64,000 nucleotides of DNA from Candidatus Kapaibacterium sp. (GTDB taxonomy: Bacteria; Bacteroidota; Ignavibacteria; Kapaibacteriales; UBA2268), in NCBI GenBank assembly GCA_963665665.1, contig OY762428.1, positions 1,824,001 through 1,888,000 on the forward strand, read 5' to 3'. Positions within the stretch are counted from its first letter, which is position 1; each line of letters begins with the position of its first letter. This document shows, in pieces, positions 1 through 64,000 of the stretch. The notes beneath the pieces were generated by a model, which worked only from the letters and a program-made list of their open reading frames with translations, did not search any database and was not told where the DNA came from. The position numbers were made by a program, and so were the translations under genes.

Positions 1-1
1 C

Positions 2-472
2 AGTTATCAACCATACCGGGGCCGAAAAAACTAATACAAATCCATGGCTGATAGTGCCAATTGTCCCAAGGATACTCCAGGCAGAAACGCCCCCGACATT
101 ATTATCAGTTGTCTGAATATCTATCCTGAGAGTTTTTGTTTTAACAATACATTTCACTCCGTGATCCATTGTTAACAGATAGAAGTTTAGTGAATCTGTT
201 GCTATAAGCTCCCCTCCGATAGTAATTGTACTGTCGTAGAGGTCAGAAACACCATCGAATATTATATCAAGATCCTCGTATATGATGTTATCATAGTCAC
301 GGCAGTGATAATAAATACTGTCAAAAGCAAAAGTGACAGTTGCCCAGGCTCCGTTTGCGTGCTGTACGAATTCCTGCTCTTTTTTCAGCCATCCGTCGGG
401 TGCTTTATTGGAAGCACAGGATGAAGCAAAAATTACAATAGCGAGGAAGAATAATAAATTACGGGTTAACAT
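2..472 (-). CDS. Hypothetical lipoprotein, 3' end beyond window start
   Basis: Manual translation of the minus strand from ATG at 472: MLTRNLLFFLAIVIFASSCASNKAPDGWLKK..., open to the window edge; lipobox-like ASSC; overlaps the stop of the upstream gene by 14 bp. Absent from the ORF track because it is truncated. Confidence 0.75.
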   Translation of the reverse strand, partial: MLTRNLLFFLAIVIFASSCASNKAPDGWLKKEQEFVQHANGAWATVTFAFDSIYYHCRDYDNIIYEDLDIIFDGVSDLYDSTITIGGELIATDSLNFYLLTMDHGVKCIVKTKTLRIDIQTTDNNVGGVSAWSILGTIGTISHGFVLVFSAPVWLIT

Positions 473-2051
473 AGCGGCTCTCCCAAAACATTTTTTCCAT
501 TTCATTTTCATATTTCTTGAATTCCGGGGCCTCAGCTTTCAGAAACTCCCCGGGATTCATGAACATCATTCCGGCTTTCATCAGGTTTTCTCCGGCAATC
601 CATTCTTTGCGCATCCATTCTAAGTAATATCCACTGTTTTCCAGAAAGTACTCGTAATTATTAAAGTCTTCCGGCAGTTCATAGATAAGTTTACGGCTTT
701 CGCCCGGCAGGTTCATCAGGTAATCGTCACTGTTGTTAAGGGCTTTCAGGTTTTTATCATCTATCAGCCCGTCAGTCAGAATAAGTTCGGGAAATATTTC
801 GACGGTTTCGGTTTCCCCTGTAATCTCGGCAAAGGCAAGATAATCTATTCTCCAAAGCCCTTTTGTCATTTTCAGCCTGATTTTTATATTTTCATTCTCA
901 CTGCTTTGGAGCTGTGTTATTTTTATATCCCTGCAAATAGGCCCTATCTCTCCGGTTTCCCCGATCTTTTTATATTCCCCGTTAATTTCCTGGAATACTT
1001 CAATTTTTCCCAATAATTTGTCAATTTCAGAAATTCCGTCCCCGAAATTTCCTTTCGAACGCTCGTACATTGCTATTGCATCAGTTGCCCTGCTGCCGAG
1101 GTAAGTCAGCCCCTGATAGAATAGGTAAGTTGTTAGTAATGTTTGCCTGGATGCAAGTATCAAACCCGGATTATTGAAGTTGTTTCTGATATTTAATTCC
1201 ACAATTTCTTTTTTACCAAGATCTGTTGAATCTGCGGGGCTAAACCATTCATCAGAATCGCATTTTGATATTTTCGGTAAAATATCACCTTCTTCCGAAA
1301 AGGCATTTTCCGGGTAAGAGAAATTTATTGCAGACAAAAACCTGCCGTTTCCGTCATCATAAACACGGCCGTTTTTCGGTTTCTTAGCTGCTATCATTTT
1401 ATTTGACCTGATAAAATGACTTTCGATAGCTTCATTACTTACTTCAAGTTCGGCGAACCTGCCGCGGGGCTTGAACGAATAGAGCGCATCAATATCGCTG
1501 TATTCCATTGAAGGGGTTATTGCCCTGGAAAAAGCTTCGCACTCCATTCTCATGGTGTCGCCGTCGAAAGCATAAAAAGTCGGACAACAGCCAAAGCATG
1601 CTTTGGGATTTGCCAGGCAGGCTATTGTAACAACAACTGATATTCCTGTAATAACTGCAAGCCCGGCATAATTTTTATTACTCGTAATTTTGTTTGTTTC
1701 TATCAGAACTACATCGTTTTTACATCTTCTGAATTCTCCTGATTCAACCGTATCCCTGTTTGCATCAAGTATTACTCCCTGGCCAAAGAAGGAAGAGTCG
1801 CTGAAAGCGTAATCCCATTCATCAAAAACAATGGCATTGCCGTCCTTTAGATGAAGCTTCATGAATGCATCTTCGGGAGCCGGAAGATATGTACTCAATG
1901 AGTATGTTTTGGGATTTATCAATTCCCGTTCAAGTGTCTGCCTGGAGCAAGATATACCTAAAATGATAACACTTATAATCAAAATTCTGCATAAAAATCT
2001 ATTCAGAAATTTCCTCTTTGCGGGAATTTTGGGGTCAGGCTGCCTTTCCAT
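459..2051 (-). CDS. Hypothetical lipoprotein/membrane protein
   Basis: 530-aa ORF; signal peptide with lipobox GISC; internal hydrophobic helix followed by CLANPKACFGCCPTFY. Confidence 0.8.
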   Translation of the reverse strand: MERQPDPKIPAKRKFLNRFLCRILIISVIILGISCSRQTLERELINPKTYSLSTYLPAPEDAFMKLHLKDGNAIVFDEWDYAFSDSSFFGQGVILDANRDTVESGEFRRCKNDVVLIETNKITSNKNYAGLAVITGISVVVTIACLANPKACFGCCPTFYAFDGDTMRMECEAFSRAITPSMEYSDIDALYSFKPRGRFAELEVSNEAIESHFIRSNKMIAAKKPKNGRVYDDGNGRFLSAINFSYPENAFSEEGDILPKISKCDSDEWFSPADSTDLGKKEIVELNIRNNFNNPGLILASRQTLLTTYLFYQGLTYLGSRATDAIAMYERSKGNFGDGISEIDKLLGKIEVFQEINGEYKKIGETGEIGPICRDIKITQLQSSENENIKIRLKMTKGLWRIDYLAFAEITGETETVEIFPELILTDGLIDDKNLKALNNSDDYLMNLPGESRKLIYELPEDFNNYEYFLENSGYYLEWMRKEWIAGENLMKAGMMFMNPGEFLKAEAPEFKKYENEMEKMFWESRYVNP

Positions 2052-2110
2052 AATAGACTCCGATTATTTGTATGATAATAAAATATAAATAAATGCTTTG
2101 TTATTTCAAA

Positions 2111-2509
2111 CTAAAAGTTAATACCACTCTCATTTTTGAATTTGTCAAACCTGATTGTAACAGTTTTACCCAATGCGTTATGTTCAATATCAACAATCTT
2201 ACAATTGCTGAAAATATATGTATCAATTGTACCATCATCAGAAATGTTCTCGATTTTAAATTCATCAATAAGTTTACTCTTTTCTGATTCAAAGGTTGAC
2301 TTCTCATCTTCCTCTATTGTAAAACTGTATAGCCCGGAACCTCTTTGGGGTTCACGAAATTCACCACTGTATTTAATTGCTAAGCTGTAGCGTCCCCAGG
2401 ACATTGTCCCGTTTAACGAAGCAAGTTTTTCCCCGATATTCAGATTGTCAAGGGAACATGCGGTCAAACCGATTAATATGATAACCGTGATTATTGCAAA
2501 GTATTTCAT
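2111..2509 (-). CDS. Hypothetical lipoprotein
   Basis: 132 aa; MKYFAIITVIILIGLTAC lipobox; GGAG upstream of the start. Confidence 0.75.
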   Translation of the reverse strand: MKYFAIITVIILIGLTACSLDNLNIGEKLASLNGTMSWGRYSLAIKYSGEFREPQRGSGLYSFTIEEDEKSTFESEKSKLIDEFKIENISDDGTIDTYIFSNCKIVDIEHNALGKTVTIRFDKFKNESGINF

Positions 2510-2728
2510 GATATTCTCCGATTTCTATGTTGAAAAACTATTTCAAAATCAATTCGAAGGAAAAATACCGAACATAACAATCTGATTTGTCACACGGGAA
2601 TAGAAATAATGTCAAAAAAATGTCAGGATAATTAATTGATAAAAGGTTTTATGGCAATTTTTTAATAACTGGCTTTGTTTTAATATTAATATTTACTAAA
2701 ATGTGATAAAGTAAAAGAAGTAAATTAT

Positions 2729-3502
2729 TTGAAGAAAAATCCGGCAATGAGAATTGTTAGCCACGAGAAATTTAATGATAGTAATTATGCCAGGGATAAT
2801 GCATCACTTCCTGGTAGAATGGAGGCCATTCATAAAGAGCTTAAAAGAAAATATCACTATATCGATGCTGTTCCGGTTGATGAAGCTTACTTGCTTTCGG
2901 GGCACAGCAGCCAATACATTGATACTGTAAAACAAGATAGCGAATTATATAATATGGCTCTTCTTGCTGCCGGCGGAGCCAGAATAGCAGCCGAAACCGG
3001 CGCACTTGGCGAACCTGCCTTCGCTGCAATCCGGCCTCCGGGCCATCATGCCTACAGGGAACAGGGATGGGGATTTTGCCATTTTTCCAATATGGCTCTT
3101 TCCCTGCTGCACCTGAAAAACAAAGGCTTCATCAAATCCGCTTTCCTGCTGGATTTCGATGCCCACACCGGGGACGGTACAATTGATGTTTTAAAGAACG
3201 AGAAAGATATTTTCATACTGAATCCGATGGCTGAAAAAAATGATATTTATAAAAAAGTAATCGAGGACTATATAAAAGAGCTGCCCTTTGTGGATATTAT
3301 TGCAGTATGTGCCGGATTTGATTCCTACAAACTTGATCTCGGCAGGAAACTGGAAACATTCGATTTTTATTATATTGGAAAAACATTATCATTATTCTCT
3401 AAAAAGCTGAGCCATAATAAGCGCTATGCTGTCCTGGAAGGAGGCTATTACCTTCCGGACCTCGGTAAAAATGTCCTGGCTTTTTGCGAAGGGTTTGAAT
3501 AG
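2729..3502 (+). CDS. Histone deacetylase family (Zn-dependent amidohydrolase) protein
   Basis: Motifs RPPGHHA, GFC, DFDAHTGDGT, AGFD and LEGGY. Confidence 0.92.
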   Translation: MKKNPAMRIVSHEKFNDSNYARDNASLPGRMEAIHKELKRKYHYIDAVPVDEAYLLSGHSSQYIDTVKQDSELYNMALLAAGGARIAAETGALGEPAFAAIRPPGHHAYREQGWGFCHFSNMALSLLHLKNKGFIKSAFLLDFDAHTGDGTIDVLKNEKDIFILNPMAEKNDIYKKVIEDYIKELPFVDIIAVCAGFDSYKLDLGRKLETFDFYYIGKTLSLFSKKLSHNKRYAVLEGGYYLPDLGKNVLAFCEGFE

Positions 3503-3511
3503 GAGATATTT

Positions 3512-3829
3512 ATGAGCGAAGAAGTAAAAATTGACTTTATTGAAAGAAATCAGCAGCATTCGGATTATGACTGGGCAAATATAACTGTTGCCGATGACCG
3601 GGTTGGCAAAGCCCGATGCCTGATTGAAAAAAAACGTTTGATAATTTATTCTATCAATATTTACCCGGAATACTCGGGTAAGGGCTACGGAAGAATATTC
3701 GTGGAGCAGGCTGCTGAAAAATGGGATGAAATTGTGGCAGACAGAGTCCGCGCTACTGCAATTGGATTCTGGGAGAAACTCGGTTTCGTGAACAACCATG
3801 ATGGCAACTGGATTTTCAGAAAGAAATAA
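3512..3829 (+). CDS. GNAT family N-acetyltransferase
   Basis: Acetyl-CoA motif A (IYPEYSGKGYG) and motif B (AIGFWEKLGF); AGGAG RBS. Confidence 0.88.
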   Translation: MSEEVKIDFIERNQQHSDYDWANITVADDRVGKARCLIEKKRLIIYSINIYPEYSGKGYGRIFVEQAAEKWDEIVADRVRATAIGFWEKLGFVNNHDGNWIFRKK

Positions 3830-3839
3830 AAATTACTTT

Positions 3840-4334
3840 CTACTTAACTTCAATAAATTCTTTCATCTTTTCGAATTTTTTCGGGCCGATTCCTTTTACA
3901 TTCATGATGTCTTCTACTTTGCGGAAAGGAGTCTTTTTCCGATAATTAATTATTTTCACGGCTGTTTTTTCGCCAATGCCATTCAGCTTTATCAGTTTAG
4001 CCTTGCTGGCACTGTTCAGGTCAATCTTTCCCATAATGGTGGATTTGGGTTCTTTCCCGGGTTTTGCCTTCGGAGAATTTATATTTATACTATCAGTTTT
4101 CACTTCCCTGTTTATACTTCCGTCAGGGTTTGTTCCTGTGTATGTTTTTCTCCGGGCTTCCGCCAGGCTGTCAAGGATATTAATTGTTTCTTCAACACCA
4201 GGATTACTTTGCTCCGGCGGATTGTATATAAGGCCGGCAGTCAGGCCACTTGCAATTATCAGCACAATTACAAGTTCCTGCCTGCTTACTCCAAGCAAGC
4301 CCTGCAAGCGTGAAAAATAGTCCTTTTTATTCAT
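3840..4334 (-). CDS. comEA: ComEA family helix-hairpin-helix DNA-binding protein
   Basis: N-terminal TM helix; C-terminal IDLNSAS...LNGIGEKTA..II.YR..F..VEDI..VKGIGPKKFEK. Start assigned to MNKKDY at 4334, which has a GGAG RBS. Confidence 0.85.
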   Translation of the reverse strand: MNKKDYFSRLQGLLGVSRQELVIVLIIASGLTAGLIYNPPEQSNPGVEETINILDSLAEARRKTYTGTNPDGSINREVKTDSININSPKAKPGKEPKSTIMGKIDLNSASKAKLIKLNGIGEKTAVKIINYRKKTPFRKVEDIMNVKGIGPKKFEKMKEFIEVK

Positions 4335-4434
4335 GAGAACTCCCTGTTGGAAAGTCCCCAACCCGAAAAAACAGCAATATGTTACGAAATTATTTCATAA
4401 ATATCAAGATAAAACTTTTGAAATATAAATTTAA

Positions 4435-4451
4435 TTGGCTAAATTTTTGCA
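4435..4451 (+). promoter_or_regulatory. Putative sigma-54 (-24/-12) promoter
   Basis: TTGGCTAAATTTTTGCA: GG(4437-38)-N10-GC(4449-50) with TTGC, about 60 bp upstream of the CDS at 4510. Confidence 0.45.
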
Positions 4452-4509
4452 ACGTTACTTTTTTATGCTATTCTCGTTATTTTATATGAGAACTTAAATA
4501 AGGAATGAT

Positions 4510-5490
4510 ATGAAAAGGTTTGTATATATTTTAATAATTTTATTGGCATTCGGGGATTTGTTCGGTCAGAACGTCCCGGTTCTGTATTCCGGGATAGATA
4601 ATGGCGATAGCAATATTCGTCTTTTTATTGAGGGTAGCGGAAATCCTCCCTATTTCGGGCTTTATTATATAAACGGGGAAAAAACTAATGAAGATGATTT
4701 TGAACAGATCGCTCTTATCCCGAATACCGCTAACGGCAATGCTGTTTCGGTAATAGTTACAGGAACCGGAACGAAATCCTCGTTTTACGTTCGGGAAATT
4801 GATACATCCGGAGCAGGGCCTGCAAGTAATATCCTGCTTGTAGAATTAGCCGGTGGTAATGGTGATTCTGAATATAATCCCACTGTTTATACCAGTATTC
4901 GCGAAGATTACAGCACTTCGGGACTGACACTATATCACAAAGAATATGATGAACAATGCAAAGCAGAATTTAAAATATCCGACATAGATCAATATGAAAG
5001 GGTTAATATATTTTATCTTCGGGGATTTGATACCATACCTAAATTTTTGGGATACCTGTATTATCAGAATGAAGAATATGATTTTGAATTAAGCTGGCTA
5101 ACCCACGGAGACCGGGTAATTGTATCAAAAGATATTGATATTACCGGCTCTTCACAGATTAGTAACGAGGCATTCGTTTCAATGCCCGGCTGCAATTTCG
5201 ACCATTCCGATCCCGGATTTTATGTTAATGTTGCTAACTCCAGGGAGGAACTAAATAAAATATCACTGGAAATGACAATATACCCTAACCCCTGTGATGA
5301 AATAATCAATATTCCATTTAACCTGTCTGATGCCGAAAGTATAGAAATAATTGATTCAAAAGCTATTACAGTATTAAAGTCAAATCCCGTTTCAAGCCTT
5401 AAAACCTCTGAATTAGCCGGCGGATTATACATTCTTAGAATAAATTATAAAAACAGCGAAACAAAATTCCACAGATTTATAAAACTCTAA
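4510..5490 (+). CDS. T9SS type A sorting domain-containing protein
   Basis: Signal peptide; C-terminal IYPNP...L..GLYILRI...KFHRFIK CTD pattern. Confidence 0.85.
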   Translation: MKRFVYILIILLAFGDLFGQNVPVLYSGIDNGDSNIRLFIEGSGNPPYFGLYYINGEKTNEDDFEQIALIPNTANGNAVSVIVTGTGTKSSFYVREIDTSGAGPASNILLVELAGGNGDSEYNPTVYTSIREDYSTSGLTLYHKEYDEQCKAEFKISDIDQYERVNIFYLRGFDTIPKFLGYLYYQNEEYDFELSWLTHGDRVIVSKDIDITGSSQISNEAFVSMPGCNFDHSDPGFYVNVANSREELNKISLEMTIYPNPCDEIINIPFNLSDAESIEIIDSKAITVLKSNPVSSLKTSELAGGLYILRINYKNSETKFHRFIKL

Positions 5491-5533
5491 TTTCTTCCGG
5501 TATCCTACCCGGCTTCCGGCAGAAAAACATTCT

Positions 5534-6613
5534 CTATGATTTTTCCTTCTTAAGCTTTGGTATTTTCTTTGGCGGCGCAGGTGCTGATTCCATCAGCCTG
5601 GCTACGAAACTGAAGTCCGCACTTAATTCAAGGATCAGTTTAAGCAGTACAAGCAATGGTACCGACAGCATCATTCCCGGAATACCCCATATATAACCCC
5701 AAAAAACGAGTCCGAAAATCACGGTTAGAGTGTTTAATTTCAATCCGGACCCCATAATTATCGGTTCGATAAAATTCCCCATTAACATTTGTATAAGAAC
5801 GAGCAGGATGAGCAGAAATAATATTGTATCAGGCGAATCGAACTGGACTATTCCCATCAGGACAGGAGGGATAACCGATATTGTTGATCCTATTGTGGGA
5901 ATGTAGTTCAATAAAAAAGTAAGGAAAGCCCAGAAAAACGGAAACTTCACACCGAAAATAGAACAGACCACAAAAACAAGGAACCCGGTAATAATACTGA
6001 TAAGTGTTTTTATTCCTAAGTATTTAACTATTGATTTCTGTATCTTTTGGAAGTTATCGATAAGTTTTTCTGCATAATCATTGCCACCAACATGCTGTAA
6101 ATAGCGGTCATAATTCATCATTCCGGAGAGAAGAACGATATAATATAGGGCGAACATGGCAAAAGATGTTGTAAATGATCCAAGTGATGAAGCCAGGCCG
6201 CCGGCAAAAGAGGATAAATTTTCGAAATTAATATATTCGTTAACTTTATCAAGATTTATCCTGGAATTGAAATGCTTTGCTCCTATCTCATTTGCCCAGC
6301 TAACCACAGAGCTTACGCGGTCGTTGAGCTTGCCATATATAAAATCCTGTTGGACTGCTATTTCCTCGCTGGTTTCAATTACTACCTGGGAAATTCCAAA
6401 AAGAACAAGAAGGGTAACTACAACCACTACCGGCAAAACAAGCCAGGCCGGCAATTTTTTATCTTTGAAGAATTTTATGAACGGATAAAAGAAACTGGCA
6501 AGCAGAAAGGCAAGTACCAGGGGAATTAAGATTGATTTCAGTACGGACATCAGGTAAAATACTAATGCCATGAGAAAAATTACAAGTATATTCTTAATAG
6601 TTTTATCGTTCAT
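5534..6613 (-). CDS. AI-2E family transporter
   Basis: Multi-TM protein; LNYIPTIGS, GNFIEP..MG..L.LN and FWGYIWGIPGMMLSVP motifs. Confidence 0.92.
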   Translation of the reverse strand: MNDKTIKNILVIFLMALVFYLMSVLKSILIPLVLAFLLASFFYPFIKFFKDKKLPAWLVLPVVVVVTLLVLFGISQVVIETSEEIAVQQDFIYGKLNDRVSSVVSWANEIGAKHFNSRINLDKVNEYINFENLSSFAGGLASSLGSFTTSFAMFALYYIVLLSGMMNYDRYLQHVGGNDYAEKLIDNFQKIQKSIVKYLGIKTLISIITGFLVFVVCSIFGVKFPFFWAFLTFLLNYIPTIGSTISVIPPVLMGIVQFDSPDTILFLLILLVLIQMLMGNFIEPIIMGSGLKLNTLTVIFGLVFWGYIWGIPGMMLSVPLLVLLKLILELSADFSFVARLMESAPAPPKKIPKLKKEKS

Positions 6614-6791
6614 TGATGGCCCCGTTCAGGAATAATATATTTTTTTACAGCTTTGCTAATCTAAGGCTGAAACCAACAATAAGCAAGAAAAATTTTAAAT
6701 GAAGGCCTTGGTTTTTATAAATCGGTTAACCACGGCCGAATTGAAATAGAAGCTCTCCTTTATTGATACTCAAGTTCTAACAGAAAAACTA

Positions 6792-6825
6792 CAAAAGCCG
6801 GCATTACAATCAACACCGGCTTTTG
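6792..6825 (-). terminator. Rho-independent terminator-like hairpin
   Basis: CAAAAGCCGG...CCGGCTTTTG inverted repeat just downstream of the M28 gene. Confidence 0.6.
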
Positions 6826-6846
6826 CATTTGTAAATTCATCAAAAA

Positions 6847-8682
6847 CTATTTTTTCCCGAGTTTTATCTCTGTGCTGTTTGTTTCTCCGTCGCGTTCATA
6901 TTCAATTGTGATTGTATCGCCGGGGTTCATTTCCCGTATCATGAATTCGATATCGTAACGGTTATTTACTTCGGTTCCGTTTACAGTTTTGATTATATCG
7001 CCTTTTTTAACTTTTTTTGCAGCCGGGCTTTTCCTTTCAAACCCTGAAATAAGTATTCCGTCCTCATCATCCATTTCTTCTTCAATGCCAATAAATGCGC
7101 CGTTTCCGGGCATTGTATATGCCAGATCGGAATAAATATTTATGCCGCTTTTGCAGTCAGGTTTCGAATTGTTTGAAGCGATTTTTTTCAACAGGTAATC
7201 AGCAGTTTCAACTATCTTTTCCATACCTTTGTAGCGAATTTTTCTTTCAATATCATCCGGCTCTTTAATATCTTCATGCAGGCCGCTGGACAGCATAAGG
7301 AATGGAATACCACTATTATAAAATGCCTCGTGGTCCGAAGACAGGTCGCCATTGACAGCGCCGATAATATTAAGATCGGTATCAACAGCAAGCGTATCCA
7401 CAATTGATGTTAATAATCCTGAACTATTTATACCATAGATGCTAAGTTTGTCATCATCGAGCCTGCCGATTATATTCATATTTATAATTGAATTAATATT
7501 TGCAAGCGGAACGGGCGGTTTTGCAATAAAAGCGTTCGATCCTGTAAGCCCTGCTTCTTTTCCTCCGAAGAAAGCAAATATTACAGGCCTTGGGAGCGGA
7601 TTGGCAGCAGTCATCCTTGCAAGTTCAAGAACACCGGCACAACCGGAAGCATTATCATCCGCACCATTCATTACCTGTGGCTTATAGAATATCCTGCGTA
7701 TGGATTTTTCTTTTTTCCCAAGATGGTCGTGGTTTGCACAAACTACTATAAATTGATCTTTCAGCGCCGGGTCATTACCTTCAACCATGCCAAATATATT
7801 GGCTGTCATCTCAGTTTTGTCAGTCATCTGAAGTTTAAGATTAATTGATACGTCGGGCAGTTCGAAACTTACAGGCTGCAAAGTTTTATCAATTTTTAAT
7901 TCCATGGGAACTATCTGGTATTCCTTGTTCCTTGGGAAAAACTTTGCAACTTCGTCCCTGTTTACCTGAATACATACTATACCTGATTTTTTTGGAACCG
8001 AGATATTTGTTAAGGGCTCGTAAACACTTGCAGAATCGCCTTTTACCTTGATTAGCAGAAGGCCTGCGGCTCCGTGCTTTTCGGCATTTTTTGCTTTGTA
8101 TTCCATTGATGCAAAGGGATCAAAAGGGCCGCCCTTTTTTTCTTTGTCCGGGGAATTGGAAAGAGAAATTACAACTTTGCCTTTCACATCAACACCGGCA
8201 TAATCATCATAATTTAGCTCCGGAGCGCTTATCCCATAGCCTACGAAAACCAGATTTGTAGAAATCTCACCATCGCCGCTGAATGGCAACGGAGACCATT
8301 CCTGCCCGAATGTCCATTTTTTCTCTACTTTTCTCCACTTATCTTTCGGAAGGCCCGGCCTTGGAAGGAGGGTATTGAATGAAATGGCTGATTCTGCGGA
8401 AGGTGTTACCCCCGTAGGAACTGGGAATTCCATACTCCAGTTGCCATTAACTGGCTTTAAGCCGTAAAGCTTCATTTTTTCAAGAATATAATTTCTGGCA
8501 GCAACATCACCTGCAGATGCAGGATAACGACCCTGTAAATCTGAAGAAGCAAGAAAAGAAACATGTTCTTTCAGGTTGGATTTAATATCAGCTTCATTCT
8601 GCGCAAACAGACATGAGATTTGAATACTACCAATCAGGAAAGCAAGCAAAAGGCTTTTAGTAATTTTTTTCATTTTGAACAC
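6847..8682 (-). CDS. M28 family peptidase homologue with PA and PDZ domains, probably catalytically inactive
   Basis: Signal peptide; PA domain (LVFVGYGISAPELNYDDYAGVDVKGK); GADDNASG and SDH motifs; C-terminal PDZ (SPAAKK.KKGDII..VNG). Several metal ligands are substituted. Confidence 0.88.
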   Translation of the reverse strand: MFKMKKITKSLLLAFLIGSIQISCLFAQNEADIKSNLKEHVSFLASSDLQGRYPASAGDVAARNYILEKMKLYGLKPVNGNWSMEFPVPTGVTPSAESAISFNTLLPRPGLPKDKWRKVEKKWTFGQEWSPLPFSGDGEISTNLVFVGYGISAPELNYDDYAGVDVKGKVVISLSNSPDKEKKGGPFDPFASMEYKAKNAEKHGAAGLLLIKVKGDSASVYEPLTNISVPKKSGIVCIQVNRDEVAKFFPRNKEYQIVPMELKIDKTLQPVSFELPDVSINLKLQMTDKTEMTANIFGMVEGNDPALKDQFIVVCANHDHLGKKEKSIRRIFYKPQVMNGADDNASGCAGVLELARMTAANPLPRPVIFAFFGGKEAGLTGSNAFIAKPPVPLANINSIINMNIIGRLDDDKLSIYGINSSGLLTSIVDTLAVDTDLNIIGAVNGDLSSDHEAFYNSGIPFLMLSSGLHEDIKEPDDIERKIRYKGMEKIVETADYLLKKIASNNSKPDCKSGINIYSDLAYTMPGNGAFIGIEEEMDDEDGILISGFERKSPAAKKVKKGDIIKTVNGTEVNNRYDIEFMIREMNPGDTITIEYERDGETNSTEIKLGKK

Positions 8683-8878
8683 TCCATTATCATCTCAGAT
8701 CCGAAAAACCCAAACAAGGGGAAAAAACTCAGTTGGCAATTTATATTAAGCGAATGATTAATGCAAGAAAAAGGACGAATTTATATTGGTATAAATGGAT
8801 TTATGCACTAAAAAATAAATTATGCCGCCCCGAATGGAGCGGCACCAATATTAGTCGGAGAGGGAATCCAAAAAATAA

Positions 8879-9664
8879 CTACTTAAGTGAAAAAGTTATT
8901 GGTATGTTTACCCAGCATTTTACAGGGTTATTGTGCATGATTGCCGGAGTATAAGTAGCATTCATAACTGCTTTAATGGCAGCTTCTTCAAGCAACAGGC
9001 TGGATGAATACGTAATCTTTGCTTTTTCCGGTTTGCCGTATTTACCAACAAGAACCATCACGACAACTTTACCCTCTGTGCCTGATTCTCTTGCAAGGTG
9101 CGGATAAACAATACTTTTTTGCAATGCAGGAAGATCTACTCCCGGCTCCTTGTCAACCATTAACATAATTTCCGGGTCAGGTTCCGGTTCAATCTTTGAT
9201 TCGATTTGGATCTTTGTTTTCCCATCGTCGAAAACCGACTGCGGATTGTCGAAAATATCCCCGATAACATCACCGGCAACTGACAGTGAACGATGGATTT
9301 CATTCACGCTTGCAAAAACGTTATCTATCTCCTTCAAATCTGTTTCCGGTATCGGAATAGGATTTCCTGCAACCATTCCGCTGCCGATAATTAATTTCGG
9401 ATTATTAGGGATCACCGGCGGTGCAATTTCTGTTTTAATATCGTATAGTCCGAGAGTGGTAACAATATGCGTATTATCAATTGGGGCAGTAATTATTTCG
9501 GAATTGCTGCTGCTGATAATAGCAAAATAAACCACAAATATCAAAATAAAGAACGACATGCTGAAAGCGAACCCCCTCGCGGTATTGGAACGGATCTGGT
9601 CCATTAGTTCCCTGGCGGGAGAGAGTATCATTACTTTTCCGGGTTTTGTATAAGCCCTTTTCAT
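8879..9664 (-). CDS. Energy transducer TonB family protein
   Basis: TM helix, Pro-rich linker and TonB C-domain (YP..ARESGTEGKVVV.VLV...G.P); AGGAGG RBS. Confidence 0.9.
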   Translation of the reverse strand: MKRAYTKPGKVMILSPARELMDQIRSNTARGFAFSMSFFILIFVVYFAIISSSNSEIITAPIDNTHIVTTLGLYDIKTEIAPPVIPNNPKLIIGSGMVAGNPIPIPETDLKEIDNVFASVNEIHRSLSVAGDVIGDIFDNPQSVFDDGKTKIQIESKIEPEPDPEIMLMVDKEPGVDLPALQKSIVYPHLARESGTEGKVVVMVLVGKYGKPEKAKITYSSSLLLEEAAIKAVMNATYTPAIMHNNPVKCWVNIPITFSLK

Positions 9665-9861
9665 ATCACCTCCTAAGTTTAAAAATACTTTCCGAGGAGC
9701 TTATCATTTCGGTCGGCCATATCCGGATAATGTATGCAACCGTTCTTACTATTCAGACACTGGCAGGATCAAAAAAGTTACAGCGGCTATTTTCAGACAT
9801 CCGGAATCAATGTAAATTTAATTGTCTTAGTTTTAAATATTCCAACAAAGTTTACTACCCC

Positions 9862-9940
9862 TCCCCAACACACCCAGTGTGGAACCCTCACCGAAAGGGA
9901 GTGCTTGGCAGTATACACCTCCGATGGAGGGTTTTGGGGA
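9862..9940. repeat. GC-rich multi-hairpin intergenic element
   Basis: TCCCCAA/TTGGGGA and AACCCTC/GAGGGTT stems, with inner hairpins CACAC-CCA-GTGTG and CC-GAAA-GG. Confidence 0.45.
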
Positions 9941-10076
9941 TATATAGGATAATAATATATCATAGTTCAGATAATCTGATGAGGTAATGGCTGATTTCAG
10001 CAGACTGGATTATGGGTGGCTTGTAAATAAAAAAATCATATTCTCGGGAGCAAGTTATTCTTGATGTGCGCAAGGC

Positions 10077-10204
10077 TGTTTACTGTGAATATACAAAAAT
10101 AATTGAAAACATCAGTTTATCATGGCAGTTCCGGCAATATTGATTCGGGGTGAAGTGATTTAATTTATTGCTGTCCGGGCTATTTTGTATATACATTGTT
10201 AGCA
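10077..10204 (-). repeat. Degenerate attC-like site (cassette 2)
   Basis: 10162-10204 is a roughly 42-bp near-identical copy of 10998-11041. It begins GCTAAC on the minus strand shortly after the gene's stop; a weak partner arm ATATACAAAAAT lies near 10089-10100. Confidence 0.55.
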
Positions 10205-10215
10205 GCATACCTTTT

Positions 10216-10899
10216 TTATTTTTCTCTGTTATCATAGAAATATTCACCAAGTTCAATAACCTTATTTTCAGTAGAGTCCTTCGCCTGATGTTTGAATTCT
10301 CTTATCAATTTGTTGGAAATTTCATTGCCAAACGTCCTTAATGTCTCGTAAGCGTCTGCCCGATAAACTTCCTGTTCTGTTTTGTCAAATAGAATTTGTC
10401 CCATTAGATCAGTCGCAGGTTGATAGTCAATCTTTTGAAATCCGAGAATGGCGTATCGTCTGTACTTCATTTGCTTGTCTTCAATTTTCTCTGTCAGTAT
10501 CGGTCCAATTTCTTTACCTGCTTCTTCGATCGGTCTGACTAAATATCCTTCGGCAACTGATTGGTTATGAAAAACAGAATAGTAATGGAAAGCACATTTT
10601 TTGTCGATTACTTGTTCAACTGTGAAGTGATAAATTAAAGTCAATACTATTACGGCTCCTGCTGTCTTAAAATTCTTTTTTCTCAGTTGAAGAAATCCGA
10701 ACACAAAGAGGTTCGCTGTAACCAACCAAAAAAATGTCTTGTAGAAGAATATCGAAGTCAGGGCAATGTCGAGCATTAGCAATTCTTTTCCTTCTGGAAT
10801 CCAAGCGTAGTTGTCCGTCCAAGTCCGCATTTTCCAAAATCCAATTACCAACAAACTGGTAATCAAATAGGGTAATATTTTCTTGGCAAGTGTCTTCAT
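10216..10899 (-). CDS. Hypothetical membrane protein with C-terminal HEAT-like helical region (gene cassette)
   Basis: About 3 TM helices, then RRYAILGFQKI...RADAYETLRTFG. The likely start is MKTLAKK at 10899; the ORF-track extension runs into the attC hairpin. Confidence 0.75.
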   Translation of the reverse strand: MKTLAKKILPYLITSLLVIGFWKMRTWTDNYAWIPEGKELLMLDIALTSIFFYKTFFWLVTANLFVFGFLQLRKKNFKTAGAVIVLTLIYHFTVEQVIDKKCAFHYYSVFHNQSVAEGYLVRPIEEAGKEIGPILTEKIEDKQMKYRRYAILGFQKIDYQPATDLMGQILFDKTEQEVYRADAYETLRTFGNEISNKLIREFKHQAKDSTENKVIELGEYFYDNREK

Positions 10900-10910
10900 T
10901 TTATGGTTGC

Positions 10911-11041
10911 AGGTAACGTTTAGTATATGCAAAGTAGGCGATTGCGGACTTCAAACCTGTCAAACCGAGATGAAGTTGAAGCGGGCAACAACCGTTGAAT
11001 TTATTACTGTCCCGGCCTATTTTGTATATACATTGTTGTGT
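10911..11041 (-). mobile_element. attC-like integron cassette recombination site
   Basis: Minus strand reads ACACAAC-aatg-TATATACAAAATAGGC ... GCCTACTTTGCATATA-ctaaac-GTTACCT: a 131-bp imperfect palindrome with AAC/GTT core triplets, between two co-oriented genes. Confidence 0.65.
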
Positions 11042-11050
11042 GTTCGTGCA

Positions 11051-11566
11051 TTATTCATTCAGTTTATTTATCAAATCTATCCATTTTTCCGACTCAAACA
11101 ACATCCTCCTTTTAGTCAATACATTTGAAATCCTTGTTGCAATCAATCCACCATAAACCATTAGTTCTTGTATATTCATACTACTTTGGATATGTTGATT
11201 ACACCTGGCTGAATATAATCCTAAGTTCTCTATTGAACTCTTACTGTCAGGGTTTTGATTACGAGAAAGTAAATGTCCCCACTCATATTTTATGTAATCA
11301 CAATCCCAATCTGCAGGTCTATTCCAACAAAGAGGTAATTCAGTCCCCTCAACGTGAAAAAATGGTCTCTTATCCTGAGTGTCAAAGAGTAGATTTACAA
11401 TTTCTTTTAAAATCAGCTTTTTATCATTAGTGAATCGAATATCTGGAAAATCCGGTTTAATGTGATTTATCATAGTTTTCACTAATCTATCATCCTCTAA
11501 GTCTTTTATATAAGCCTCAGAATTACTTTCGATTATTTTTCTGTGGTCAATTAACTTCATCGTCAT
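11051..11566 (-). CDS. HNH-like (beta-beta-alpha-metal) endonuclease domain protein (gene cassette)
   Basis: EWGHLLSR...SSIENLGLYSARCNQH fits the H...NL....CN pattern of HNH nucleases; low GC. Confidence 0.6.
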   Translation of the reverse strand: MTMKLIDHRKIIESNSEAYIKDLEDDRLVKTMINHIKPDFPDIRFTNDKKLILKEIVNLLFDTQDKRPFFHVEGTELPLCWNRPADWDCDYIKYEWGHLLSRNQNPDSKSSIENLGLYSARCNQHIQSSMNIQELMVYGGLIATRISNVLTKRRMLFESEKWIDLINKLNE

Positions 11567-11647
11567 TTTTAATTAAGCCCAACAGTTAATTAAAACCAAT
11601 TTAACAAAAAAATAATAAATAATTTGCAATATCGGCTTTATTAAGCC

Positions 11648-11676
11648 AAAAAAAAAGCCCGGGACGAATCCGGGCT
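11648..11676 (-). terminator. Rho-independent terminator of the C69 dipeptidase gene
   Basis: Minus strand AGCCCGG-loop-CCGGGCT followed by a T-tract. Confidence 0.8.
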
Positions 11677-11701
11677 GAAGTTAAAAAGTTGATTTAGAAT
11701 T

Positions 11702-13357
11702 CTACTTTTCCTGCCATTCCACATCATAGAAGCCGGGCCTTTCTTTCAGAACCTGCTTCAGGAATTCCTCGCCGTAAAACGAGCTTTTCGGGTGGCGGCC
11801 GCCGTCGTTGTTCACGTCGTTTATATAGCCGTCATTGTATTTCATTACAAGCTGTTTCCAGAGGTCGCGCCAGATGTCAACCGTCATTTCCGCCTGGCTT
11901 ACGGAATAATCGCTAAGATAGTCGATAGCAGCCTGTTTGTCATTTTTATACATTTCCATTGCAGTTTTTTCAATTGCTGCCTGGTTTTTGTGGAATTTAT
12001 TTTCCAGCACCGACTGAACTGCCTGAATATCCTTTATCACATAGCTATATTTTGTGTAGGCTATGTTTGCAACCAGGTTGAATATCCAGAAACCTGATTC
12101 AAGCGAGAAATCATTGATAGCGCCTGTAATGTATGATTTCGGAGCTTCTTTCATGCAGCAGTAAAGCGGCTGATAAACGTTGGAATAATTATCGTCCACG
12201 CCATACCAGAAGCATCCGCCGATCTCATCAGGAAGGAAGCTGCGGCTCTGTGATACAAAGGCAAAAGCTGTCTGCTGGGTTGACACGGGGCGTCCCCATC
12301 CGCATGATTTGGAAGTATCGTTCGGGTTTTTCCATACAAGGCCTTTCCAGCGGTAAGGGCATCCGTAAGGGCCTGAAGCAAGACCTTTTGTCATATCGTA
12401 TTCAGTGCCTTCAAAGTGGTCTCTCATCAGGGCTATAACATCCTGAACGCTAAGTTTTTTATCCGGTTTGATAAACAGGGGATAAGGTTCGGCATCTTTT
12501 ACTGCGCGCCAGTAATCTTCAGGAAGGTCAAGCGATGGTGCCGCCCTGCGGAAAATTGACCATACCCTGCCCTCGCAGAATAAAGCGCCGCCCGGATCCA
12601 GCGGACAATATGCATCCATGAAACTGAAGGGTCCGTCTTCTTCTTTGTAATAGCCGTTTTCTTTAGCAAATTCAATAACATCCGGGGAATAAATGCAATT
12701 TTCGGGATCATCAAGCGGGAATTCCCTGATCCTTGACTGGTTTGCATGAACGCAGATATATCCGTCCGGCACCCTGCGGGCAACCCATACGGCTCCTTTT
12801 TCCTTGCCGCCCTTGCCTATCATCTCAAGTATCCATGCCTCGTTGGGGTCGCTAACGGAAAAGCTTTCGCCTGTGCTGTAATATCCGTATTTTGCTACGA
12901 GGCCGGTCATCACTTTAATGGCTTCGCGGGCTGTTTTAGCGCGGTGCAGGCCCAGCCACATCAGCGATCCGTAATCAATAATACCGGTAGAATCTTTAAG
13001 TTCTTTATGTCCGGTGAAGGTGGTTTCCCCTATGCTCACCTGGTGTTCGTTCATATTGCCGACAACCTGGTAAGTATGTGAAACCTGTGGAATTTTGCCA
13101 AGGAATTTTCCGGAATCCCACTCGTAAATTTCTATCATCGTGCCGGGTTCGTGATCCATTGCCGGCTTGTAGTAGAGTTTTTCCATGAAGCCGCCCGCGT
13201 CGGCATTGTATGTTATCATAACCGATCCGTCGGCGGAAGCGCCTTTGGATACCAGTATATTGGTACAGGAGATCAGTTCATTTACTCCAAAAGCCATAAG
13301 AAAAAGAAATATCGCACTAATCGTTGAGATTTTTCGCATTAAGCCCTCGTAATTCAT
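11702..13357 (-). CDS. C69 family dipeptidase (Ntn hydrolase)
   Basis: Nucleophile in CTNILVSKGASADGS; MNEHQVSIGETT; AKTAREAI; WVARRVPD. Confidence 0.93.
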   Translation of the reverse strand: MNYEGLMRKISTISAIFLFLMAFGVNELISCTNILVSKGASADGSVMITYNADAGGFMEKLYYKPAMDHEPGTMIEIYEWDSGKFLGKIPQVSHTYQVVGNMNEHQVSIGETTFTGHKELKDSTGIIDYGSLMWLGLHRAKTAREAIKVMTGLVAKYGYYSTGESFSVSDPNEAWILEMIGKGGKEKGAVWVARRVPDGYICVHANQSRIREFPLDDPENCIYSPDVIEFAKENGYYKEEDGPFSFMDAYCPLDPGGALFCEGRVWSIFRRAAPSLDLPEDYWRAVKDAEPYPLFIKPDKKLSVQDVIALMRDHFEGTEYDMTKGLASGPYGCPYRWKGLVWKNPNDTSKSCGWGRPVSTQQTAFAFVSQSRSFLPDEIGGCFWYGVDDNYSNVYQPLYCCMKEAPKSYITGAINDFSLESGFWIFNLVANIAYTKYSYVIKDIQAVQSVLENKFHKNQAAIEKTAMEMYKNDKQAAIDYLSDYSVSQAEMTVDIWRDLWKQLVMKYNDGYINDVNNDGGRHPKSSFYGEEFLKQVLKERPGFYDVEWQEK

Positions 13358-13663
13358 TCAGTAAAACATATATAAATCATTAAATAACTTTCATATTAAA
13401 TCATCGCAAAATTGCAATCGAAAAAGTTAATAATATTTGGGGATATAGAAAAGAACTTTAGGAAATAAACTTGAAATTGGACGGAACATTATATATATTA
13501 TCCTCGTCAAATAATAAAGGCCGATTTTGTTGTTATGAGTTTTTTGAGAAAAGGAGATGGGATGATTAAACTGTGGTATTGGTAATAATACTCGGGCGCT
13601 GATTTATGTGTTTTGGTTAATTTTTTGAGATAGTTACTTTTAATTATTCGGGGAGAACAATGT

Positions 13664-14368
13664 ATGGGATCACTGATAAAGATTTTTATTGTTATTATAC
13701 TCATAATATCATCTTATAGTAGTTCAAACTGTAAGAAGGAGTCAAATGCTTATTACGAGTATAATTATATACTCGGAAGAAACATTATTACCACAGACGA
13801 GTGGGACGAAATAGATAGTAATAAATTTAATCCTTATAGCCGAAGTTTAAGGTATTATCGGCCTTTCAAAGAACTATATAAGTATGTCAAAGAATTTTAC
13901 TGGGAGGATGAGTTCGTATTACTTTTCGGAGAAGTTAATACGATGACTTTTCTTTTTCAGGATAGCTCTATGATTTTTAAGCGGCTTCCAGGTGTAACCT
14001 GCGACTTTTGTTTCTTTGTAAAACAACCAGATAATAAAACTCGATTAGTATATACGAAATCGGTAAAACCGGTGATAGTTATATCAGATATTGAACTATC
14101 AAATGACACTTTATCTTTTAGTAATTTTGATAAATTATATGACATTAATGACTCATGTGATAATATTTCCTATTCTGCATATTATAATATTCTCATATAT
14201 GCTTTTCTTAATGACGGATACAAGGAATCATTTTTTAGAGAAACATGGATATATCCGTTTAAAGAAAAAGGCAATCGATGTCATCCTGAACAATCAAAGG
14301 AACTTGTAAAGATATTGCAATTTTTAACAAAGTATGATCTTTTTACTTATAATCCATTAAAGGATTAA
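13664..14368 (+). CDS. Hypothetical exported protein
   Basis: 234 aa; N-terminal hydrophobic signal; very low GC. Confidence 0.6.
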   Translation: MGSLIKIFIVIILIISSYSSSNCKKESNAYYEYNYILGRNIITTDEWDEIDSNKFNPYSRSLRYYRPFKELYKYVKEFYWEDEFVLLFGEVNTMTFLFQDSSMIFKRLPGVTCDFCFFVKQPDNKTRLVYTKSVKPVIVISDIELSNDTLSFSNFDKLYDINDSCDNISYSAYYNILIYAFLNDGYKESFFRETWIYPFKEKGNRCHPEQSKELVKILQFLTKYDLFTYNPLKD

Positions 14369-14387
14369 AATTCGAAAGGGATGCACC

Positions 14388-14915
14388 ATGTACAAAACAA
14401 TTATATTTTTGACAATTATATTAATATTCGGCGCTTGCGGAAAAAGAGAAAAGGTAATAGAAAAATTTGCAGATGGAAAGATCATGTCTGTCCACGAAGT
14501 AGTAAACAACGTTCCGGATGGAAAAATGACTCTGTATTACCGAAATGGGCAAATTCAATATGAAGGAGAAATGACTTATGGTAGAAATTCGGGTACACAT
14601 AAGCAGTATTATGAATCCGGAAAAATTCGGGCCATCCTGGAATTCAATAATTCAGGCAGTTTAAGAAATTGTAATTACTGGGGTGAAAACGGCGAACACA
14701 TGGTTGTTGACGGGGACGGAACCTATATTTTGTACTATCCGGATGGAACTAAAGAATCACAGTTTACTTATAGAAACAGCCAATTAGTCGACACATCATT
14801 TAGATGGTACAGAAACGGAAATATTGAAAGGGAAGTTTATTATCGAAATGGCAAAATAATAGGAGAACCGAGACACTGGAAAAAGGATGGCAGCGAGTAT
14901 AATAATGATTATTAA
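14388..14915 (+). CDS. MORN-variant repeat lipoprotein (YwqK-like)
   Basis: Lipobox FGAC; repeats of YY.NG...EG, YYESG, YYPDG and WYRNG. Confidence 0.82.
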   Translation: MYKTIIFLTIILIFGACGKREKVIEKFADGKIMSVHEVVNNVPDGKMTLYYRNGQIQYEGEMTYGRNSGTHKQYYESGKIRAILEFNNSGSLRNCNYWGENGEHMVVDGDGTYILYYPDGTKESQFTYRNSQLVDTSFRWYRNGNIEREVYYRNGKIIGEPRHWKKDGSEYNNDY

Positions 14916-15025
14916 AATTATTTTAAGGAGGGTTTCAATTGAAAGTCAGGCAGAGATTTAAAAGATGGAGGTTGCCCTGTTATCAGGTATTTGTTCAGAT
15001 TTGATAAATTTCTCTCAAATTATAA

Positions 15026-15095
15026 CCACGTGCTTTAGCTCGTGGATGGAAGTAATAATCCCTCAACCTCTGGGTTAACCCTGAGGTTGAAGGAT
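15026..15095. repeat. Pair of REP-like palindromes
   Basis: CCACGTGCTTTAGCTCGTGG (15026-45) and ATCCCTCAACCTCTGGGTTAACCCTGAGGTTGAAGGAT (15058-95). Confidence 0.6.
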
Positions 15096-15423
15096 GGCTA
15101 TAAAGAAGTACTCTCTCCACGACATAAAAGTCGTTGCAATTGGAATATTAATAACCCTATTACGAAGTTGCAAATCGTAATGCTGTTTTCCTGAAGCTTT
15201 GCTTCGCAAATCCAAAGCAAAACTTTAAGGAAAATGGCCTTACCGGGTACAACATTGGAAGGAGTACCAATCTTTCTAAGATCAAAGCCTGTCCCAACAG
15301 ATAGATGATCTTTCATCCTTTTAAAGACTAACAAACAATATGTGGCATATCTCTGTATCTACGGAATATTTATTATTTTGCAATTTTTTCAGTTAAATTT
15401 TTATTTGATATTAGTGAACAACT

Positions 15424-16044
15424 TTGATGACTTTGAAAAATAAATATAAAGACAATCTTCCCAACCTGATTTTCAGTTTCATTCTTGTCCTGATTGTCAG
15501 CCTTAGTTTTTCCCGCTTTCTGATGTTCGTGGAATCCAGGCCGGGATCGCTGCTTGCCGACCCGGTACTGGCACTTTTCGAGCCTATTGACCTGACATAT
15601 TATACATTCGGAATTCTGTACGGGGCGCTGATTATGGCAATTTTATCGGTAGTGAAAGATCCGGCAAGTCTGGCGCTGGCGATGAAGGCCTACGCTATTA
15701 TGCTGCTGATACGCGCCGTGTTGATGTATGTTACCCCGCTCGAAGCCCCTGAAAAACTAATAGTACTTGAAGACCCCTTCGTGAAATTATTCAGCGACGG
15801 TGTGGCTTTGCGTCGCGACCTGTTCTTTTCCGGGCATACTTCCACGATGTTCCTTTTATTCCTAACGGTAAAATCCAAATTGCTGAAAGCCCTGCTGCTA
15901 ATGGGAACCGTTGCTGTTGGTGCCTGTGTTATATTGCAGCATGTCCATTACTGCGTTGATGTAGCAGTTGCACCACTTGCCGCATTTGCAGCATGGAAAA
16001 TTGCCGGAAAGATCTGGGGTGGGAAAGAAAATGGGAAGAAGTGA
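15424..16044 (+). CDS. PAP2-superfamily, sphingomyelin-synthase-like membrane protein
   Basis: About 6 TM helices; DLFFSGHT and HYCVDV catalytic motifs. Confidence 0.82.
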   Translation: MMTLKNKYKDNLPNLIFSFILVLIVSLSFSRFLMFVESRPGSLLADPVLALFEPIDLTYYTFGILYGALIMAILSVVKDPASLALAMKAYAIMLLIRAVLMYVTPLEAPEKLIVLEDPFVKLFSDGVALRRDLFFSGHTSTMFLLFLTVKSKLLKALLLMGTVAVGACVILQHVHYCVDVAVAPLAAFAAWKIAGKIWGGKENGKK

Positions 16045-16141
16045 ATCAATCCAAATTCAAGATAATTTATCCATTAATATCAAATATTTTCTTATTTTTA
16101 GCAAATACTTTTTTACAATAATTTTGACAAGAGGAGAAATT

Positions 16142-17572
16142 ATGCGATGCTTAATTATTATAGCAGTTATATTATTCAATACTTCATTAGGAATATTTGC
16201 TCAAAATTATCAAACAGTAAATTCTGGAAGAATTCAATATTTCGGGCGATTGGAGCCATATGTTAGATTTCCAATAAAGGCTGCAAAAGTTGATTCGGTG
16301 AAGTATGACAAAGATTCAATTCTATACCTGAACAACAATATTCATAAGATCCATGAAAATTGTTACACACCATACGGAGCTTCCTTGCTTGGCTCAAAAA
16401 TTAAAATTGACAAAGACTGCAGGAATATTTTCTATAACAAATTTGGTCATGAAATTGTTATTGACACAAAAGCCGGATTGAATGATTCCTGGGAGTTTAT
16501 TTATGCAGAGGATTCTACTAACGGGTATGCAGAAGTAACTGAAATAAAAGAAATGGACTTTTTAGGTTTTACCGATACTGTTAAAGTTATAGAAGCTCAT
16601 GTTGAAAATGAGATTGATTCCAAAGAATATAATTTTGAAATTATACTTGGAAAGAACTTGGGATTAATTCAAACTGTCGATATGTTTAATTTACCCTTTT
16701 ATAAGAATATATATGAAAACAATGTAGATATACATTACCAATTAAAGGGAATATCCAGCCCGAGGCTGGGTTCAAATGATATGACCTGGCTCGAGGTAAA
16801 TGATTTCTATCCCGGTGATGAGATTCATATTCATTACAATTACTGGGAAGTCAGGGATACCTCAATATATAAATACATTGACAGGGTTGATTACAAGGAT
16901 TCCGTTAAATATACTTATACCAAAGAAAGCCTGAGAAGAATATCTAATTCGGATGGTCATGTTGATATAGAATATTCTCTTGATACTCTTGAAAAAACAT
17001 TTTATCCGGATATAAATTTTGACAAACCCGTGGGGCAACCGATAATATATGGTAATTTTATGTCATTATATAGCCTCGGAGATGCACAAGATGATGAAAA
17101 ATTTGAATATAATCATCCATATATTTATTACCGTCGCCAGGATTCTTGTTGGGAGTTAAAACATAGTGAAGGTTATGGATTTTCCAAATATGTAAGAGGT
17201 TTGGGAGGACCTTATTATAGGTTATATATTGAACCGGTTGAAAAACTTAGAAAAATTTTATATTTCAAAAAAAGAGATACAACATGGGGCGAACCCGTAG
17301 TTATTACTGCAAAAGAGGATGTACCTGCTACAGATGAAATTCTTGTTTATCCAAATCCATGCAGCGATTACCTGGTTTTTAGAAATACTCAAAATAATTT
17401 TGGGCTGAAGTTCGAATTATTTGATATGAATGGGGTTAAGATTTTTTTCAGCGCTATAAAGCAGAATACCGGAATACAGCTTCCGGTATTGTCTAACGGA
17501 GTTTATCTATACAGGATAAGCAATTCATTCAGAATTCTGAAATCAGATAAACTTGTAATTATCAGGGATTAA
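16142..17572 (+). CDS. T9SS type A sorting domain-containing protein
   Basis: Start at MRCLIII (16142) after an AGGAG RBS; signal peptide; C-terminal VYPNP...LFDMNG...L.NGVYLYRI...KLVI. Confidence 0.85.
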   Translation: MRCLIIIAVILFNTSLGIFAQNYQTVNSGRIQYFGRLEPYVRFPIKAAKVDSVKYDKDSILYLNNNIHKIHENCYTPYGASLLGSKIKIDKDCRNIFYNKFGHEIVIDTKAGLNDSWEFIYAEDSTNGYAEVTEIKEMDFLGFTDTVKVIEAHVENEIDSKEYNFEIILGKNLGLIQTVDMFNLPFYKNIYENNVDIHYQLKGISSPRLGSNDMTWLEVNDFYPGDEIHIHYNYWEVRDTSIYKYIDRVDYKDSVKYTYTKESLRRISNSDGHVDIEYSLDTLEKTFYPDINFDKPVGQPIIYGNFMSLYSLGDAQDDEKFEYNHPYIYYRRQDSCWELKHSEGYGFSKYVRGLGGPYYRLYIEPVEKLRKILYFKKRDTTWGEPVVITAKEDVPATDEILVYPNPCSDYLVFRNTQNNFGLKFELFDMNGVKIFFSAIKQNTGIQLPVLSNGVYLYRISNSFRILKSDKLVIIRD

Positions 17573-17577
17573 ATTCT

Positions 17578-18027
17578 GTGAGTATTAACCTTATTCAAAT
17601 AATAGATGATATTATCATTTTTGGCGAGCTTTATCAGGATATTCCTGATAAAGAGACTATCCTGGAAGAAAAATTAATAAGATTGTATTCTGCATATTTT
17701 GACTTGAATAATTTGAGTCATGAAAATTCTGATAATGAAACAGAAGGATTCGATTATTATAATATTCGTATGATTGTCGATGAGAATTTTCCGGATTTTG
17801 GTTATTATAATTCTGTGCTGAATATAAAAGCGCCAGAGGAAGATATTTTAGCCGGCATGGGAGATTCCGTAGATGACCTGACAGATATTATCATTGATTT
17901 AATAGAAATTAAAACCCGTTATATCAATTTTGGGATTGAAGATGCTGTTGGCCGGTTTTTGATTTCCTTTGAAACGCATATAAAGCAGCATCTGATAAAT
18001 TTATTAAACTATATCCATAATAAATAG
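17578..18027 (+). CDS. DUF5063-like protein
   Basis: Acidic 149-aa protein with GYY...GDSVDDLTDI..DL pattern recalled from DUF5063. Confidence 0.55.
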   Translation: MSINLIQIIDDIIIFGELYQDIPDKETILEEKLIRLYSAYFDLNNLSHENSDNETEGFDYYNIRMIVDENFPDFGYYNSVLNIKAPEEDILAGMGDSVDDLTDIIIDLIEIKTRYINFGIEDAVGRFLISFETHIKQHLINLLNYIHNK

Positions 18028-18037
18028 TCCAAAAACA

Positions 18038-18070
18038 AATCATCCGATAAGGGCATGTCATCGGATGATT
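18038..18070. terminator. Bidirectional terminator-like hairpin
   Basis: AATCATCCGAT...ATCGGATGATT between convergent genes. Confidence 0.55.
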
Positions 18071-18096
18071 GATAAAATTCAATATTATGAAATTTT

Positions 18097-21000
18097 TTAC
18101 CTGCCGCCGCTGATAGATATCCTGATATCAAGGCCAAGCTGGTGGGTACTGAATCCCGGCTGTGCAGCGCCCTCGGTAAATGTACCCTCGTAGCGGTAGA
18201 ATAGCGAGGCTGTAACACGCTGGCTCATGGAATACCTGGCGCGCGGCTCGATAATCAGCTGTGTATTGCCGTCAAGGGTGCGGCCTTCGTTGTCAGCGCC
18301 TTCGTAGCTGGCTGTATCCAGGATATCGAATGTGGCTCTCTGGTTGGATTTATAAGTCAGGAGCAGGCTCCATTCAAAATCATTTTTAAATGTGAATCCA
18401 AGAAAAGGAAATTCAAAACTGCGCATTGTATAACTTGCCTGAAGAGATATTTCCTCGGTTGCCTGCTTGGAAATAGTGGACTTGTTGGATGATACCATCT
18501 GGTAATTAGTTGTGGAATTCCACCTGAACGTTGCCGTCAGCAAGCCGCCGAGTTTTTTCTCGTCGAATCCAACAGTAACGCCGATCAGCGGCTGGAAGCC
18601 AAATTGTATCTGCTGCCCCTGCACGGCGCGCCCGTTATCAGTGATCTGGGCATTTTCCTGGTATTGGGACTGATAGGCATGCTCGAATGTAACCCTTTTA
18701 GCATATCCGTCCCAGATACCCCATTTTTCGATACCTTCCCAGCGTAGTCCCCAGTTGACTGCCGGAAGGAACTTACCTGCTTTGCCGCCTATCATGCTGA
18801 ATGTTTCAAGCCCGTCGTGGAAAGATTCAGCAAGTGCATTTTGCAATGCCTGGTTTTTCTTTACTTCATCATTGGGGAACGCCGCCTCGATAACGGCTGC
18901 TCTTTCGTTGTAAAGAGCAACAACATCCTCGATTGTTGAGGAGCCGAAAAGATTCATCCCAAGTATCGGCGGGAATGCCAGGTATGTTTTATTGAAGGAT
19001 TCCATAGCAACAATATTGGTAAATGTAGGATTTCCTTCATCATCTGTTTCAACTGTCTGGTTTTTGTTGTATCCAAGGTCAGTCTGCCAGTTCAGGTCAA
19101 GTGTGGCACCTTCCCAAAGCGGCCTTGTAGTCTTTATCTGCAAAGAAGTAGTTTGCGAGAAGTTATCCTGAAGAACAGCATTGGGCGGCCTCAGCCCGGT
19201 TTGGGTTTCAAATCCGAAGAATGGGAAGTTGCTTGAACCAACCATGCTGTATGATCCGTGCGGATTGGATATAAGGCCAAGCTGGTATGCCATACTCGGG
19301 CCGAATAAATTCCTGCTGTCGCGGAACATAGCCCCGCGGCTCCAGAAGTTATCAAGTCCCGTACCTCCGAATACACCGGGATTATTAGCAGAATTTGTCT
19401 GGGTAATATTAATATCTATCTTGTCGTAATCCAGGAATATCGTTTTAAATATTTTACCAACAGTGCTGAAGAAATCGCTCCCGCCTGCTGATGTTGTATC
19501 CGGAACTTTGAAAGGCACTTTTCGTTGGTCTCTGATTCCAAACCATTTATCGGCCATGGATTTCAAACGGATACCCGTATTGAACCTGATATTATTGGTA
19601 AAGCTGGCCTGCTTTGCTATATCCCTTGTCTCCGGGTCGGCCTGCAATGGATTATACCATGAATAATTCGTGGTAAAAGAACCGTTCATATCAAGGAACT
19701 GATTCATTCCTCCGATATTTGGCAGAGTTGGCTTAAAGTTTAAAGTAACTGATTGGGTGTGTTGGTTATTACGCCCGAAATCAATTAGTTTGCCATCGTT
19801 GAACAGGATTTTCTTGGCCAGCTCGCTGCCTGTTCTCTGCATTCCGTCATCATTTAGTTCGTAAGGCACCAGGGTGGAATTAGTATTTACAGAGTAATCC
19901 AGCCTGGGATTTAAAAATCCGTTCTCAGCAAATTTCCAGGAGAACTGTATATTTCTCATTGCCGAGAAATCCCTGAGAACCGGACTTGGTATGTCAAGGA
20001 AGCGGGATTGTTCGGTGGTTCTGCGACGTGCCATATCCAGCCCTGCAGAAAAGTTCGATGGGAGAAGATTGATCTTCACATCCTTATAAGTATCAAGTAT
20101 GGGCGTTTCGGCAGCCCATGTTAAAGGTTGGAATTCCAGGTATCTTGGCAGATTGGTTGAATATTGCGCGGTAAGTTTCCATATCCAGCTGAATCTTTGG
20201 GCAACAACCGGCGACCGTTCGAATTCCTGGGAATATGAATAGCCGAAAGTCATTTTATTCAGGGTTTCATTTATAAGGAAAAATTCCGTTGGTATGCCAA
20301 GCTGAACACCGGTTAAAGCCCAGCTGTCCTGCACTTTCAATGTTTGTGATTCGCGCCTGTAAGAATCAGCCAAAGCGTCTGCCTCGCCTTCAGTTGCCCC
20401 GTTATCAAGAGCCTGCTGCCTGATATTATTTGCAGCCTGGTCCAAAAGAATATCGTTATTAGCTTCATATTCCGGATTCTCGTAGAACTCGGCGTGAGTA
20501 TATGTAATCGGAATTTTCATTTTATTAAAACTTTTCGGAGCAAATTTTTCAAGATTTCCCTGCATGGCCACAGACCAGTTGGATGATGTTATCCTGTCGC
20601 CGAATCGTTCCTCCAGCTTATGGAAATTTGGCTCGGCCCTTTGGAAGGATGCGTTGATCGAGCCAAGATCAGCCAGCTTTACATCAAGATTGGAAACACC
20701 TGCCCAATCAACAGATCTTTCAGGGCTGATAAGCCTGAGCTCATCCACCCACATACATGTTGTCAGCTCGTTAGGGAAACGCTCGGAGGGGTTATAAATA
20801 CCAAGCCCGAAGAATTGAACCCTTGTCAGGATTGGATTACCCTTTATAGCAAAAGAGCCTGTCTCGTCTGATGAAGGAAATACCTGCCTGTCCCATATAC
20901 TTGAAGTATCCCTTATCTGTTTGAATGAAGTAAGTTCGCTTAATTCAACTTCAATATCCTGCCATCCCCTAACAAGTGGCCTGCGATATTCATAGTAGTT

Positions 21001-24000
21001 TGCCGAATCAGTACCGAACCTTACAAAGGCGTAAGCTTTGGGAATAGCATTATTGGCAAGGTAATCGGGCATGGAGCCGTCACCGTGAATGAAGAATTTC
21101 ATTTTTTTATAATTAAAGATATCCAGGGGACGGAAAATCCTTACGGCCATTCTTTCCTCGCCATAACGCAGGTTTTTAACACATACCGATATTGATTGTT
21201 CGTTAAGGTAAATATCCTGGTTAGGATCGGGATTGTTGAGCTGTTTTGGTGGCCGGACACCAGGAGGCATAGTGTAGAAGTCAGGTTCGCCGCTGTTTTC
21301 TTCCCTGTTTACGAAAGCAATGGACATAACACTGTCATTTGCCGGAACATCAGACTGGAAGTTGGATATTCTCTGCCACTGAGAACCAACAAGTCGCCAT
21401 TGGGCAATCTGTGCATTGATCATACCACCCTTGAAATATACCCTGATATATTGAATATTAGAGAACAAGGGATTTCCAACCCTGCGGGATGGTTTCCTTA
21501 TCGGAATCCTGTAAAGATACCAGCCGTTATTACCTCCACCCACAATCTGGCTGTTTGTTTGCGGATCAGGATTCAGTTCAATTTCGTAGCTGAAATAACT
21601 GTTGTCAAGAGAAATTGTCTGGCCGTTGTTTGTATTTAAAATTTCAGTATCCGGGAACTGGCCTATTTCAGAAACCCTGGCATTACCCTCGAAGTTGTTG
21701 TAACGGTCGAAATCAACTCCAAGCGCATCCCTTGTCTGGTCGTCTTTTCCGAAATTAAAGTAATAATCATCCTTTGCAGGGTCATCTTCCTGATCCAGGG
21801 GAGGCGGATAAAATTCTTTTTCCTGTTCGTTGAACCAACCGTCAATACCCCTGTCCTCGCCAACATCGATTATATTATTCGGAAGCGGGTTGGCATCAGT
21901 GGAACCGTCCTCTGTATCAGTTGTCTGGTTGGGGATAATATCCTCGCTGATCTGCCCGAGATCAATATACATTTGCGTTCTGCCGGGCTCGTAATTATTC
22001 AGCCTCATCATCACTTCAATATATTCGATATTTTCCGTATCAAAGTTTGTATTGAATGATGAGAACAGACGCTGCATACCTGCCCATATCCTTTCGCGGT
22101 TTTCAGGTTGAGCGGAGAATTTTGGGAAATTATCGTATTCAGGATTAAGAGTATCAAGGTATTCAGGATTTTTATTATAAATACCGCGAATATCCGGATC
22201 GAAATATATTTCCAGGGGGTTCAGGTTTGAACGGCCCTGAACTGTTGACCTGTTGGGGTAAACTTCCTTAATAGGTACGCGGGGAATAAAGAACTGCCAC
22301 CAGCGCATTTTACCACGATACAAGGCAGCTTCCTCATCAGTAAAAGCAATTGAACTATCCTGTGGCTGCGATGAGTGCTGCCATAATGTCGGGTTCAGCC
22401 CAAGCGTGATATATCTTTGTGCTCCTTCAAAATCATCGATATAAACCACTGGTTCGTTGTTGTCCGATGTTACTTCCGAGAGCCTTTTGTTTGGTTCAGG
22501 AAGAACCAAAGCCAATTCGCCTCGCAGCTGAACTGATGACTCCGCCTTTGTGGAGAAGAAAGGCAGTGCATCAAGTGCCCGTGTAATAAATGGTGTAGTC
22601 CAGAGAAGTTTACCGTCAATTCCAAACATAGTGTTTGATACGGGCTCTTCACCGATACGAACGCGATCAATTATTGCCGACTGGTCGTAATGCATAATTG
22701 TAAAGCCAAGCCCGGCATCTATCTTCCTGTTTTTCACCAGCAGGTAATCCCCCCTTACTCCCGCGAGCGTTCGGGTGGAGATGTTGAATATATCGTGCTG
22801 TTCGTATTCTATTTTCAAGTTGGCGTTGGGAAGCCCTGCCGCCTGGTTCCTGAGGGTAAGTGTACCGGCATAATAGTCAACTATATAGTCTTCATATTCG
22901 CGAAGTTTTCGTCCGTTCAATGAAACTTTCACTGATCCGGGCGCCAGGTTGAAAGCTCCGAGAGAAATCCTGTTTGTTGACCTTCCGGAAAGTTCGCCGG
23001 TAATCACGAACCTGTCGCGGGCAGTATTCCTGCGGGCAACATCGTAAGTTGTATCGTAAATTTCTCCGTAGGTATATTGCTCGGCAAGTTCGGCATTGCC
23101 CTGGGCTGCGAAATAATCGATAAGTCCGCCACGGAATGGTTCCGGATGAGGAAAAACAATTTCGCCGTATCTTTCATCAAAGAAGGGAGGCTGAAGGTCA
23201 AATTTACCATCGGGAGGAGCGGCGCCTGTACCATTTGTATAGCGGTCAACACCAAAAATTGAAACCAGCTTATCTGGTGCTCCTTCAAGAAGGTCGGTTG
23301 AATCATTAGATTTATTTATATACCAGATACCGATATTTGTTTCGGCTTTGTTGATGTTTGTGGCATTCATTGAATAAATATTCTTCATCTGCCTTGCCCA
23401 GAGCTTGCTGAACTGGGGCTGAAGGTTCGGCCTGTATATAAGTTTCAGGATAATAGTATCTTTAGTATTCTGATTAACTGAAAACTCACCAAAGTATTCA
23501 TCATCATCCGGAGTATCAGTTCTGATACCTTCAGTTCTGTATGCTACAGCATAGGTACGATCTTCTCGAAGATTGTAGATTGTAAGAGTTCCAAGATTCC
23601 TGTCATAACGGTAACGAGTTGTATCCAATCTTTGAAAACGTCCTCTTTCAACTTCACCGGACACAATAGGACTCTGCTTCATAGCATCAGGATAAGCTTT
23701 AATTGGCGAAGTATTATCCCCGGCAAAAACTGAATCAAGAGTAGCAAAGGCTATAGCCTCGGATGAATGAACTTCACGCACATCATTTGATGATTCCCAA
23801 ACTTCAATTTCCTTAATTCTCATTTTCTTAGGTTCAACAAGAATACTGTCATTATTGTTGCCAGCCATTTTAAAAGGGCTGGCTGGAATAACAGGATATC
23901 TTTCAAAATACTTAGTATAAATACCTTTGTATCGGGTATCCAGGAAAAAGTGATTTTTCGCAAAATCATAGGCTCGTATCTGGAAGTACTGCTTGTTGGC

Positions 24001-25062
24001 TCCGCCGCGAACGTCAACGAATTTTCTTTCGCCACGCCTTTGCGAAAACAATGTCTTTAGGTATAAGGGGCCGAACTGGAAATCCGCCCGAACACCAAAC
24101 AGTGCCTGGCCTCCGCCGATCAGTTGGGATTGAAGAGGAAGTGTTACATTACCCACCTCAACCAGTTTTATTATATCATCGTCGTAGCCTTCGTAGCCGA
24201 TCTTGAATTTATTGTCGTAATCGAATGTTCGCCTTGTATTCCAGTCAGTGCTGAGTTTTAATTTATCACCGATACGGCCGGATACATTCACTCGAATATC
24301 CTGGCTGAACATCGGGGTAGCCTGGGACTGCCCAAATGCCGAAACCGTACCAAGGTTCTGAGTATCCCAGCGAAAACCCATCCTCAGGTTAACTTCACCA
24401 TTCACGTTGATGCTGATTTCCGGTTTTCCGAAAATACCGATAACCGGGTTTGGGGGAACCGGAATTGTCAAACCGGTAGCCTGCCCTATAAGGCGGGCAA
24501 TATCGCCGCCGGAAAGCGCTTTTTTAATATCGTAATCAGTCAGAAGAGAATCCCACACTGCATTGCGCAGCTTATCTTTTCTGTCAGCGAGATATTCGTC
24601 AAGATCCATTTCATAAGGGTAGGATACATCCACGCTGTCGAGAAGATCCCTGCGAAGCATTTTATTTCCGGTAGTATCCATTAAAATTGAACTTTGATAA
24701 CCTTCAGGATTCAACTGATCATCAGTTCCGAATTTATAATTATCCTCGCCAACACGCCTCATAGGTTTATGATCATAAAGAAGCGGCTTGTCGGAATATT
24801 TCGAATTGGTATCAATAGTTTTCCTCAGGCTGTCTAAGTATGTATCCGATGAATCCGGCAGAGTAACCTGCTGCGGGAGCATGAATATAAAGGGAATGTT
24901 CGAAAAGAAATTCGAACCGAACAGGCTGTTGAATTGCAGCCATGAGAAACTATAATAATTTGCATGCAGGGTATTACAGCCCGCTTCGTGCACGTTTGTT
25001 GTCAGGGCGAAAATAATGAAGGCCGACAAAGTGACTATTTTTTTTATACTGCTACTACGCAA
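18097..25062 (-). CDS. sprA: Cell surface protein SprA/Sov (T9SS outer-membrane translocon)
   Basis: 2321 aa; characteristic G.IGDKLKL..DWNT...FDYDNKFKI.YEG.DDDII..VEVGNV.LP, YIDDFEG, IDLG.ISED and WVDELRL segments. Confidence 0.95.
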   Translation of the reverse strand: MRSSSIKKIVTLSAFIIFALTTNVHEAGCNTLHANYYSFSWLQFNSLFGSNFFSNIPFIFMLPQQVTLPDSSDTYLDSLRKTIDTNSKYSDKPLLYDHKPMRRVGEDNYKFGTDDQLNPEGYQSSILMDTTGNKMLRRDLLDSVDVSYPYEMDLDEYLADRKDKLRNAVWDSLLTDYDIKKALSGGDIARLIGQATGLTIPVPPNPVIGIFGKPEISINVNGEVNLRMGFRWDTQNLGTVSAFGQSQATPMFSQDIRVNVSGRIGDKLKLSTDWNTRRTFDYDNKFKIGYEGYDDDIIKLVEVGNVTLPLQSQLIGGGQALFGVRADFQFGPLYLKTLFSQRRGERKFVDVRGGANKQYFQIRAYDFAKNHFFLDTRYKGIYTKYFERYPVIPASPFKMAGNNNDSILVEPKKMRIKEIEVWESSNDVREVHSSEAIAFATLDSVFAGDNTSPIKAYPDAMKQSPIVSGEVERGRFQRLDTTRYRYDRNLGTLTIYNLREDRTYAVAYRTEGIRTDTPDDDEYFGEFSVNQNTKDTIILKLIYRPNLQPQFSKLWARQMKNIYSMNATNINKAETNIGIWYINKSNDSTDLLEGAPDKLVSIFGVDRYTNGTGAAPPDGKFDLQPPFFDERYGEIVFPHPEPFRGGLIDYFAAQGNAELAEQYTYGEIYDTTYDVARRNTARDRFVITGELSGRSTNRISLGAFNLAPGSVKVSLNGRKLREYEDYIVDYYAGTLTLRNQAAGLPNANLKIEYEQHDIFNISTRTLAGVRGDYLLVKNRKIDAGLGFTIMHYDQSAIIDRVRIGEEPVSNTMFGIDGKLLWTTPFITRALDALPFFSTKAESSVQLRGELALVLPEPNKRLSEVTSDNNEPVVYIDDFEGAQRYITLGLNPTLWQHSSQPQDSSIAFTDEEAALYRGKMRWWQFFIPRVPIKEVYPNRSTVQGRSNLNPLEIYFDPDIRGIYNKNPEYLDTLNPEYDNFPKFSAQPENRERIWAGMQRLFSSFNTNFDTENIEYIEVMMRLNNYEPGRTQMYIDLGQISEDIIPNQTTDTEDGSTDANPLPNNIIDVGEDRGIDGWFNEQEKEFYPPPLDQEDDPAKDDYYFNFGKDDQTRDALGVDFDRYNNFEGNARVSEIGQFPDTEILNTNNGQTISLDNSYFSYEIELNPDPQTNSQIVGGGNNGWYLYRIPIRKPSRRVGNPLFSNIQYIRVYFKGGMINAQIAQWRLVGSQWQRISNFQSDVPANDSVMSIAFVNREENSGEPDFYTMPPGVRPPKQLNNPDPNQDIYLNEQSISVCVKNLRYGEERMAVRIFRPLDIFNYKKMKFFIHGDGSMPDYLANNAIPKAYAFVRFGTDSANYYEYRRPLVRGWQDIEVELSELTSFKQIRDTSSIWDRQVFPSSDETGSFAIKGNPILTRVQFFGLGIYNPSERFPNELTTCMWVDELRLISPERSVDWAGVSNLDVKLADLGSINASFQRAEPNFHKLEERFGDRITSSNWSVAMQGNLEKFAPKSFNKMKIPITYTHAEFYENPEYEANNDILLDQAANNIRQQALDNGATEGEADALADSYRRESQTLKVQDSWALTGVQLGIPTEFFLINETLNKMTFGYSYSQEFERSPVVAQRFSWIWKLTAQYSTNLPRYLEFQPLTWAAETPILDTYKDVKINLLPSNFSAGLDMARRRTTEQSRFLDIPSPVLRDFSAMRNIQFSWKFAENGFLNPRLDYSVNTNSTLVPYELNDDGMQRTGSELAKKILFNDGKLIDFGRNNQHTQSVTLNFKPTLPNIGGMNQFLDMNGSFTTNYSWYNPLQADPETRDIAKQASFTNNIRFNTGIRLKSMADKWFGIRDQRKVPFKVPDTTSAGGSDFFSTVGKIFKTIFLDYDKIDINITQTNSANNPGVFGGTGLDNFWSRGAMFRDSRNLFGPSMAYQLGLISNPHGSYSMVGSSNFPFFGFETQTGLRPPNAVLQDNFSQTTSLQIKTTRPLWEGATLDLNWQTDLGYNKNQTVETDDEGNPTFTNIVAMESFNKTYLAFPPILGMNLFGSSTIEDVVALYNERAAVIEAAFPNDEVKKNQALQNALAESFHDGLETFSMIGGKAGKFLPAVNWGLRWEGIEKWGIWDGYAKRVTFEHAYQSQYQENAQITDNGRAVQGQQIQFGFQPLIGVTVGFDEKKLGGLLTATFRWNSTTNYQMVSSNKSTISKQATEEISLQASYTMRSFEFPFLGFTFKNDFEWSLLLTYKSNQRATFDILDTASYEGADNEGRTLDGNTQLIIEPRARYSMSQRVTASLFYRYEGTFTEGAAQPGFSTHQLGLDIRISISGGR

Positions 25063-25449
25063 TGATTTTCAATCGATAATCCAACATGTTTATTTGTTCC
25101 GCAAAACCTTTCCTTTTACCCGAAAGGTATGTAATCAAAGATCATTCCATTTTGTTATCCGGAATGTTGCACCGGATAAACTTACAAATATATAAATCGT
25201 AGCAGTGTTTTTCTAATAATCACCTTAAATAGTTAACATTTTCCAAATATTAATTTAGCGTACTTTGCAGCTAAAAACAAATAAAAAAAGAAAACAAACA
25301 AAATTTGGCTTTGATTATGCAAATACCGGGCCCTAAATGACTGCAAAGAGCTTATTAATTTCGAAAATTTCTAACTTCTTGTTTCAGACTGATTGGTAAA
25401 GGATTAATTGTAAAAAAAATTACGAAGTATAGAAACAAAGTGGGTTGCT

Positions 25450-25872
25450 TTATAACAACTGCCTTGATCTCAGAAAAATTTCAGGAGTCATTGCTGCAAT
25501 ATTGCCGGGTTTGTAATCCTTCAGATTCCTTGTAATAATAACATTGATATCTCCATGATACATTGCGGAATAGTGTTGGAGGCCGTCTTCAAAATCTTTA
25601 AATTCCGAAAATAAGGCTTTGACTACAATATCCTTATTCATGGTCAGTACATCTGTAATTCTAAGTAAATATTTTAATTTATCAATTGTTTCCTTGTGAG
25701 AAGCTGCTTTTCTTAGTAAATAATAAAGATTGCTGATTATCACCGGGGTAACAAAACCTCTGATAATTTTTTTCTCACAGAGGGCAAGAATTCCTGAAGA
25801 ATGGTCTGAAAAAGGTTTCCTGTCAAAAAGAACATCAATCAGAACATCCGTATCAATTAAAATTTTAATCAT
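25450..25872 (-). CDS. PIN domain toxin (VapC-like)
   Basis: ILIDTDVLID, DFEDGLQ and IITRNLKDY motifs. Confidence 0.9.
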   Translation of the reverse strand: MIKILIDTDVLIDVLFDRKPFSDHSSGILALCEKKIIRGFVTPVIISNLYYLLRKAASHKETIDKLKYLLRITDVLTMNKDIVVKALFSEFKDFEDGLQHYSAMYHGDINVIITRNLKDYKPGNIAAMTPEIFLRSRQLL

Positions 25873-26131
25873 TTATATTATATTTCTTAACTAATTCTTT
25901 TGTCAATTCATCTTTATATTCAAATTCAGATGGTGCTTTAAATGATCCACGCAGTGAATCAGTTATAGGTGTTAATTCTTCAATGTTTACATGTTCGGTT
26001 TCAGAAATCATTTTTAAATAATTTTCAACAACTTCCGACAAACTTTTACCATTTTTCTTAACGTATTCTTTGGCTTTGTCAATAATTGATTCTTCTATTG
26101 TTAGTGTCAGCTTTCTGTTCATACCGGTCAC
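25865..26131 (-). CDS. DUF6364-family ribbon-helix-helix antitoxin
   Basis: KLTLTIEESIIDKAKEY....GKSLSEVVENYL; overlaps the PIN gene start. Confidence 0.85.
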   Translation of the reverse strand: MTGMNRKLTLTIEESIIDKAKEYVKKNGKSLSEVVENYLKMISETEHVNIEELTPITDSLRGSFKAPSEFEYKDELTKELVKKYNIND

Positions 26132-26298
26132 TTTATTAAAAATTTTAGTTCTGTTTTTTAAAACGTATAAATTTTCTAATTATTACACGTGTATATCAGG
26201 TAATAGTATTTCAGTTACCTACTCCGGAGAATTTGAGCCTAATGAATAAATCCCTTTTTTGTAAATTGCAATGTTGAATAAATACTAATCCGGAAATT

Positions 26299-27618
26299 AT
26301 GAAAAAGAAAAAAATATATATAGAAACCTATGGCTGCCAGATGAATCTGAATGATTCCGAAATAGTTTCATCCATCATGAAAGACGATGGTTATGAAATA
26401 TCAGCCAGCCCGGAAGAAGCAGACCTTGTTTTGCTGAATACATGCTCTGTCAGGGATAATGCAGAACAAACCATAATTAAAAGAATGGATAACCTGCGCC
26501 ATTTGAAGAAAGCCAATAAAAACTTGAAATTCGGGATACTTGGCTGTATGGCAGAAAGGTTAAGAGAAAAATTACTTGATAAAACCCCGGATGTGCAGAT
26601 TATTGTCGGGCCTGATGAATACCGGCGTCTGCCCGAGCTTGTAAATTTTGCCGAATCGGGGGAAACGGGTATTGCTGTTAAGCTCAGCAGGGTAGAAACT
26701 TATGAGGATATTCAACCGCTAAGGACGAGCGGGCTAAGTGCCTGGCTTTCCATCATGCGCGGATGCAATAATTTTTGCACCTACTGCATAGTGCCTTATA
26801 CCAGGGGCAGGGAACGTTCGCGAAACATGGACTCGATTATTGACGAAGTTAAAAAGCTTGAGCAGGATGGTTTCAGGGAAGTAACCCTGCTGGGACAGAA
26901 TGTTAATTCCTTCAGGGATCGTGAAAGCGGGGCCGGATTCCCGGAACTTATTGATAAATGTGCCCGTTCAGTACCGGAATTGAGGATCAGGTTCGTTACA
27001 TCCCACCCAAAGGACATGAGCGACCAGCTTATTGAAACAATGGCTGCCCATGACAATATTTGCAAGTACATTCATCTTCCTTTCCAGTCAGGCTCAAACA
27101 GGATATTAAAAGCCATGAACAGGGGCTACACTGCCGAACACTATCTTGGAAGAATAGAGAAAATTAAGGAGTTAATGCCCGGATGTTCCCTTTCAACAGA
27201 TATTATCGCGGGATTTCCGGGAGAGAATATCCGCGATCATGAAGCAACGCTTGATATGATCAGGAAAGTACGCTATGACGGCGCTTACATGTTCAGGTAT
27301 TCGCCACGTGAAGGCACAAAAGCATTTAAAATGATTGACGATATTCACGAGGAGGAAAAACTCCGCCGCCTGAACGAGATAATAGCTGTTCAGAATGAGA
27401 TTTCCAAAGAACTGAATACAGAGGAAACCGGGCGTCAGCACCTGGTGCTTGCCGAAGGGCCAAGCAAAAGAAACCCGGATGAATGGCGGGGCAGAACAGA
27501 TAGCAATAAAAATTGTATTTTCCCCAACCCTGATAAGAAAATTAAAGCCGGAGATATTGTAAGGGTAAGAATTATTAGGTCAACAAGCGCTACCTTGTTT
27601 GGTGAACCTGAATGTTAA
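26299..27618 (+). CDS. miaB: tRNA-2-methylthio-N6-dimethylallyladenosine synthase
   Basis: TYGCQMN, NTCSVR and GCMA motifs; radical SAM CNNFCTYC; C-terminal TRAM domain. Confidence 0.96.
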   Translation: MKKKKIYIETYGCQMNLNDSEIVSSIMKDDGYEISASPEEADLVLLNTCSVRDNAEQTIIKRMDNLRHLKKANKNLKFGILGCMAERLREKLLDKTPDVQIIVGPDEYRRLPELVNFAESGETGIAVKLSRVETYEDIQPLRTSGLSAWLSIMRGCNNFCTYCIVPYTRGRERSRNMDSIIDEVKKLEQDGFREVTLLGQNVNSFRDRESGAGFPELIDKCARSVPELRIRFVTSHPKDMSDQLIETMAAHDNICKYIHLPFQSGSNRILKAMNRGYTAEHYLGRIEKIKELMPGCSLSTDIIAGFPGENIRDHEATLDMIRKVRYDGAYMFRYSPREGTKAFKMIDDIHEEEKLRRLNEIIAVQNEISKELNTEETGRQHLVLAEGPSKRNPDEWRGRTDSNKNCIFPNPDKKIKAGDIVRVRIIRSTSATLFGEPEC

Positions 27619-27924
27619 ATATTGTATCTGAATAAGTTGTCCGACTCCGCCGGCGTGTGTCAGTAATAATAGCTGATTATTATGCTCTTCCGGGTATTTG
27701 ATCCGAAAGTAATAAGGATTGGAAATCTTTTCCTTTTTTGCGTTGGAATATGGACCTCCCGATAAGTAGTTACAGAATACTATTCGCCCTCAGCCGCCCC
27801 GATTTATCGTGGACATGCCAGGCAATAGCATTTGCCTTATTTTTGATTTCTTCAGGGGAATAAGTTTGCTTTTATGGCTGATCAATAATATCAGATAATA
27901 ATTGTTGTGCATTTCTGGAACAAT

Positions 27925-27960
27925 AAAAAACCTTCCGAAAGTAACAGCCCTTCGGAAGGT
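27925..27960 (-). terminator. Rho-independent terminator
   Basis: ACCTTCCGAA...TTCGGAAGGT plus a T-tract on the minus strand, after the TonB-dependent receptor gene. Confidence 0.7.
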
Positions 27961-27981
27961 AAATTATTTGCGGGTTTTCAA

Positions 27982-30471
27982 TTAATAACCGAAATCTACC
28001 ACTTCAGTATCGCCATTTCCGCTGTTACGTTTGCTATCATTGTAATCGTTAAACCTGTAAGTAAGAGTAAGATTTACAACCGGTGATTCTCTTTCAAAGA
28101 TATTGTGGCTGTACATGTATTCTGTCATGTGAGTGTTTTCATGCTTAAAAGATCCGATCAGGCCTCTTGAATTTAAGCTGATAGACAATTTCCTATTGAA
28201 AAGATCCTGGTTAATTGCAGCACCCATCATGAAAAATCCTTTCCGCTCACCCTGAGACGTGATACTCGGGCCACGATAAAATCCGTTTATCTGGAATTTT
28301 GTACCGGTGCTCATAAGCATATATGTTGCCATGAAGCGGGCATCCCAGACTTCCGTGGATGTTTCAACATCACTTTCCACTATATCGCCTTCAATTTCAT
28401 AATGGTAGAAATTACCGGAAAGATTAAGGTTCAGCATTTTCATCGGCATATAATTAATCATAGCTTCAGCACCTATCGAGCGATCCTCGTTCAGGTTTTC
28501 TGAAGTAAAGACAACAACTTCGTCTTCTCTGACATTAGCTACTCTGTCAATTTTATTTTTTGTATGCCTGTAATATCCTTCAAGGGATATGAACGATCCG
28601 TTGAAGTTTTTCTGAATACCCAGCTCATAAGAATCTGTATATTCAGGCTCCAGGTCGGGATTACCCTGGCGGACAGTATATTGATCCATGTACATCAGGA
28701 ATGGTTCAAGGTCGTGTCCGCGGGGACGTCTGATCCTTCGGCTGTAACCGCCGAGAGCCTGCAGGCCGTCACCCATATCAAACGACATGTGAAGAGTCGG
28801 GAAGAAATCCACCCTGTCAATTTTATATTCTTCATTAGTCTCGGTCAGGTCCATTAGCCTGTAGGTATATTCCCCGCGAAGCCCGAGCTGATAGCCAAGG
28901 TTACCGAACATGGAACCCCACATAGCATATAAGGAGTGAATATTCCTGGTAAAATCCATATAATTAGAAAAAGCATCGCTTTTTACCCAATCACTAACAT
29001 CCGAATCCCATTCGGAGAAGATATAATCTTCCTGATCGTGATCAAGCCTGGCCTGGTATCCGGCTTCAAATTTTGAATCCTCATCAACGGGATAAACATA
29101 GTCAGCTTTCAGCCTTATATCTCTGGTTTCCTCATCTTCGGTTGACCTGATCATCTCAGGGTTATCATCAGAAATTATAAAATTCTGATCTGTAATATAA
29201 TTGATCTGGTCGTCGCCATCACTGGCATCCCTCATAGACAGATAGCCGGTGATATTGATCTGATGGCCCAAATCATCGAATTTGTGAAGGAGATCAAAAT
29301 TTCCCGAAACATAATCTCTTGTTCTTGTTCCTATAGCTTTGCTCAGCTCGTATTCATGTTCTGTCTCAACAGAGGGAGAAGACCATACCTCAAGCCTGTT
29401 CCGGCGAATTCTTTCAAAATCGTGAGAGCCGGTGCTCATTTCAAGGGTCATGTTAGTCATATCACTGATATCGAATCCGACACCGCCTTTTACAGACCAT
29501 GATTTTCTGTTATGGCCTCCATCCATGTCCGCATCCTGATAATTAGTAGTATCTGTCAGGAATGTTTCACGATAAACCAGTCCTTCGCCGTGATATCTGT
29601 CGTCACGCCAGTCGCCGCCGATAAAGGCATTCCATGATTTTGCCCTGTAATTGAATACCCCGTCAACACCGTATTTATCCCTTGTTCCGATTTTTACGTT
29701 TGCAATTCCGTTTACGCCGGCCTCGAAATCATCTTTCAGAACAACGTTGATAATACCAGCCATTCCGTCAGGATCATACTTGGCTGAAGGATTTGTGATA
29801 AGTTCAATATTATTTATCATTTCCGACGGAATCTGCTCCAGGCCGTCAGTACCCTGAATAGGGCTGGGCCTGCCGTTAACAAAAAGGGTAAAGTTCTCGC
29901 TGCCCCTAAGCGATACATTACCATCAACATCAACAGTCACAGAAGGAACGTTCTCGAGTGCCTGTACTGCTGTTCCTCCCTTTGCCGAAATATCATTAGC
30001 AACGTTAACGATTTTCCTGTCCATCTTAAATTCAATTCTTTCACGCTCGGCTGTTACTTCAACTCCCTGGGATTGCTCCGCTGACTGATTAAGTTTAACC
30101 TGCCCCATATCAACAACTTTGTTTTTGGGAGTTACCATGATATTCTGAACAATTTTCCTCTTGAAGCCAATAAATTTAATATCAATATAAAATTTTCCGT
30201 AAGGAACTTTTTCAAGTTTGAAATTACCCTGCTGATCAGCAATTCCGCCTGTTACCTGGCTTGAATCCCTCATGCTGTACAAAATTACAGTTGCAGAGGG
30301 TAATGGCGAGGATGTTTTACCGTCAATAATCTGACCTGTAATTATACCATTAGCGTTCATTTGCCTGTTTCCCATTCCGCTGCCACGCTGTCCGTAAGCC
30401 GTTGTTAACGAGGCAATAATAATCATAAATACCGCAATGTACCTGCTCATTGTTTCTCCGTTATAATACAT
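27982..30471 (-). CDS. TonB-dependent receptor / outer-membrane beta-barrel family protein
   Basis: Carboxypeptidase-regulatory-like N-domain; plug (LENVPSVTVDVDGNVSLRG; IELITNPSAKYDPDG.AGIINVVLK); GNPDLEPEYT. Confidence 0.93.
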   Translation of the reverse strand: MYYNGETMSRYIAVFMIIIASLTTAYGQRGSGMGNRQMNANGIITGQIIDGKTSSPLPSATVILYSMRDSSQVTGGIADQQGNFKLEKVPYGKFYIDIKFIGFKRKIVQNIMVTPKNKVVDMGQVKLNQSAEQSQGVEVTAERERIEFKMDRKIVNVANDISAKGGTAVQALENVPSVTVDVDGNVSLRGSENFTLFVNGRPSPIQGTDGLEQIPSEMINNIELITNPSAKYDPDGMAGIINVVLKDDFEAGVNGIANVKIGTRDKYGVDGVFNYRAKSWNAFIGGDWRDDRYHGEGLVYRETFLTDTTNYQDADMDGGHNRKSWSVKGGVGFDISDMTNMTLEMSTGSHDFERIRRNRLEVWSSPSVETEHEYELSKAIGTRTRDYVSGNFDLLHKFDDLGHQINITGYLSMRDASDGDDQINYITDQNFIISDDNPEMIRSTEDEETRDIRLKADYVYPVDEDSKFEAGYQARLDHDQEDYIFSEWDSDVSDWVKSDAFSNYMDFTRNIHSLYAMWGSMFGNLGYQLGLRGEYTYRLMDLTETNEEYKIDRVDFFPTLHMSFDMGDGLQALGGYSRRIRRPRGHDLEPFLMYMDQYTVRQGNPDLEPEYTDSYELGIQKNFNGSFISLEGYYRHTKNKIDRVANVREDEVVVFTSENLNEDRSIGAEAMINYMPMKMLNLNLSGNFYHYEIEGDIVESDVETSTEVWDARFMATYMLMSTGTKFQINGFYRGPSITSQGERKGFFMMGAAINQDLFNRKLSISLNSRGLIGSFKHENTHMTEYMYSHNIFERESPVVNLTLTYRFNDYNDSKRNSGNGDTEVVDFGY

Positions 30472-30600
30472 TTATCCAACAACATACTATTTGACACTCT
30501 GCCAGATAAAAAGTTTATTTATTAAATCCAAGGTAACGAAATATTAAAAATTATATTATCGAGATGTAATATAGTATTACCCGCAAATATCAAAAATACT

Positions 30601-30628
30601 AAAAAAGCCCCTGACAAAAGGGGCTTTT
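30601..30628 (-). terminator. Rho-independent terminator of ffh-rpsP
   Basis: AAAAGCCCCT...AGGGGCTTTT. Confidence 0.8.
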
Positions 30629-30648
30629 CATGAAATATTTCGATGAAT

Positions 30649-31074
30649 TTATTCTGCTTTTGCAGCTTCTTCTTCAGCTTTCTTTGCTTCTTCTTCGGCT
30701 TTTTTCTTAGCTTCGGCTCTATCTTTGCGTTTTTGTTTCAGCCTGTAATACCTTTCAAGAGCATTTTTCTTATGTGCTTCAACAGCTTCGTCAATTTCTG
30801 CAGCAGGTTTGTTCTTGAATTCAAGAGCACGGCGGAGCATAACGCCTTCCTGTTTTAGGATTCTGCCAACGATCTCCGAAGGCTGAGCACCAACGTTAAG
30901 CCAATAGATTGCTCTTTCAGGCTCGATAGTAACAGTATTCGGGTTTGTGTTAGGATCGTAAAATCCGATTCTTTCGATAAAAGCGCCGTCGCGGCGTTTA
31001 CGTTTGTCAATTGCTACGATATCATATACCGCGTGGTGAATTCTTCCTTTTCTTCTTAACCTAAGTCTTACCAT
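30649..31074 (-). CDS. rpsP: 30S ribosomal protein S16 with Ala/Glu/Lys-rich C-terminal extension
   Basis: MVRLRLRR.G....Y.IVA.D.R..RDG.FIE.IG.Y.P and WL.VGAQPS. Confidence 0.97.
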   Translation of the reverse strand: MVRLRLRRKGRIHHAVYDIVAIDKRKRRDGAFIERIGFYDPNTNPNTVTIEPERAIYWLNVGAQPSEIVGRILKQEGVMLRRALEFKNKPAAEIDEAVEAHKKNALERYYRLKQKRKDRAEAKKKAEEEAKKAEEEAAKAE

Positions 31075-31120
31075 TGTAGTAACCTTGATTTTAATTTAAA
31101 AATTTCAGTAATTTATAAAA

Positions 31121-32458
31121 TCAGAAACCGAAACCTTTTGGAAGGCCGAACCCCTTCATAAAACGGGATTTTTTGCCCTTGGTAAGGTTTTTCATCATTT
31201 TATTCATTTCATCAAACTGCTTCAGAAGTCGGTTAACATCCTGAATTTGAGTTCCGCTTCCTTTGGCAATTCTTTTCCTGCGCGAACCATTAATAATTTT
31301 CGGCTTGGCTCTTTCGGCTTTTGTCATTGAATGTATAATAGCTTCAACGCGGTTGAAAGCTTTATCGTCAACCTGAACGTTTCTTAGAGCTTTATCCATA
31401 CCCGGGATCATACCAAGCAGATCTCTTACAGAACCCATTTTCTTGATAGTTTTCAGCTGGTCAAGGAAATCGTCGAAAGTAAACTGGTTCTTGCGGATTT
31501 TTTCTTCAATCTTTTCTGCTTCTTTTTTGTCTATCTGTGCTTCAGCCTTTTCCACGAGTGTCAGAACGTCACCCATACCAAGGATACGGGAGGCAATCCT
31601 TTCCGGGTGGAATGGCTCAAGTGCATCAACCTTTTCACCGACACCGACATATTTAATCGGCTGGCCGACAACATTAAGAACAGACAACGCGGCACCGCCC
31701 CTGGTATCACCGTCAAGTTTAGTAAGTACGATACCTGTCAGGCTGAGTTTTTCATGAAAGGCTTTGGCTGTGGTAACAGCATCCTGGCCGATCATGGCGT
31801 CGCAAACGAAAAGTGTTTCCGTGGGATTGATGGAAGTTGATATATTTTCCACTTCGTTCATCATCATTTCATCGATAGTCAGTCGTCCGGCAGTATCGAC
31901 GATAACAACGTCACGGGCAAATTTCTTTGCGTAGGACAGGGCTTCTTTTGCTATTTCTACAGCATCGCGGTTTTCTGTGTTGTAAACCGGGATTTTTATG
32001 GACTGGCCAAGTTGTTTCAACTGGTCGATAGCAGCAGGCCTGTGAACGTCGCAGGGAACGAGCAGAGGCTGACGGCCTTTCTTGCGCAGATTCCTGGCAA
32101 GTTTGGCGCAGAATGTAGTTTTACCGGAACCCTGAAGGCCGGCGACAAGAACAACTGTAGGCGGCTGAGGCGAAAATTTTATCTCGCTCATCTTGCTGCC
32201 CATAAGTTCCACGAGTTCCTCGTGAACTATTTTAACAATCAGCTGTTCAGGAAGCAATTTACCACGGACTTCCTGCCCGACTGCTTTGGCTTTAACATCT
32301 TCAACAAATTTCCTGGCAACATGCAGGTTAACGTCAGCTTCAAGCAGTGCCCGCCTGATCTCGCGCATAGCCTCGGAAATATTTTCCTCGGAAATTGTCG
32401 ATTGTCCTCTGAAGCGCTTTAACGCGCCTTCTAATTTCTCTTGTAGGTTCTCAAACAT
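31121..32458 (-). CDS. ffh: Signal recognition particle protein Ffh
   Basis: GLQGSGKTT, DTAGRL and TKLDGDTRGGAALS motifs; M domain. Confidence 0.98.
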   Translation of the reverse strand: MFENLQEKLEGALKRFRGQSTISEENISEAMREIRRALLEADVNLHVARKFVEDVKAKAVGQEVRGKLLPEQLIVKIVHEELVELMGSKMSEIKFSPQPPTVVLVAGLQGSGKTTFCAKLARNLRKKGRQPLLVPCDVHRPAAIDQLKQLGQSIKIPVYNTENRDAVEIAKEALSYAKKFARDVVIVDTAGRLTIDEMMMNEVENISTSINPTETLFVCDAMIGQDAVTTAKAFHEKLSLTGIVLTKLDGDTRGGAALSVLNVVGQPIKYVGVGEKVDALEPFHPERIASRILGMGDVLTLVEKAEAQIDKKEAEKIEEKIRKNQFTFDDFLDQLKTIKKMGSVRDLLGMIPGMDKALRNVQVDDKAFNRVEAIIHSMTKAERAKPKIINGSRRKRIAKGSGTQIQDVNRLLKQFDEMNKMMKNLTKGKKSRFMKGFGLPKGFGF

Positions 32459-32677
32459 AATCCATCAACTACATAATTTTTCAGAACTACAAAGATATAT
32501 GTTTTAGTTGTTTTATGCAAAGGATTTATCAAAAAATTGAAAATAAATGGAATTTTGATCCCATTAAGGATAAATATCAGGATTACTCTGCCCTGAATAA
32601 AAGTCTCTTTGCAGTTACAGGGCAAAATCTTAATGAATTTGAAGGTTTACATACAGGATGCAAATTATATACACAGC

Positions 32678-33622
32678 TTACATTTCTGTTAAAACTGTTA
32701 TTAGAAGCAGATAGAAATAGATTGCAGGTGCAGTAAACAAAATACTGTCAAAACGGTCGAGTATTCCGCCGTGGCCCGGAAGTAATGAACTGCTGTCCTT
32801 AACTCCTGCATCTCTCTTCAGCATGGATTCTGCCAAATCACCAACCTGGCCAAATGAACCTGCTATTGCTCCGCAAATAACCGAGTGGATTATTGGCATA
32901 TCCGGAACTAGGAAATAGGTAACAGCAGTAAAACCGATAATTCCTCCGAAAAAACCGCCAATTGCACCTTCCCATGTTTTTTTAGGGCTGACACTTGGAA
33001 AAAGTTTATGCCTGCCAATTGCCCTGCCTGTAAAATAAGCTGCACTGTCGCAAACCCATACAGATACAAACATGGCAAGAATCAACCATGCTGCCTGAGT
33101 GTTTCTTGAAATAGCGTCGCCGCTTAGGAAATTAAAATCTGACAGGCCGTTTTCAAGCAGGATAGGAGATAAGGAATTGATCTCCCGAAGGCCTGTTAAA
33201 GTCAGCATCAGCAGTGATATATATATTACCCCGCTCAATGTTGTTGAAAAACCATGCATAGATTCGGCTTTACGACTGAACATCTGGGACAGCAAAGTAA
33301 TCAGCGAGAAAACGATAAATGTCATCAGTATCAACGTTACTGATATCCAGGGGTAGGAAGAAGAATAAAATTCGAAGAAAGAATACTGGATAATTGCCCC
33401 GGCAAATATCCCAATAATTTTATCAGGCCTGGAGCCTTTTTTTTCGGCCATGCTGTAATATTCCCACAATGCCATTGAAGAAAGCAGCATTACAGCAATT
33501 AAAAAAATATATCCGCCGGCATATATAATTGCGATAGCAGCCGGTATTCCTATAACTGCTACAATAATTCTTTTCCAGAGTTCACTCAATTTTTTACCTG
33601 TCATTTCATGTTTAACTACCAA
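32678..33622 (-). CDS. cdsA: Phosphatidate cytidylyltransferase
   Basis: SPKKTWEG and GDLAES..KRDAGVKDS..LLPGHGGILDRFDS. Confidence 0.95.
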   Translation of the reverse strand: MVVKHEMTGKKLSELWKRIIVAVIGIPAAIAIIYAGGYIFLIAVMLLSSMALWEYYSMAEKKGSRPDKIIGIFAGAIIQYSFFEFYSSSYPWISVTLILMTFIVFSLITLLSQMFSRKAESMHGFSTTLSGVIYISLLMLTLTGLREINSLSPILLENGLSDFNFLSGDAISRNTQAAWLILAMFVSVWVCDSAAYFTGRAIGRHKLFPSVSPKKTWEGAIGGFFGGIIGFTAVTYFLVPDMPIIHSVICGAIAGSFGQVGDLAESMLKRDAGVKDSSSLLPGHGGILDRFDSILFTAPAIYFYLLLITVLTEM

Positions 33623-33803
33623 ACTGCAAGATTACGAAAAAGGCGGTAAATAATCAAAAATGAGTTAAAGTATGATTTTGGGTAATCATAATCTGCTTGC
33701 TATGATACTTATAATATCATCAAATAATTTAAAATCCCGGCTTTATTAATCAGCGGGCAGGCTTTCAGATTTTCAATCCTATCCTGTTTTTTCCAGTAAT
33801 TAT

Positions 33804-34550
33804 TTAAAACCTTACGCCAATACCAATCCTGAAAGAGAAATTATCAGTTCTTGAATTATACTTATCAAATTTTACTTCTCCATCATAATAATCTAACGAG
33901 CCGCTTTTAAGGTATTCTGCTTTCCCGCCAAATAAATACCTGGCGTTAACATCAAGATATAATCCTCCGGCTAAATCTTCCGGGCTGATAAGAGGAATCA
34001 TCACTCCTCCGCCAAGGCCAATATTAGACGCGAAATCATCAAGTTCCACGTTGGAGTCATCTTCAATTTCATCATCGTCAAAATCAAGGCTTGTATCAGT
34101 AAAAAGATAGTTAAACCCTGCAATAAACTCAATATAAGGCTGAAAAGAACTTGAAGGCGGCTGCATTCTGATAATAAGGTTTGCCGAGAGGAAATTATAC
34201 CATGTGGAAACATCAAGCCCGCTGCCGTAATACTGGTAAATTAGGGCATCGTTCCAGTCGTCAGAGCCAAAAGTTGAATATTTGAAATCAACGCCAACAT
34301 ACAGGTTGTCCGGTACAACAGCCCCCATAATATTTGCGCCAATGCCTATTGCCAGGTTATTACCTCCGGGTTCGTACTTAGCTCTCGGCGCAATAAAATC
34401 CAGGCCAAGCCCGATAATCATATAACTTTCATTTGCATCAACATGGCTTATTTCTACCTGATTTTTTTCTTCAGCCCGATGTTTCTGTGCGTGAGAACTA
34501 ATAGTAAACATGGTGAAAATTATGATAACAATTTGTATTCTTTTTTTCAT
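33804..34550 (-). CDS. Outer-membrane beta-barrel protein (OmpA-like 8-stranded)
   Basis: Signal peptide; alternating strands, QPYIEF.AG, terminal IGIGVRF. Confidence 0.75.
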   Translation of the reverse strand: MKKRIQIVIIIFTMFTISSHAQKHRAEEKNQVEISHVDANESYMIIGLGLDFIAPRAKYEPGGNNLAIGIGANIMGAVVPDNLYVGVDFKYSTFGSDDWNDALIYQYYGSGLDVSTWYNFLSANLIIRMQPPSSSFQPYIEFIAGFNYLFTDTSLDFDDDEIEDDSNVELDDFASNIGLGGGVMIPLISPEDLAGGLYLDVNARYLFGGKAEYLKSGSLDYYDGEVKFDKYNSRTDNFSFRIGIGVRF

Positions 34551-34821
34551 TTAATACTCCGTCTTTCATTTATCAACTCTTTACCAATATTACGAAATGT
34601 AATATCAGCAGTTTCAGATGCTATATATGATTTTATTTACTATCCTGATATAAAAATATAAAAACAAATTTGATTATCAATAAATAAAAGAATTATTCAA
34701 AACATCGGGATCCCAAAAAATGCAAATGTTAAATTGTTTTCATAAAAACTTAAAAAATCATGTAATTTTATCAAATAATTGTTTATATTGAAAAAAAATA
34801 CCCTTAGTATCGGAGGCTGAA

Positions 34822-37800
34822 ATGGAAAGATCTAAATATATACCTTTTATAATAGTAATGATAATTTCTTTTACGGGAGATATCTTCTGTCAAAAGGAAG
34901 CGGAAGTTGAGAATCAGTATAAAACCTGGTTCTGGAAAAGTTCGCTTACACCGGAAGAATACATGCATGAATTCCGTTATGTTCAGGATAATATTCCTGA
35001 ATTCAGCCATAAACCCGGAACCGATGCCATGCAATCAGTCGGCAAATGGTATCCTGCCGGGCCTGTGCATGTTAAAAATCCAAATAACAGCAAAATTGTA
35101 TATCACGGCAGGATAAGATGTACAAAGTGGCATTATACCCAGGAGGATGGCTGGGAACTATATCTTGGAAGCAGTAGCGGCGGCCTGTGGTATGGAAATA
35201 CTGTTCTGCTGATACGTAACTGGCAGCAAATAGGGGAAAACCTTCCCAATCCTTCGGTTTCCGCAATTGAAATGAGAAATAACAACAAAGACATGATATT
35301 TGTAGGAACCGGTGACTGGGGGCGATTCTCCGGGGCAGGCCTGTTCAGAACAACCGACAGAGGCAAGACATGGAATAATATTCCTTTGCATGATGAAAAT
35401 GGAAATGAAGTAATCCCTGATGCAATAACCGATTTGTTTTATGTTCCGGGTACTGTGATGAAGGATATGTACCTTTCGTCAACATCCGGATTCTTCAAAT
35501 CAACTGATGGCGGCACAAGCTGGCGCAGAAAAGAGATCAAACCCGGCAGCCCGGGGCAGGCAATCTTCGATATGGTTTCCCACCCCACCGACGGACAAAT
35601 TGTTTATACAGCTTTGCCTAAGAACGGTATTTATAAATCAACTGACGGTGGCGAAAACTGGAATAAAAGCTATATTGGAATGATGCTCCATAGTGAAAAC
35701 AGCGGTTCAACACTTGCTTTGGCTATTAGCAAATCCAAGCCCGACAAACTTTACGCAGCAGTGCCGAATAAAGACAACAGCGGAGCAGGAATTTATAAAT
35801 CAACTAACGCAGGCGGCAGCTGGCAATATATGTCTTCACCGCAATATATGTACAACGGCCAGGGTTTTCATACAAATGTAATCTCTGTTGATCCCGAGAA
35901 CTCCAACATTGTATATGCCGGTTCTGTGGGCTCGATCAGGACTACCGACGGCGGAGCAAACTGGAGCACTTTTGATGCCGGCCATTGCGACCTTACTTCT
36001 TTCGACTACAACCCCGACAATCCCGCCACTGTAATCGTAGGCAGCGACGGCGGTATTTACCGTTACAACCGCAATGATGACGAAACATTGAATTTTAATG
36101 AATTCTTTTCCCCAAATGCTCCGATACAGGCTTATGAAATGGACGCAGTTAATGCCGAACCGGCATTCCTTGTGGCAGGAACCCAGGATAACGGAACCAT
36201 GCTTACTCTTAACGGTAGTTCCCGAAGTGATTGGGAAACTATAAGCGGATGCGACGGTGGGGACAATGTGAATATCAATCCTGATAATCCGAATATTCTT
36301 TATTATAATTCATGGTGCGGTGAGGATAACCCCAGATTCTATTCTAACGATAAAGGCACAAACGTTACTAATATTTCAAACGGACTGGGTGAACTTTATT
36401 ATACACCTATAAGGATCAATGAAGCTAACCCGAACTATGTTTTTACTGTTGATGGTTCTAATCTCTACTACACAACAAACCACGGGACTACTTGGAAAAG
36501 AGCCACCACTGCCGGGAAAGATTTTGCTTCAACAGAAAGGCAAAGAGCAATAGCCGTCAGCAGGTCTCCTTCAGGCCAGGAAGTAATCGTTTATGTCATT
36601 TTCTGGTATAGCAGCGACGATCCTTCTGATTGTGAAAAAGTTAAAATATTTAAGGGTCAGCCCGGCTCGATGACGAGCAGTGATGCACAGTTTACACTGG
36701 GTTACCGTCCGCACAGAGTTATAGCAGACAGGATAGAAAGGCAGAAAGTATATGTAATCGGCGGCCTGAGCCCGTACAGAATCCAGATGAGCACCAATAG
36801 CGGACAGACCTGGCGGGATATTTCAGGTAATCTCCCGGTTGTTCGAAGATATGATATTGAACGCGGCAGAAATAGTGCCAATGAACTATACGTGGGAACT
36901 GATCTCGGAGTATTTAAAACAACCGACGGTGGCACAAACTGGTACAAATTCCAGAGGGGGCTGCCTACGGTTCCGGTTATGGCCATGTCCTACCTGAACG
37001 GCTCACATTCGGACACTCTGAAAATAGCAACCTTCGGGCAGGGCTTCTGGTACAGGCAGCTCGGTATTGACGATCCTGAATTTGAACTCAGTGAGTACAG
37101 TTTCGGACTTAATAAAATATCTACAGTTTATAACATGCTCTCAAAAACTTATCAATTGATAATTGCCGGCGGTAAAGGAAAAATGCTTTATTCCGATGAT
37201 ATTTGCGAAACAATTTCTGAATCAGTCAATGAAGAAACATCATATTATTCCTGTCAGTTGATTCCTAACGGATTCAGCCCTGCCAAAACAGCCATTCTTT
37301 CAGGTAAATCAGGAGCAATTGCAAGAACAACAAATCTTGGCAAAAGCTGGACAGCTGTTAATTCCAATGCTACCGGCGATATTTATGATATGGCTTATTA
37401 TGATGCTACATGCTATGCGGCCAGCTACTACGGAGAATTTTTAAAATCAACTAACGAGGGAGCCGGCTGGGTAAAAACCTTCCATGATAGTGATTTCAGG
37501 ATAAAAGATATTTTTGTTCGTGCTGAAATATTCCTTGCCGGAGGAACAGCTAAAACAAATTCCTGGCATCCGGCATTGAAATATAGTTCAAATAAGGGTA
37601 TAAGCTGGATTGATGCATCTCTTCCGGAACCGATAAAAAGCGGCTGGGGCAGAGTAAATTCAATTATCCAACCGGCAATCGGTACATATTATGCTTTCGG
37701 GGAATTTGCTCCCTCCGGTAGCAGCACATTCAAAGGCTTTATGCTTAAAAGTATAAATAACGGGGAATCCTGGACGATTGTAAATACTAATATTGCCGAC

Positions 37801-38295
37801 AGGGTGTATTCATCTGTATTTATTGATAAATATAACGGGTTTGTCTGCGGTATTGACGGTTTTGTTGCACAAACATCAAATTCAGGCCAGACATGGAAAA
37901 AACTAAACTCCGGTACTGACAATAACCTAAATTATACACTTTACCTGGACGGCACATTGCTTATAGCCGGGGATAACGTTCTTCTCAGAAAATATTTTGG
38001 AATAACATCGGCAGAAAAATATGAGGCTAATTCTGAATCATTGCTGGAACAGAATAGTCCCAACCCTGTTAAAAACGAAACAATGATTAAATACACGCTC
38101 GTCAATTCCGGAAAAGTCCGGCTTGAACTTGCCAGTTTAAACGGAGTTAAAGTAAAAACACTTTTCACAGGTTACCAGGCCGCCGGCAGGTACGAGATCA
38201 ATATCGATATGGCAGGGTTGCCTGCGGGGATATATTTCTATTCATTGTCTACAGCTTCAGGATATTGCCGGAGGCAATTAGTTTACATTCCATGA
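34822..38295 (+). CDS. T9SS-secreted BNR/Asp-box (Vps10/Ycf48-like) beta-propeller protein
   Basis: Many S/T-T-D/N-GG-x-T/S-W Asp-box repeats, GTQDNGT, and C-terminal LEQNSPNP...L.AGIYFYSL CTD. Confidence 0.9.
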   Translation: MERSKYIPFIIVMIISFTGDIFCQKEAEVENQYKTWFWKSSLTPEEYMHEFRYVQDNIPEFSHKPGTDAMQSVGKWYPAGPVHVKNPNNSKIVYHGRIRCTKWHYTQEDGWELYLGSSSGGLWYGNTVLLIRNWQQIGENLPNPSVSAIEMRNNNKDMIFVGTGDWGRFSGAGLFRTTDRGKTWNNIPLHDENGNEVIPDAITDLFYVPGTVMKDMYLSSTSGFFKSTDGGTSWRRKEIKPGSPGQAIFDMVSHPTDGQIVYTALPKNGIYKSTDGGENWNKSYIGMMLHSENSGSTLALAISKSKPDKLYAAVPNKDNSGAGIYKSTNAGGSWQYMSSPQYMYNGQGFHTNVISVDPENSNIVYAGSVGSIRTTDGGANWSTFDAGHCDLTSFDYNPDNPATVIVGSDGGIYRYNRNDDETLNFNEFFSPNAPIQAYEMDAVNAEPAFLVAGTQDNGTMLTLNGSSRSDWETISGCDGGDNVNINPDNPNILYYNSWCGEDNPRFYSNDKGTNVTNISNGLGELYYTPIRINEANPNYVFTVDGSNLYYTTNHGTTWKRATTAGKDFASTERQRAIAVSRSPSGQEVIVYVIFWYSSDDPSDCEKVKIFKGQPGSMTSSDAQFTLGYRPHRVIADRIERQKVYVIGGLSPYRIQMSTNSGQTWRDISGNLPVVRRYDIERGRNSANELYVGTDLGVFKTTDGGTNWYKFQRGLPTVPVMAMSYLNGSHSDTLKIATFGQGFWYRQLGIDDPEFELSEYSFGLNKISTVYNMLSKTYQLIIAGGKGKMLYSDDICETISESVNEETSYYSCQLIPNGFSPAKTAILSGKSGAIARTTNLGKSWTAVNSNATGDIYDMAYYDATCYAASYYGEFLKSTNEGAGWVKTFHDSDFRIKDIFVRAEIFLAGGTAKTNSWHPALKYSSNKGISWIDASLPEPIKSGWGRVNSIIQPAIGTYYAFGEFAPSGSSTFKGFMLKSINNGESWTIVNTNIADRVYSSVFIDKYNGFVCGIDGFVAQTSNSGQTWKKLNSGTDNNLNYTLYLDGTLLIAGDNVLLRKYFGITSAEKYEANSESLLEQNSPNPVKNETMIKYTLVNSGKVRLELASLNGVKVKTLFTGYQAAGRYEINIDMAGLPAGIYFYSLSTASGYCRRQLVYIP

Positions 38296-38386
38296 TAATT
38301 TTAATATCTTTGTTGTTTGAATTTAACTTAATATGATAGTTTCTCTTTTGTAAAAAGTTTTAAGTCAAAAATTTAAATGAAAGCAA

Positions 38387-38644
38387 ATGAAATATTCAAA
38401 ACTTAAACTTATTGATATCAATATTGATAGTACTGAAGCAGTATGCGATTCCGGTAGCGGCGCGTCCGGCGATGGATGTATTAATGGCCCCAGTGTTGGT
38501 GCTGCTTGTGGCAATGGCAGCAACCCCGGTATAGGGATATCCTGTTGGGACGGTTCAAGTGCCGGTTGGTGCGGTTATGGCAATGCTCCTAATACAGGAA
38601 CATCATCTCGTTGTGAAACAGGAACAGGCGTTGTTAATCCATAG
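38387..38644 (+). CDS. Cys/Gly-rich small peptide, putative RiPP precursor
   Basis: 85 aa; leader MKYSKLKLIDIN followed by six CxxG units; GC-richer than the flanking non-coding DNA. Confidence 0.7.
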   Translation: MKYSKLKLIDINIDSTEAVCDSGSGASGDGCINGPSVGAACGNGSNPGIGISCWDGSSAGWCGYGNAPNTGTSSRCETGTGVVNP

Positions 38645-39285
38645 TTTTATGGGGAAATGTATATTACAAAAGTCACTGCTCTGCAAATATAATATTATTA
38701 TCCATTAACCATATCTAATATATTTTTCCTTTGTGCTAAGTAGTTACTTTTAAAATATCTTTAAAATAAATAGTTTAGTTTGATATACTCAAAAAACAGT
38801 TTCTTCCGATTATTGTAATAGGCAACCTGAAAGACCATTAATCCTGGTACTTTGCAACACTTTTAAAATAATTTTCCAAATACTTCATTTTTAATTGTAA
38901 TGAAGTATTGTCAACATATTGATTTACGAGCGTTCCTGTAACTTATTGATTTTAGTTCAATGGTCAGGATTCACGAAAATTATTTTTCAATAATTAATGA
39001 ATATATTTTATCATATAAGCGAATATACATTAAGTACTCATTTCCAAGTTATGCCTTATACTTACTATAAATATCAAGAAGTTCCATAGCCCCAAAATCA
39101 ATTCATTATTAATCGAATTTATATTTGCAATTTTCCATTTCTATATTTTTCATTTGGTTAGCTCGAAAAGATTGTTTAGATTTGTACTCTCTGATTAAAG
39201 CCGTGAAAAATATTGCGGCTTTATAAGGAAAAACAGATATTTAAAGCTTCGATTACAACAATTATCGAAATTTATATCGAAATAA

Positions 39286-40713
<1,428 letters not shown>

Positions 40714-40743
40714 GATTTTCCTTCGGGAATTCAATTATTAAAA

Positions 40744-40774
40744 ACAAGAGCCTCCGACATTCGGGGGCTTTTGT
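40744..40774 (+). terminator. Rho-independent terminator of tpl
   Basis: ACAAGAGCCTCCGA...TCGGGGGCTTTTGT. Confidence 0.75.
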
Positions 40775-40832
40775 GATTTTTAAGGATAAATTATATCAAA
40801 AGAATCACTATCCAGCCGGATAAAAACAAAAA

Positions 40833-41501
40833 TCATTTCTCAGATTTTTTTTCCTTCATCGAAAGCAGCATCCCGTCTCCGACAGGAAGGAATGTATGTG
40901 TAAATTCCTTTTGTTTAAGTACGTATTTATTATATTCCCTTATAGCGTTTACTTCCACCATTCGGTCCGGCACATCCTCGGCAAGTCGTCCGTAAGCAAA
41001 AGCATTATCAGCAATTATAACTCCTCCTGCTGTTAAATGATTCCTTGCCAGGTTGAAATAATCCATGTATTCCTTTTTATCGGCATCCAAGAAAACAAAA
41101 TCAAAATCAGGGCCGGAGTACTCTTTCAGGAAATCAATCCCGGATCTATTCACAACTTTTATTTTCTCTTCCAGTCCTGCTGCCCTAACCTTCTTAATTA
41201 TAAACCAGGCGTATTCTTCATTGTACTCTACTGCTGTCAGCCTTCCGCCGTCACTCAGCGCACTTGCCATAGAAACTGCGGAATAACCGCCAAGTGAACC
41301 AATTTCAACTACATTATTTGCATTCATCAGTTTAATCAGGAATTGCAATACATTTGCCTGAAGTGGCGAAATATTTATTTCAGGCATAGCTTCTTCAATG
41401 GAATCTTTCCTGAGATTTTTCAGGAATTGGTCTTCAACGCCAAAATTATTATAAAGCCATGATTGCAGGCCGGGGGTTAACAGAATTTCTCCAACAGACA
41501 T
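40833..41501 (-). CDS. Class I SAM-dependent O-methyltransferase (caffeoyl-CoA/catechol type)
   Basis: VEIGSLGGYS, FDFVFLDADK, GGVIIADN and LPVGDG. Confidence 0.9.
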   Translation of the reverse strand: MSVGEILLTPGLQSWLYNNFGVEDQFLKNLRKDSIEEAMPEINISPLQANVLQFLIKLMNANNVVEIGSLGGYSAVSMASALSDGGRLTAVEYNEEYAWFIIKKVRAAGLEEKIKVVNRSGIDFLKEYSGPDFDFVFLDADKKEYMDYFNLARNHLTAGGVIIADNAFAYGRLAEDVPDRMVEVNAIREYNKYVLKQKEFTHTFLPVGDGMLLSMKEKKSEK

Positions 41502-41544
41502 ATTTCGCTCTTATTGTTTTCTAATTTTATTTTGAGATTAAATA

Positions 41545-42021
41545 TCATATCCTGAACTTACGGCGAATCTCCCGATCGGTTTCTTTTTTCTTATTGCTTT
41601 CGCGTTTGTCATATTTTCTTTTTGGCTTAGCCAACCCAAGTTCCACCTTTACATAAGGGCCGGAAAAATATATACTAAGAGGAATAATTGTCATCCCTTT
41701 TTCGGCAACCTGGGCTTTCAGTTTGCGAATTTCCCTGAGGTTCAGAAGCAGTTTGCGTGGGCGTTTGGGTTCATGGTTATACCTGTTACCATGGTCATAC
41801 TGGTTGATATGCAGGTTGAAAATATATATTTCCTCGTCATTTTTATACTGAAATCCTGCGTAAGCATCCTGTAGACTGACCTTTCCGTTTCGTAAAGATT
41901 TAACTTCAGTGCCCTGAAGAACAATACCGGCCTCGTAAACCTGGGCAATGATATAGTCATGATAAGCACGCCTGTTCTTGGATATTAACCTGATTTCCCG
42001 TTCTTTATAATCTTCAACCAT
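41545..42021 (-). CDS. smpB: SsrA-binding protein
   Basis: NRRAYHDY, EAGIVL.GTEVKSLR and YDKRE. Confidence 0.97.
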   Translation of the reverse strand: MVEDYKEREIRLISKNRRAYHDYIIAQVYEAGIVLQGTEVKSLRNGKVSLQDAYAGFQYKNDEEIYIFNLHINQYDHGNRYNHEPKRPRKLLLNLREIRKLKAQVAEKGMTIIPLSIYFSGPYVKVELGLAKPKRKYDKRESNKKKETDREIRRKFRI

Positions 42022-42824
42022 TTTTTCTGCCTGTAACTACTAATATATTCCAAAGTCTGCAAATATAGCAATAATTAGGGGAAAATCTGATTATCATAAT
42101 TTTTAACATCAAAGTTACCTTTTATTTCGAGGCAACATGTATTGTAAGAAACGGGAAATGTACGGCCATTAAATCGCCTATGGTACATTCATTAAAAATA
42201 TCTGGTAAAAAGAACAGCTCCTTCAGAAATACAATGGATCACATTCAATATACTTAATGCAAACAAGCCCGTACATCTCCAGAACAAAAGCTTATTTGTT
42301 ATGGGAAATTGCTTTAACAGGCAGGAAATTTATTCATGGGTCGGGCTTAATACTAAGAATATATCAGTGTACTTCAAATTAATAACAATAGAATGAGTAT
42401 ATATCCTATTAACGATACTACTCAATATAAAGAAAAAATATATTAGATTTTTAAAATACCCAAAAATGTCACTTTGAACTAAGTGAAGAGTCTATTCTTC
42501 ATGAATTTATCATAAAAATAAGTGAATTTTTCAGTCGCAAGCTGCGAAAGCCTGCCACTGCCTGTACCGATTTATCGGTGACAAGTCAGGGAAAGACAAT
42601 TTTGCAATTATTCTTTTCAAAGCAGAATAATATCATTTTTGCTGAGTAGTAACCTATTAACTAATAAGCTATTTTATATTGTGCTATGGGAAATTATCAT
42701 TATAACATCCCCGTCCTGATCCTCCCGGGGGAGTATCAGGACAAAGCCGAATATGGTAGCTCAATAATCAGAACCGCAAGGTCAGAAATTGAGTTGGTTG
42801 CGGATTCTTAAAATTGATGTTGTT

Positions 42825-43475
42825 TCATTTTGCAATATGATAATCCAGCAAATCCATTGTTGTAATTTTTTCATAATTTCCCCTGTCGAAATTCCCTTTT
42901 ATTCTAACCAGGCCTATACCTTCGGCAAAATAATACTTGGCGTTCCAGACTTGCAACTCAGTTCCGTCCTTTGTTTGATAAAAATGATTGGCTAAAAGGC
43001 AATTGAAATTTCCGGCATCAAGTTCAACATTAACATTTTCCTGAATTCTGATTTTATAATCAACAGTGTCTTTGTATTCTTCGTTGTTTCCCCAAACCAA
43101 TACTATGTTTTCCTGAATTGTATATACCTTGCCGTCGGCCCATGGATAAGGAATCACTTTGATATAACTGCCAGGATCAAAATAATAGCCGTCTTCTTTT
43201 TGATAATGCTTCATTGTATTATTGGTGGAAAAATAATTTTGAGTAATATAATAGGCTTCATATCCCTCCCCGATCTTATCAAGAACTTCGATCGTAACAG
43301 TATCTTCGTCACTAAATTCGGTACAATAAACTCTATAAGTATGGTAGGTTCCTATAGTAGACGGAATATCAAACATTTCGTTGCCAGACTGACTGACAGG
43401 ATCGTCATCGCTGCAGGAAAAAAAAGAAACAGCCAATAATAAAAATAGAAAAACAGATTTCTTAACGCTCAACAT
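42825..43475 (-). CDS. Hypothetical lipoprotein
   Basis: Lipobox FFSC; C-terminal V...AGNF.C...YFAEGIGLV beta-meander. Confidence 0.78.
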   Translation of the reverse strand: MLSVKKSVFLFLLLAVSFFSCSDDDPVSQSGNEMFDIPSTIGTYHTYRVYCTEFSDEDTVTIEVLDKIGEGYEAYYITQNYFSTNNTMKHYQKEDGYYFDPGSYIKVIPYPWADGKVYTIQENIVLVWGNNEEYKDTVDYKIRIQENVNVELDAGNFNCLLANHFYQTKDGTELQVWNAKYYFAEGIGLVRIKGNFDRGNYEKITTMDLLDYHIAK

Positions 43476-43621
43476 TTTACACCTCTGAAAAATAATAACA
43501 AAAGATTATTATGTTTATTGAATTGTAAAACTAATATTATTATTCAGAAAAACCAAATATCTGAATTGTTTTGTATTTAGCCCTTGTTGATTTTGTATTA
43601 GTTCGAGCTGTATAAAAATAT

Positions 43622-43651
43622 AAAAGCCCGTATTTTTAACAAAAACGGGCT
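43622..43651 (-). terminator. Terminator-like hairpin after the GPx gene
   Basis: AGCCCGT...ACGGGCT with flanking A/T tracts. Confidence 0.55.
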
Positions 43652-43674
43652 GATTTTTAAATTTAAAATTTTTT

Positions 43675-44445
43675 TTAATTTTTAATAAACGGAGTTGTTT
43701 TTCCGTCAATGATAACGAAATACAGGCCCGGAATCAAGGTGGAAATATCAATTTTCCCGGAATTATTGGAAGCAACAGGCTGAATAACTTCAGTGCCAAT
43801 GCTGCTGACGATTCTGATTTCCTTAAATTCAATATCAGGAATAATTATATAGTCGCTGGCCGGGTTAGGATAAACAGCAACTTGTGTATTGTTGAGTTCC
43901 TCTACCGAATTCGGAGTCAGCCATTCGGTTATTACAGAATTCATTGGGCTAACCTGTGTAGCCACCCAGCGATATAAAGTGCCGTCTTCATTTATCAGGT
44001 ATTTCTGGAAGTTCCACTGCACTTCCGAATCCATAACGCCATTTTTATCTTTTTGGGTTAGCCATTGGTAAACGGGATGAATATCAGCGCCTTTCACCGA
44101 TATTTTGGACATCATGGTAAAAGTAACCCCATAAGTAGATTTGCAAAAATCTTCAATGTCTTCATCCGAGCCGGGCTCCTGGTTCATGAAGTTATTTGCA
44201 GGAAAACCGATTATCTCGAAATTATCCCCGCCGTATTCTTCATAAAGCTGCTGTAACTGAGCGTACTGGGATGTATAACCGCAATACGATGCTGTATTGA
44301 CTATTAGCAGCTTTTTGCCTTCAAGTTCAGAAAAACTTAACGAATCACCATTTATTTTCTTTGCGCCAAGACTGTAAAAATCTTCGGCAGCAAAACTAAT
44401 CAACGGAATTAAAAGCAAAAAAATTATTGTAGAAATACGTTTCAT
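43675..44445 (-). CDS. Cys-type glutathione peroxidase with signal peptide and T9SS CTD
   Basis: VNTASYCGYT, GFPANNFMNQEPG and WNFQKYLI; C-terminal VYPNPAS...IST L.PGLYFV CTD. Confidence 0.92.
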   Translation of the reverse strand: MKRISTIIFLLLIPLISFAAEDFYSLGAKKINGDSLSFSELEGKKLLIVNTASYCGYTSQYAQLQQLYEEYGGDNFEIIGFPANNFMNQEPGSDEDIEDFCKSTYGVTFTMMSKISVKGADIHPVYQWLTQKDKNGVMDSEVQWNFQKYLINEDGTLYRWVATQVSPMNSVITEWLTPNSVEELNNTQVAVYPNPASDYIIIPDIEFKEIRIVSSIGTEVIQPVASNNSGKIDISTLIPGLYFVIIDGKTTPFIKN

Positions 44446-44621
44446 ATTACTCTTCCTGCAAAATATTAAAAATACTAATCAGCAATATAGTATTTTTTCT
44501 ATTTCAAAAAAATTTATTTAAGCCTGTGAAAAAATATCCAGGTTTAAAAAATATTCATTGCTTTATGAATGATTTTTTTTTATTATTCTGCTGACGGATT
44601 AGAACAAAAAAAGGATGGATC

Positions 44622-46937
44622 ATGAAAAAAATATATGTTTTTATTCTTCTTGCTATTTTACCAGCAGTATTGCCGGCTCAAAAATTGGTAAAAGAAATTA
44701 ATCTTTCTGCCGGTTCAGCTTTTATACACAACTCGGCCGGGCCGGTAATACTAAAATCCGATGATGCCAGGCTAAGAATTGTTGCAGCAAACACACTGAG
44801 TTCCAATATAACCATACTGCATACACGCTCGGGTGCTGTTGTTAATATTCCCGTATCAGGCAGGGCATTGCAGCACCTGAAATCAGCATCGATGGCAATC
44901 AGCAAACGTACTGGATTTGTATATTTGTGCGGAATTAAAAAACTTATTGTAGTGAATCCGGATAACGGACAAGCAGAAAGCTATGATACTGAATATCAGT
45001 TCGAATCCGTTGCAGTAGATCCATCCAGCGGAAATGCTCTCCTTGCAGGAAGGGAATGTCCAGGGCTGGGATTTTATAATTACCAGGATAAAGAGTTTGA
45101 AATTATTGACTGGCTGGAATCCGGCGAAGAACTTAAAAATGAAAACCAGACACCACCCCCGCCCATAAGAAGAATAGCAGCATATCCATCAAAGAAAATG
45201 TTTATCGCTATAGACGGTTATGAAGCAAAAATGTATAATGTCGGGGCTGCTGACGGTAAAATACTATCCAACAGGGAATTAAACCTTACCAAAGGCGGGC
45301 GCTGGCATGTTGCCGGCCTGAATGACGGAACTGGTGCTATATATATTATGACGGAGAATAAAAGACGCCGCCCGGTGGAAGCTGCAAAAATCGACCTTAA
45401 GGGAAGTAAAGATATAATTGTGAAAATGGATCAGAATTTCAGCGAGCCGGCAGGAATAAATTATAATTCGTTGCTGGATGAAATGTATGTTCCATACGAC
45501 AACCAACCTTCAGTTCACGTTATTGATTTTAAAAAGGACGGTAAAATAAGTGAAATTGCAATTCCGGCTTACGGAAATGACGGCTCGGTGGTTGACGAGC
45601 AAAAACACCGATTGTATATCGCAAGCTGGGCCCTGGGAGAAATTGAAGTAATAGACCTGAAAAAAAGAAAATTTCTACACAGTTTCAAAAACCTTGGAAT
45701 TATTCCCCACATGTTCGCGTTTGCAATAAACAATCATAAACTTTATTATCCGGTTGGTGCAACTGCTGTTAACGGTTGCTTCGGGGCTTCCGTTACGGAA
45801 TTGGATCCAATGTCGGGTGATATTAATAAACATAATACCGGATGGTGCCCCGTTGATATAATCGACATGCCGTCGCGCAGCAGCGTTTTGGTATTCAACA
45901 ACGAGGATGAATTTGCCGAAATAGAATCAGACTATAAATTCAGGTTTCATAAACTGCCATGGCCACACCCTATTGCTTGTTGTGCCGGTAATGACGGAGA
46001 TATTCAGTTAAGTTACGGAGCTCACCAGTCATATTGGCCAAATGTTTATATCTGGGATTCCAAAAACGGAATACTGCGAATAGATGACAGACTAACTTTT
46101 CACGACAGGCGCATTCCTGCACAGGCACTTCAAATGATAAAAACTAATGACGGCAGGTTCTTCCTCAGCTCTAATAACTGGGGGCGGCGAGAACAGTTTA
46201 TCAGTGTACTCAGGGACGGGATACGCAAGCACGAAATCGGCGACAGAATAAGAATGCCCGATACAGTATCAAGAGAAACAACTCAAAGAATAATGAAATA
46301 CGACAGCGTTAACAATATTGTGTTTCTTTGCAGAGTTGGCGAAAAAGAAGGCGACCCGGGAATATTGCAGGTGATTTCTGCGGACAGCAATAAAGTGATT
46401 GCCAGGATGGAAACAGGGATTAATCCGACAGACCTGGCTTTTGACGACAACAAAATATATGTTGCCAATTTCGGTTCTGATAATATATATGTTTTCGACA
46501 GAAATAGTTATGAACTTTCTGGCCAAATAGAGATTGAAAAACCGCTAAAGATGACATCAATAAATAATACAATCCTTGCAGTAAGCCATAGCGGATCTAT
46601 TGTTCTTGATGTTACCAGCGAAAAAGAATATGACATTCCAACAGAAGGAAATCTGGAAAATATTTTTAATTGGGGTAAATATGCGTTAATAAGTGCTTTT
46701 ACACCTGATAATCTGACGATTTATTCAATAAATATGGAGAACAACGATTTAAAGCCAGTTTTTTCAAGCCCTTATAAATATGGAGAAACATCATTTGCCA
46801 CCACAAACTCGGCTTTTTATATGAGCGGACAGTACGGCGATGCTATTCTGTCGCTGACACGTGGTATTGAAAGGGCTGACGGTAGTTTTTGGATTTCAGA
46901 TTTTCTGTCCGGTAAAGTCTTTGTATTAGAGAATTAA
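44622..46937 (+). CDS. Exported YncE/YVTN-like beta-propeller protein
   Basis: Signal peptide; propeller blades such as P.DLAFDDNKIYVANFGSDNIYVFD. Confidence 0.7.
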   Translation: MKKIYVFILLAILPAVLPAQKLVKEINLSAGSAFIHNSAGPVILKSDDARLRIVAANTLSSNITILHTRSGAVVNIPVSGRALQHLKSASMAISKRTGFVYLCGIKKLIVVNPDNGQAESYDTEYQFESVAVDPSSGNALLAGRECPGLGFYNYQDKEFEIIDWLESGEELKNENQTPPPPIRRIAAYPSKKMFIAIDGYEAKMYNVGAADGKILSNRELNLTKGGRWHVAGLNDGTGAIYIMTENKRRRPVEAAKIDLKGSKDIIVKMDQNFSEPAGINYNSLLDEMYVPYDNQPSVHVIDFKKDGKISEIAIPAYGNDGSVVDEQKHRLYIASWALGEIEVIDLKKRKFLHSFKNLGIIPHMFAFAINNHKLYYPVGATAVNGCFGASVTELDPMSGDINKHNTGWCPVDIIDMPSRSSVLVFNNEDEFAEIESDYKFRFHKLPWPHPIACCAGNDGDIQLSYGAHQSYWPNVYIWDSKNGILRIDDRLTFHDRRIPAQALQMIKTNDGRFFLSSNNWGRREQFISVLRDGIRKHEIGDRIRMPDTVSRETTQRIMKYDSVNNIVFLCRVGEKEGDPGILQVISADSNKVIARMETGINPTDLAFDDNKIYVANFGSDNIYVFDRNSYELSGQIEIEKPLKMTSINNTILAVSHSGSIVLDVTSEKEYDIPTEGNLENIFNWGKYALISAFTPDNLTIYSINMENNDLKPVFSSPYKYGETSFATTNSAFYMSGQYGDAILSLTRGIERADGSFWISDFLSGKVFVLEN

Positions 46938-46939
46938 AC

Positions 46940-47569
46940 ATGGGAAACAAAGCTTTATTTTTTGATTTCGACGGGGTAATAATTGATGCCGTACCGATAA
47001 AAAACGATGCGGTCAGGGAACTATTTGCCGAATATGAAGGCCGGATACTTAATAAAATAATGGAATATCAAAAAAATACCGGTGGAATTTCCAGATACGA
47101 GAAATTCAGATATATCTATGCCAATATCCTAATCGAGCCTTTGCCGGACTATAAACTGGAAAAACTTGCCGGAAAGTTCAGCTCGATAATTAAAGAGAAA
47201 TTGATAAAAGCTGCGGTAATTCCGGGTGTAATTGATTTTATTTTCAAGTATAAAAAAAGATATAAAACTTATATTGTTTCCGGAACGCCGCAGCATGAAC
47301 TGGAAAAACTTGTAGAAGCAAGAGGATGGAGCAGTTTGTTCAATAAAATCTGCGGTTCACCTCCGGGCAAAAGCCTGCTGCTGCAAGAGCTGATAGATTC
47401 TGAAGGTATTGCTCCCTACAAATCAATTTTATTTGGTGATGCAATTGTTGATATGAATGCAGCAAATGATAATGATGTTAGTTTCGTGCTTGTCGATTCG
47501 CAGGACAATGCCGAATTGAAACAAGTTTGCCCGATTATTATCGCCGATTTTATTAATTTTGAACTTTAA
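46940..47569 (+). CDS. HAD family hydrolase (phosphoglycolate-phosphatase-like)
   Basis: FDFDGVIID, IVSGTP, K and FGD...D motifs. Confidence 0.9.
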   Translation: MGNKALFFDFDGVIIDAVPIKNDAVRELFAEYEGRILNKIMEYQKNTGGISRYEKFRYIYANILIEPLPDYKLEKLAGKFSSIIKEKLIKAAVIPGVIDFIFKYKKRYKTYIVSGTPQHELEKLVEARGWSSLFNKICGSPPGKSLLLQELIDSEGIAPYKSILFGDAIVDMNAANDNDVSFVLVDSQDNAELKQVCPIIIADFINFEL

Positions 47570-47595
47570 ATATTAGTAATACCAACAGGAACAAT

Positions 47596-48441
47596 ATGAA
47601 ATACCTTGTTCTGGGAAACAAAGGACAGCTTGGCAGGGAGTTTGAAGATACTTTTATCCAGAAGGGATACGACTTCTCCGCGTATGACATTGATAAGGTT
47701 GATATATCAAATTATAAAGATATCAAGTCGCTGATTGAATCAGTAAATCCTGGAATAATAATTAATTGTGCTGCTTATAATCAGGTAGATGCGGCTGAAT
47801 CAGATTATTATAGCGCCATGAAAGCTAATTACACAGGGCCGCTTAACTTAGTTAATATTTCAACAGACAGAAAAATTAAATTATTGCACTTTTCTACGGA
47901 CTATGTATATGACGGTGGCAAATCTGAACCATACAACGAAGATGATGAAGCCAATCCCCTTTCAATATATGCAAAATCCAAATACATGGGCGAAAGGGCA
48001 GTTCTTGAAAATTCCGACAAAAGCCTTGTGCTAAGGGTTAGCTGGGTATTTGGAAAGGGACGGCAGAATTTTATTTATCGCCTACTGCAATGGGCCGGGA
48101 AAAATCCGGAACTTAAAATTGTAACTGATGAAATATCGGTTCCCACATGGACGGGCAGTATTGTGGAAATATGCATGAAATCGTTGGAGCAGGGACTTTC
48201 AGGCTTGTATTGCTCACCAAACAGCGCTTCGGCATCCAGGTACGATTGGGCAGTGAAAGCAATGAAAATCCTTGGCAAGGATATTAAAATCATACCTTGT
48301 AAATCCGAAATTTTCGATCTGCCTGCAAAAAGGCCGGGCTACTCGGTAATGACAAACCAAAGAATATCGGAAACCCTGAGCATTGAAATTCCTGAATGGC
48401 ATGAGGTTCTGAACAGTTTTTTGCAAAACGAGATTATTTAA
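47596..48441 (+). CDS. rfbD: dTDP-4-dehydrorhamnose reductase
   Basis: GNKGQLG, NCAAYN.VD.AE, STDYVYDG, YAKSK and AKRP.YS. Confidence 0.93.
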   Translation: MKYLVLGNKGQLGREFEDTFIQKGYDFSAYDIDKVDISNYKDIKSLIESVNPGIIINCAAYNQVDAAESDYYSAMKANYTGPLNLVNISTDRKIKLLHFSTDYVYDGGKSEPYNEDDEANPLSIYAKSKYMGERAVLENSDKSLVLRVSWVFGKGRQNFIYRLLQWAGKNPELKIVTDEISVPTWTGSIVEICMKSLEQGLSGLYCSPNSASASRYDWAVKAMKILGKDIKIIPCKSEIFDLPAKRPGYSVMTNQRISETLSIEIPEWHEVLNSFLQNEII

Positions 48442-48691
48442 TTCTCTGTTAAGCACCTGATTTCTTGTTAGAAAATGAAATCACAATAATAGCTTTGATA
48501 GAAATCTTTGAAAAATAATTCTGACATCACCACGACTTTTATTCGGAAGGCTTATCGGAGATTAATCAGGAAGCTGTATAAAGCGCAGCTTGCTGCGGAA
48601 TAACTTTCCAAAATTTGCCTACATATTATATCCGTGATTGCAGGATAAACAGGCTTTTTTAAGTATTATCTAACAAAAATAAATCATATTC

Positions 48692-49771
48692 ATGATGAAA
48701 AAAATTATTCAAACAGTATTATTTATATTTTCAACAATTCTTGCTCTGCCTTCTTTTGCACAGGAATCACTGCCCGAATTGCTTGCCGCGTATAAAAAGG
48801 ATTCCCTTTGGATATTCATTGACCACACCGGGGCAGAAACTTTCAGGTCGGACAAAATTGTTGCTGTTGGCGGCATGAATGAAGGCCTGATAAGAACCCG
48901 TTATGATAATGGCAACGACACTGTCTGGGCTTTTTTCGATATTTATGGTAATAAAAAATTTGAAAGTAAATATTACCAGGTAAGAAATTTTTCCGACGGG
49001 ATGGCGCTGACAGTTCTGAAAAAAAATGATTACTATATCCGCTACGGCTACATAGATAATGAAGGAAATGAATTAATACCTCCTCAGTTTGCTGATGCCC
49101 GTGATTTCCACGAAGGCCTGGCTTATGCCATGCTTGGAAATAAAAGAGGATTTATAAACAAAAAAGGTGAATTTGTACTGGATATTGCAGACAGGTTCAG
49201 TTCAAAATTCAGCGAGGGGCTGGCACAAGTTTCTAACTCAGACTTTAAGTTCGGATTTATTGACAGGGAAGGCCAAACAGTAGTTCCATTTCGTTTCGAT
49301 GAAGCAAGGGATTTTAGTGAAGGGCTGGCTGCTGTTAATATAAATGCGGAATTCGGATATATTGATAGATCCGGCAATATTGTTATCGAGCCGAAATATG
49401 ATTTGTGCCGTGAGTTTTCCGAAGGGCATACATTTGTAGCAATTGCCGGTACTGATTTAAGGCGGAAATGGGGAATGATAAATAGTCAAGGTGAAAACCT
49501 CACTCCTTTTACTTACGACAACTACAGGGTTTTCAGCGAGGGGCTGGCTGCCGTTTATAAAAATAAAGAATGGCGTTATATCAACTCCAAAGGAGAAGCG
49601 GCATTTAACAGGTTCTTTTCAACTGCCGGGCCGTTCAAAGCAGGGCTTGCATGGGCAACCGATGCAACGAATCCTACTTACGGCTTTATTAACCGCTCAG
49701 GTTTTTATTCCTTCGAGATAGAGAAACCCGACCTTCTGATTGACCTGCGTTTTAACATCAGGGTTTACTAA
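48692..49771 (+). CDS. WG-repeat-containing exported protein
   Basis: Repeated FSEGLA.V...(Y/F/W)G(Y/F)I...G units. Confidence 0.9.
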   Translation: MMKKIIQTVLFIFSTILALPSFAQESLPELLAAYKKDSLWIFIDHTGAETFRSDKIVAVGGMNEGLIRTRYDNGNDTVWAFFDIYGNKKFESKYYQVRNFSDGMALTVLKKNDYYIRYGYIDNEGNELIPPQFADARDFHEGLAYAMLGNKRGFINKKGEFVLDIADRFSSKFSEGLAQVSNSDFKFGFIDREGQTVVPFRFDEARDFSEGLAAVNINAEFGYIDRSGNIVIEPKYDLCREFSEGHTFVAIAGTDLRRKWGMINSQGENLTPFTYDNYRVFSEGLAAVYKNKEWRYINSKGEAAFNRFFSTAGPFKAGLAWATDATNPTYGFINRSGFYSFEIEKPDLLIDLRFNIRVY

Positions 49772-49896
49772 GCAACAATTCGGTTACACAATTTCAAATA
49801 AGAAAATTCTTAAGATAATTTTTAATATCTTTATTAAATTCTCGTATCTTACGAGAATTTTTATTATAAATTGAAATTATCAATAGTCAGGATTTT

Positions 49897-52485
49897 ATGA
49901 GTTTTCTGAAGAATATTTTCCGAAAAGAAGAAACCGAACCGGCAAGAACAATAGATTCTGCCGCACTTTGGAATATTCAGAAAAAATTCAGGAATTTCCA
50001 CGCGATACTGGACAACAACAGCGAATCCTTAAGGATAATGAGCGATATGGAGGAAAAGACCCACGGGGATTACCTTTTCGATATGAATTACATTGAAAAA
50101 TCACTTGTTGACCTTAGAAATTGCGTACAGGATATCCTTGAAAACCTAATGCTCCTGGGGGGCGAAGAGTATTATAGCCTTGTGGAAAAAACAAGAGAAA
50201 TAAACGAGGAAGTTGAACATCTTCTGAAGAATCAGTATCTTATTCCAAAATCTGATTTTACGATCAATTTTTTCGGGCTGACACATGACAAAATCGATAT
50301 GATAGGCTCGAAAAACGCTCAGCTCAGCGAGGTGAAAACAAAACTGGGCATACAGACTCCTGCGGGATTTGCAATTACTACATGGGCATACAAACATTTC
50401 CTGAATGAAAACAAAGTCGATGAGCTGATTATGAATAAGCTCCGCGACGTTGATATAAAAAATTATGAGGACCTTGTTAAAGTCAGCAGTGAGATAAGGC
50501 AGGCCATAAGCAAAACAAAAGTTCCTGATGATCTTGCAGAAGCTATCAAAAATTCATATAGCGAGTTAATTCAGAATACCGGCGATGAAATGGTTTCCAT
50601 GCGTTCAAGCGCGCTTGGGGAAGATTCGCAGCTGACATTTGCAGGGCAGTATGCTACTTACCTGAATGTAAAAGAAGAAGAGGTAATTGACAGATACCGC
50701 GATGTTATTGCAAGTAAATTTACTCCAAGGGCTATTTACTACCTACTGAGCCATTCCCTGCTTAAAAGCGAGCTGGCGATGAGCGTTGGATGTGTGGAAA
50801 TGATCGATGCCGGAAAAAGCGGCGTAATTTATACCCGCGACCCGGTTACCCCGGATGACGGAACCTTGCTGATACATTCGATTTACGGCCTTGGCAAGCA
50901 CCTTGTTGATGGCACGATTACACCGGACAGAATAAAAGTATCCCGTGATAATGGGAAATTGATTGATATTGCCATTTCAGACAAACCGGATATGCTCGTA
51001 ACAAGAGAAGACGGGGGTATTGAAAAAGTCAGGCTATCCAACAGGCTAAGGAAGACTCTTTCCCTGAGCAATGAAGAAATTGGAATACTTACTTACCTTG
51101 CACATAAAATTGAAGAACACTATGGCAAGCCCCTTGATATAGAATGGGCAATCGACAGAGAGGGCGAGCCCTTTATATTACAGATAAGGCCATTGCAGGT
51201 AATGAATTCACGTCCGGGAGATGCAGGCAGCTATGATTCCGGAAATCTGAAAAAACTTGCATCGGGCGGCATTACTGTTTGCCCCGGTGGTGGTATCGGC
51301 AGAATTTACCGCGTTACGAGTTCCAGCGATTTCGTGGATATGCCAGACAATGCGGTAATTGTTGCACCACATACATTCCCTAATATGATAGCTGTAATGA
51401 ATAAAACATCTGCAATTATTGCTGTTGAAGGCAGTTCGGCAAGCCACACAGCTACAATTGCCAGGGAATACCGAATCCCGACAATTGTTGGAATGCATGG
51501 TGTGGAAAATCTTAAAGACGGCGAAATTGTTACCGTTGACGCTACTAATAAAGCGATTTTCAAGGGAACACATTCAGATATTTTGCTCGCAGTGAAGCCT
51601 GATTTTGATTATTTCAAAGATGACCCGCTGTTTGATATTCTTAAGAAAGTTCTTACGAAAATATCCCCGTTGAACCTGATCAACCCGAATGATCCTTCTT
51701 TCAAACCATCGAATTGTATTACTTTTCATGATATACTCAGGTATGCCCATCAGAAAGCAATGAAGGAAATGTTCGAGAGCGCAGGCAAAGCCGACAGTGA
51801 ATCTATTGGTATAAAAATGAAAAGCAGTATACCGTTGGATGTATATATTATTTATATCGACCGCGATCCCGCAGAAATAGTTGCACAAAAACATGTTGAT
51901 GAAAACGAAATCGGTTCGGTTCCAATGGAAGCATTCTGGTTAGGTGTAAAAGAAATCGGCCTTCCAAAATGCCCTAAACCAGATAATCCCTACGCACACA
52001 TATCAATTTCCGCAACTAATAAAGTAACTCACACACATAAGGATTTTTCAAAAAACAGTTTTGCTATTCTTGGCAAGGAGTTTATGATCCTGAGCCTGAA
52101 AATGGGTTATCATTTTTCAACTGTGGAAGCCATGTGCAGCGATAAAATATCAAAAAATTACATCAAACTGCAATTTAAGGAAGGCGGGGCCTCTCTGGAC
52201 AGAAGAGCAAGAAGGATACGCCTTATAACAACCATTTTGGATGAAATGGGATTTAATAACAAGGGAATGGAAGATTTTCTCGATTCATCAATTATAAATA
52301 TTTCAAAGGAATCGGCAATCGAGAAGGTCAGGATGCTTGGGATGCTCTCAATATTAACCAAACAACTTGACATGACACTTGTTAATGATTCAATAACAAA
52401 CTGGTATATAAACGAGATAAGAATAAAAATGGGATTACCCCGCAAAGATATTAAAAAGTACAACTCTGAAAATGGAGCCAATTGA
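49897..52485 (+). CDS. PEP synthase/PPDK-like protein: ATP-grasp plus phospho-His swivel domain, atypical C-terminus
   Basis: IGSKNAQL, MRSSA..EDS...FAGQY, SGVIYTRDP, DIEWA and LQIRP; phosphocarrier SHTATIARE; no recognisable C-terminal PEP/pyruvate TIM-barrel motifs. Confidence 0.88.
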   Translation: MSFLKNIFRKEETEPARTIDSAALWNIQKKFRNFHAILDNNSESLRIMSDMEEKTHGDYLFDMNYIEKSLVDLRNCVQDILENLMLLGGEEYYSLVEKTREINEEVEHLLKNQYLIPKSDFTINFFGLTHDKIDMIGSKNAQLSEVKTKLGIQTPAGFAITTWAYKHFLNENKVDELIMNKLRDVDIKNYEDLVKVSSEIRQAISKTKVPDDLAEAIKNSYSELIQNTGDEMVSMRSSALGEDSQLTFAGQYATYLNVKEEEVIDRYRDVIASKFTPRAIYYLLSHSLLKSELAMSVGCVEMIDAGKSGVIYTRDPVTPDDGTLLIHSIYGLGKHLVDGTITPDRIKVSRDNGKLIDIAISDKPDMLVTREDGGIEKVRLSNRLRKTLSLSNEEIGILTYLAHKIEEHYGKPLDIEWAIDREGEPFILQIRPLQVMNSRPGDAGSYDSGNLKKLASGGITVCPGGGIGRIYRVTSSSDFVDMPDNAVIVAPHTFPNMIAVMNKTSAIIAVEGSSASHTATIAREYRIPTIVGMHGVENLKDGEIVTVDATNKAIFKGTHSDILLAVKPDFDYFKDDPLFDILKKVLTKISPLNLINPNDPSFKPSNCITFHDILRYAHQKAMKEMFESAGKADSESIGIKMKSSIPLDVYIIYIDRDPAEIVAQKHVDENEIGSVPMEAFWLGVKEIGLPKCPKPDNPYAHISISATNKVTHTHKDFSKNSFAILGKEFMILSLKMGYHFSTVEAMCSDKISKNYIKLQFKEGGASLDRRARRIRLITTILDEMGFNNKGMEDFLDSSIINISKESAIEKVRMLGMLSILTKQLDMTLVNDSITNWYINEIRIKMGLPRKDIKKYNSENGAN

Positions 52486-53030
52486 TGAAACAAAGTATTT
52501 TAGTAGTTGATGACGATACACACATGCTAAGGCTGGTTGAAAAGATCGTTCACGAGAAAACGCTCCACAGGGTTGCTACAACTAACAATTCTCTGGAAGT
52601 GCCGAATATGCTGAAAGATAAAACCTATGATGTGATTCTGACTGACCTGAGAATGCCTGGTATGGACGGAATGGATATCCTGAAATGGACTGTTGAAAAC
52701 AAGCGATTTGAGCAAGTGATTATGATGACGGCATTTGGAACCCTGGAAACAGCTGTTGAAGCAATGACTCACGGAATTTTTGATTATATTATTAAGCCTT
52801 TCAAGAAAGAAGAAATAATTTTCAGCCTTGAAAGGGCAATGATGTTCCAGAAAACAAAAAGAAAATATATGCATTTAAGTAAAATTTGTAACAACAAAAG
52901 TTATAAAGAAGCATTGAATTCATTCCACATGGAATATATATCCAGGTTAATTGAAAAATATCCCAATACCGAAGATGCTATTAATGAATCCGGTATAGAC
53001 CCGGAATTATTGAAAAAATATATTGATTAA
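52485..53030 (+). CDS. Response regulator (REC plus short helical, Fis-like tail; no AAA+ domain)
   Basis: ILVVDDD, TDLRMPGMDG, MTAFG and IIKPF; TGATG overlap with the upstream stop. Confidence 0.92.
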   Translation: MKQSILVVDDDTHMLRLVEKIVHEKTLHRVATTNNSLEVPNMLKDKTYDVILTDLRMPGMDGMDILKWTVENKRFEQVIMMTAFGTLETAVEAMTHGIFDYIIKPFKKEEIIFSLERAMMFQKTKRKYMHLSKICNNKSYKEALNSFHMEYISRLIEKYPNTEDAINESGIDPELLKKYID

Positions 53031-53102
53031 GGTTTGTTTTAATTAGTAGGTCCGGAGCAAAAAGATAAAAATTCAGACACATTTTTTATAAGGAGTTTTA
53101 TC

Positions 53103-53639
53103 ATGAAAACAGCAAACGCGGAAGGCCTGATGATACCTTTAGATAGTTATCCTCATATTCCATATTGGTTTACTATCAGAGAATGCATCGCCTTGCTGCA
53201 CCACTCGGAATTAGAAATTAACGGAAAAAAATCCCTTGCAAGGGCTGTTCTCGTGTTCGACGAAGAATATAAGCTGCTTGGAATGGTCAGGAGGCGCGAT
53301 ATTCTAAGAGGCCTTGAGTCCGTTGATTTCCTTAATAAAGAACATAATTCAGAGAAAATGCTCTTTGAAATTGATCCGGATCCAAACTTACTGGAAGTTT
53401 CAGCCGAGCCTCTGATAAGGAAAATCAAAGAAAAAGCAGAAACAACAGTTGGTGAAATCATGGTGCCCGTTAAAGCGACAGTAAACCATGACGACCATTT
53501 AATTAAAATTATCTATGAGATCAGCGAGTATCAGCACGGCATGATTGCCGTTATGGAAGAAGATGTTGTTGTTGGTGTGATTAGAACTGTAGAGATCATG
53601 GATGAAATAAGAAAGATTTTGGGAATTGATCATTCTTAA
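53103..53639 (+). CDS. CBS domain-containing protein
   Basis: LVFDEEYKLLGMVRRRDIL and VGEIM.P...V/VVGVIRTVEI CBS pair; AGGAG RBS. Confidence 0.85.
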   Translation: MKTANAEGLMIPLDSYPHIPYWFTIRECIALLHHSELEINGKKSLARAVLVFDEEYKLLGMVRRRDILRGLESVDFLNKEHNSEKMLFEIDPDPNLLEVSAEPLIRKIKEKAETTVGEIMVPVKATVNHDDHLIKIIYEISEYQHGMIAVMEEDVVVGVIRTVEIMDEIRKILGIDHS

Positions 53640-53651
53640 AAGGAAAATTTT

Positions 53652-55178
53652 ATGGCCGCAAATAAATATAAAAATGACCGCCATGGCTCTCTTCCACCTA
53701 TGCCGGACAGAATCAAACTTGCTAAAGAAGACAAGAAGCCGATTGACTGGAAGAGAATATTTTTCATATTTCTCGGACTCGCCCTGTTCTTTGGCGTGCA
53801 CCTTTCTCCGGAATGGACCCCGGCTATTGATCCAAACGGACAGGAATTCGTACTAACAAGGGAAGCAAAAGCTGCAATAGGAGTATTCCTTCTTGCGGCA
53901 ACCTGGTGGGTTTTTGAAGTAGTTCCGATAGGGGTAACAAGTATTGCTATTGCAATATTTCAGGTACTATTCCTTATCCGGGAACCTAAAGTTGCATTCA
54001 AGGATTTCATGGATCCCAGCGTTTGGTTTATTTTCGCATCTATTGTAGTGGGCCTGGCATTTGCCCGAACGGGGCTAACCAAAAGGCTTGCTTACAAAAT
54101 GCTTGCGCTGGTAGGCGAGAAAACCAGCATGATATATCTCGGATCATTTGTAATGGTAGCTGCATTAACACTTATTATGGCCCATACAGCTGTTGCTGCT
54201 GCCATGTTTCCGTTGCTTATGACGATATACAGCCTGTACGACCCTGAAGGCAAACAAACAAAATTTGGCAAAGGATTATTTATTGGTATGGCTTTCGTGG
54301 CCGGAGCAGGATCAATTATTACATTGTTGGGAGCTGCACGCGGAGCTGTAGCTATTGGATATTTTCAGGAAATTATTGGCAGGGATATTACATTTTTTGA
54401 ACTGTCTTATTATATGCTGCCTGTTGGCGTTGTAATGGTTGTATTATTATGGCTTTCATTTATGGTTATATATAAACCCGAAAAAGCCACAATACCCGGG
54501 TTAAGAGAAAAAGTAAAAATGCTCAGCTCTAATCTCGGACCAATGACGAGGAATGAAATTACAACTGTTGTGCTTGTGTTTTCAGCTATACTTCTGCTTA
54601 GTATGCGTTCGTTCGTTCCTGAATTCGATTTCCTGCACAAAAGCGCAGTACTGCTTGTAACCACAGTCTGCTTCTTCATTTTTAAAATCCTTACTGTTAA
54701 AGATCTTGAAGATGTCCCCTGGAACATTATTCTGCTTTTTGGCGGAGCAATGTGTATTGGTTTCTGCCTTTGGGAAACCGGCGCAGCTTCATGGATAGCC
54801 GTTAACTGGTTGTCATTATTCCAGAATGCACCGGGAACTGTTTTCATTATCGGAACGGCATTTTTTGTAATGATAATGACCAACCTTATCATGAATGTTG
54901 CCGCCATTGCCATTACGATGCCTGTTGCTCTGGTAACATGCCAGTATCTTGGAGTAGCTCCGGAAGTTGTAATATTCTCGGCACTTGTAACGGCAGGCAT
55001 GCCCTTCCTTTTCCTTATCGGCGCTGCCCCGAATGCAATTGCCTATGAAAGTAAGCAGTTTAGTTCAGGTGAATTTTTCAAAGTTGGTATTCCAATGAGT
55101 ATTCTTCTTATGGTTGTTCTATCGGTCTTTGTTTATTTTATCTGGCCGGTAATGGGAATGCCGATATTTATCGATTAA
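53652..55178 (+). CDS. SLC13/DASS family divalent anion:Na+ symporter
   Basis: WWVFEVVPIGVTS, GL.KRLA, WNIILLFGG..C.G..L.ETGAA.W and APNAIAY. Confidence 0.9.
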   Translation: MAANKYKNDRHGSLPPMPDRIKLAKEDKKPIDWKRIFFIFLGLALFFGVHLSPEWTPAIDPNGQEFVLTREAKAAIGVFLLAATWWVFEVVPIGVTSIAIAIFQVLFLIREPKVAFKDFMDPSVWFIFASIVVGLAFARTGLTKRLAYKMLALVGEKTSMIYLGSFVMVAALTLIMAHTAVAAAMFPLLMTIYSLYDPEGKQTKFGKGLFIGMAFVAGAGSIITLLGAARGAVAIGYFQEIIGRDITFFELSYYMLPVGVVMVVLLWLSFMVIYKPEKATIPGLREKVKMLSSNLGPMTRNEITTVVLVFSAILLLSMRSFVPEFDFLHKSAVLLVTTVCFFIFKILTVKDLEDVPWNIILLFGGAMCIGFCLWETGAASWIAVNWLSLFQNAPGTVFIIGTAFFVMIMTNLIMNVAAIAITMPVALVTCQYLGVAPEVVIFSALVTAGMPFLFLIGAAPNAIAYESKQFSSGEFFKVGIPMSILLMVVLSVFVYFIWPVMGMPIFID

Positions 55179-55203
55179 TTTTTACTGTTCAATTGAATAT
55201 AAC

Positions 55204-55242
55204 AATCAGTCCTCTTCGTTGAAGGAGACTGATTATTTTTTT
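55204..55242 (+). terminator. Rho-independent terminator of the PPDK-like operon
   Basis: AATCAGTC...GACTGATT followed by a T-tract. Confidence 0.65.
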
Positions 55243-55475
55243 ACATTCCAGCGTTAAGTTTTTACCACGTATTTTCCTTTCGTCAACAAGCATCGGCATC
55301 GAAAAGTATGTTCCCATGAAAGTAATAATATGCATTCCACAATTGTCCATATTCGGGCTAAGAATTGAATTTCCAGAATATTCTTTATGCTTCATAGCTA
55401 CAATAAAAATCCGCTATTTTTTCGTATTTTGCATGTTATTAGGTTAATTATGTAATATTTAATATCGGAAAAGAA

Positions 55476-56615
55476 ATGAAAAAAGTATTCCTGTTTCTAA
55501 CTACAATATTTATTATTGCTTCCTGCGCCTCGCCTGTTGATGACAGCCCGATAGATTCAGAAATGGATAAAATGATCGGCCAGATGCTGATGATTGGCTT
55601 TCGGGGTTATAGCGTTGATAGTGATTCCCCGGTTGTTGAGGATATTAAAGCCGGAAGGATTGGCGGGGTTGTCCTTTATGATTACGATGTTGAGCTGAAG
55701 AAAGCAGAAAGAAATATCCAATCTCCCGAACAGGTAAAAGCTCTGATATCATCATTGAAAAGCTATACCGATGATATACCCCTGTTTGTATCTGTGGATC
55801 AGGAAGGCGGCAGGGTATGCAGATTGAAAGAAAAATACGGATTTCCGGCTACTGTTTCACAGCAGTATCTTGGCGATATGAATAATCCGGATACAACAGC
55901 ATATTATGGTGAACGAACAGCTACAACACTGTCGCAAAACGGATTCAACCTGAATTTTGCCCCTGTTGTAGACCTGAATATTAATCCCGAAAGCCCGGCA
56001 ATAGGAAATATTGAGCGCAGCTTTTCGGCAGACCCTGAAGTGGTCGTAGATAATGCCTCAATAATTATCAACAAGCTGAATGACAGAGACATTTTTGCTA
56101 CTCTGAAACATTTCCCCGGGCATGGAAGTGCAGGCTCTGATTCCCATCTTGGCTTTACCGACGTTACCAACACATGGCAGGAAGCAGAACTTGAACCCTA
56201 CCGCCAACTGATAAATATGGATAAAGCAGATATGATAATGACAGCTCATATATTCAATTCAAATCTCGATCCGGATTATCCGGCTACTCTATCAAAAAAT
56301 ATCATCGGCGGAATGCTAAGAGACCAGCTTGCCTTTGACGGCGTGGTGATAACCGACGACATGAACATGGGAGCAATCAGGGATTATTACGGCCTTGAGG
56401 AAGCCATATACCTGACAATTGACGCCGGAGCAGATATTATTCTTTTTGCAAATAACCTTGTGTATGATCCTGAAATTGCGCAAAAGGCCGGTGATATTAT
56501 CAGGAAACTGATAAGGGAGGGCAAGATCAGCGAGGATAGAATCCGCCAGTCGTATAACAGGATAATGAAATTGAAATATGAACAAATGATGTCCTTTTCA
56601 CGGGTTTCTTTTTAA
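55476..56615 (+). CDS. GH3 beta-N-acetylhexosaminidase (NagZ-like) lipoprotein
   Basis: Lipobox IASC; VDQEGGRV, KHFPGHG....DSH and ITDDM.MGA. Confidence 0.92.
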   Translation: MKKVFLFLTTIFIIASCASPVDDSPIDSEMDKMIGQMLMIGFRGYSVDSDSPVVEDIKAGRIGGVVLYDYDVELKKAERNIQSPEQVKALISSLKSYTDDIPLFVSVDQEGGRVCRLKEKYGFPATVSQQYLGDMNNPDTTAYYGERTATTLSQNGFNLNFAPVVDLNINPESPAIGNIERSFSADPEVVVDNASIIINKLNDRDIFATLKHFPGHGSAGSDSHLGFTDVTNTWQEAELEPYRQLINMDKADMIMTAHIFNSNLDPDYPATLSKNIIGGMLRDQLAFDGVVITDDMNMGAIRDYYGLEEAIYLTIDAGADIILFANNLVYDPEIAQKAGDIIRKLIREGKISEDRIRQSYNRIMKLKYEQMMSFSRVSF

Positions 56616-56805
56616 ATGAATAGTTTCAAAAGCTTACATTGATTGACTAATAGGGAAAATTCAGAAACATGGAAAAAAACATAATTCGAACCTAATTTCA
56701 GGCAAATCCGAATTTAGCGGATAAATTAAAATTATTTCCTTAGTCATTCGATTATTAGTAAATTGAAATAATTAGGTTTGTAAAACTTTATAATTTGGAT
56801 AACAA

Positions 56806-58203
56806 ATGATTAAATTCGGTACTGACGGATGGAGAGCATTGATAGCCCGAGACTTTACTTTCGAGAATGTCAGGAAAGCAGCGCTTGCCACGGCAAAATA
56901 TATTAAAGAACTTAACCCCGACAACCCTACAGCCGTTCTTGGTTACGACACGAGATTCCTGTCAGGAGATTTTGCCGCTGAATCAGCCTTAGTTCTTGCT
57001 TCGCAGGGAATCAAAGCATTCCTGGCAGATAATATTTCCTCAACTCCGCAAGTTTCTTTCTGTACAAAATTCAAAAATGCCGACCTTGGCGTGGTAATTA
57101 CCGCCAGCCACAACCCTCCACAGTATAACGGGTTTAAGATTAAAGCAGGTTTTGGCGGCCCCGGAACACCGGAGCAAATTGCCAAAGTTGAATCATACCT
57201 GAAAGAAATTGAAAACAAAATGCCGGAACTGAAACTTAAAACTCTTGACGAGTATATTTCGGACGGTATTATTGAAATGTTTGACGCAAAGAAACCTTAC
57301 CTGGAACATATCAGGAAAAAAATCAACCTGGATATGATCAACAAAGCAGGTTTCAAAATATTGTACGATCCAATGTTCGGCGCCGGTATCGATACTTTGA
57401 AAGAACTTATACCCGACGCAGTGGAAATTCATGATCATCATAATCCAGCCTTCCCGGAAATTGGACATCCCGAACCAATTGGAAGCCACCTGGAACAGGC
57501 TATGGAAAAAATCAGGAAAGAAGGCTTTACGGTCGGGCTGGCAACAGACGGCGATGCAGACAGGCTTGGCGCTATTGACGAGGACGGAAATTTTGTAGAC
57601 TCCCACAAGGTATTCATGATACTTATGAAATATCTTTATGAGAAAAAAGGCGAACGCGGATCCGTGGTAAAAACAGTATCCCTTACTTCAATGGTTGCAA
57701 GATATTGCGAAAAGAATGATATAAAACTGCATGAAACCCCGGTGGGATTCAAGTATACAGCCGACCTTATGACACAGGAAAACGTGCTGATCGGCGGCGA
57801 AGAGTCCGGCGGCCTTGGTACCAGCGTACATATTCCCGAACGCGACGGTATATTCAATGGTTTGCTGCTGCTCGAAGCAATGGCTTCCGAAGGAAAATCG
57901 CTTAAGGAAATGTGCAATGACCTTGATAAAGAATTCGGTCCCCACCGCTACGACAGGCGCGACATAAGAGTAACGCCCGAGAAAAAAGAACAGGTGCTTG
58001 CCGCGGCTGCAAAACAACCGCAGGAAATCGGCGGGTTCAAAGTAAAAGAATATAACGGCAGGGACGGCCACAAATTTATCTTCGATAACGCCTGGCTGCT
58101 TATACGCGCTTCAGGCACCGAACCTCTGCTCCGCTTCTATGCCGAAGCTCCCACGATGGACGAAGTGAACAAGCTTCTCGACGCAGCCCTCCAAATGGGT
58201 TAA
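56806..58203 (+). CDS. Phosphoglucomutase/phosphomannomutase family protein
   Basis: FGTDGWR, TASHNP, DGDADR, GGEESGG and RASGTEP. Confidence 0.95.
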   Translation: MIKFGTDGWRALIARDFTFENVRKAALATAKYIKELNPDNPTAVLGYDTRFLSGDFAAESALVLASQGIKAFLADNISSTPQVSFCTKFKNADLGVVITASHNPPQYNGFKIKAGFGGPGTPEQIAKVESYLKEIENKMPELKLKTLDEYISDGIIEMFDAKKPYLEHIRKKINLDMINKAGFKILYDPMFGAGIDTLKELIPDAVEIHDHHNPAFPEIGHPEPIGSHLEQAMEKIRKEGFTVGLATDGDADRLGAIDEDGNFVDSHKVFMILMKYLYEKKGERGSVVKTVSLTSMVARYCEKNDIKLHETPVGFKYTADLMTQENVLIGGEESGGLGTSVHIPERDGIFNGLLLLEAMASEGKSLKEMCNDLDKEFGPHRYDRRDIRVTPEKKEQVLAAAAKQPQEIGGFKVKEYNGRDGHKFIFDNAWLLIRASGTEPLLRFYAEAPTMDEVNKLLDAALQMG

Positions 58204-58228
58204 AATTATCAAAAATAATATATTATTC

Positions 58229-58262
58229 TATTCATCCGGTGGCAAAAACCACCGGATGAATA
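58229..58262. terminator. Bidirectional terminator
   Basis: TATTCATCCGGTGG-CAAAAA-CCACCGGATGAATA perfect hairpin between convergent genes. Confidence 0.8.
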
Positions 58263-58270
58263 TCTGATTT

Positions 58271-59491
58271 TTACTTCACATAGGAAAGCAGACGCTGCTC
58301 ACCTCCAAGCTGCCTGATCCTTGTTGCATCCTGAACTACTTCCAGTGTTCCGAGATAGCTGCCTTCTTCATCCCGAACAGCATAGTATGTGATGTAAACA
58401 AATTTGCCATCGAAATTGATCCAGAATTCAGCCATAGTTTCCTTGCCGGATTTGAAATCCTTGAGGATTCTTTCCACCATGCGAACACTTTTTGGCGGGT
58501 GACACAACCTGACATCGCGGTTCAATACAGCCCGGTTTCGCTGAAATATCCTTTCGCGGCCATGCGAAAAGTATTTCACTTTATCTTCAGAATCAACAAA
58601 GGATACTTCAACAGGCAGCATTTTGAAAATGCCTATAAGTTCCTCAACACTCAGGCGTCCGGTAGGCAGATTTATAGTATCCCCCTTGAAATAACTGGGT
58701 TCAGCCTGCTGTATGTTTTCCGGCTTCCACTCATGTATCGGATCTATCAGCGTAAAACCTATCTCATCAGTCTGATTATAAATATCAAACCATTCCTGCG
58801 TACTCAGTTTGTCCATGGCCAGCGGAAAAAGAACATTTTCTTCTTTCCCGCACATTTCGCGCAGTTCCTTTACCAGCGGGCTTAAAATTTCATTATTAAT
58901 TTTTATCAGCTTATCTTTATCCAGGTTCGCTTCGAAATATATAAGTTCAAGGCCATCCTTCACTAATTTCCGGACTTCGTCATGTTTTGCCCACATCACC
59001 TTGGGTGGACCGGTAATTCCCTTTTTCTCTAAGTAAGGGAACAGCAGGTTTTCTTTCCTCTGGTAATGTTTTTCAATATCCGCCAGGTTATTCACACCGT
59101 TCCTTAACTTAACAATCATACCTTTCAGGTCGGAATTCGGAGATAATTTTTCTGTCTCAACAAATAATTCCTCCATCTCGTCGCAAACTTCCAGCAACTC
59201 AATATTTTCGTTAATAAAGGTATCCACTGGATGCCCTAACGGAATATCCTTCATTTTGCTTTTATCCACGGCATCCTCGATAACATAATGATGTATATCA
59301 CACAGCCTTTGCACTTCCTTCACAGGCAGGCCGCCGGCAATCAGTTCCTGTTCCACCTCCACGATCTCCGACGAGGGGATATTCAGCATCATCTCGCCAA
59401 TTTTTATCTTTATCTGCCCAGCATCCTCTCCGGCATGAAGTTTAAGAATCAGCTCTTTAAGCTTAGATTTTCGAGTTGTTTTTTCAGACAT
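58271..59491 (-). CDS. DUF438/hemerythrin/PAS domain protein
   Basis: LCDIH, GHPV.TF..EN, HY.RKENLLFP, VMW..HD and KEE.VLFP; C-terminal PAS (V..CHPPKS; YLGTLEV.QD). Confidence 0.88.
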   Translation of the reverse strand: MSEKTTRKSKLKELILKLHAGEDAGQIKIKIGEMMLNIPSSEIVEVEQELIAGGLPVKEVQRLCDIHHYVIEDAVDKSKMKDIPLGHPVDTFINENIELLEVCDEMEELFVETEKLSPNSDLKGMIVKLRNGVNNLADIEKHYQRKENLLFPYLEKKGITGPPKVMWAKHDEVRKLVKDGLELIYFEANLDKDKLIKINNEILSPLVKELREMCGKEENVLFPLAMDKLSTQEWFDIYNQTDEIGFTLIDPIHEWKPENIQQAEPSYFKGDTINLPTGRLSVEELIGIFKMLPVEVSFVDSEDKVKYFSHGRERIFQRNRAVLNRDVRLCHPPKSVRMVERILKDFKSGKETMAEFWINFDGKFVYITYYAVRDEEGSYLGTLEVVQDATRIRQLGGEQRLLSYVK

Positions 59492-59678
59492 ATAAGCCCC
59501 CTGTATTTAATATTGATAAGTTATTAATATTCTCATTTTAAACGAATAAAGGCGAATATTATTCATTTATTATTGAATAAAATAATTACGACAAATTTGA
59601 TGGAAAATTATGATTATAAAATTTTAAATGTTTTTCTTTTCAAATCTTAAAAATAATTCATATCTTAGAGAAGAAAAA

Positions 59679-59695
59679 TTGGCACGAAAATTTCT
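59679..59695 (+). promoter_or_regulatory. Near-consensus sigma-54 binding site upstream of DUF3109-rpoN
   Basis: TTGGCACGAAAATTTCT: perfect -24 TGGCACG, but -12 reads TTTC instead of TTGC. Confidence 0.45.
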
Positions 59696-59712
59696 TGCAG
59701 GACGGGATTTTT

Positions 59713-60264
59713 ATGATATTGATTGATAAAGTTGGCGTAGATAAGGAATTATTGACAGAACGGTTTTGTTGCGATTTGGTGAAATGCAAAGGGGCCTGCT
59801 GCACATTCGAAGGTGAATTCGGCGCTCCGGTGGCAGACGAGGAAGTGCCGCTGATGGAAAAGAATCTAAAAGCAGCAAAGAAATATCTTAACGAGCGTTC
59901 TCTGAAAATTATTGATAAGTACGGGCTGGTGGAAGGTGTGGCAGGTTCGTATTCTACGGTGTGTATCGACAAAAAGGACTGTGTTTTCGTCTATTATGAA
60001 GGCACAATTGCAAAATGTGCTTTCGAGAAAGCATATTTCGAGGGTGAAAGTGATTTCAGGAAACCTGTTTCATGTCATTTATTTCCGATCAGAGTTGGCG
60101 ATTTCGGAGGAGAGTATATTTATTACGAGAAAATTCACGAATGTGTACCGGCAGTGAAAAAAGGCCGGGCAGACGATGTGAAACTTGCAGATTTTTTAGA
60201 AGATGCACTTACTCGTAAATTTGGCAAAGAATGGTATGATAAATTCAGGAATGAAGCAAAATAA
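59713..60264 (+). CDS. DUF3109 family Cys-rich protein
   Basis: F.CDL.KCKGACC..EG..GAP, CVF, C..EKAY and KP.SCHLFPIR; ATG start at 59713. Confidence 0.88.
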   Translation: MILIDKVGVDKELLTERFCCDLVKCKGACCTFEGEFGAPVADEEVPLMEKNLKAAKKYLNERSLKIIDKYGLVEGVAGSYSTVCIDKKDCVFVYYEGTIAKCAFEKAYFEGESDFRKPVSCHLFPIRVGDFGGEYIYYEKIHECVPAVKKGRADDVKLADFLEDALTRKFGKEWYDKFRNEAK

Positions 60265-60300
60265 TTTATTTTTCGGGGGACAAACTTTGGTTGAATTGCT

Positions 60301-62028
60301 ATGAAATTATCACTTGATCTAAGAACGGCTCTGACCCAGACCCTGACGCCGCAGCAAATTCAGTACCTGAAACTGCTGCAGCTTCCGGTTATTCAGCTTG
60401 AGCAGCATGTTATGCAGGAAATTGAACAAAATCCCATGCTGGAGGATTTCAGCGAGGGAGACCTTTTTGATGATGAAGTCGGGAATCTGAATGAATTCGA
60501 CGACCCGGACGGAGACGGGCCGGAAGCGGAAATTACAGACCGGAAAACTGAGATACAGGAACGCCAGATGATCAGCGATGAAGGCGATCCGTTTGAATTT
60601 CACAAGATGATCTATCAGGACGACCAATCCTATGAACCAAAGCCAAAAAATTCTCAATGGGATGAAGAGGACAGCGAACCTTTCCAGATAAAAGATGCAG
60701 AATCCCAGATTGAAGATCTTACAAGCCAATTGAAACTGACTGACCTGAGCGAGGAAGAGCAGGTTTTTGGCGAACAGGTTATTGGTAATATTGATAATGA
60801 CGGCTACCTGCGTAGGGATCTGGCTGAGATAATTGATGAAACAAATATGCTAATTGCTGAAATAAATTTTAATAATAAAAAAATTATTCGGGAAATTTCA
60901 AATCTCTCCAAATCAGGTATTAAAGATAATCCGGCAAGGCAATTTGCACTTTCCGAAGATTCAAAAACTGTGCTACAGGATATTTTTATCCAAAATCCGG
61001 ACCTGATGGATAAAGTCAGCGACACTGCAAAAAATTATATCGCGGAAAATATTGCTGACAACGGTAATTATGAGATGCTGAAAGAAATTGACGAACAAAA
61101 AGCAGAGAAAGTTCTCCGGGAAATCAGACATCTTGATCCTCCGGGAATTGGCTCGCGGACTATCCAGGAATGCCTTGTATCTCAACTTGAAATTATTCCG
61201 AGAATGAATGCAGCCGAAAAACTGGCTATGCTTATTCTGACCGATACCTATGACGCTTTTGCCAAAAAGCATTTTCATGTTATCACCAAAACTCTCGGTG
61301 TAACTGATGATTACCTGAAAGAAGCTATTGAAGTAATCAGGTCGCTCAACCCCAAACCGGGTGGCGGGGACTATCAATCGGAAATAAATACGGTAATTCC
61401 GGACTTCGTAATTGAAATTGACGATGAATCGAAAGAACTGACTATTACGGTTAACGACAGCCGGATACCGTCGATTAAACTCAGCCAGGCTTATGAAAAA
61501 CTGAAAAAAGAAGCACAGTTCAAGCGTTCGAATAAAGAAACAAAAGAGTGGATCAGGAATAAATACGAGGATGCTAAATTCCTTATCCAGGCTATCAGGC
61601 AGAGAAAAAGTACCATGCTGAAAGTAATGACTGCCATTGCCTACCTGCAGAAGGGTTTTTTCTTTGAAGGGACAATCGGCCTGAAACCTCTTATATATAA
61701 AAATGTTGCCGAGAAAACAGGGCTTGATATATCAACTGTTTGCAGAATAGTTAACGGCAAATACTGCCTTACTCCCTTCGGTACTTTCGAACTGAAATTC
61801 TTCTTCAGCGAATCCCTTCCTACTGACGAGGGAGAAGAAGTATCCACCAAAGTTATTAAGCAGGTAATACAGGATATTGTAGCCGAAGAATCAAAAAAGA
61901 AGCCTTACAGTGATGATAAAATTAGTAAATTGCTAAAGGAAAAAGGCTATAACGTTGCACGCAGGACTGTAGCGAAATATCGCGAACAACTGAAAATTCC
62001 GGTGGCAAGGCTTAGAAAAGAATTATAA
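60301..62028 (+). CDS. rpoN: RNA polymerase sigma-54 factor
   Basis: N-terminal LTPQQIQYLKLLQLP; DPPGIGSR; RpoN box ARRTVAKYRE. Confidence 0.97.
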   Translation: MKLSLDLRTALTQTLTPQQIQYLKLLQLPVIQLEQHVMQEIEQNPMLEDFSEGDLFDDEVGNLNEFDDPDGDGPEAEITDRKTEIQERQMISDEGDPFEFHKMIYQDDQSYEPKPKNSQWDEEDSEPFQIKDAESQIEDLTSQLKLTDLSEEEQVFGEQVIGNIDNDGYLRRDLAEIIDETNMLIAEINFNNKKIIREISNLSKSGIKDNPARQFALSEDSKTVLQDIFIQNPDLMDKVSDTAKNYIAENIADNGNYEMLKEIDEQKAEKVLREIRHLDPPGIGSRTIQECLVSQLEIIPRMNAAEKLAMLILTDTYDAFAKKHFHVITKTLGVTDDYLKEAIEVIRSLNPKPGGGDYQSEINTVIPDFVIEIDDESKELTITVNDSRIPSIKLSQAYEKLKKEAQFKRSNKETKEWIRNKYEDAKFLIQAIRQRKSTMLKVMTAIAYLQKGFFFEGTIGLKPLIYKNVAEKTGLDISTVCRIVNGKYCLTPFGTFELKFFFSESLPTDEGEEVSTKVIKQVIQDIVAEESKKKPYSDDKISKLLKEKGYNVARRTVAKYREQLKIPVARLRKEL

Positions 62029-62134
62029 ATAAATTTATTTATTTACTTAGCGCGTATTGAAGAATTTGAAAATCTGAAATTTTATGTATTCGACCCTTAT
62101 CCGGGAGGATGTCTCAAAATTTTAATAAGCTGTC

Positions 62135-62206
62135 TGTCATTCTGAGCACAGCGAAGAATCTATAACCTGATTAAGCACTGGATTCTTCACTTCGTTTAGA
62201 ATGACA
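62135..62206. repeat. Palindromic MITE/REP-like element with 26-bp arms
   Basis: TGTCATTCTGAGCACAGCGAAGAATC ... GATTCTTCACTTCGTTTAGAATGACA. Confidence 0.75.
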
Positions 62207-62391
62207 AATGAAATATGACCCCTCCCATAACTTCCACAAGTGGAGGGCAAAGAGTTATAAATCTTGCGATAATAGCGTTTCTCAGAGGTCGGCAACAGAA
62301 ATTCAAATTAATTTAATAATACTGATTAATAAGGTATTAAATATCAGATAGTAATCGATAAACCGAACTGAATTTTTCAGTTCCACTCAGG

Positions 62392-63255
62392 ATGAATAAA
62401 AAAATCATGGAAGTTGTAAAAGATACATTTAGCATTGAAGGCAGTAGTGGCAGAAATATTGATGCCGATATAAGGTTTCCGGACGGGAAGGAAAAATATC
62501 CCTGCCTTATAATTCTGCATGGCTTTAAGGCTCATAAGGACTGGGGCTTTTTTCCCTATATTTCCTCAGAAATGGGAACTCAGGGGTTTATTACAATCAC
62601 TATCAACTTCAGCCATAATGGAATTCTCGATCCGGAAAAAAATATTCTCGACACAGAAGTGTTTGCCAATAATTCTGTTTCCAGGGAAATTGAGGATATT
62701 TATATCCTGCTGAAAGAATTAAAATCAAATAGAATCGTTGACTGCCATACTGATAAAAACTGGGACGGCAGAATATTTCTGCTCGGGCATTCAATGGGCG
62801 GAGCCATATCAATTCTTACTGCATCTGAAAGAAATGATATTGAAGCTGTTTGCCTGTGGGGAACTATCGCAAAATTCAACCGCTACACCAAGAGGCAGAG
62901 GGATTTATGGAAAAATGCCGGATTCATAGAGTTTGAAAATACTTCCACAGGACAGGTTTTAAAGCTTTATGCTTCATTCCTTGAAGACCTGGAAAAACAT
63001 GACCGGGAATTCAGCCTGCCGGACAGGATAGCAATGATAAATGCACCGATAATGATCCTTCACGGCAACCAGGATATGACGGTTCCGATAAAAGAAGGGC
63101 AATTGCTAAAAGATTCTGCAGGGGAAAACTGTGAATTACAAATAATTGAAAAAGCCGGGCATGTTTTTGGCGCTGAACACCCATTTGCCGGAACTACAAG
63201 AGCACTTGATTCGTTATTAGATTTGACAAAGAAATTTTTTGACAGATATAAATAA
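62392..63255 (+). CDS. Alpha/beta hydrolase
   Basis: HGFK, nucleophile GHSMGG, HG.QD.TV and AGHVF. Confidence 0.9.
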   Translation: MNKKIMEVVKDTFSIEGSSGRNIDADIRFPDGKEKYPCLIILHGFKAHKDWGFFPYISSEMGTQGFITITINFSHNGILDPEKNILDTEVFANNSVSREIEDIYILLKELKSNRIVDCHTDKNWDGRIFLLGHSMGGAISILTASERNDIEAVCLWGTIAKFNRYTKRQRDLWKNAGFIEFENTSTGQVLKLYASFLEDLEKHDREFSLPDRIAMINAPIMILHGNQDMTVPIKEGQLLKDSAGENCELQIIEKAGHVFGAEHPFAGTTRALDSLLDLTKKFFDRYK

Positions 63256-63668
63256 TGATAGTTAATAAATCCATATTTTCTCTTCTCTTGATTCTGCTAA
63301 TCGGCGGATGTGAACTGATTGTGATCGGCAGCAAAGCCAAACCCGTTGTTGCAATCGACCGTACATCGCCGGTAGGTACGGTTTACCTGTTCAAAACCGA
63401 ACTCGACAGCAATAATGTGGCCGCTGCCACAGAGATACTTGCACGCCCCAACGGCACGGAATATCTTGCTCTGGAGCAGTACGAACTCTACAATGAAGTG
63501 GCTCGTATCGGACGTATTATCCGCGACCTGCCCGTAACTGACGTTAAAACTGATTCCCTGAAGCCTGATCTTTACAGGGTTAATATTGAATTTGATTATA
63601 TCCGCCCCATGAAATTTTCCACCCTTCTGATCAATAATGACTGGTACATTGTTCAATACGAGGAGTAA
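63255..63668 (+). CDS. Hypothetical lipoprotein
   Basis: Lipobox IGGC; TAATG coupling to the hydrolase gene. Confidence 0.75.
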   Translation: MIVNKSIFSLLLILLIGGCELIVIGSKAKPVVAIDRTSPVGTVYLFKTELDSNNVAAATEILARPNGTEYLALEQYELYNEVARIGRIIRDLPVTDVKTDSLKPDLYRVNIEFDYIRPMKFSTLLINNDWYIVQYEE

Positions 63669-63805
63669 GGGATAAAATATTAATGCGGAAATTGATGTTT
63701 ATTAATTACCCAATATTCTTTCTTTTTGAAGATTCAATTTGCTTGATAAGTTTATCAAAATCACTTTCAAACAAAATAAAACTAATAAAAAAACAGCTCT
63801 TAATA

Positions 63806-64000
63806 TTATTTATCATCAAATACTGGTTTGACATTATTATTGATAATATAATGTTCGATTTCTTCAATTTCATCCAAAATCAGATACTTAATACCTGAAA
63901 AATTTCTGATTTCATTCCATAAAGAATGATTTTTCTCATTAACTGATAATGGTTCGTCGCCTATTATAAAATGGTTATTATTGTTATTATTATTAACGAA
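63806..64000 (-). CDS. Possible 3' end of a hypothetical gene starting beyond the window
   Basis: Minus frame open from the edge (FVNNNNNNNHFIIGDEPL...VFDDK*) for 65 codons in very AT-rich DNA. Confidence 0.35.
   Translation of the reverse strand, partial: FVNNNNNNNHFIIGDEPLSVNEKNHSLWNEIRNFSGIKYLILDEIEEIEHYIINNNVKPVFDDK

Follow-up and report, generated by a model that had tools for sequence, protein, structure and literature searches.

To our knowledge, all characterised enzymes that combine an ATP-grasp domain with a swivelling phospho-His domain phosphorylate small molecules or glucans. The gamma subunit of one of them, phenylphosphate synthase, has CBS domains. The enzyme is described as split and PEP-synthase-like (PMC6114531), and its 24-kDa gamma subunit, with AcuB as best homologue, stimulates it. 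In sulfate reducers, uptake of sulfate is the first step of a respiration with global importance, and how it is regulated has so far been largely obscure. PMC11887813 describes clusters in Desulfobacteraceae and other sulfate reducers in which DASS- or SulP-type sulfate transporters occur with cache kinases, response regulators and CBS proteins, and it proposes that sulfate uptake is controlled by external sensing together with an internal, CBS-based level.

We analysed a stretch of 64,000 nucleotides (the window) from the complete genome of a Candidatus Kapaibacterium sp., in which four co-directional plus-strand ORFs, identified by ORF calling, span 49897-55178 (Table 1). The four-gene operon at this position is real, with intergenic spacings of -1/-4, 72 and 12 nt from gene 1 to gene 4. 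The TGATG overlap described for genes 1 and 2 in the initial annotation was found as TGA at 52483-52485 and ATG at 52485-52487. A hairpin upstream of gene 1 is consistent with gene 1 opening a transcription unit, although the consensus scan behind it found 3 terminator-like sites against 5.6 expected. The base composition of the operon showed no anomaly. As a whole, the initial observation of a PPDK_N and phospho-His protein without a barrel, followed by a receiver, a CBS protein and a DASS/SLC13 transporter with no kinase in the window, was borne out.

Table 1. Features of the operon and of the gene 1 product, in window positions.
Feature	Position	Strand	Description
Terminator-like hairpin	49836..49860	+	between upstream gene (ends 49771) and gene 1; consensus scan only
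Gene 1	49897..52485	+	862 aa, PEP-synthase-like dikinase-family protein: N-bundle, ATP-grasp, phospho-His swivel, novel C-domain
N-terminal three-helix bundle, residues 21-111	49957..50229	+	AF2 helices 21-55, 63-88, 90-111
PPDK_N ATP-grasp domain, residues 134-439	50296..51213	+	Pfam PF01326 E 1.7e-90
PEP-utilizers mobile phospho-His domain, residues 483-551	51343..51549	+	Pfam PF00391 E 1.1e-19
His517 codon (phospho-His, SHTATIARE)	51445-51447	+	inside PEP-utilizers domain
C-terminal alpha/beta domain, residues about 560-850	51574..52446	+	not TIM barrel; without Pfam family; predicted CBS-binding surface
Gene 2	52485..53030 (alternative start 52482)	+	181/182 aa receiver protein
Gene 3	53103..53639	+	178 aa CBS-pair protein
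Gene 4	53652..55178	+	508 aa DASS/SLC13 anion:Na+ symporter

The Pfam scan of gene 1 gave the result that had been predicted for it, with PPDK_N and PEP-utilizers present and PEP-utilizers_C (PF02896) absent; residues 1-125 and 560-862 had no domain match. Across 52 aligned family members, the RSSAxGED and QxRP motifs were invariant, including the ATP-grasp residues R236, S237, S238, A239, E242, D243, Q429, R431 and P432, as were G512, H517, A519 and R523 of the swivel domain. The best structural and sequence neighbours were 2ols, 8a8e and 9dae, the structural neighbours being PEP synthase, RPH, PPDK and HpeI, and PDB sequence matches stopped near residue 563. Similarly, the NCBIfam PEP synthase models TIGR01418 and NF005057 aligned only to residues 122-559 and scored below their cut-offs (343.4 bits against 598 and 338.1 bits against 739.75). 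We rejected an ordinary full-length PEP synthase on the lack of PF02896, these sub-cut-off scores and the AF2 fold of the C-domain, which is not a TIM barrel. Rifampin phosphotransferase (NF041857) was rejected as well, with 227.7 bits against a cut-off of 999, coverage of the ATP-grasp alone and a central His domain in gene 1. No HisKA/DHp, Hpt or HATPase_c domain was detected in gene 1 by Pfam at E<=0.1. The same genome encodes a separate canonical PPDK (1330.8 bits, cut-off 843.45).

Outside the catalytic half, the extra helical N-terminus noted initially proved to be a three-helix bundle in the AF2 model, and no conserved His was found in it in the 52-member alignment. The C-terminus had been described as about 280 residues without PEP/pyruvate-barrel motifs; the absence of the motifs holds, while the length is about 300 residues. 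AF2 modelled it as an antiparallel-sheet alpha/beta fold carrying a conserved polar cluster (H611, D612, R615, H618, H739, N754, R769-R773 and D825). We found no Pfam family or clear fold match for the N-bundle and C-domain module. The two parts also occur together alone, without dikinase domains, in proteins encoded beside CBS genes; in one such locus (L077), the N-terminus of a stand-alone 393-aa protein is homologous to the N-bundle and aligns to residues 27-108 (E 2e-10).

The gene 3 product carries two CBS motifs (PF00571, two stretches, E 2.7e-8) and an invariant N-terminal motif, YPHxPYWFT. When the C-domain and the CBS protein were modelled as a complex, the ipSAE was 0.73 (0.74, 0.73 and 0.73 in the individual runs), while the best of 3 controls reached 0.00. 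The runs shared at least 70% of contacts, with a partner pLDDT of at least 75. Among solved complexes, 116 of 157 attained this mark, against 2 of 215 among mismatched pairs; as custom alignments were used here, these counts apply only roughly. The modelled interface brings together the invariant CBS residues P17, P20 and W22 and the C-domain residues Q823 and D825. The C-domain of gene 1 is thus predicted to bind the CBS protein, the score being a measure of model confidence only.

Homology searching with gene 1 returned 730 matches, the best 120 of which are 835-895 aa long with the same two Pfam domains, and a profile of the C-domain matched 1474 representatives at E<=1e-3. Gene 1 belongs to a large, uncharacterised family that lies beside anion transporters in bacteria of the sulfate-reducing type. 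The PPDK-like/REC/CBS/permease clusters from Desulfobacterota cited in the initial annotation are correct. Identities of the window genes to their orthologues were 40-50% for the PEP-synthase-like (PPS-like) protein, 42-55% for the receiver, 35-50% for the CBS protein and 50-69% for the DASS transporter. The same five parts occur in a second phylum, Nitrospirota, in another gene order. Of 19 closer Nitrospirota loci, 16 have kinase plus receiver, 15 have CBS, 9 DASS and 9 TauE, and a transporter of any kind is present in 15; GntR/UTRA regulators also sit in Nitrospirota clusters. A distant subfamily (29-33% identity) consists of HAMP-kinase, receiver and PPS-like operons, with a CBS gene in 0 of 20 loci and a transporter in 7 of 20. 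The tie of the PPS-like gene to transport is therefore not universal, while its tie to two-component systems is. At most 7.5 kb separates kinase and receiver from the PPS-like gene in 16/19 closer and 16/20 distant Nitrospirota loci. In the three subtypes, no neighbour is as constant as the receiver (40/69 metagenome, 18/19 closer and 16/20 distant Nitrospirota loci). Nearer to the window genome, the C-domain was carried by 4 of the 24 same-family genomes and by 0 of the 300 others in the phylum sample. This makes the suggested horizontal acquisition plausible, but not as a recent event, because the base composition is normal. In two genomes of the family (G005 and G015), the PPS-like gene is accompanied by a divergent CBS gene of 147 aa, and in a third (G022) the PPS-like gene is broken by TAA.

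Gene 2 encodes a REC domain at residues 5-112 (PF00072, E 3.2e-27) and a conserved tail of about 65 aa without a recognised output domain. Its acceptor residues are intact, as first reported, with D9, D10, D54, T82 and K104 invariant in 17 orthologues. Pfam gave no Trans_reg_C or other winged-helix match in gene 2; HTH_8 was matched in 1 of the 17 orthologues (E 0.0087) and not in gene 2 itself, and the Nitrospirota orthologues are only 139-146 aa long. The window indeed contains no histidine kinase: none of the genome's 109 HATPase_c matches, and none of 82 matches from a genome-wide search with a cluster kinase, lies within 1824001-1888000 of the contig, the nearest kinase matches being at 1802621 and 1894611.

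The initial annotation proposed that the PPS-like protein substitutes for the sensor kinase of an orphan receiver. We examined 55 orthologous metagenome loci (at least 39% identity), 5 of which lay on contigs too short to be informative. In the remaining 50, a histidine kinase was the first gene 3' of the PPS-like gene in 29 loci and a CBS gene in 13; the receiver came first in 4, and the other 4 showed none of these. The receiver followed the kinase in 25 of 25 kinase loci whose contigs reach that far, and the intervening kinase was dCache-PAS-HisKA-HATPase_c in all 12 scanned. A canonical kinase is thus usually present in homologous clusters, which contradicts the proposal. Since the relatives almost always carry an ordinary sensor kinase, a role of the PPS-like protein as a replacement kinase is unlikely. 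The 13 loci with a PPS-like and a CBS gene, often with DASS, have no receiver, and four loci with at least 3 kb of downstream sequence show no partner gene. An intact receiver is kept in the kinase-less clusters of the window and of four further loci (L018, L036, L041 and L062). These forms are scattered in the tree and require at least five changes; the window operon is therefore, on comparative sequence grounds, a kinase-less derivative of a kinase-containing module.

DASS and SulP families include dicarboxylate carriers. Gene 4 scored 212.2 against the DASS model TIGR00785 (cut-off 198.6; PF00939 E 7.9e-48) and is 50-69% identical to the DASS genes of homologous clusters. SulP takes the place of DASS in 5 loci, TauE lies directly upstream of the PPS-like gene in four (G017, G022, L052 and L061), and DsrE and TauE genes are among the cluster neighbours. 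The three transporter families are unrelated, an argument against one direct protein-protein gate, and the clusters hold no downstream enzymes able to use a phosphorylated product. In the Nitrospirota sample, dsrA was found in 82 of 87 C-domain carriers and in 49 of 164 non-carriers, an association confounded by phylogeny, as the carriers may form one clade. Five carriers, including G335, had no dsrA match, and 49 of 131 dsrA-positive genomes had no C-domain. In the family of the window genome, the C-domain occurred in 4/10 dsrA-positive and 0/14 dsrA-negative genomes. The window genome itself encodes sat, aprA (881 bits, cut-off 641.75), dsrA (548 bits, cut-off 392.85) and dsrB, so that in the window DASS, CBS and response regulator genes are clustered in a genome with dissimilatory sulfate-reduction genes. 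Elsewhere in this genome, a REC domain is fused to a DASS transporter, and a cluster of CBS, REC-DASS, REC and dCache-kinase genes has no PPS-like gene, so the enzyme is dispensable for such modules. We assumed sulfate to be the substrate of gene 4 by analogy, from its family, the dsr genomes, the alternation with SulP and TauE and one paper on other organisms (PMC11887813).

Taken together, we propose, with a probability of roughly 55%, that gene 1 encodes a two-component-linked, CBS-partnered dikinase acting in sulfur-oxyanion uptake, within a widespread modular system of dsr-carrying anaerobes. In its full form, the system would include a Cache sensor kinase and a short receiver, together with the PEP-synthase-like dikinase, a protein with a CBS pair and a transporter of the sulfur-oxyanion type (DASS, SulP or TauE). 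By homology of its invariant motifs, gene 1 would move phosphate from ATP to His517. The N-bundle and C-domain module would stand in for the pyruvate barrel and, according to the model, dock the CBS protein, and the phosphoryl group would probably pass to an acceptor held by this module. The acceptor may well be a small molecule, an anion or metabolite connected with the substrate that is transported; a protein acceptor is a tentative candidate, be it the receiver, the transporter or the CBS protein, and it is rather unlikely that gene 1 performs no productive phosphotransfer. In the ancestral module, the Cache kinase would phosphorylate the receiver, which most likely works at the protein level on the enzyme or transporter rather than as a classical DNA-binding regulator; the REC-DASS fusion supports such action on these transporters. 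Other parts of the genome would supply the kinase that phosphorylates the window receiver, such as one of the dCache kinases whose genes adjoin SulP and REC-DASS. Overall, the system would match the uptake or handling of sulfate-type anions to the supply outside and to the internal adenylate status.

Two other functions could be envisaged for the same parts. Gene 1 could be an ordinary dikinase, catabolic or assimilatory, that acts on an organic anion taken up by the cell (such as a dicarboxylate or aromatic acid), like phenylphosphate synthase and with no sulfur tie, the CBS protein being a stimulatory subunit and the two-component system serving transcription control only. The substrates of the characterised relatives, the dicarboxylate carriers among DASS and SulP, the GntR/UTRA regulators typical of catabolic operons and the pocket-like polar cluster of the C-domain agree with this. 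However, the clusters lack follow-on catabolic genes, the alternating DASS, SulP and TauE most obviously share sulfur oxyanions, DsrE and TauE are neighbours, carriers are strongly enriched among dsrA-positive genomes, and clusters of such type are assigned to sulfate uptake in PMC11887813; we consider this combined explanation improbable. Slightly more doubtful still is a direct relay from His517 to Asp54 of the receiver, which would make gene 1 an alternative cytoplasmic energy- or anion-sensing kinase, alone or beside the Cache kinase. The constancy of the receiver, its translational coupling to gene 1, its retention in kinase-less clusters, the near absence of a recognised DNA-binding output and the lack of cluster enzymes to use a phosphorylated metabolite all speak for such a relay. 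Yet most relatives encode a canonical kinase together with the receiver (29 loci versus 4; 16/19; 16/20), so no substitute is needed. Moreover, 13/50 informative loci do without a receiver, gene 1 lacks the kinase and Hpt domains as well as a conserved His in its N-bundle, and the 109 HATPase_c matches in the genome could serve the receiver. In our literature searches, no case emerged in which a PEP-utilizer His domain passes its phosphate to the Asp of a receiver. The fuller version, in which the PPS-like enzyme and its CBS partner form a cytoplasmic adenylate or sulfur-anion sensor passing the His phosphate straight to the receiver Asp, together with the Cache kinase in most organisms and on its own in kinase-less operons such as that of the window, is just as doubtful. 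The initial annotation had also offered phosphorylation of the transported anion, and an enzyme acting on or with that anion, with the CBS protein sensing adenylates, is the better-supported direction.

It is very improbable that the window cluster is a decaying remnant, non-functional after kinase loss. In favour of decay, nothing is left of the cognate kinase gene, not even a spacer, a same-family PPS-like gene is broken and the cluster is rare in the phylum. Against this, none of the four reading frames is interrupted, all catalytic and phospho-acceptor residues are conserved, identity to orthologues is even across the genes, kinase-less forms recur independently and the tight gene overlaps are retained.

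The dikinase reading would add to the Cache kinase, response regulator and CBS layer a widespread, ATP-driven phospho-His enzyme family with an undescribed acceptor module. If gene 1 gates or chemically handles sulfur oxyanions, dissimilatory sulfur metabolism would have a new step of control or activation, and the dikinase superfamily a new class of acceptor. The window offers the system in minimal form, with four genes and no kinase, and from a complete genome, which is convenient for reconstitution.

Compared with known systems, gene 1 shares with PEP synthase and PPDK an N-terminal ATP-grasp (PPDK_N) followed by a swivelling phospho-His domain with the invariant catalytic motifs, but has a three-helix N-bundle and a novel C-domain of about 300 aa and no TIM barrel. 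Like phenylphosphate synthase (PpsABC), rifampin phosphotransferase, CreHI and HpeI, it reuses the ATP-grasp and His module with another acceptor part, although its domain order and acceptor domain are unrelated to theirs, and its context is transport and signalling rather than aromatic catabolism or antibiotic resistance. The CBS protein, its predicted partner, recalls the small accessory gamma subunit that stimulates phenylphosphate synthase (PMC6114531). The sulfate-uptake clusters of PMC11887813 combine transporters, CBS proteins, Cache kinases and response regulators of the kinds present in this module. They differ in that the main text of the paper has 0 mentions of a PEP-synthase-like or dikinase gene, in that their regulators are described there as WalR type while gene 2 carries no winged-helix output domain, and in that they have a Cache kinase, which the window lacks. 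As in classical two-component systems, a phospho-His protein adjoins, and is translationally coupled to, a receiver with an intact acidic pocket, but the phospho-His of gene 1 lies on a PEP-utilizer swivel domain and not on a DHp or Hpt helix.

Open reading frame calling and the sequence itself bore out the four-gene operon of the initial annotation, in which genes 1 and 2 overlap by their stop and start codons (TGATG) and spacers of 72 nt and 12 nt follow genes 2 and 3. GC content across the operon is 0.375-0.421, similar to the remainder of the window. None of the genome's 109 HATPase_c matches fell inside the 64-kb window, confirming that it holds no histidine kinase. The key residues of the receiver encoded by gene 2 were found intact as had been reported, D9, D10, D54, T82 and K104 being invariant among 17 orthologues.

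Operon features in the window and stand-alone N+C proteins in compared loci (L numbers)
Feature	Position	Strand	Description
Gene 1	49897-52485	+	862 aa; PPDK_N 134-439, PEP-utilizers 483-551 (Pfam)
Gene 2	52485-53030 (ATG; alternative start TTG at 52482)	+	receiver domain 5-112 and ~65-aa tail
Gene 3	53103-53639	+	CBS pair (Pfam)
Gene 4	53652-55178	+	DASS transporter, above family cut-off (NCBIfam)
Terminator-like hairpin, 5' of gene 1	49836-49860		consensus scan only
Stand-alone N+C protein	L077:5535-6716		386-393 aa
Stand-alone N+C protein	L078:3455-4636		386-393 aa
Stand-alone N+C protein	L079:7176-8357		386-393 aa
Stand-alone N+C protein	L080:3849-5030		386-393 aa
Stand-alone N+C protein	L017:4374-5534		386-393 aa

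The Pfam scan of the gene 1 product, a PEP-synthase-like (PPS-like) protein, returned PPDK_N and PEP-utilizers but not PEP-utilizers_C, as the initial annotation had expected. The PEP synthase models of NCBIfam covered residues 122-559 only, well under their cut-offs, and PDB sequence matches ended around residue 563. His517 and the other catalytic motifs are invariant among 52 family members. A homologue search gave 730 matches, the best 120 of which are 835-895 aa long, share 43-54% identity over 95-100% of their length and carry the same two Pfam domains; source names, given for few homologues, were Desulfococcaceae, Deltaproteobacteria, Zixibacteria, Binataceae and CSSED10-310. A profile of the C-terminal ~300 residues (~560-862, hereafter the C-domain) retrieved 1474 representatives at E<=1e-3 out of 1.84 billion, 745 of them at E<=1e-30. 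The window's own genome (G000) encodes a canonical pyruvate, phosphate dikinase (TIGR01828, 1330.8 bits vs a cut-off of 843.45; L003:691-3489; G000:C1:3979015-3981813), so gene 1 is not needed for PEP/pyruvate interconversion.

Structure prediction reached a pLDDT of 77 for the C-domain alone, and a pLDDT of 84.2 with a pTM of 0.62 for the whole protein. The N-terminus is predicted to be a three-helix bundle (N-bundle), and the C-domain an alpha/beta fold with an antiparallel sheet and no barrel. Foldseek returned no PDB match to the C-domain at E<=0.001, the ESM Atlas gave no usable match, and a Pfam scan of all 41 C-domain sequences gave no meaningful one. In the VIA wide search, 6 chains reached Z>=5, all of them below Z 8, the top one being 6k4y_M (Z 6.0, rmsd 4.0, 101 residues aligned); bilin reductases and coproporphyrinogen oxidase had Z 5-5.7. 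None of these matches is strong enough for a fold to be named. We also identified proteins of ~390 aa that consist of the N-bundle and the C-domain without the kinase parts, indicating that these two elements form one autonomous module (the N+C module) hosting the inserted ATP-grasp/His domains. The stand-alone genes often lie beside both CBS and full-length PPS-like genes, and the near-invariant R615 and H618 are missing from the stand-alone copies present in the alignment. Longer PPS-like forms also occur, namely P0198 (1078 aa) and Nitrospirota open frames of 1060-1089 aa. Their extra ~200-230 C-terminal residues had no Pfam match, and assignment of the extra ~230 aa of the 1078-aa form to CBS or REC was rejected at hhalign probabilities of 0.06 and 0.15, respectively.

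The complex of the C-domain and the CBS protein was modelled from our own alignments (A2, 41 rows; A4, 28 rows). It scored 0.73 (median of three runs), whereas the highest-scoring of the three controls gave 0.00. Of 157 solved complexes 116 attain this mark, as do 2 of 215 mismatched pairs; both counts are rough since our own alignments were used. The runs shared at least 70% of contacts, with a partner pLDDT of at least 75. On the CBS side the modelled interface comprises the invariant N-terminal motif P17, P20 and W22 (within residues 14-23), and on the C-domain side a conserved TKQLDM helix and glycine-rich turns. The modelling supports binding of the CBS protein by the C-domain.

The initial annotation had proposed that the gene 1 protein may hand His~P to the receiver Asp and so stand in for a sensor kinase. 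We classed the neighbours of the PPS-like gene in 73 metagenome loci by BLAST against the window's proteins and against a kinase and a SulP from PPS-like clusters, the main count being restricted to 55 loci with a PPS-like protein of at least 39% identity. Immediately downstream lay a histidine kinase gene in 29 of them, a CBS gene in 13 and, as in the window, the receiver gene in 4; none of the three followed in another 4 with at least 3 kb available, and the contig was too short to tell in 5. The usual complete order is PPS-like, kinase, receiver, CBS, then DASS or SulP, and all 12 intervening genes that were scanned encode dCache-PAS-HisKA-HATPase_c proteins of 713-775 aa. A C-domain tree (72 rows, quick method) groups the window with two genomes of the same family (SH-aLRT 89), nested in a clade of 53 rows (support 100) in which the kinase-bearing form predominates. 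Receiver-direct forms are scattered in this tree and need at least 5 changes, so the window is a derived variant whose lineage lost the kinase.

A direct relay from His517 to the receiver would fit the observations that the receiver is the most faithful neighbour of the PPS-like family and that it stays intact in kinase-less operons. However, a true kinase nearly always accompanies PPS-like clusters, any receiver is absent from a quarter of the informative loci, and gene 1 lacks a DHp- or Hpt-like element. We consider such a relay improbable, and, judged from sequence comparison, this headline interpretation is mostly refuted by the comparative context. Instead, we propose that ATP would drive the phosphorylation of His517, that the phosphoryl group would pass to an acceptor which the N+C module holds together with the CBS protein, and that the phosphorylated receiver would exert control, the proposed role being to tune the uptake or handling of sulfate-type anions. 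We estimate that the acceptor is a small anion or metabolite at about 45% and a protein at 35%, with 20% for no productive transfer.

Kinases that could serve the window's orphan receiver were found elsewhere in G000. One cluster consists of CBS, REC-DASS, REC (161 aa) and dCache kinase (562 aa) genes and has no PPS-like gene; its REC-DASS fusion is a single 677-aa frame with a receiver domain (4-114) N-terminal to DASS (237-674) (L141:4625-6658; G000:C1:4291624-4293657), which argues that the receivers of such modules act directly on proteins. In another cluster (L140:5925-12507; G000:C1:3091924-3098506), a SulP gene with 54% identity to the cluster SulP is followed by five signalling genes, in the order Cytidylate_kin2-REC (401 aa), dCache kinase (572 aa), receiver (119 aa), HisKA-only (220 aa) and receiver (142 aa), an arrangement suggestive of a multi-step relay next to a sulfate-type permease. 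The kinase cores of these two dCache kinases are the best matches to the cluster kinase, making them obvious candidates for phosphorylating the orphan receiver in trans. When the Cache sensor region of one cluster kinase was searched against G000, no match was obtained, which we attribute to divergence rather than absence because Pfam showed the two dCache kinases. The gene 2 tail is conserved (EPYxxAxxAFxxEYVRxL...RSGL) and faintly resembles a Fis-type helix-turn-helix. We did not adopt this assignment, as HTH_8 matched only 1 of the 17 orthologues; since Nitrospirota orthologues also lack most of the tail, DNA binding by the receiver is doubtful.

The same parts were found in Nitrospirota, where the C-domain was present in 87 of 251 sampled genomes and 40 regions were compared. 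In the closer group (19 loci classed, one left out for a split gene), a ~740-aa Cache kinase and a 139-146-aa receiver run convergently into the PPS-like gene, and a GntR/UTRA regulator, a CBS gene and a DASS gene are divergent from it. Kinase and receiver were present in 16/19 of these loci, CBS in 15/19, DASS in 9/19, TauE in 9/19 and any transporter in 15/19. Because the same parts recur in another order in a second phylum, they provide good evidence for functional linkage. The 245-aa GntR/UTRA regulator, flanked in Nitrospirota-type clusters by the PPS-like gene on one side and the CBS-DASS pair on the other (L101:12479-13219, L001:7081-7818, L076:3087-3824, L067:2846-3583), is a dedicated transcription factor sensing a small molecule and is absent from the window. 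A distant subfamily (29-33% identity, n=20) has an operon of HAMP-kinase (~470 aa), single-domain receiver (~123 aa) and PPS-like genes, with the kinase in 19/20 loci, the receiver in 16/20, TauE in 7/20 and no CBS gene in any of the 20. As this subfamily keeps kinase and receiver without CBS, the two-component pair is the most constant partner of the whole PPS-like family, and CBS and transporters mark the window's branch.

Three unrelated families supply the transporter adjoining the module: DASS, SulP carrying a STAS domain, and TauE/SafE. Their most obvious common ground is sulfur oxyanions. Within the window's family, the order in G017 is LMW-phosphatase, DsrE, small ORF, TauE, PPS-like, and in G022 TauE, PPS-like (TAA-broken), receiver, dCache kinase; in G005 and G015, a divergently oriented CBS gene (147 aa) accompanies the PPS-like gene. 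The G017 locus (L095:5413-10447; G017:C3) carries LMW phosphatase/ArsC-like, DsrE-like and 101-aa frames and a TauE/SafE permease gene leading directly into a 901-aa PPS-like gene. In G022, the TAA lies between the His and C-domain parts (L096:6488-9132; G022:C40), which could reflect pseudogenisation, a split gene or misassembly.

G000 also carries ATP sulfurylase, aprA, dsrA and dsrB at 3.2035-3.2117 Mb (C1:3203525-3211733), over the cut-off wherever one applies. Of the 24 genomes of its family, 10 have dsrA and 4 the C-domain, all 4 carriers being dsrA-positive; neither was found in 16 genomes representing the order's other families, indicating that dissimilatory sulfur metabolism is patchy in this lineage (dsrA 10/24 vs 0/16). 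Apart from that of G000, no C-domain was found among 300 sampled genomes of the phylum. The family is enriched in dsr genomes: in the Nitrospirota sample, 82 genomes with the C-domain had a dsrA match and 5 did not, vs 49 and 115 where the C-domain was not found, counts that denote association with lifestyle or clade and not causation, because related genomes are not independent. The initial annotation had suggested horizontal acquisition from sulfate reducers or syntrophs. The patchy distribution fits transfer, possibly along with the dsr lifestyle, but no donor can be named, and any transfer is old, since the base composition is like that of the rest of the window and the protein groups with two same-family relatives.

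Sulfate-transporter clusters of the DASS and SulP types in sulfate reducers are described in the main text of PMC11887813 (2025) as containing cache kinases, response regulators and CBS proteins, with outside sensing plus internal CBS-based control proposed for them. The terms phosphoenolpyruvate, PpsA and dikinase have 0 occurrences in that main text, and our literature searches found no mention of gene 1's dikinase branch there or elsewhere; such a gene may appear in the supplements and figures of PMC11887813. Nor did these searches turn up a paper in which receivers, or CBS and sulfate transporters, are linked to a water dikinase or PEP synthase. RAST uses the name 'sulfur deprivation response regulator' for SLC13-like permeases. 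In the proteome of Dissulfuribacter thermophilus, as given in the text of PMC13490349, a 'PEP synthase' (DITHS69_1988) adjoins TauE/SafE-type genes (1989, 1990), all three are more abundant under thiosulfate disproportionation, and a 'sulfur deprivation response regulator' (1984) lies nearby; DITHS69_1988 may be a member of the PPS-like family.

The analysis leaves a widespread, uncharacterised dikinase-superfamily branch that has a new acceptor module and a predicted CBS partner and is consistently tied to two-component systems and sulfur-anion transporters. Among known systems, PEP synthase (2ols) and rifampin phosphotransferase match the full-length gene 1 model through the ATP-grasp and His parts only. 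The predicted pairing with the CBS protein recalls phenylphosphate synthase, a split PEP-synthase-like enzyme with a 24-kDa gamma subunit. That subunit reportedly contains CBS domains. According to the text of PMC6114531, it stimulates the reaction, and its best Desulfatiglans homologue is AcuB.
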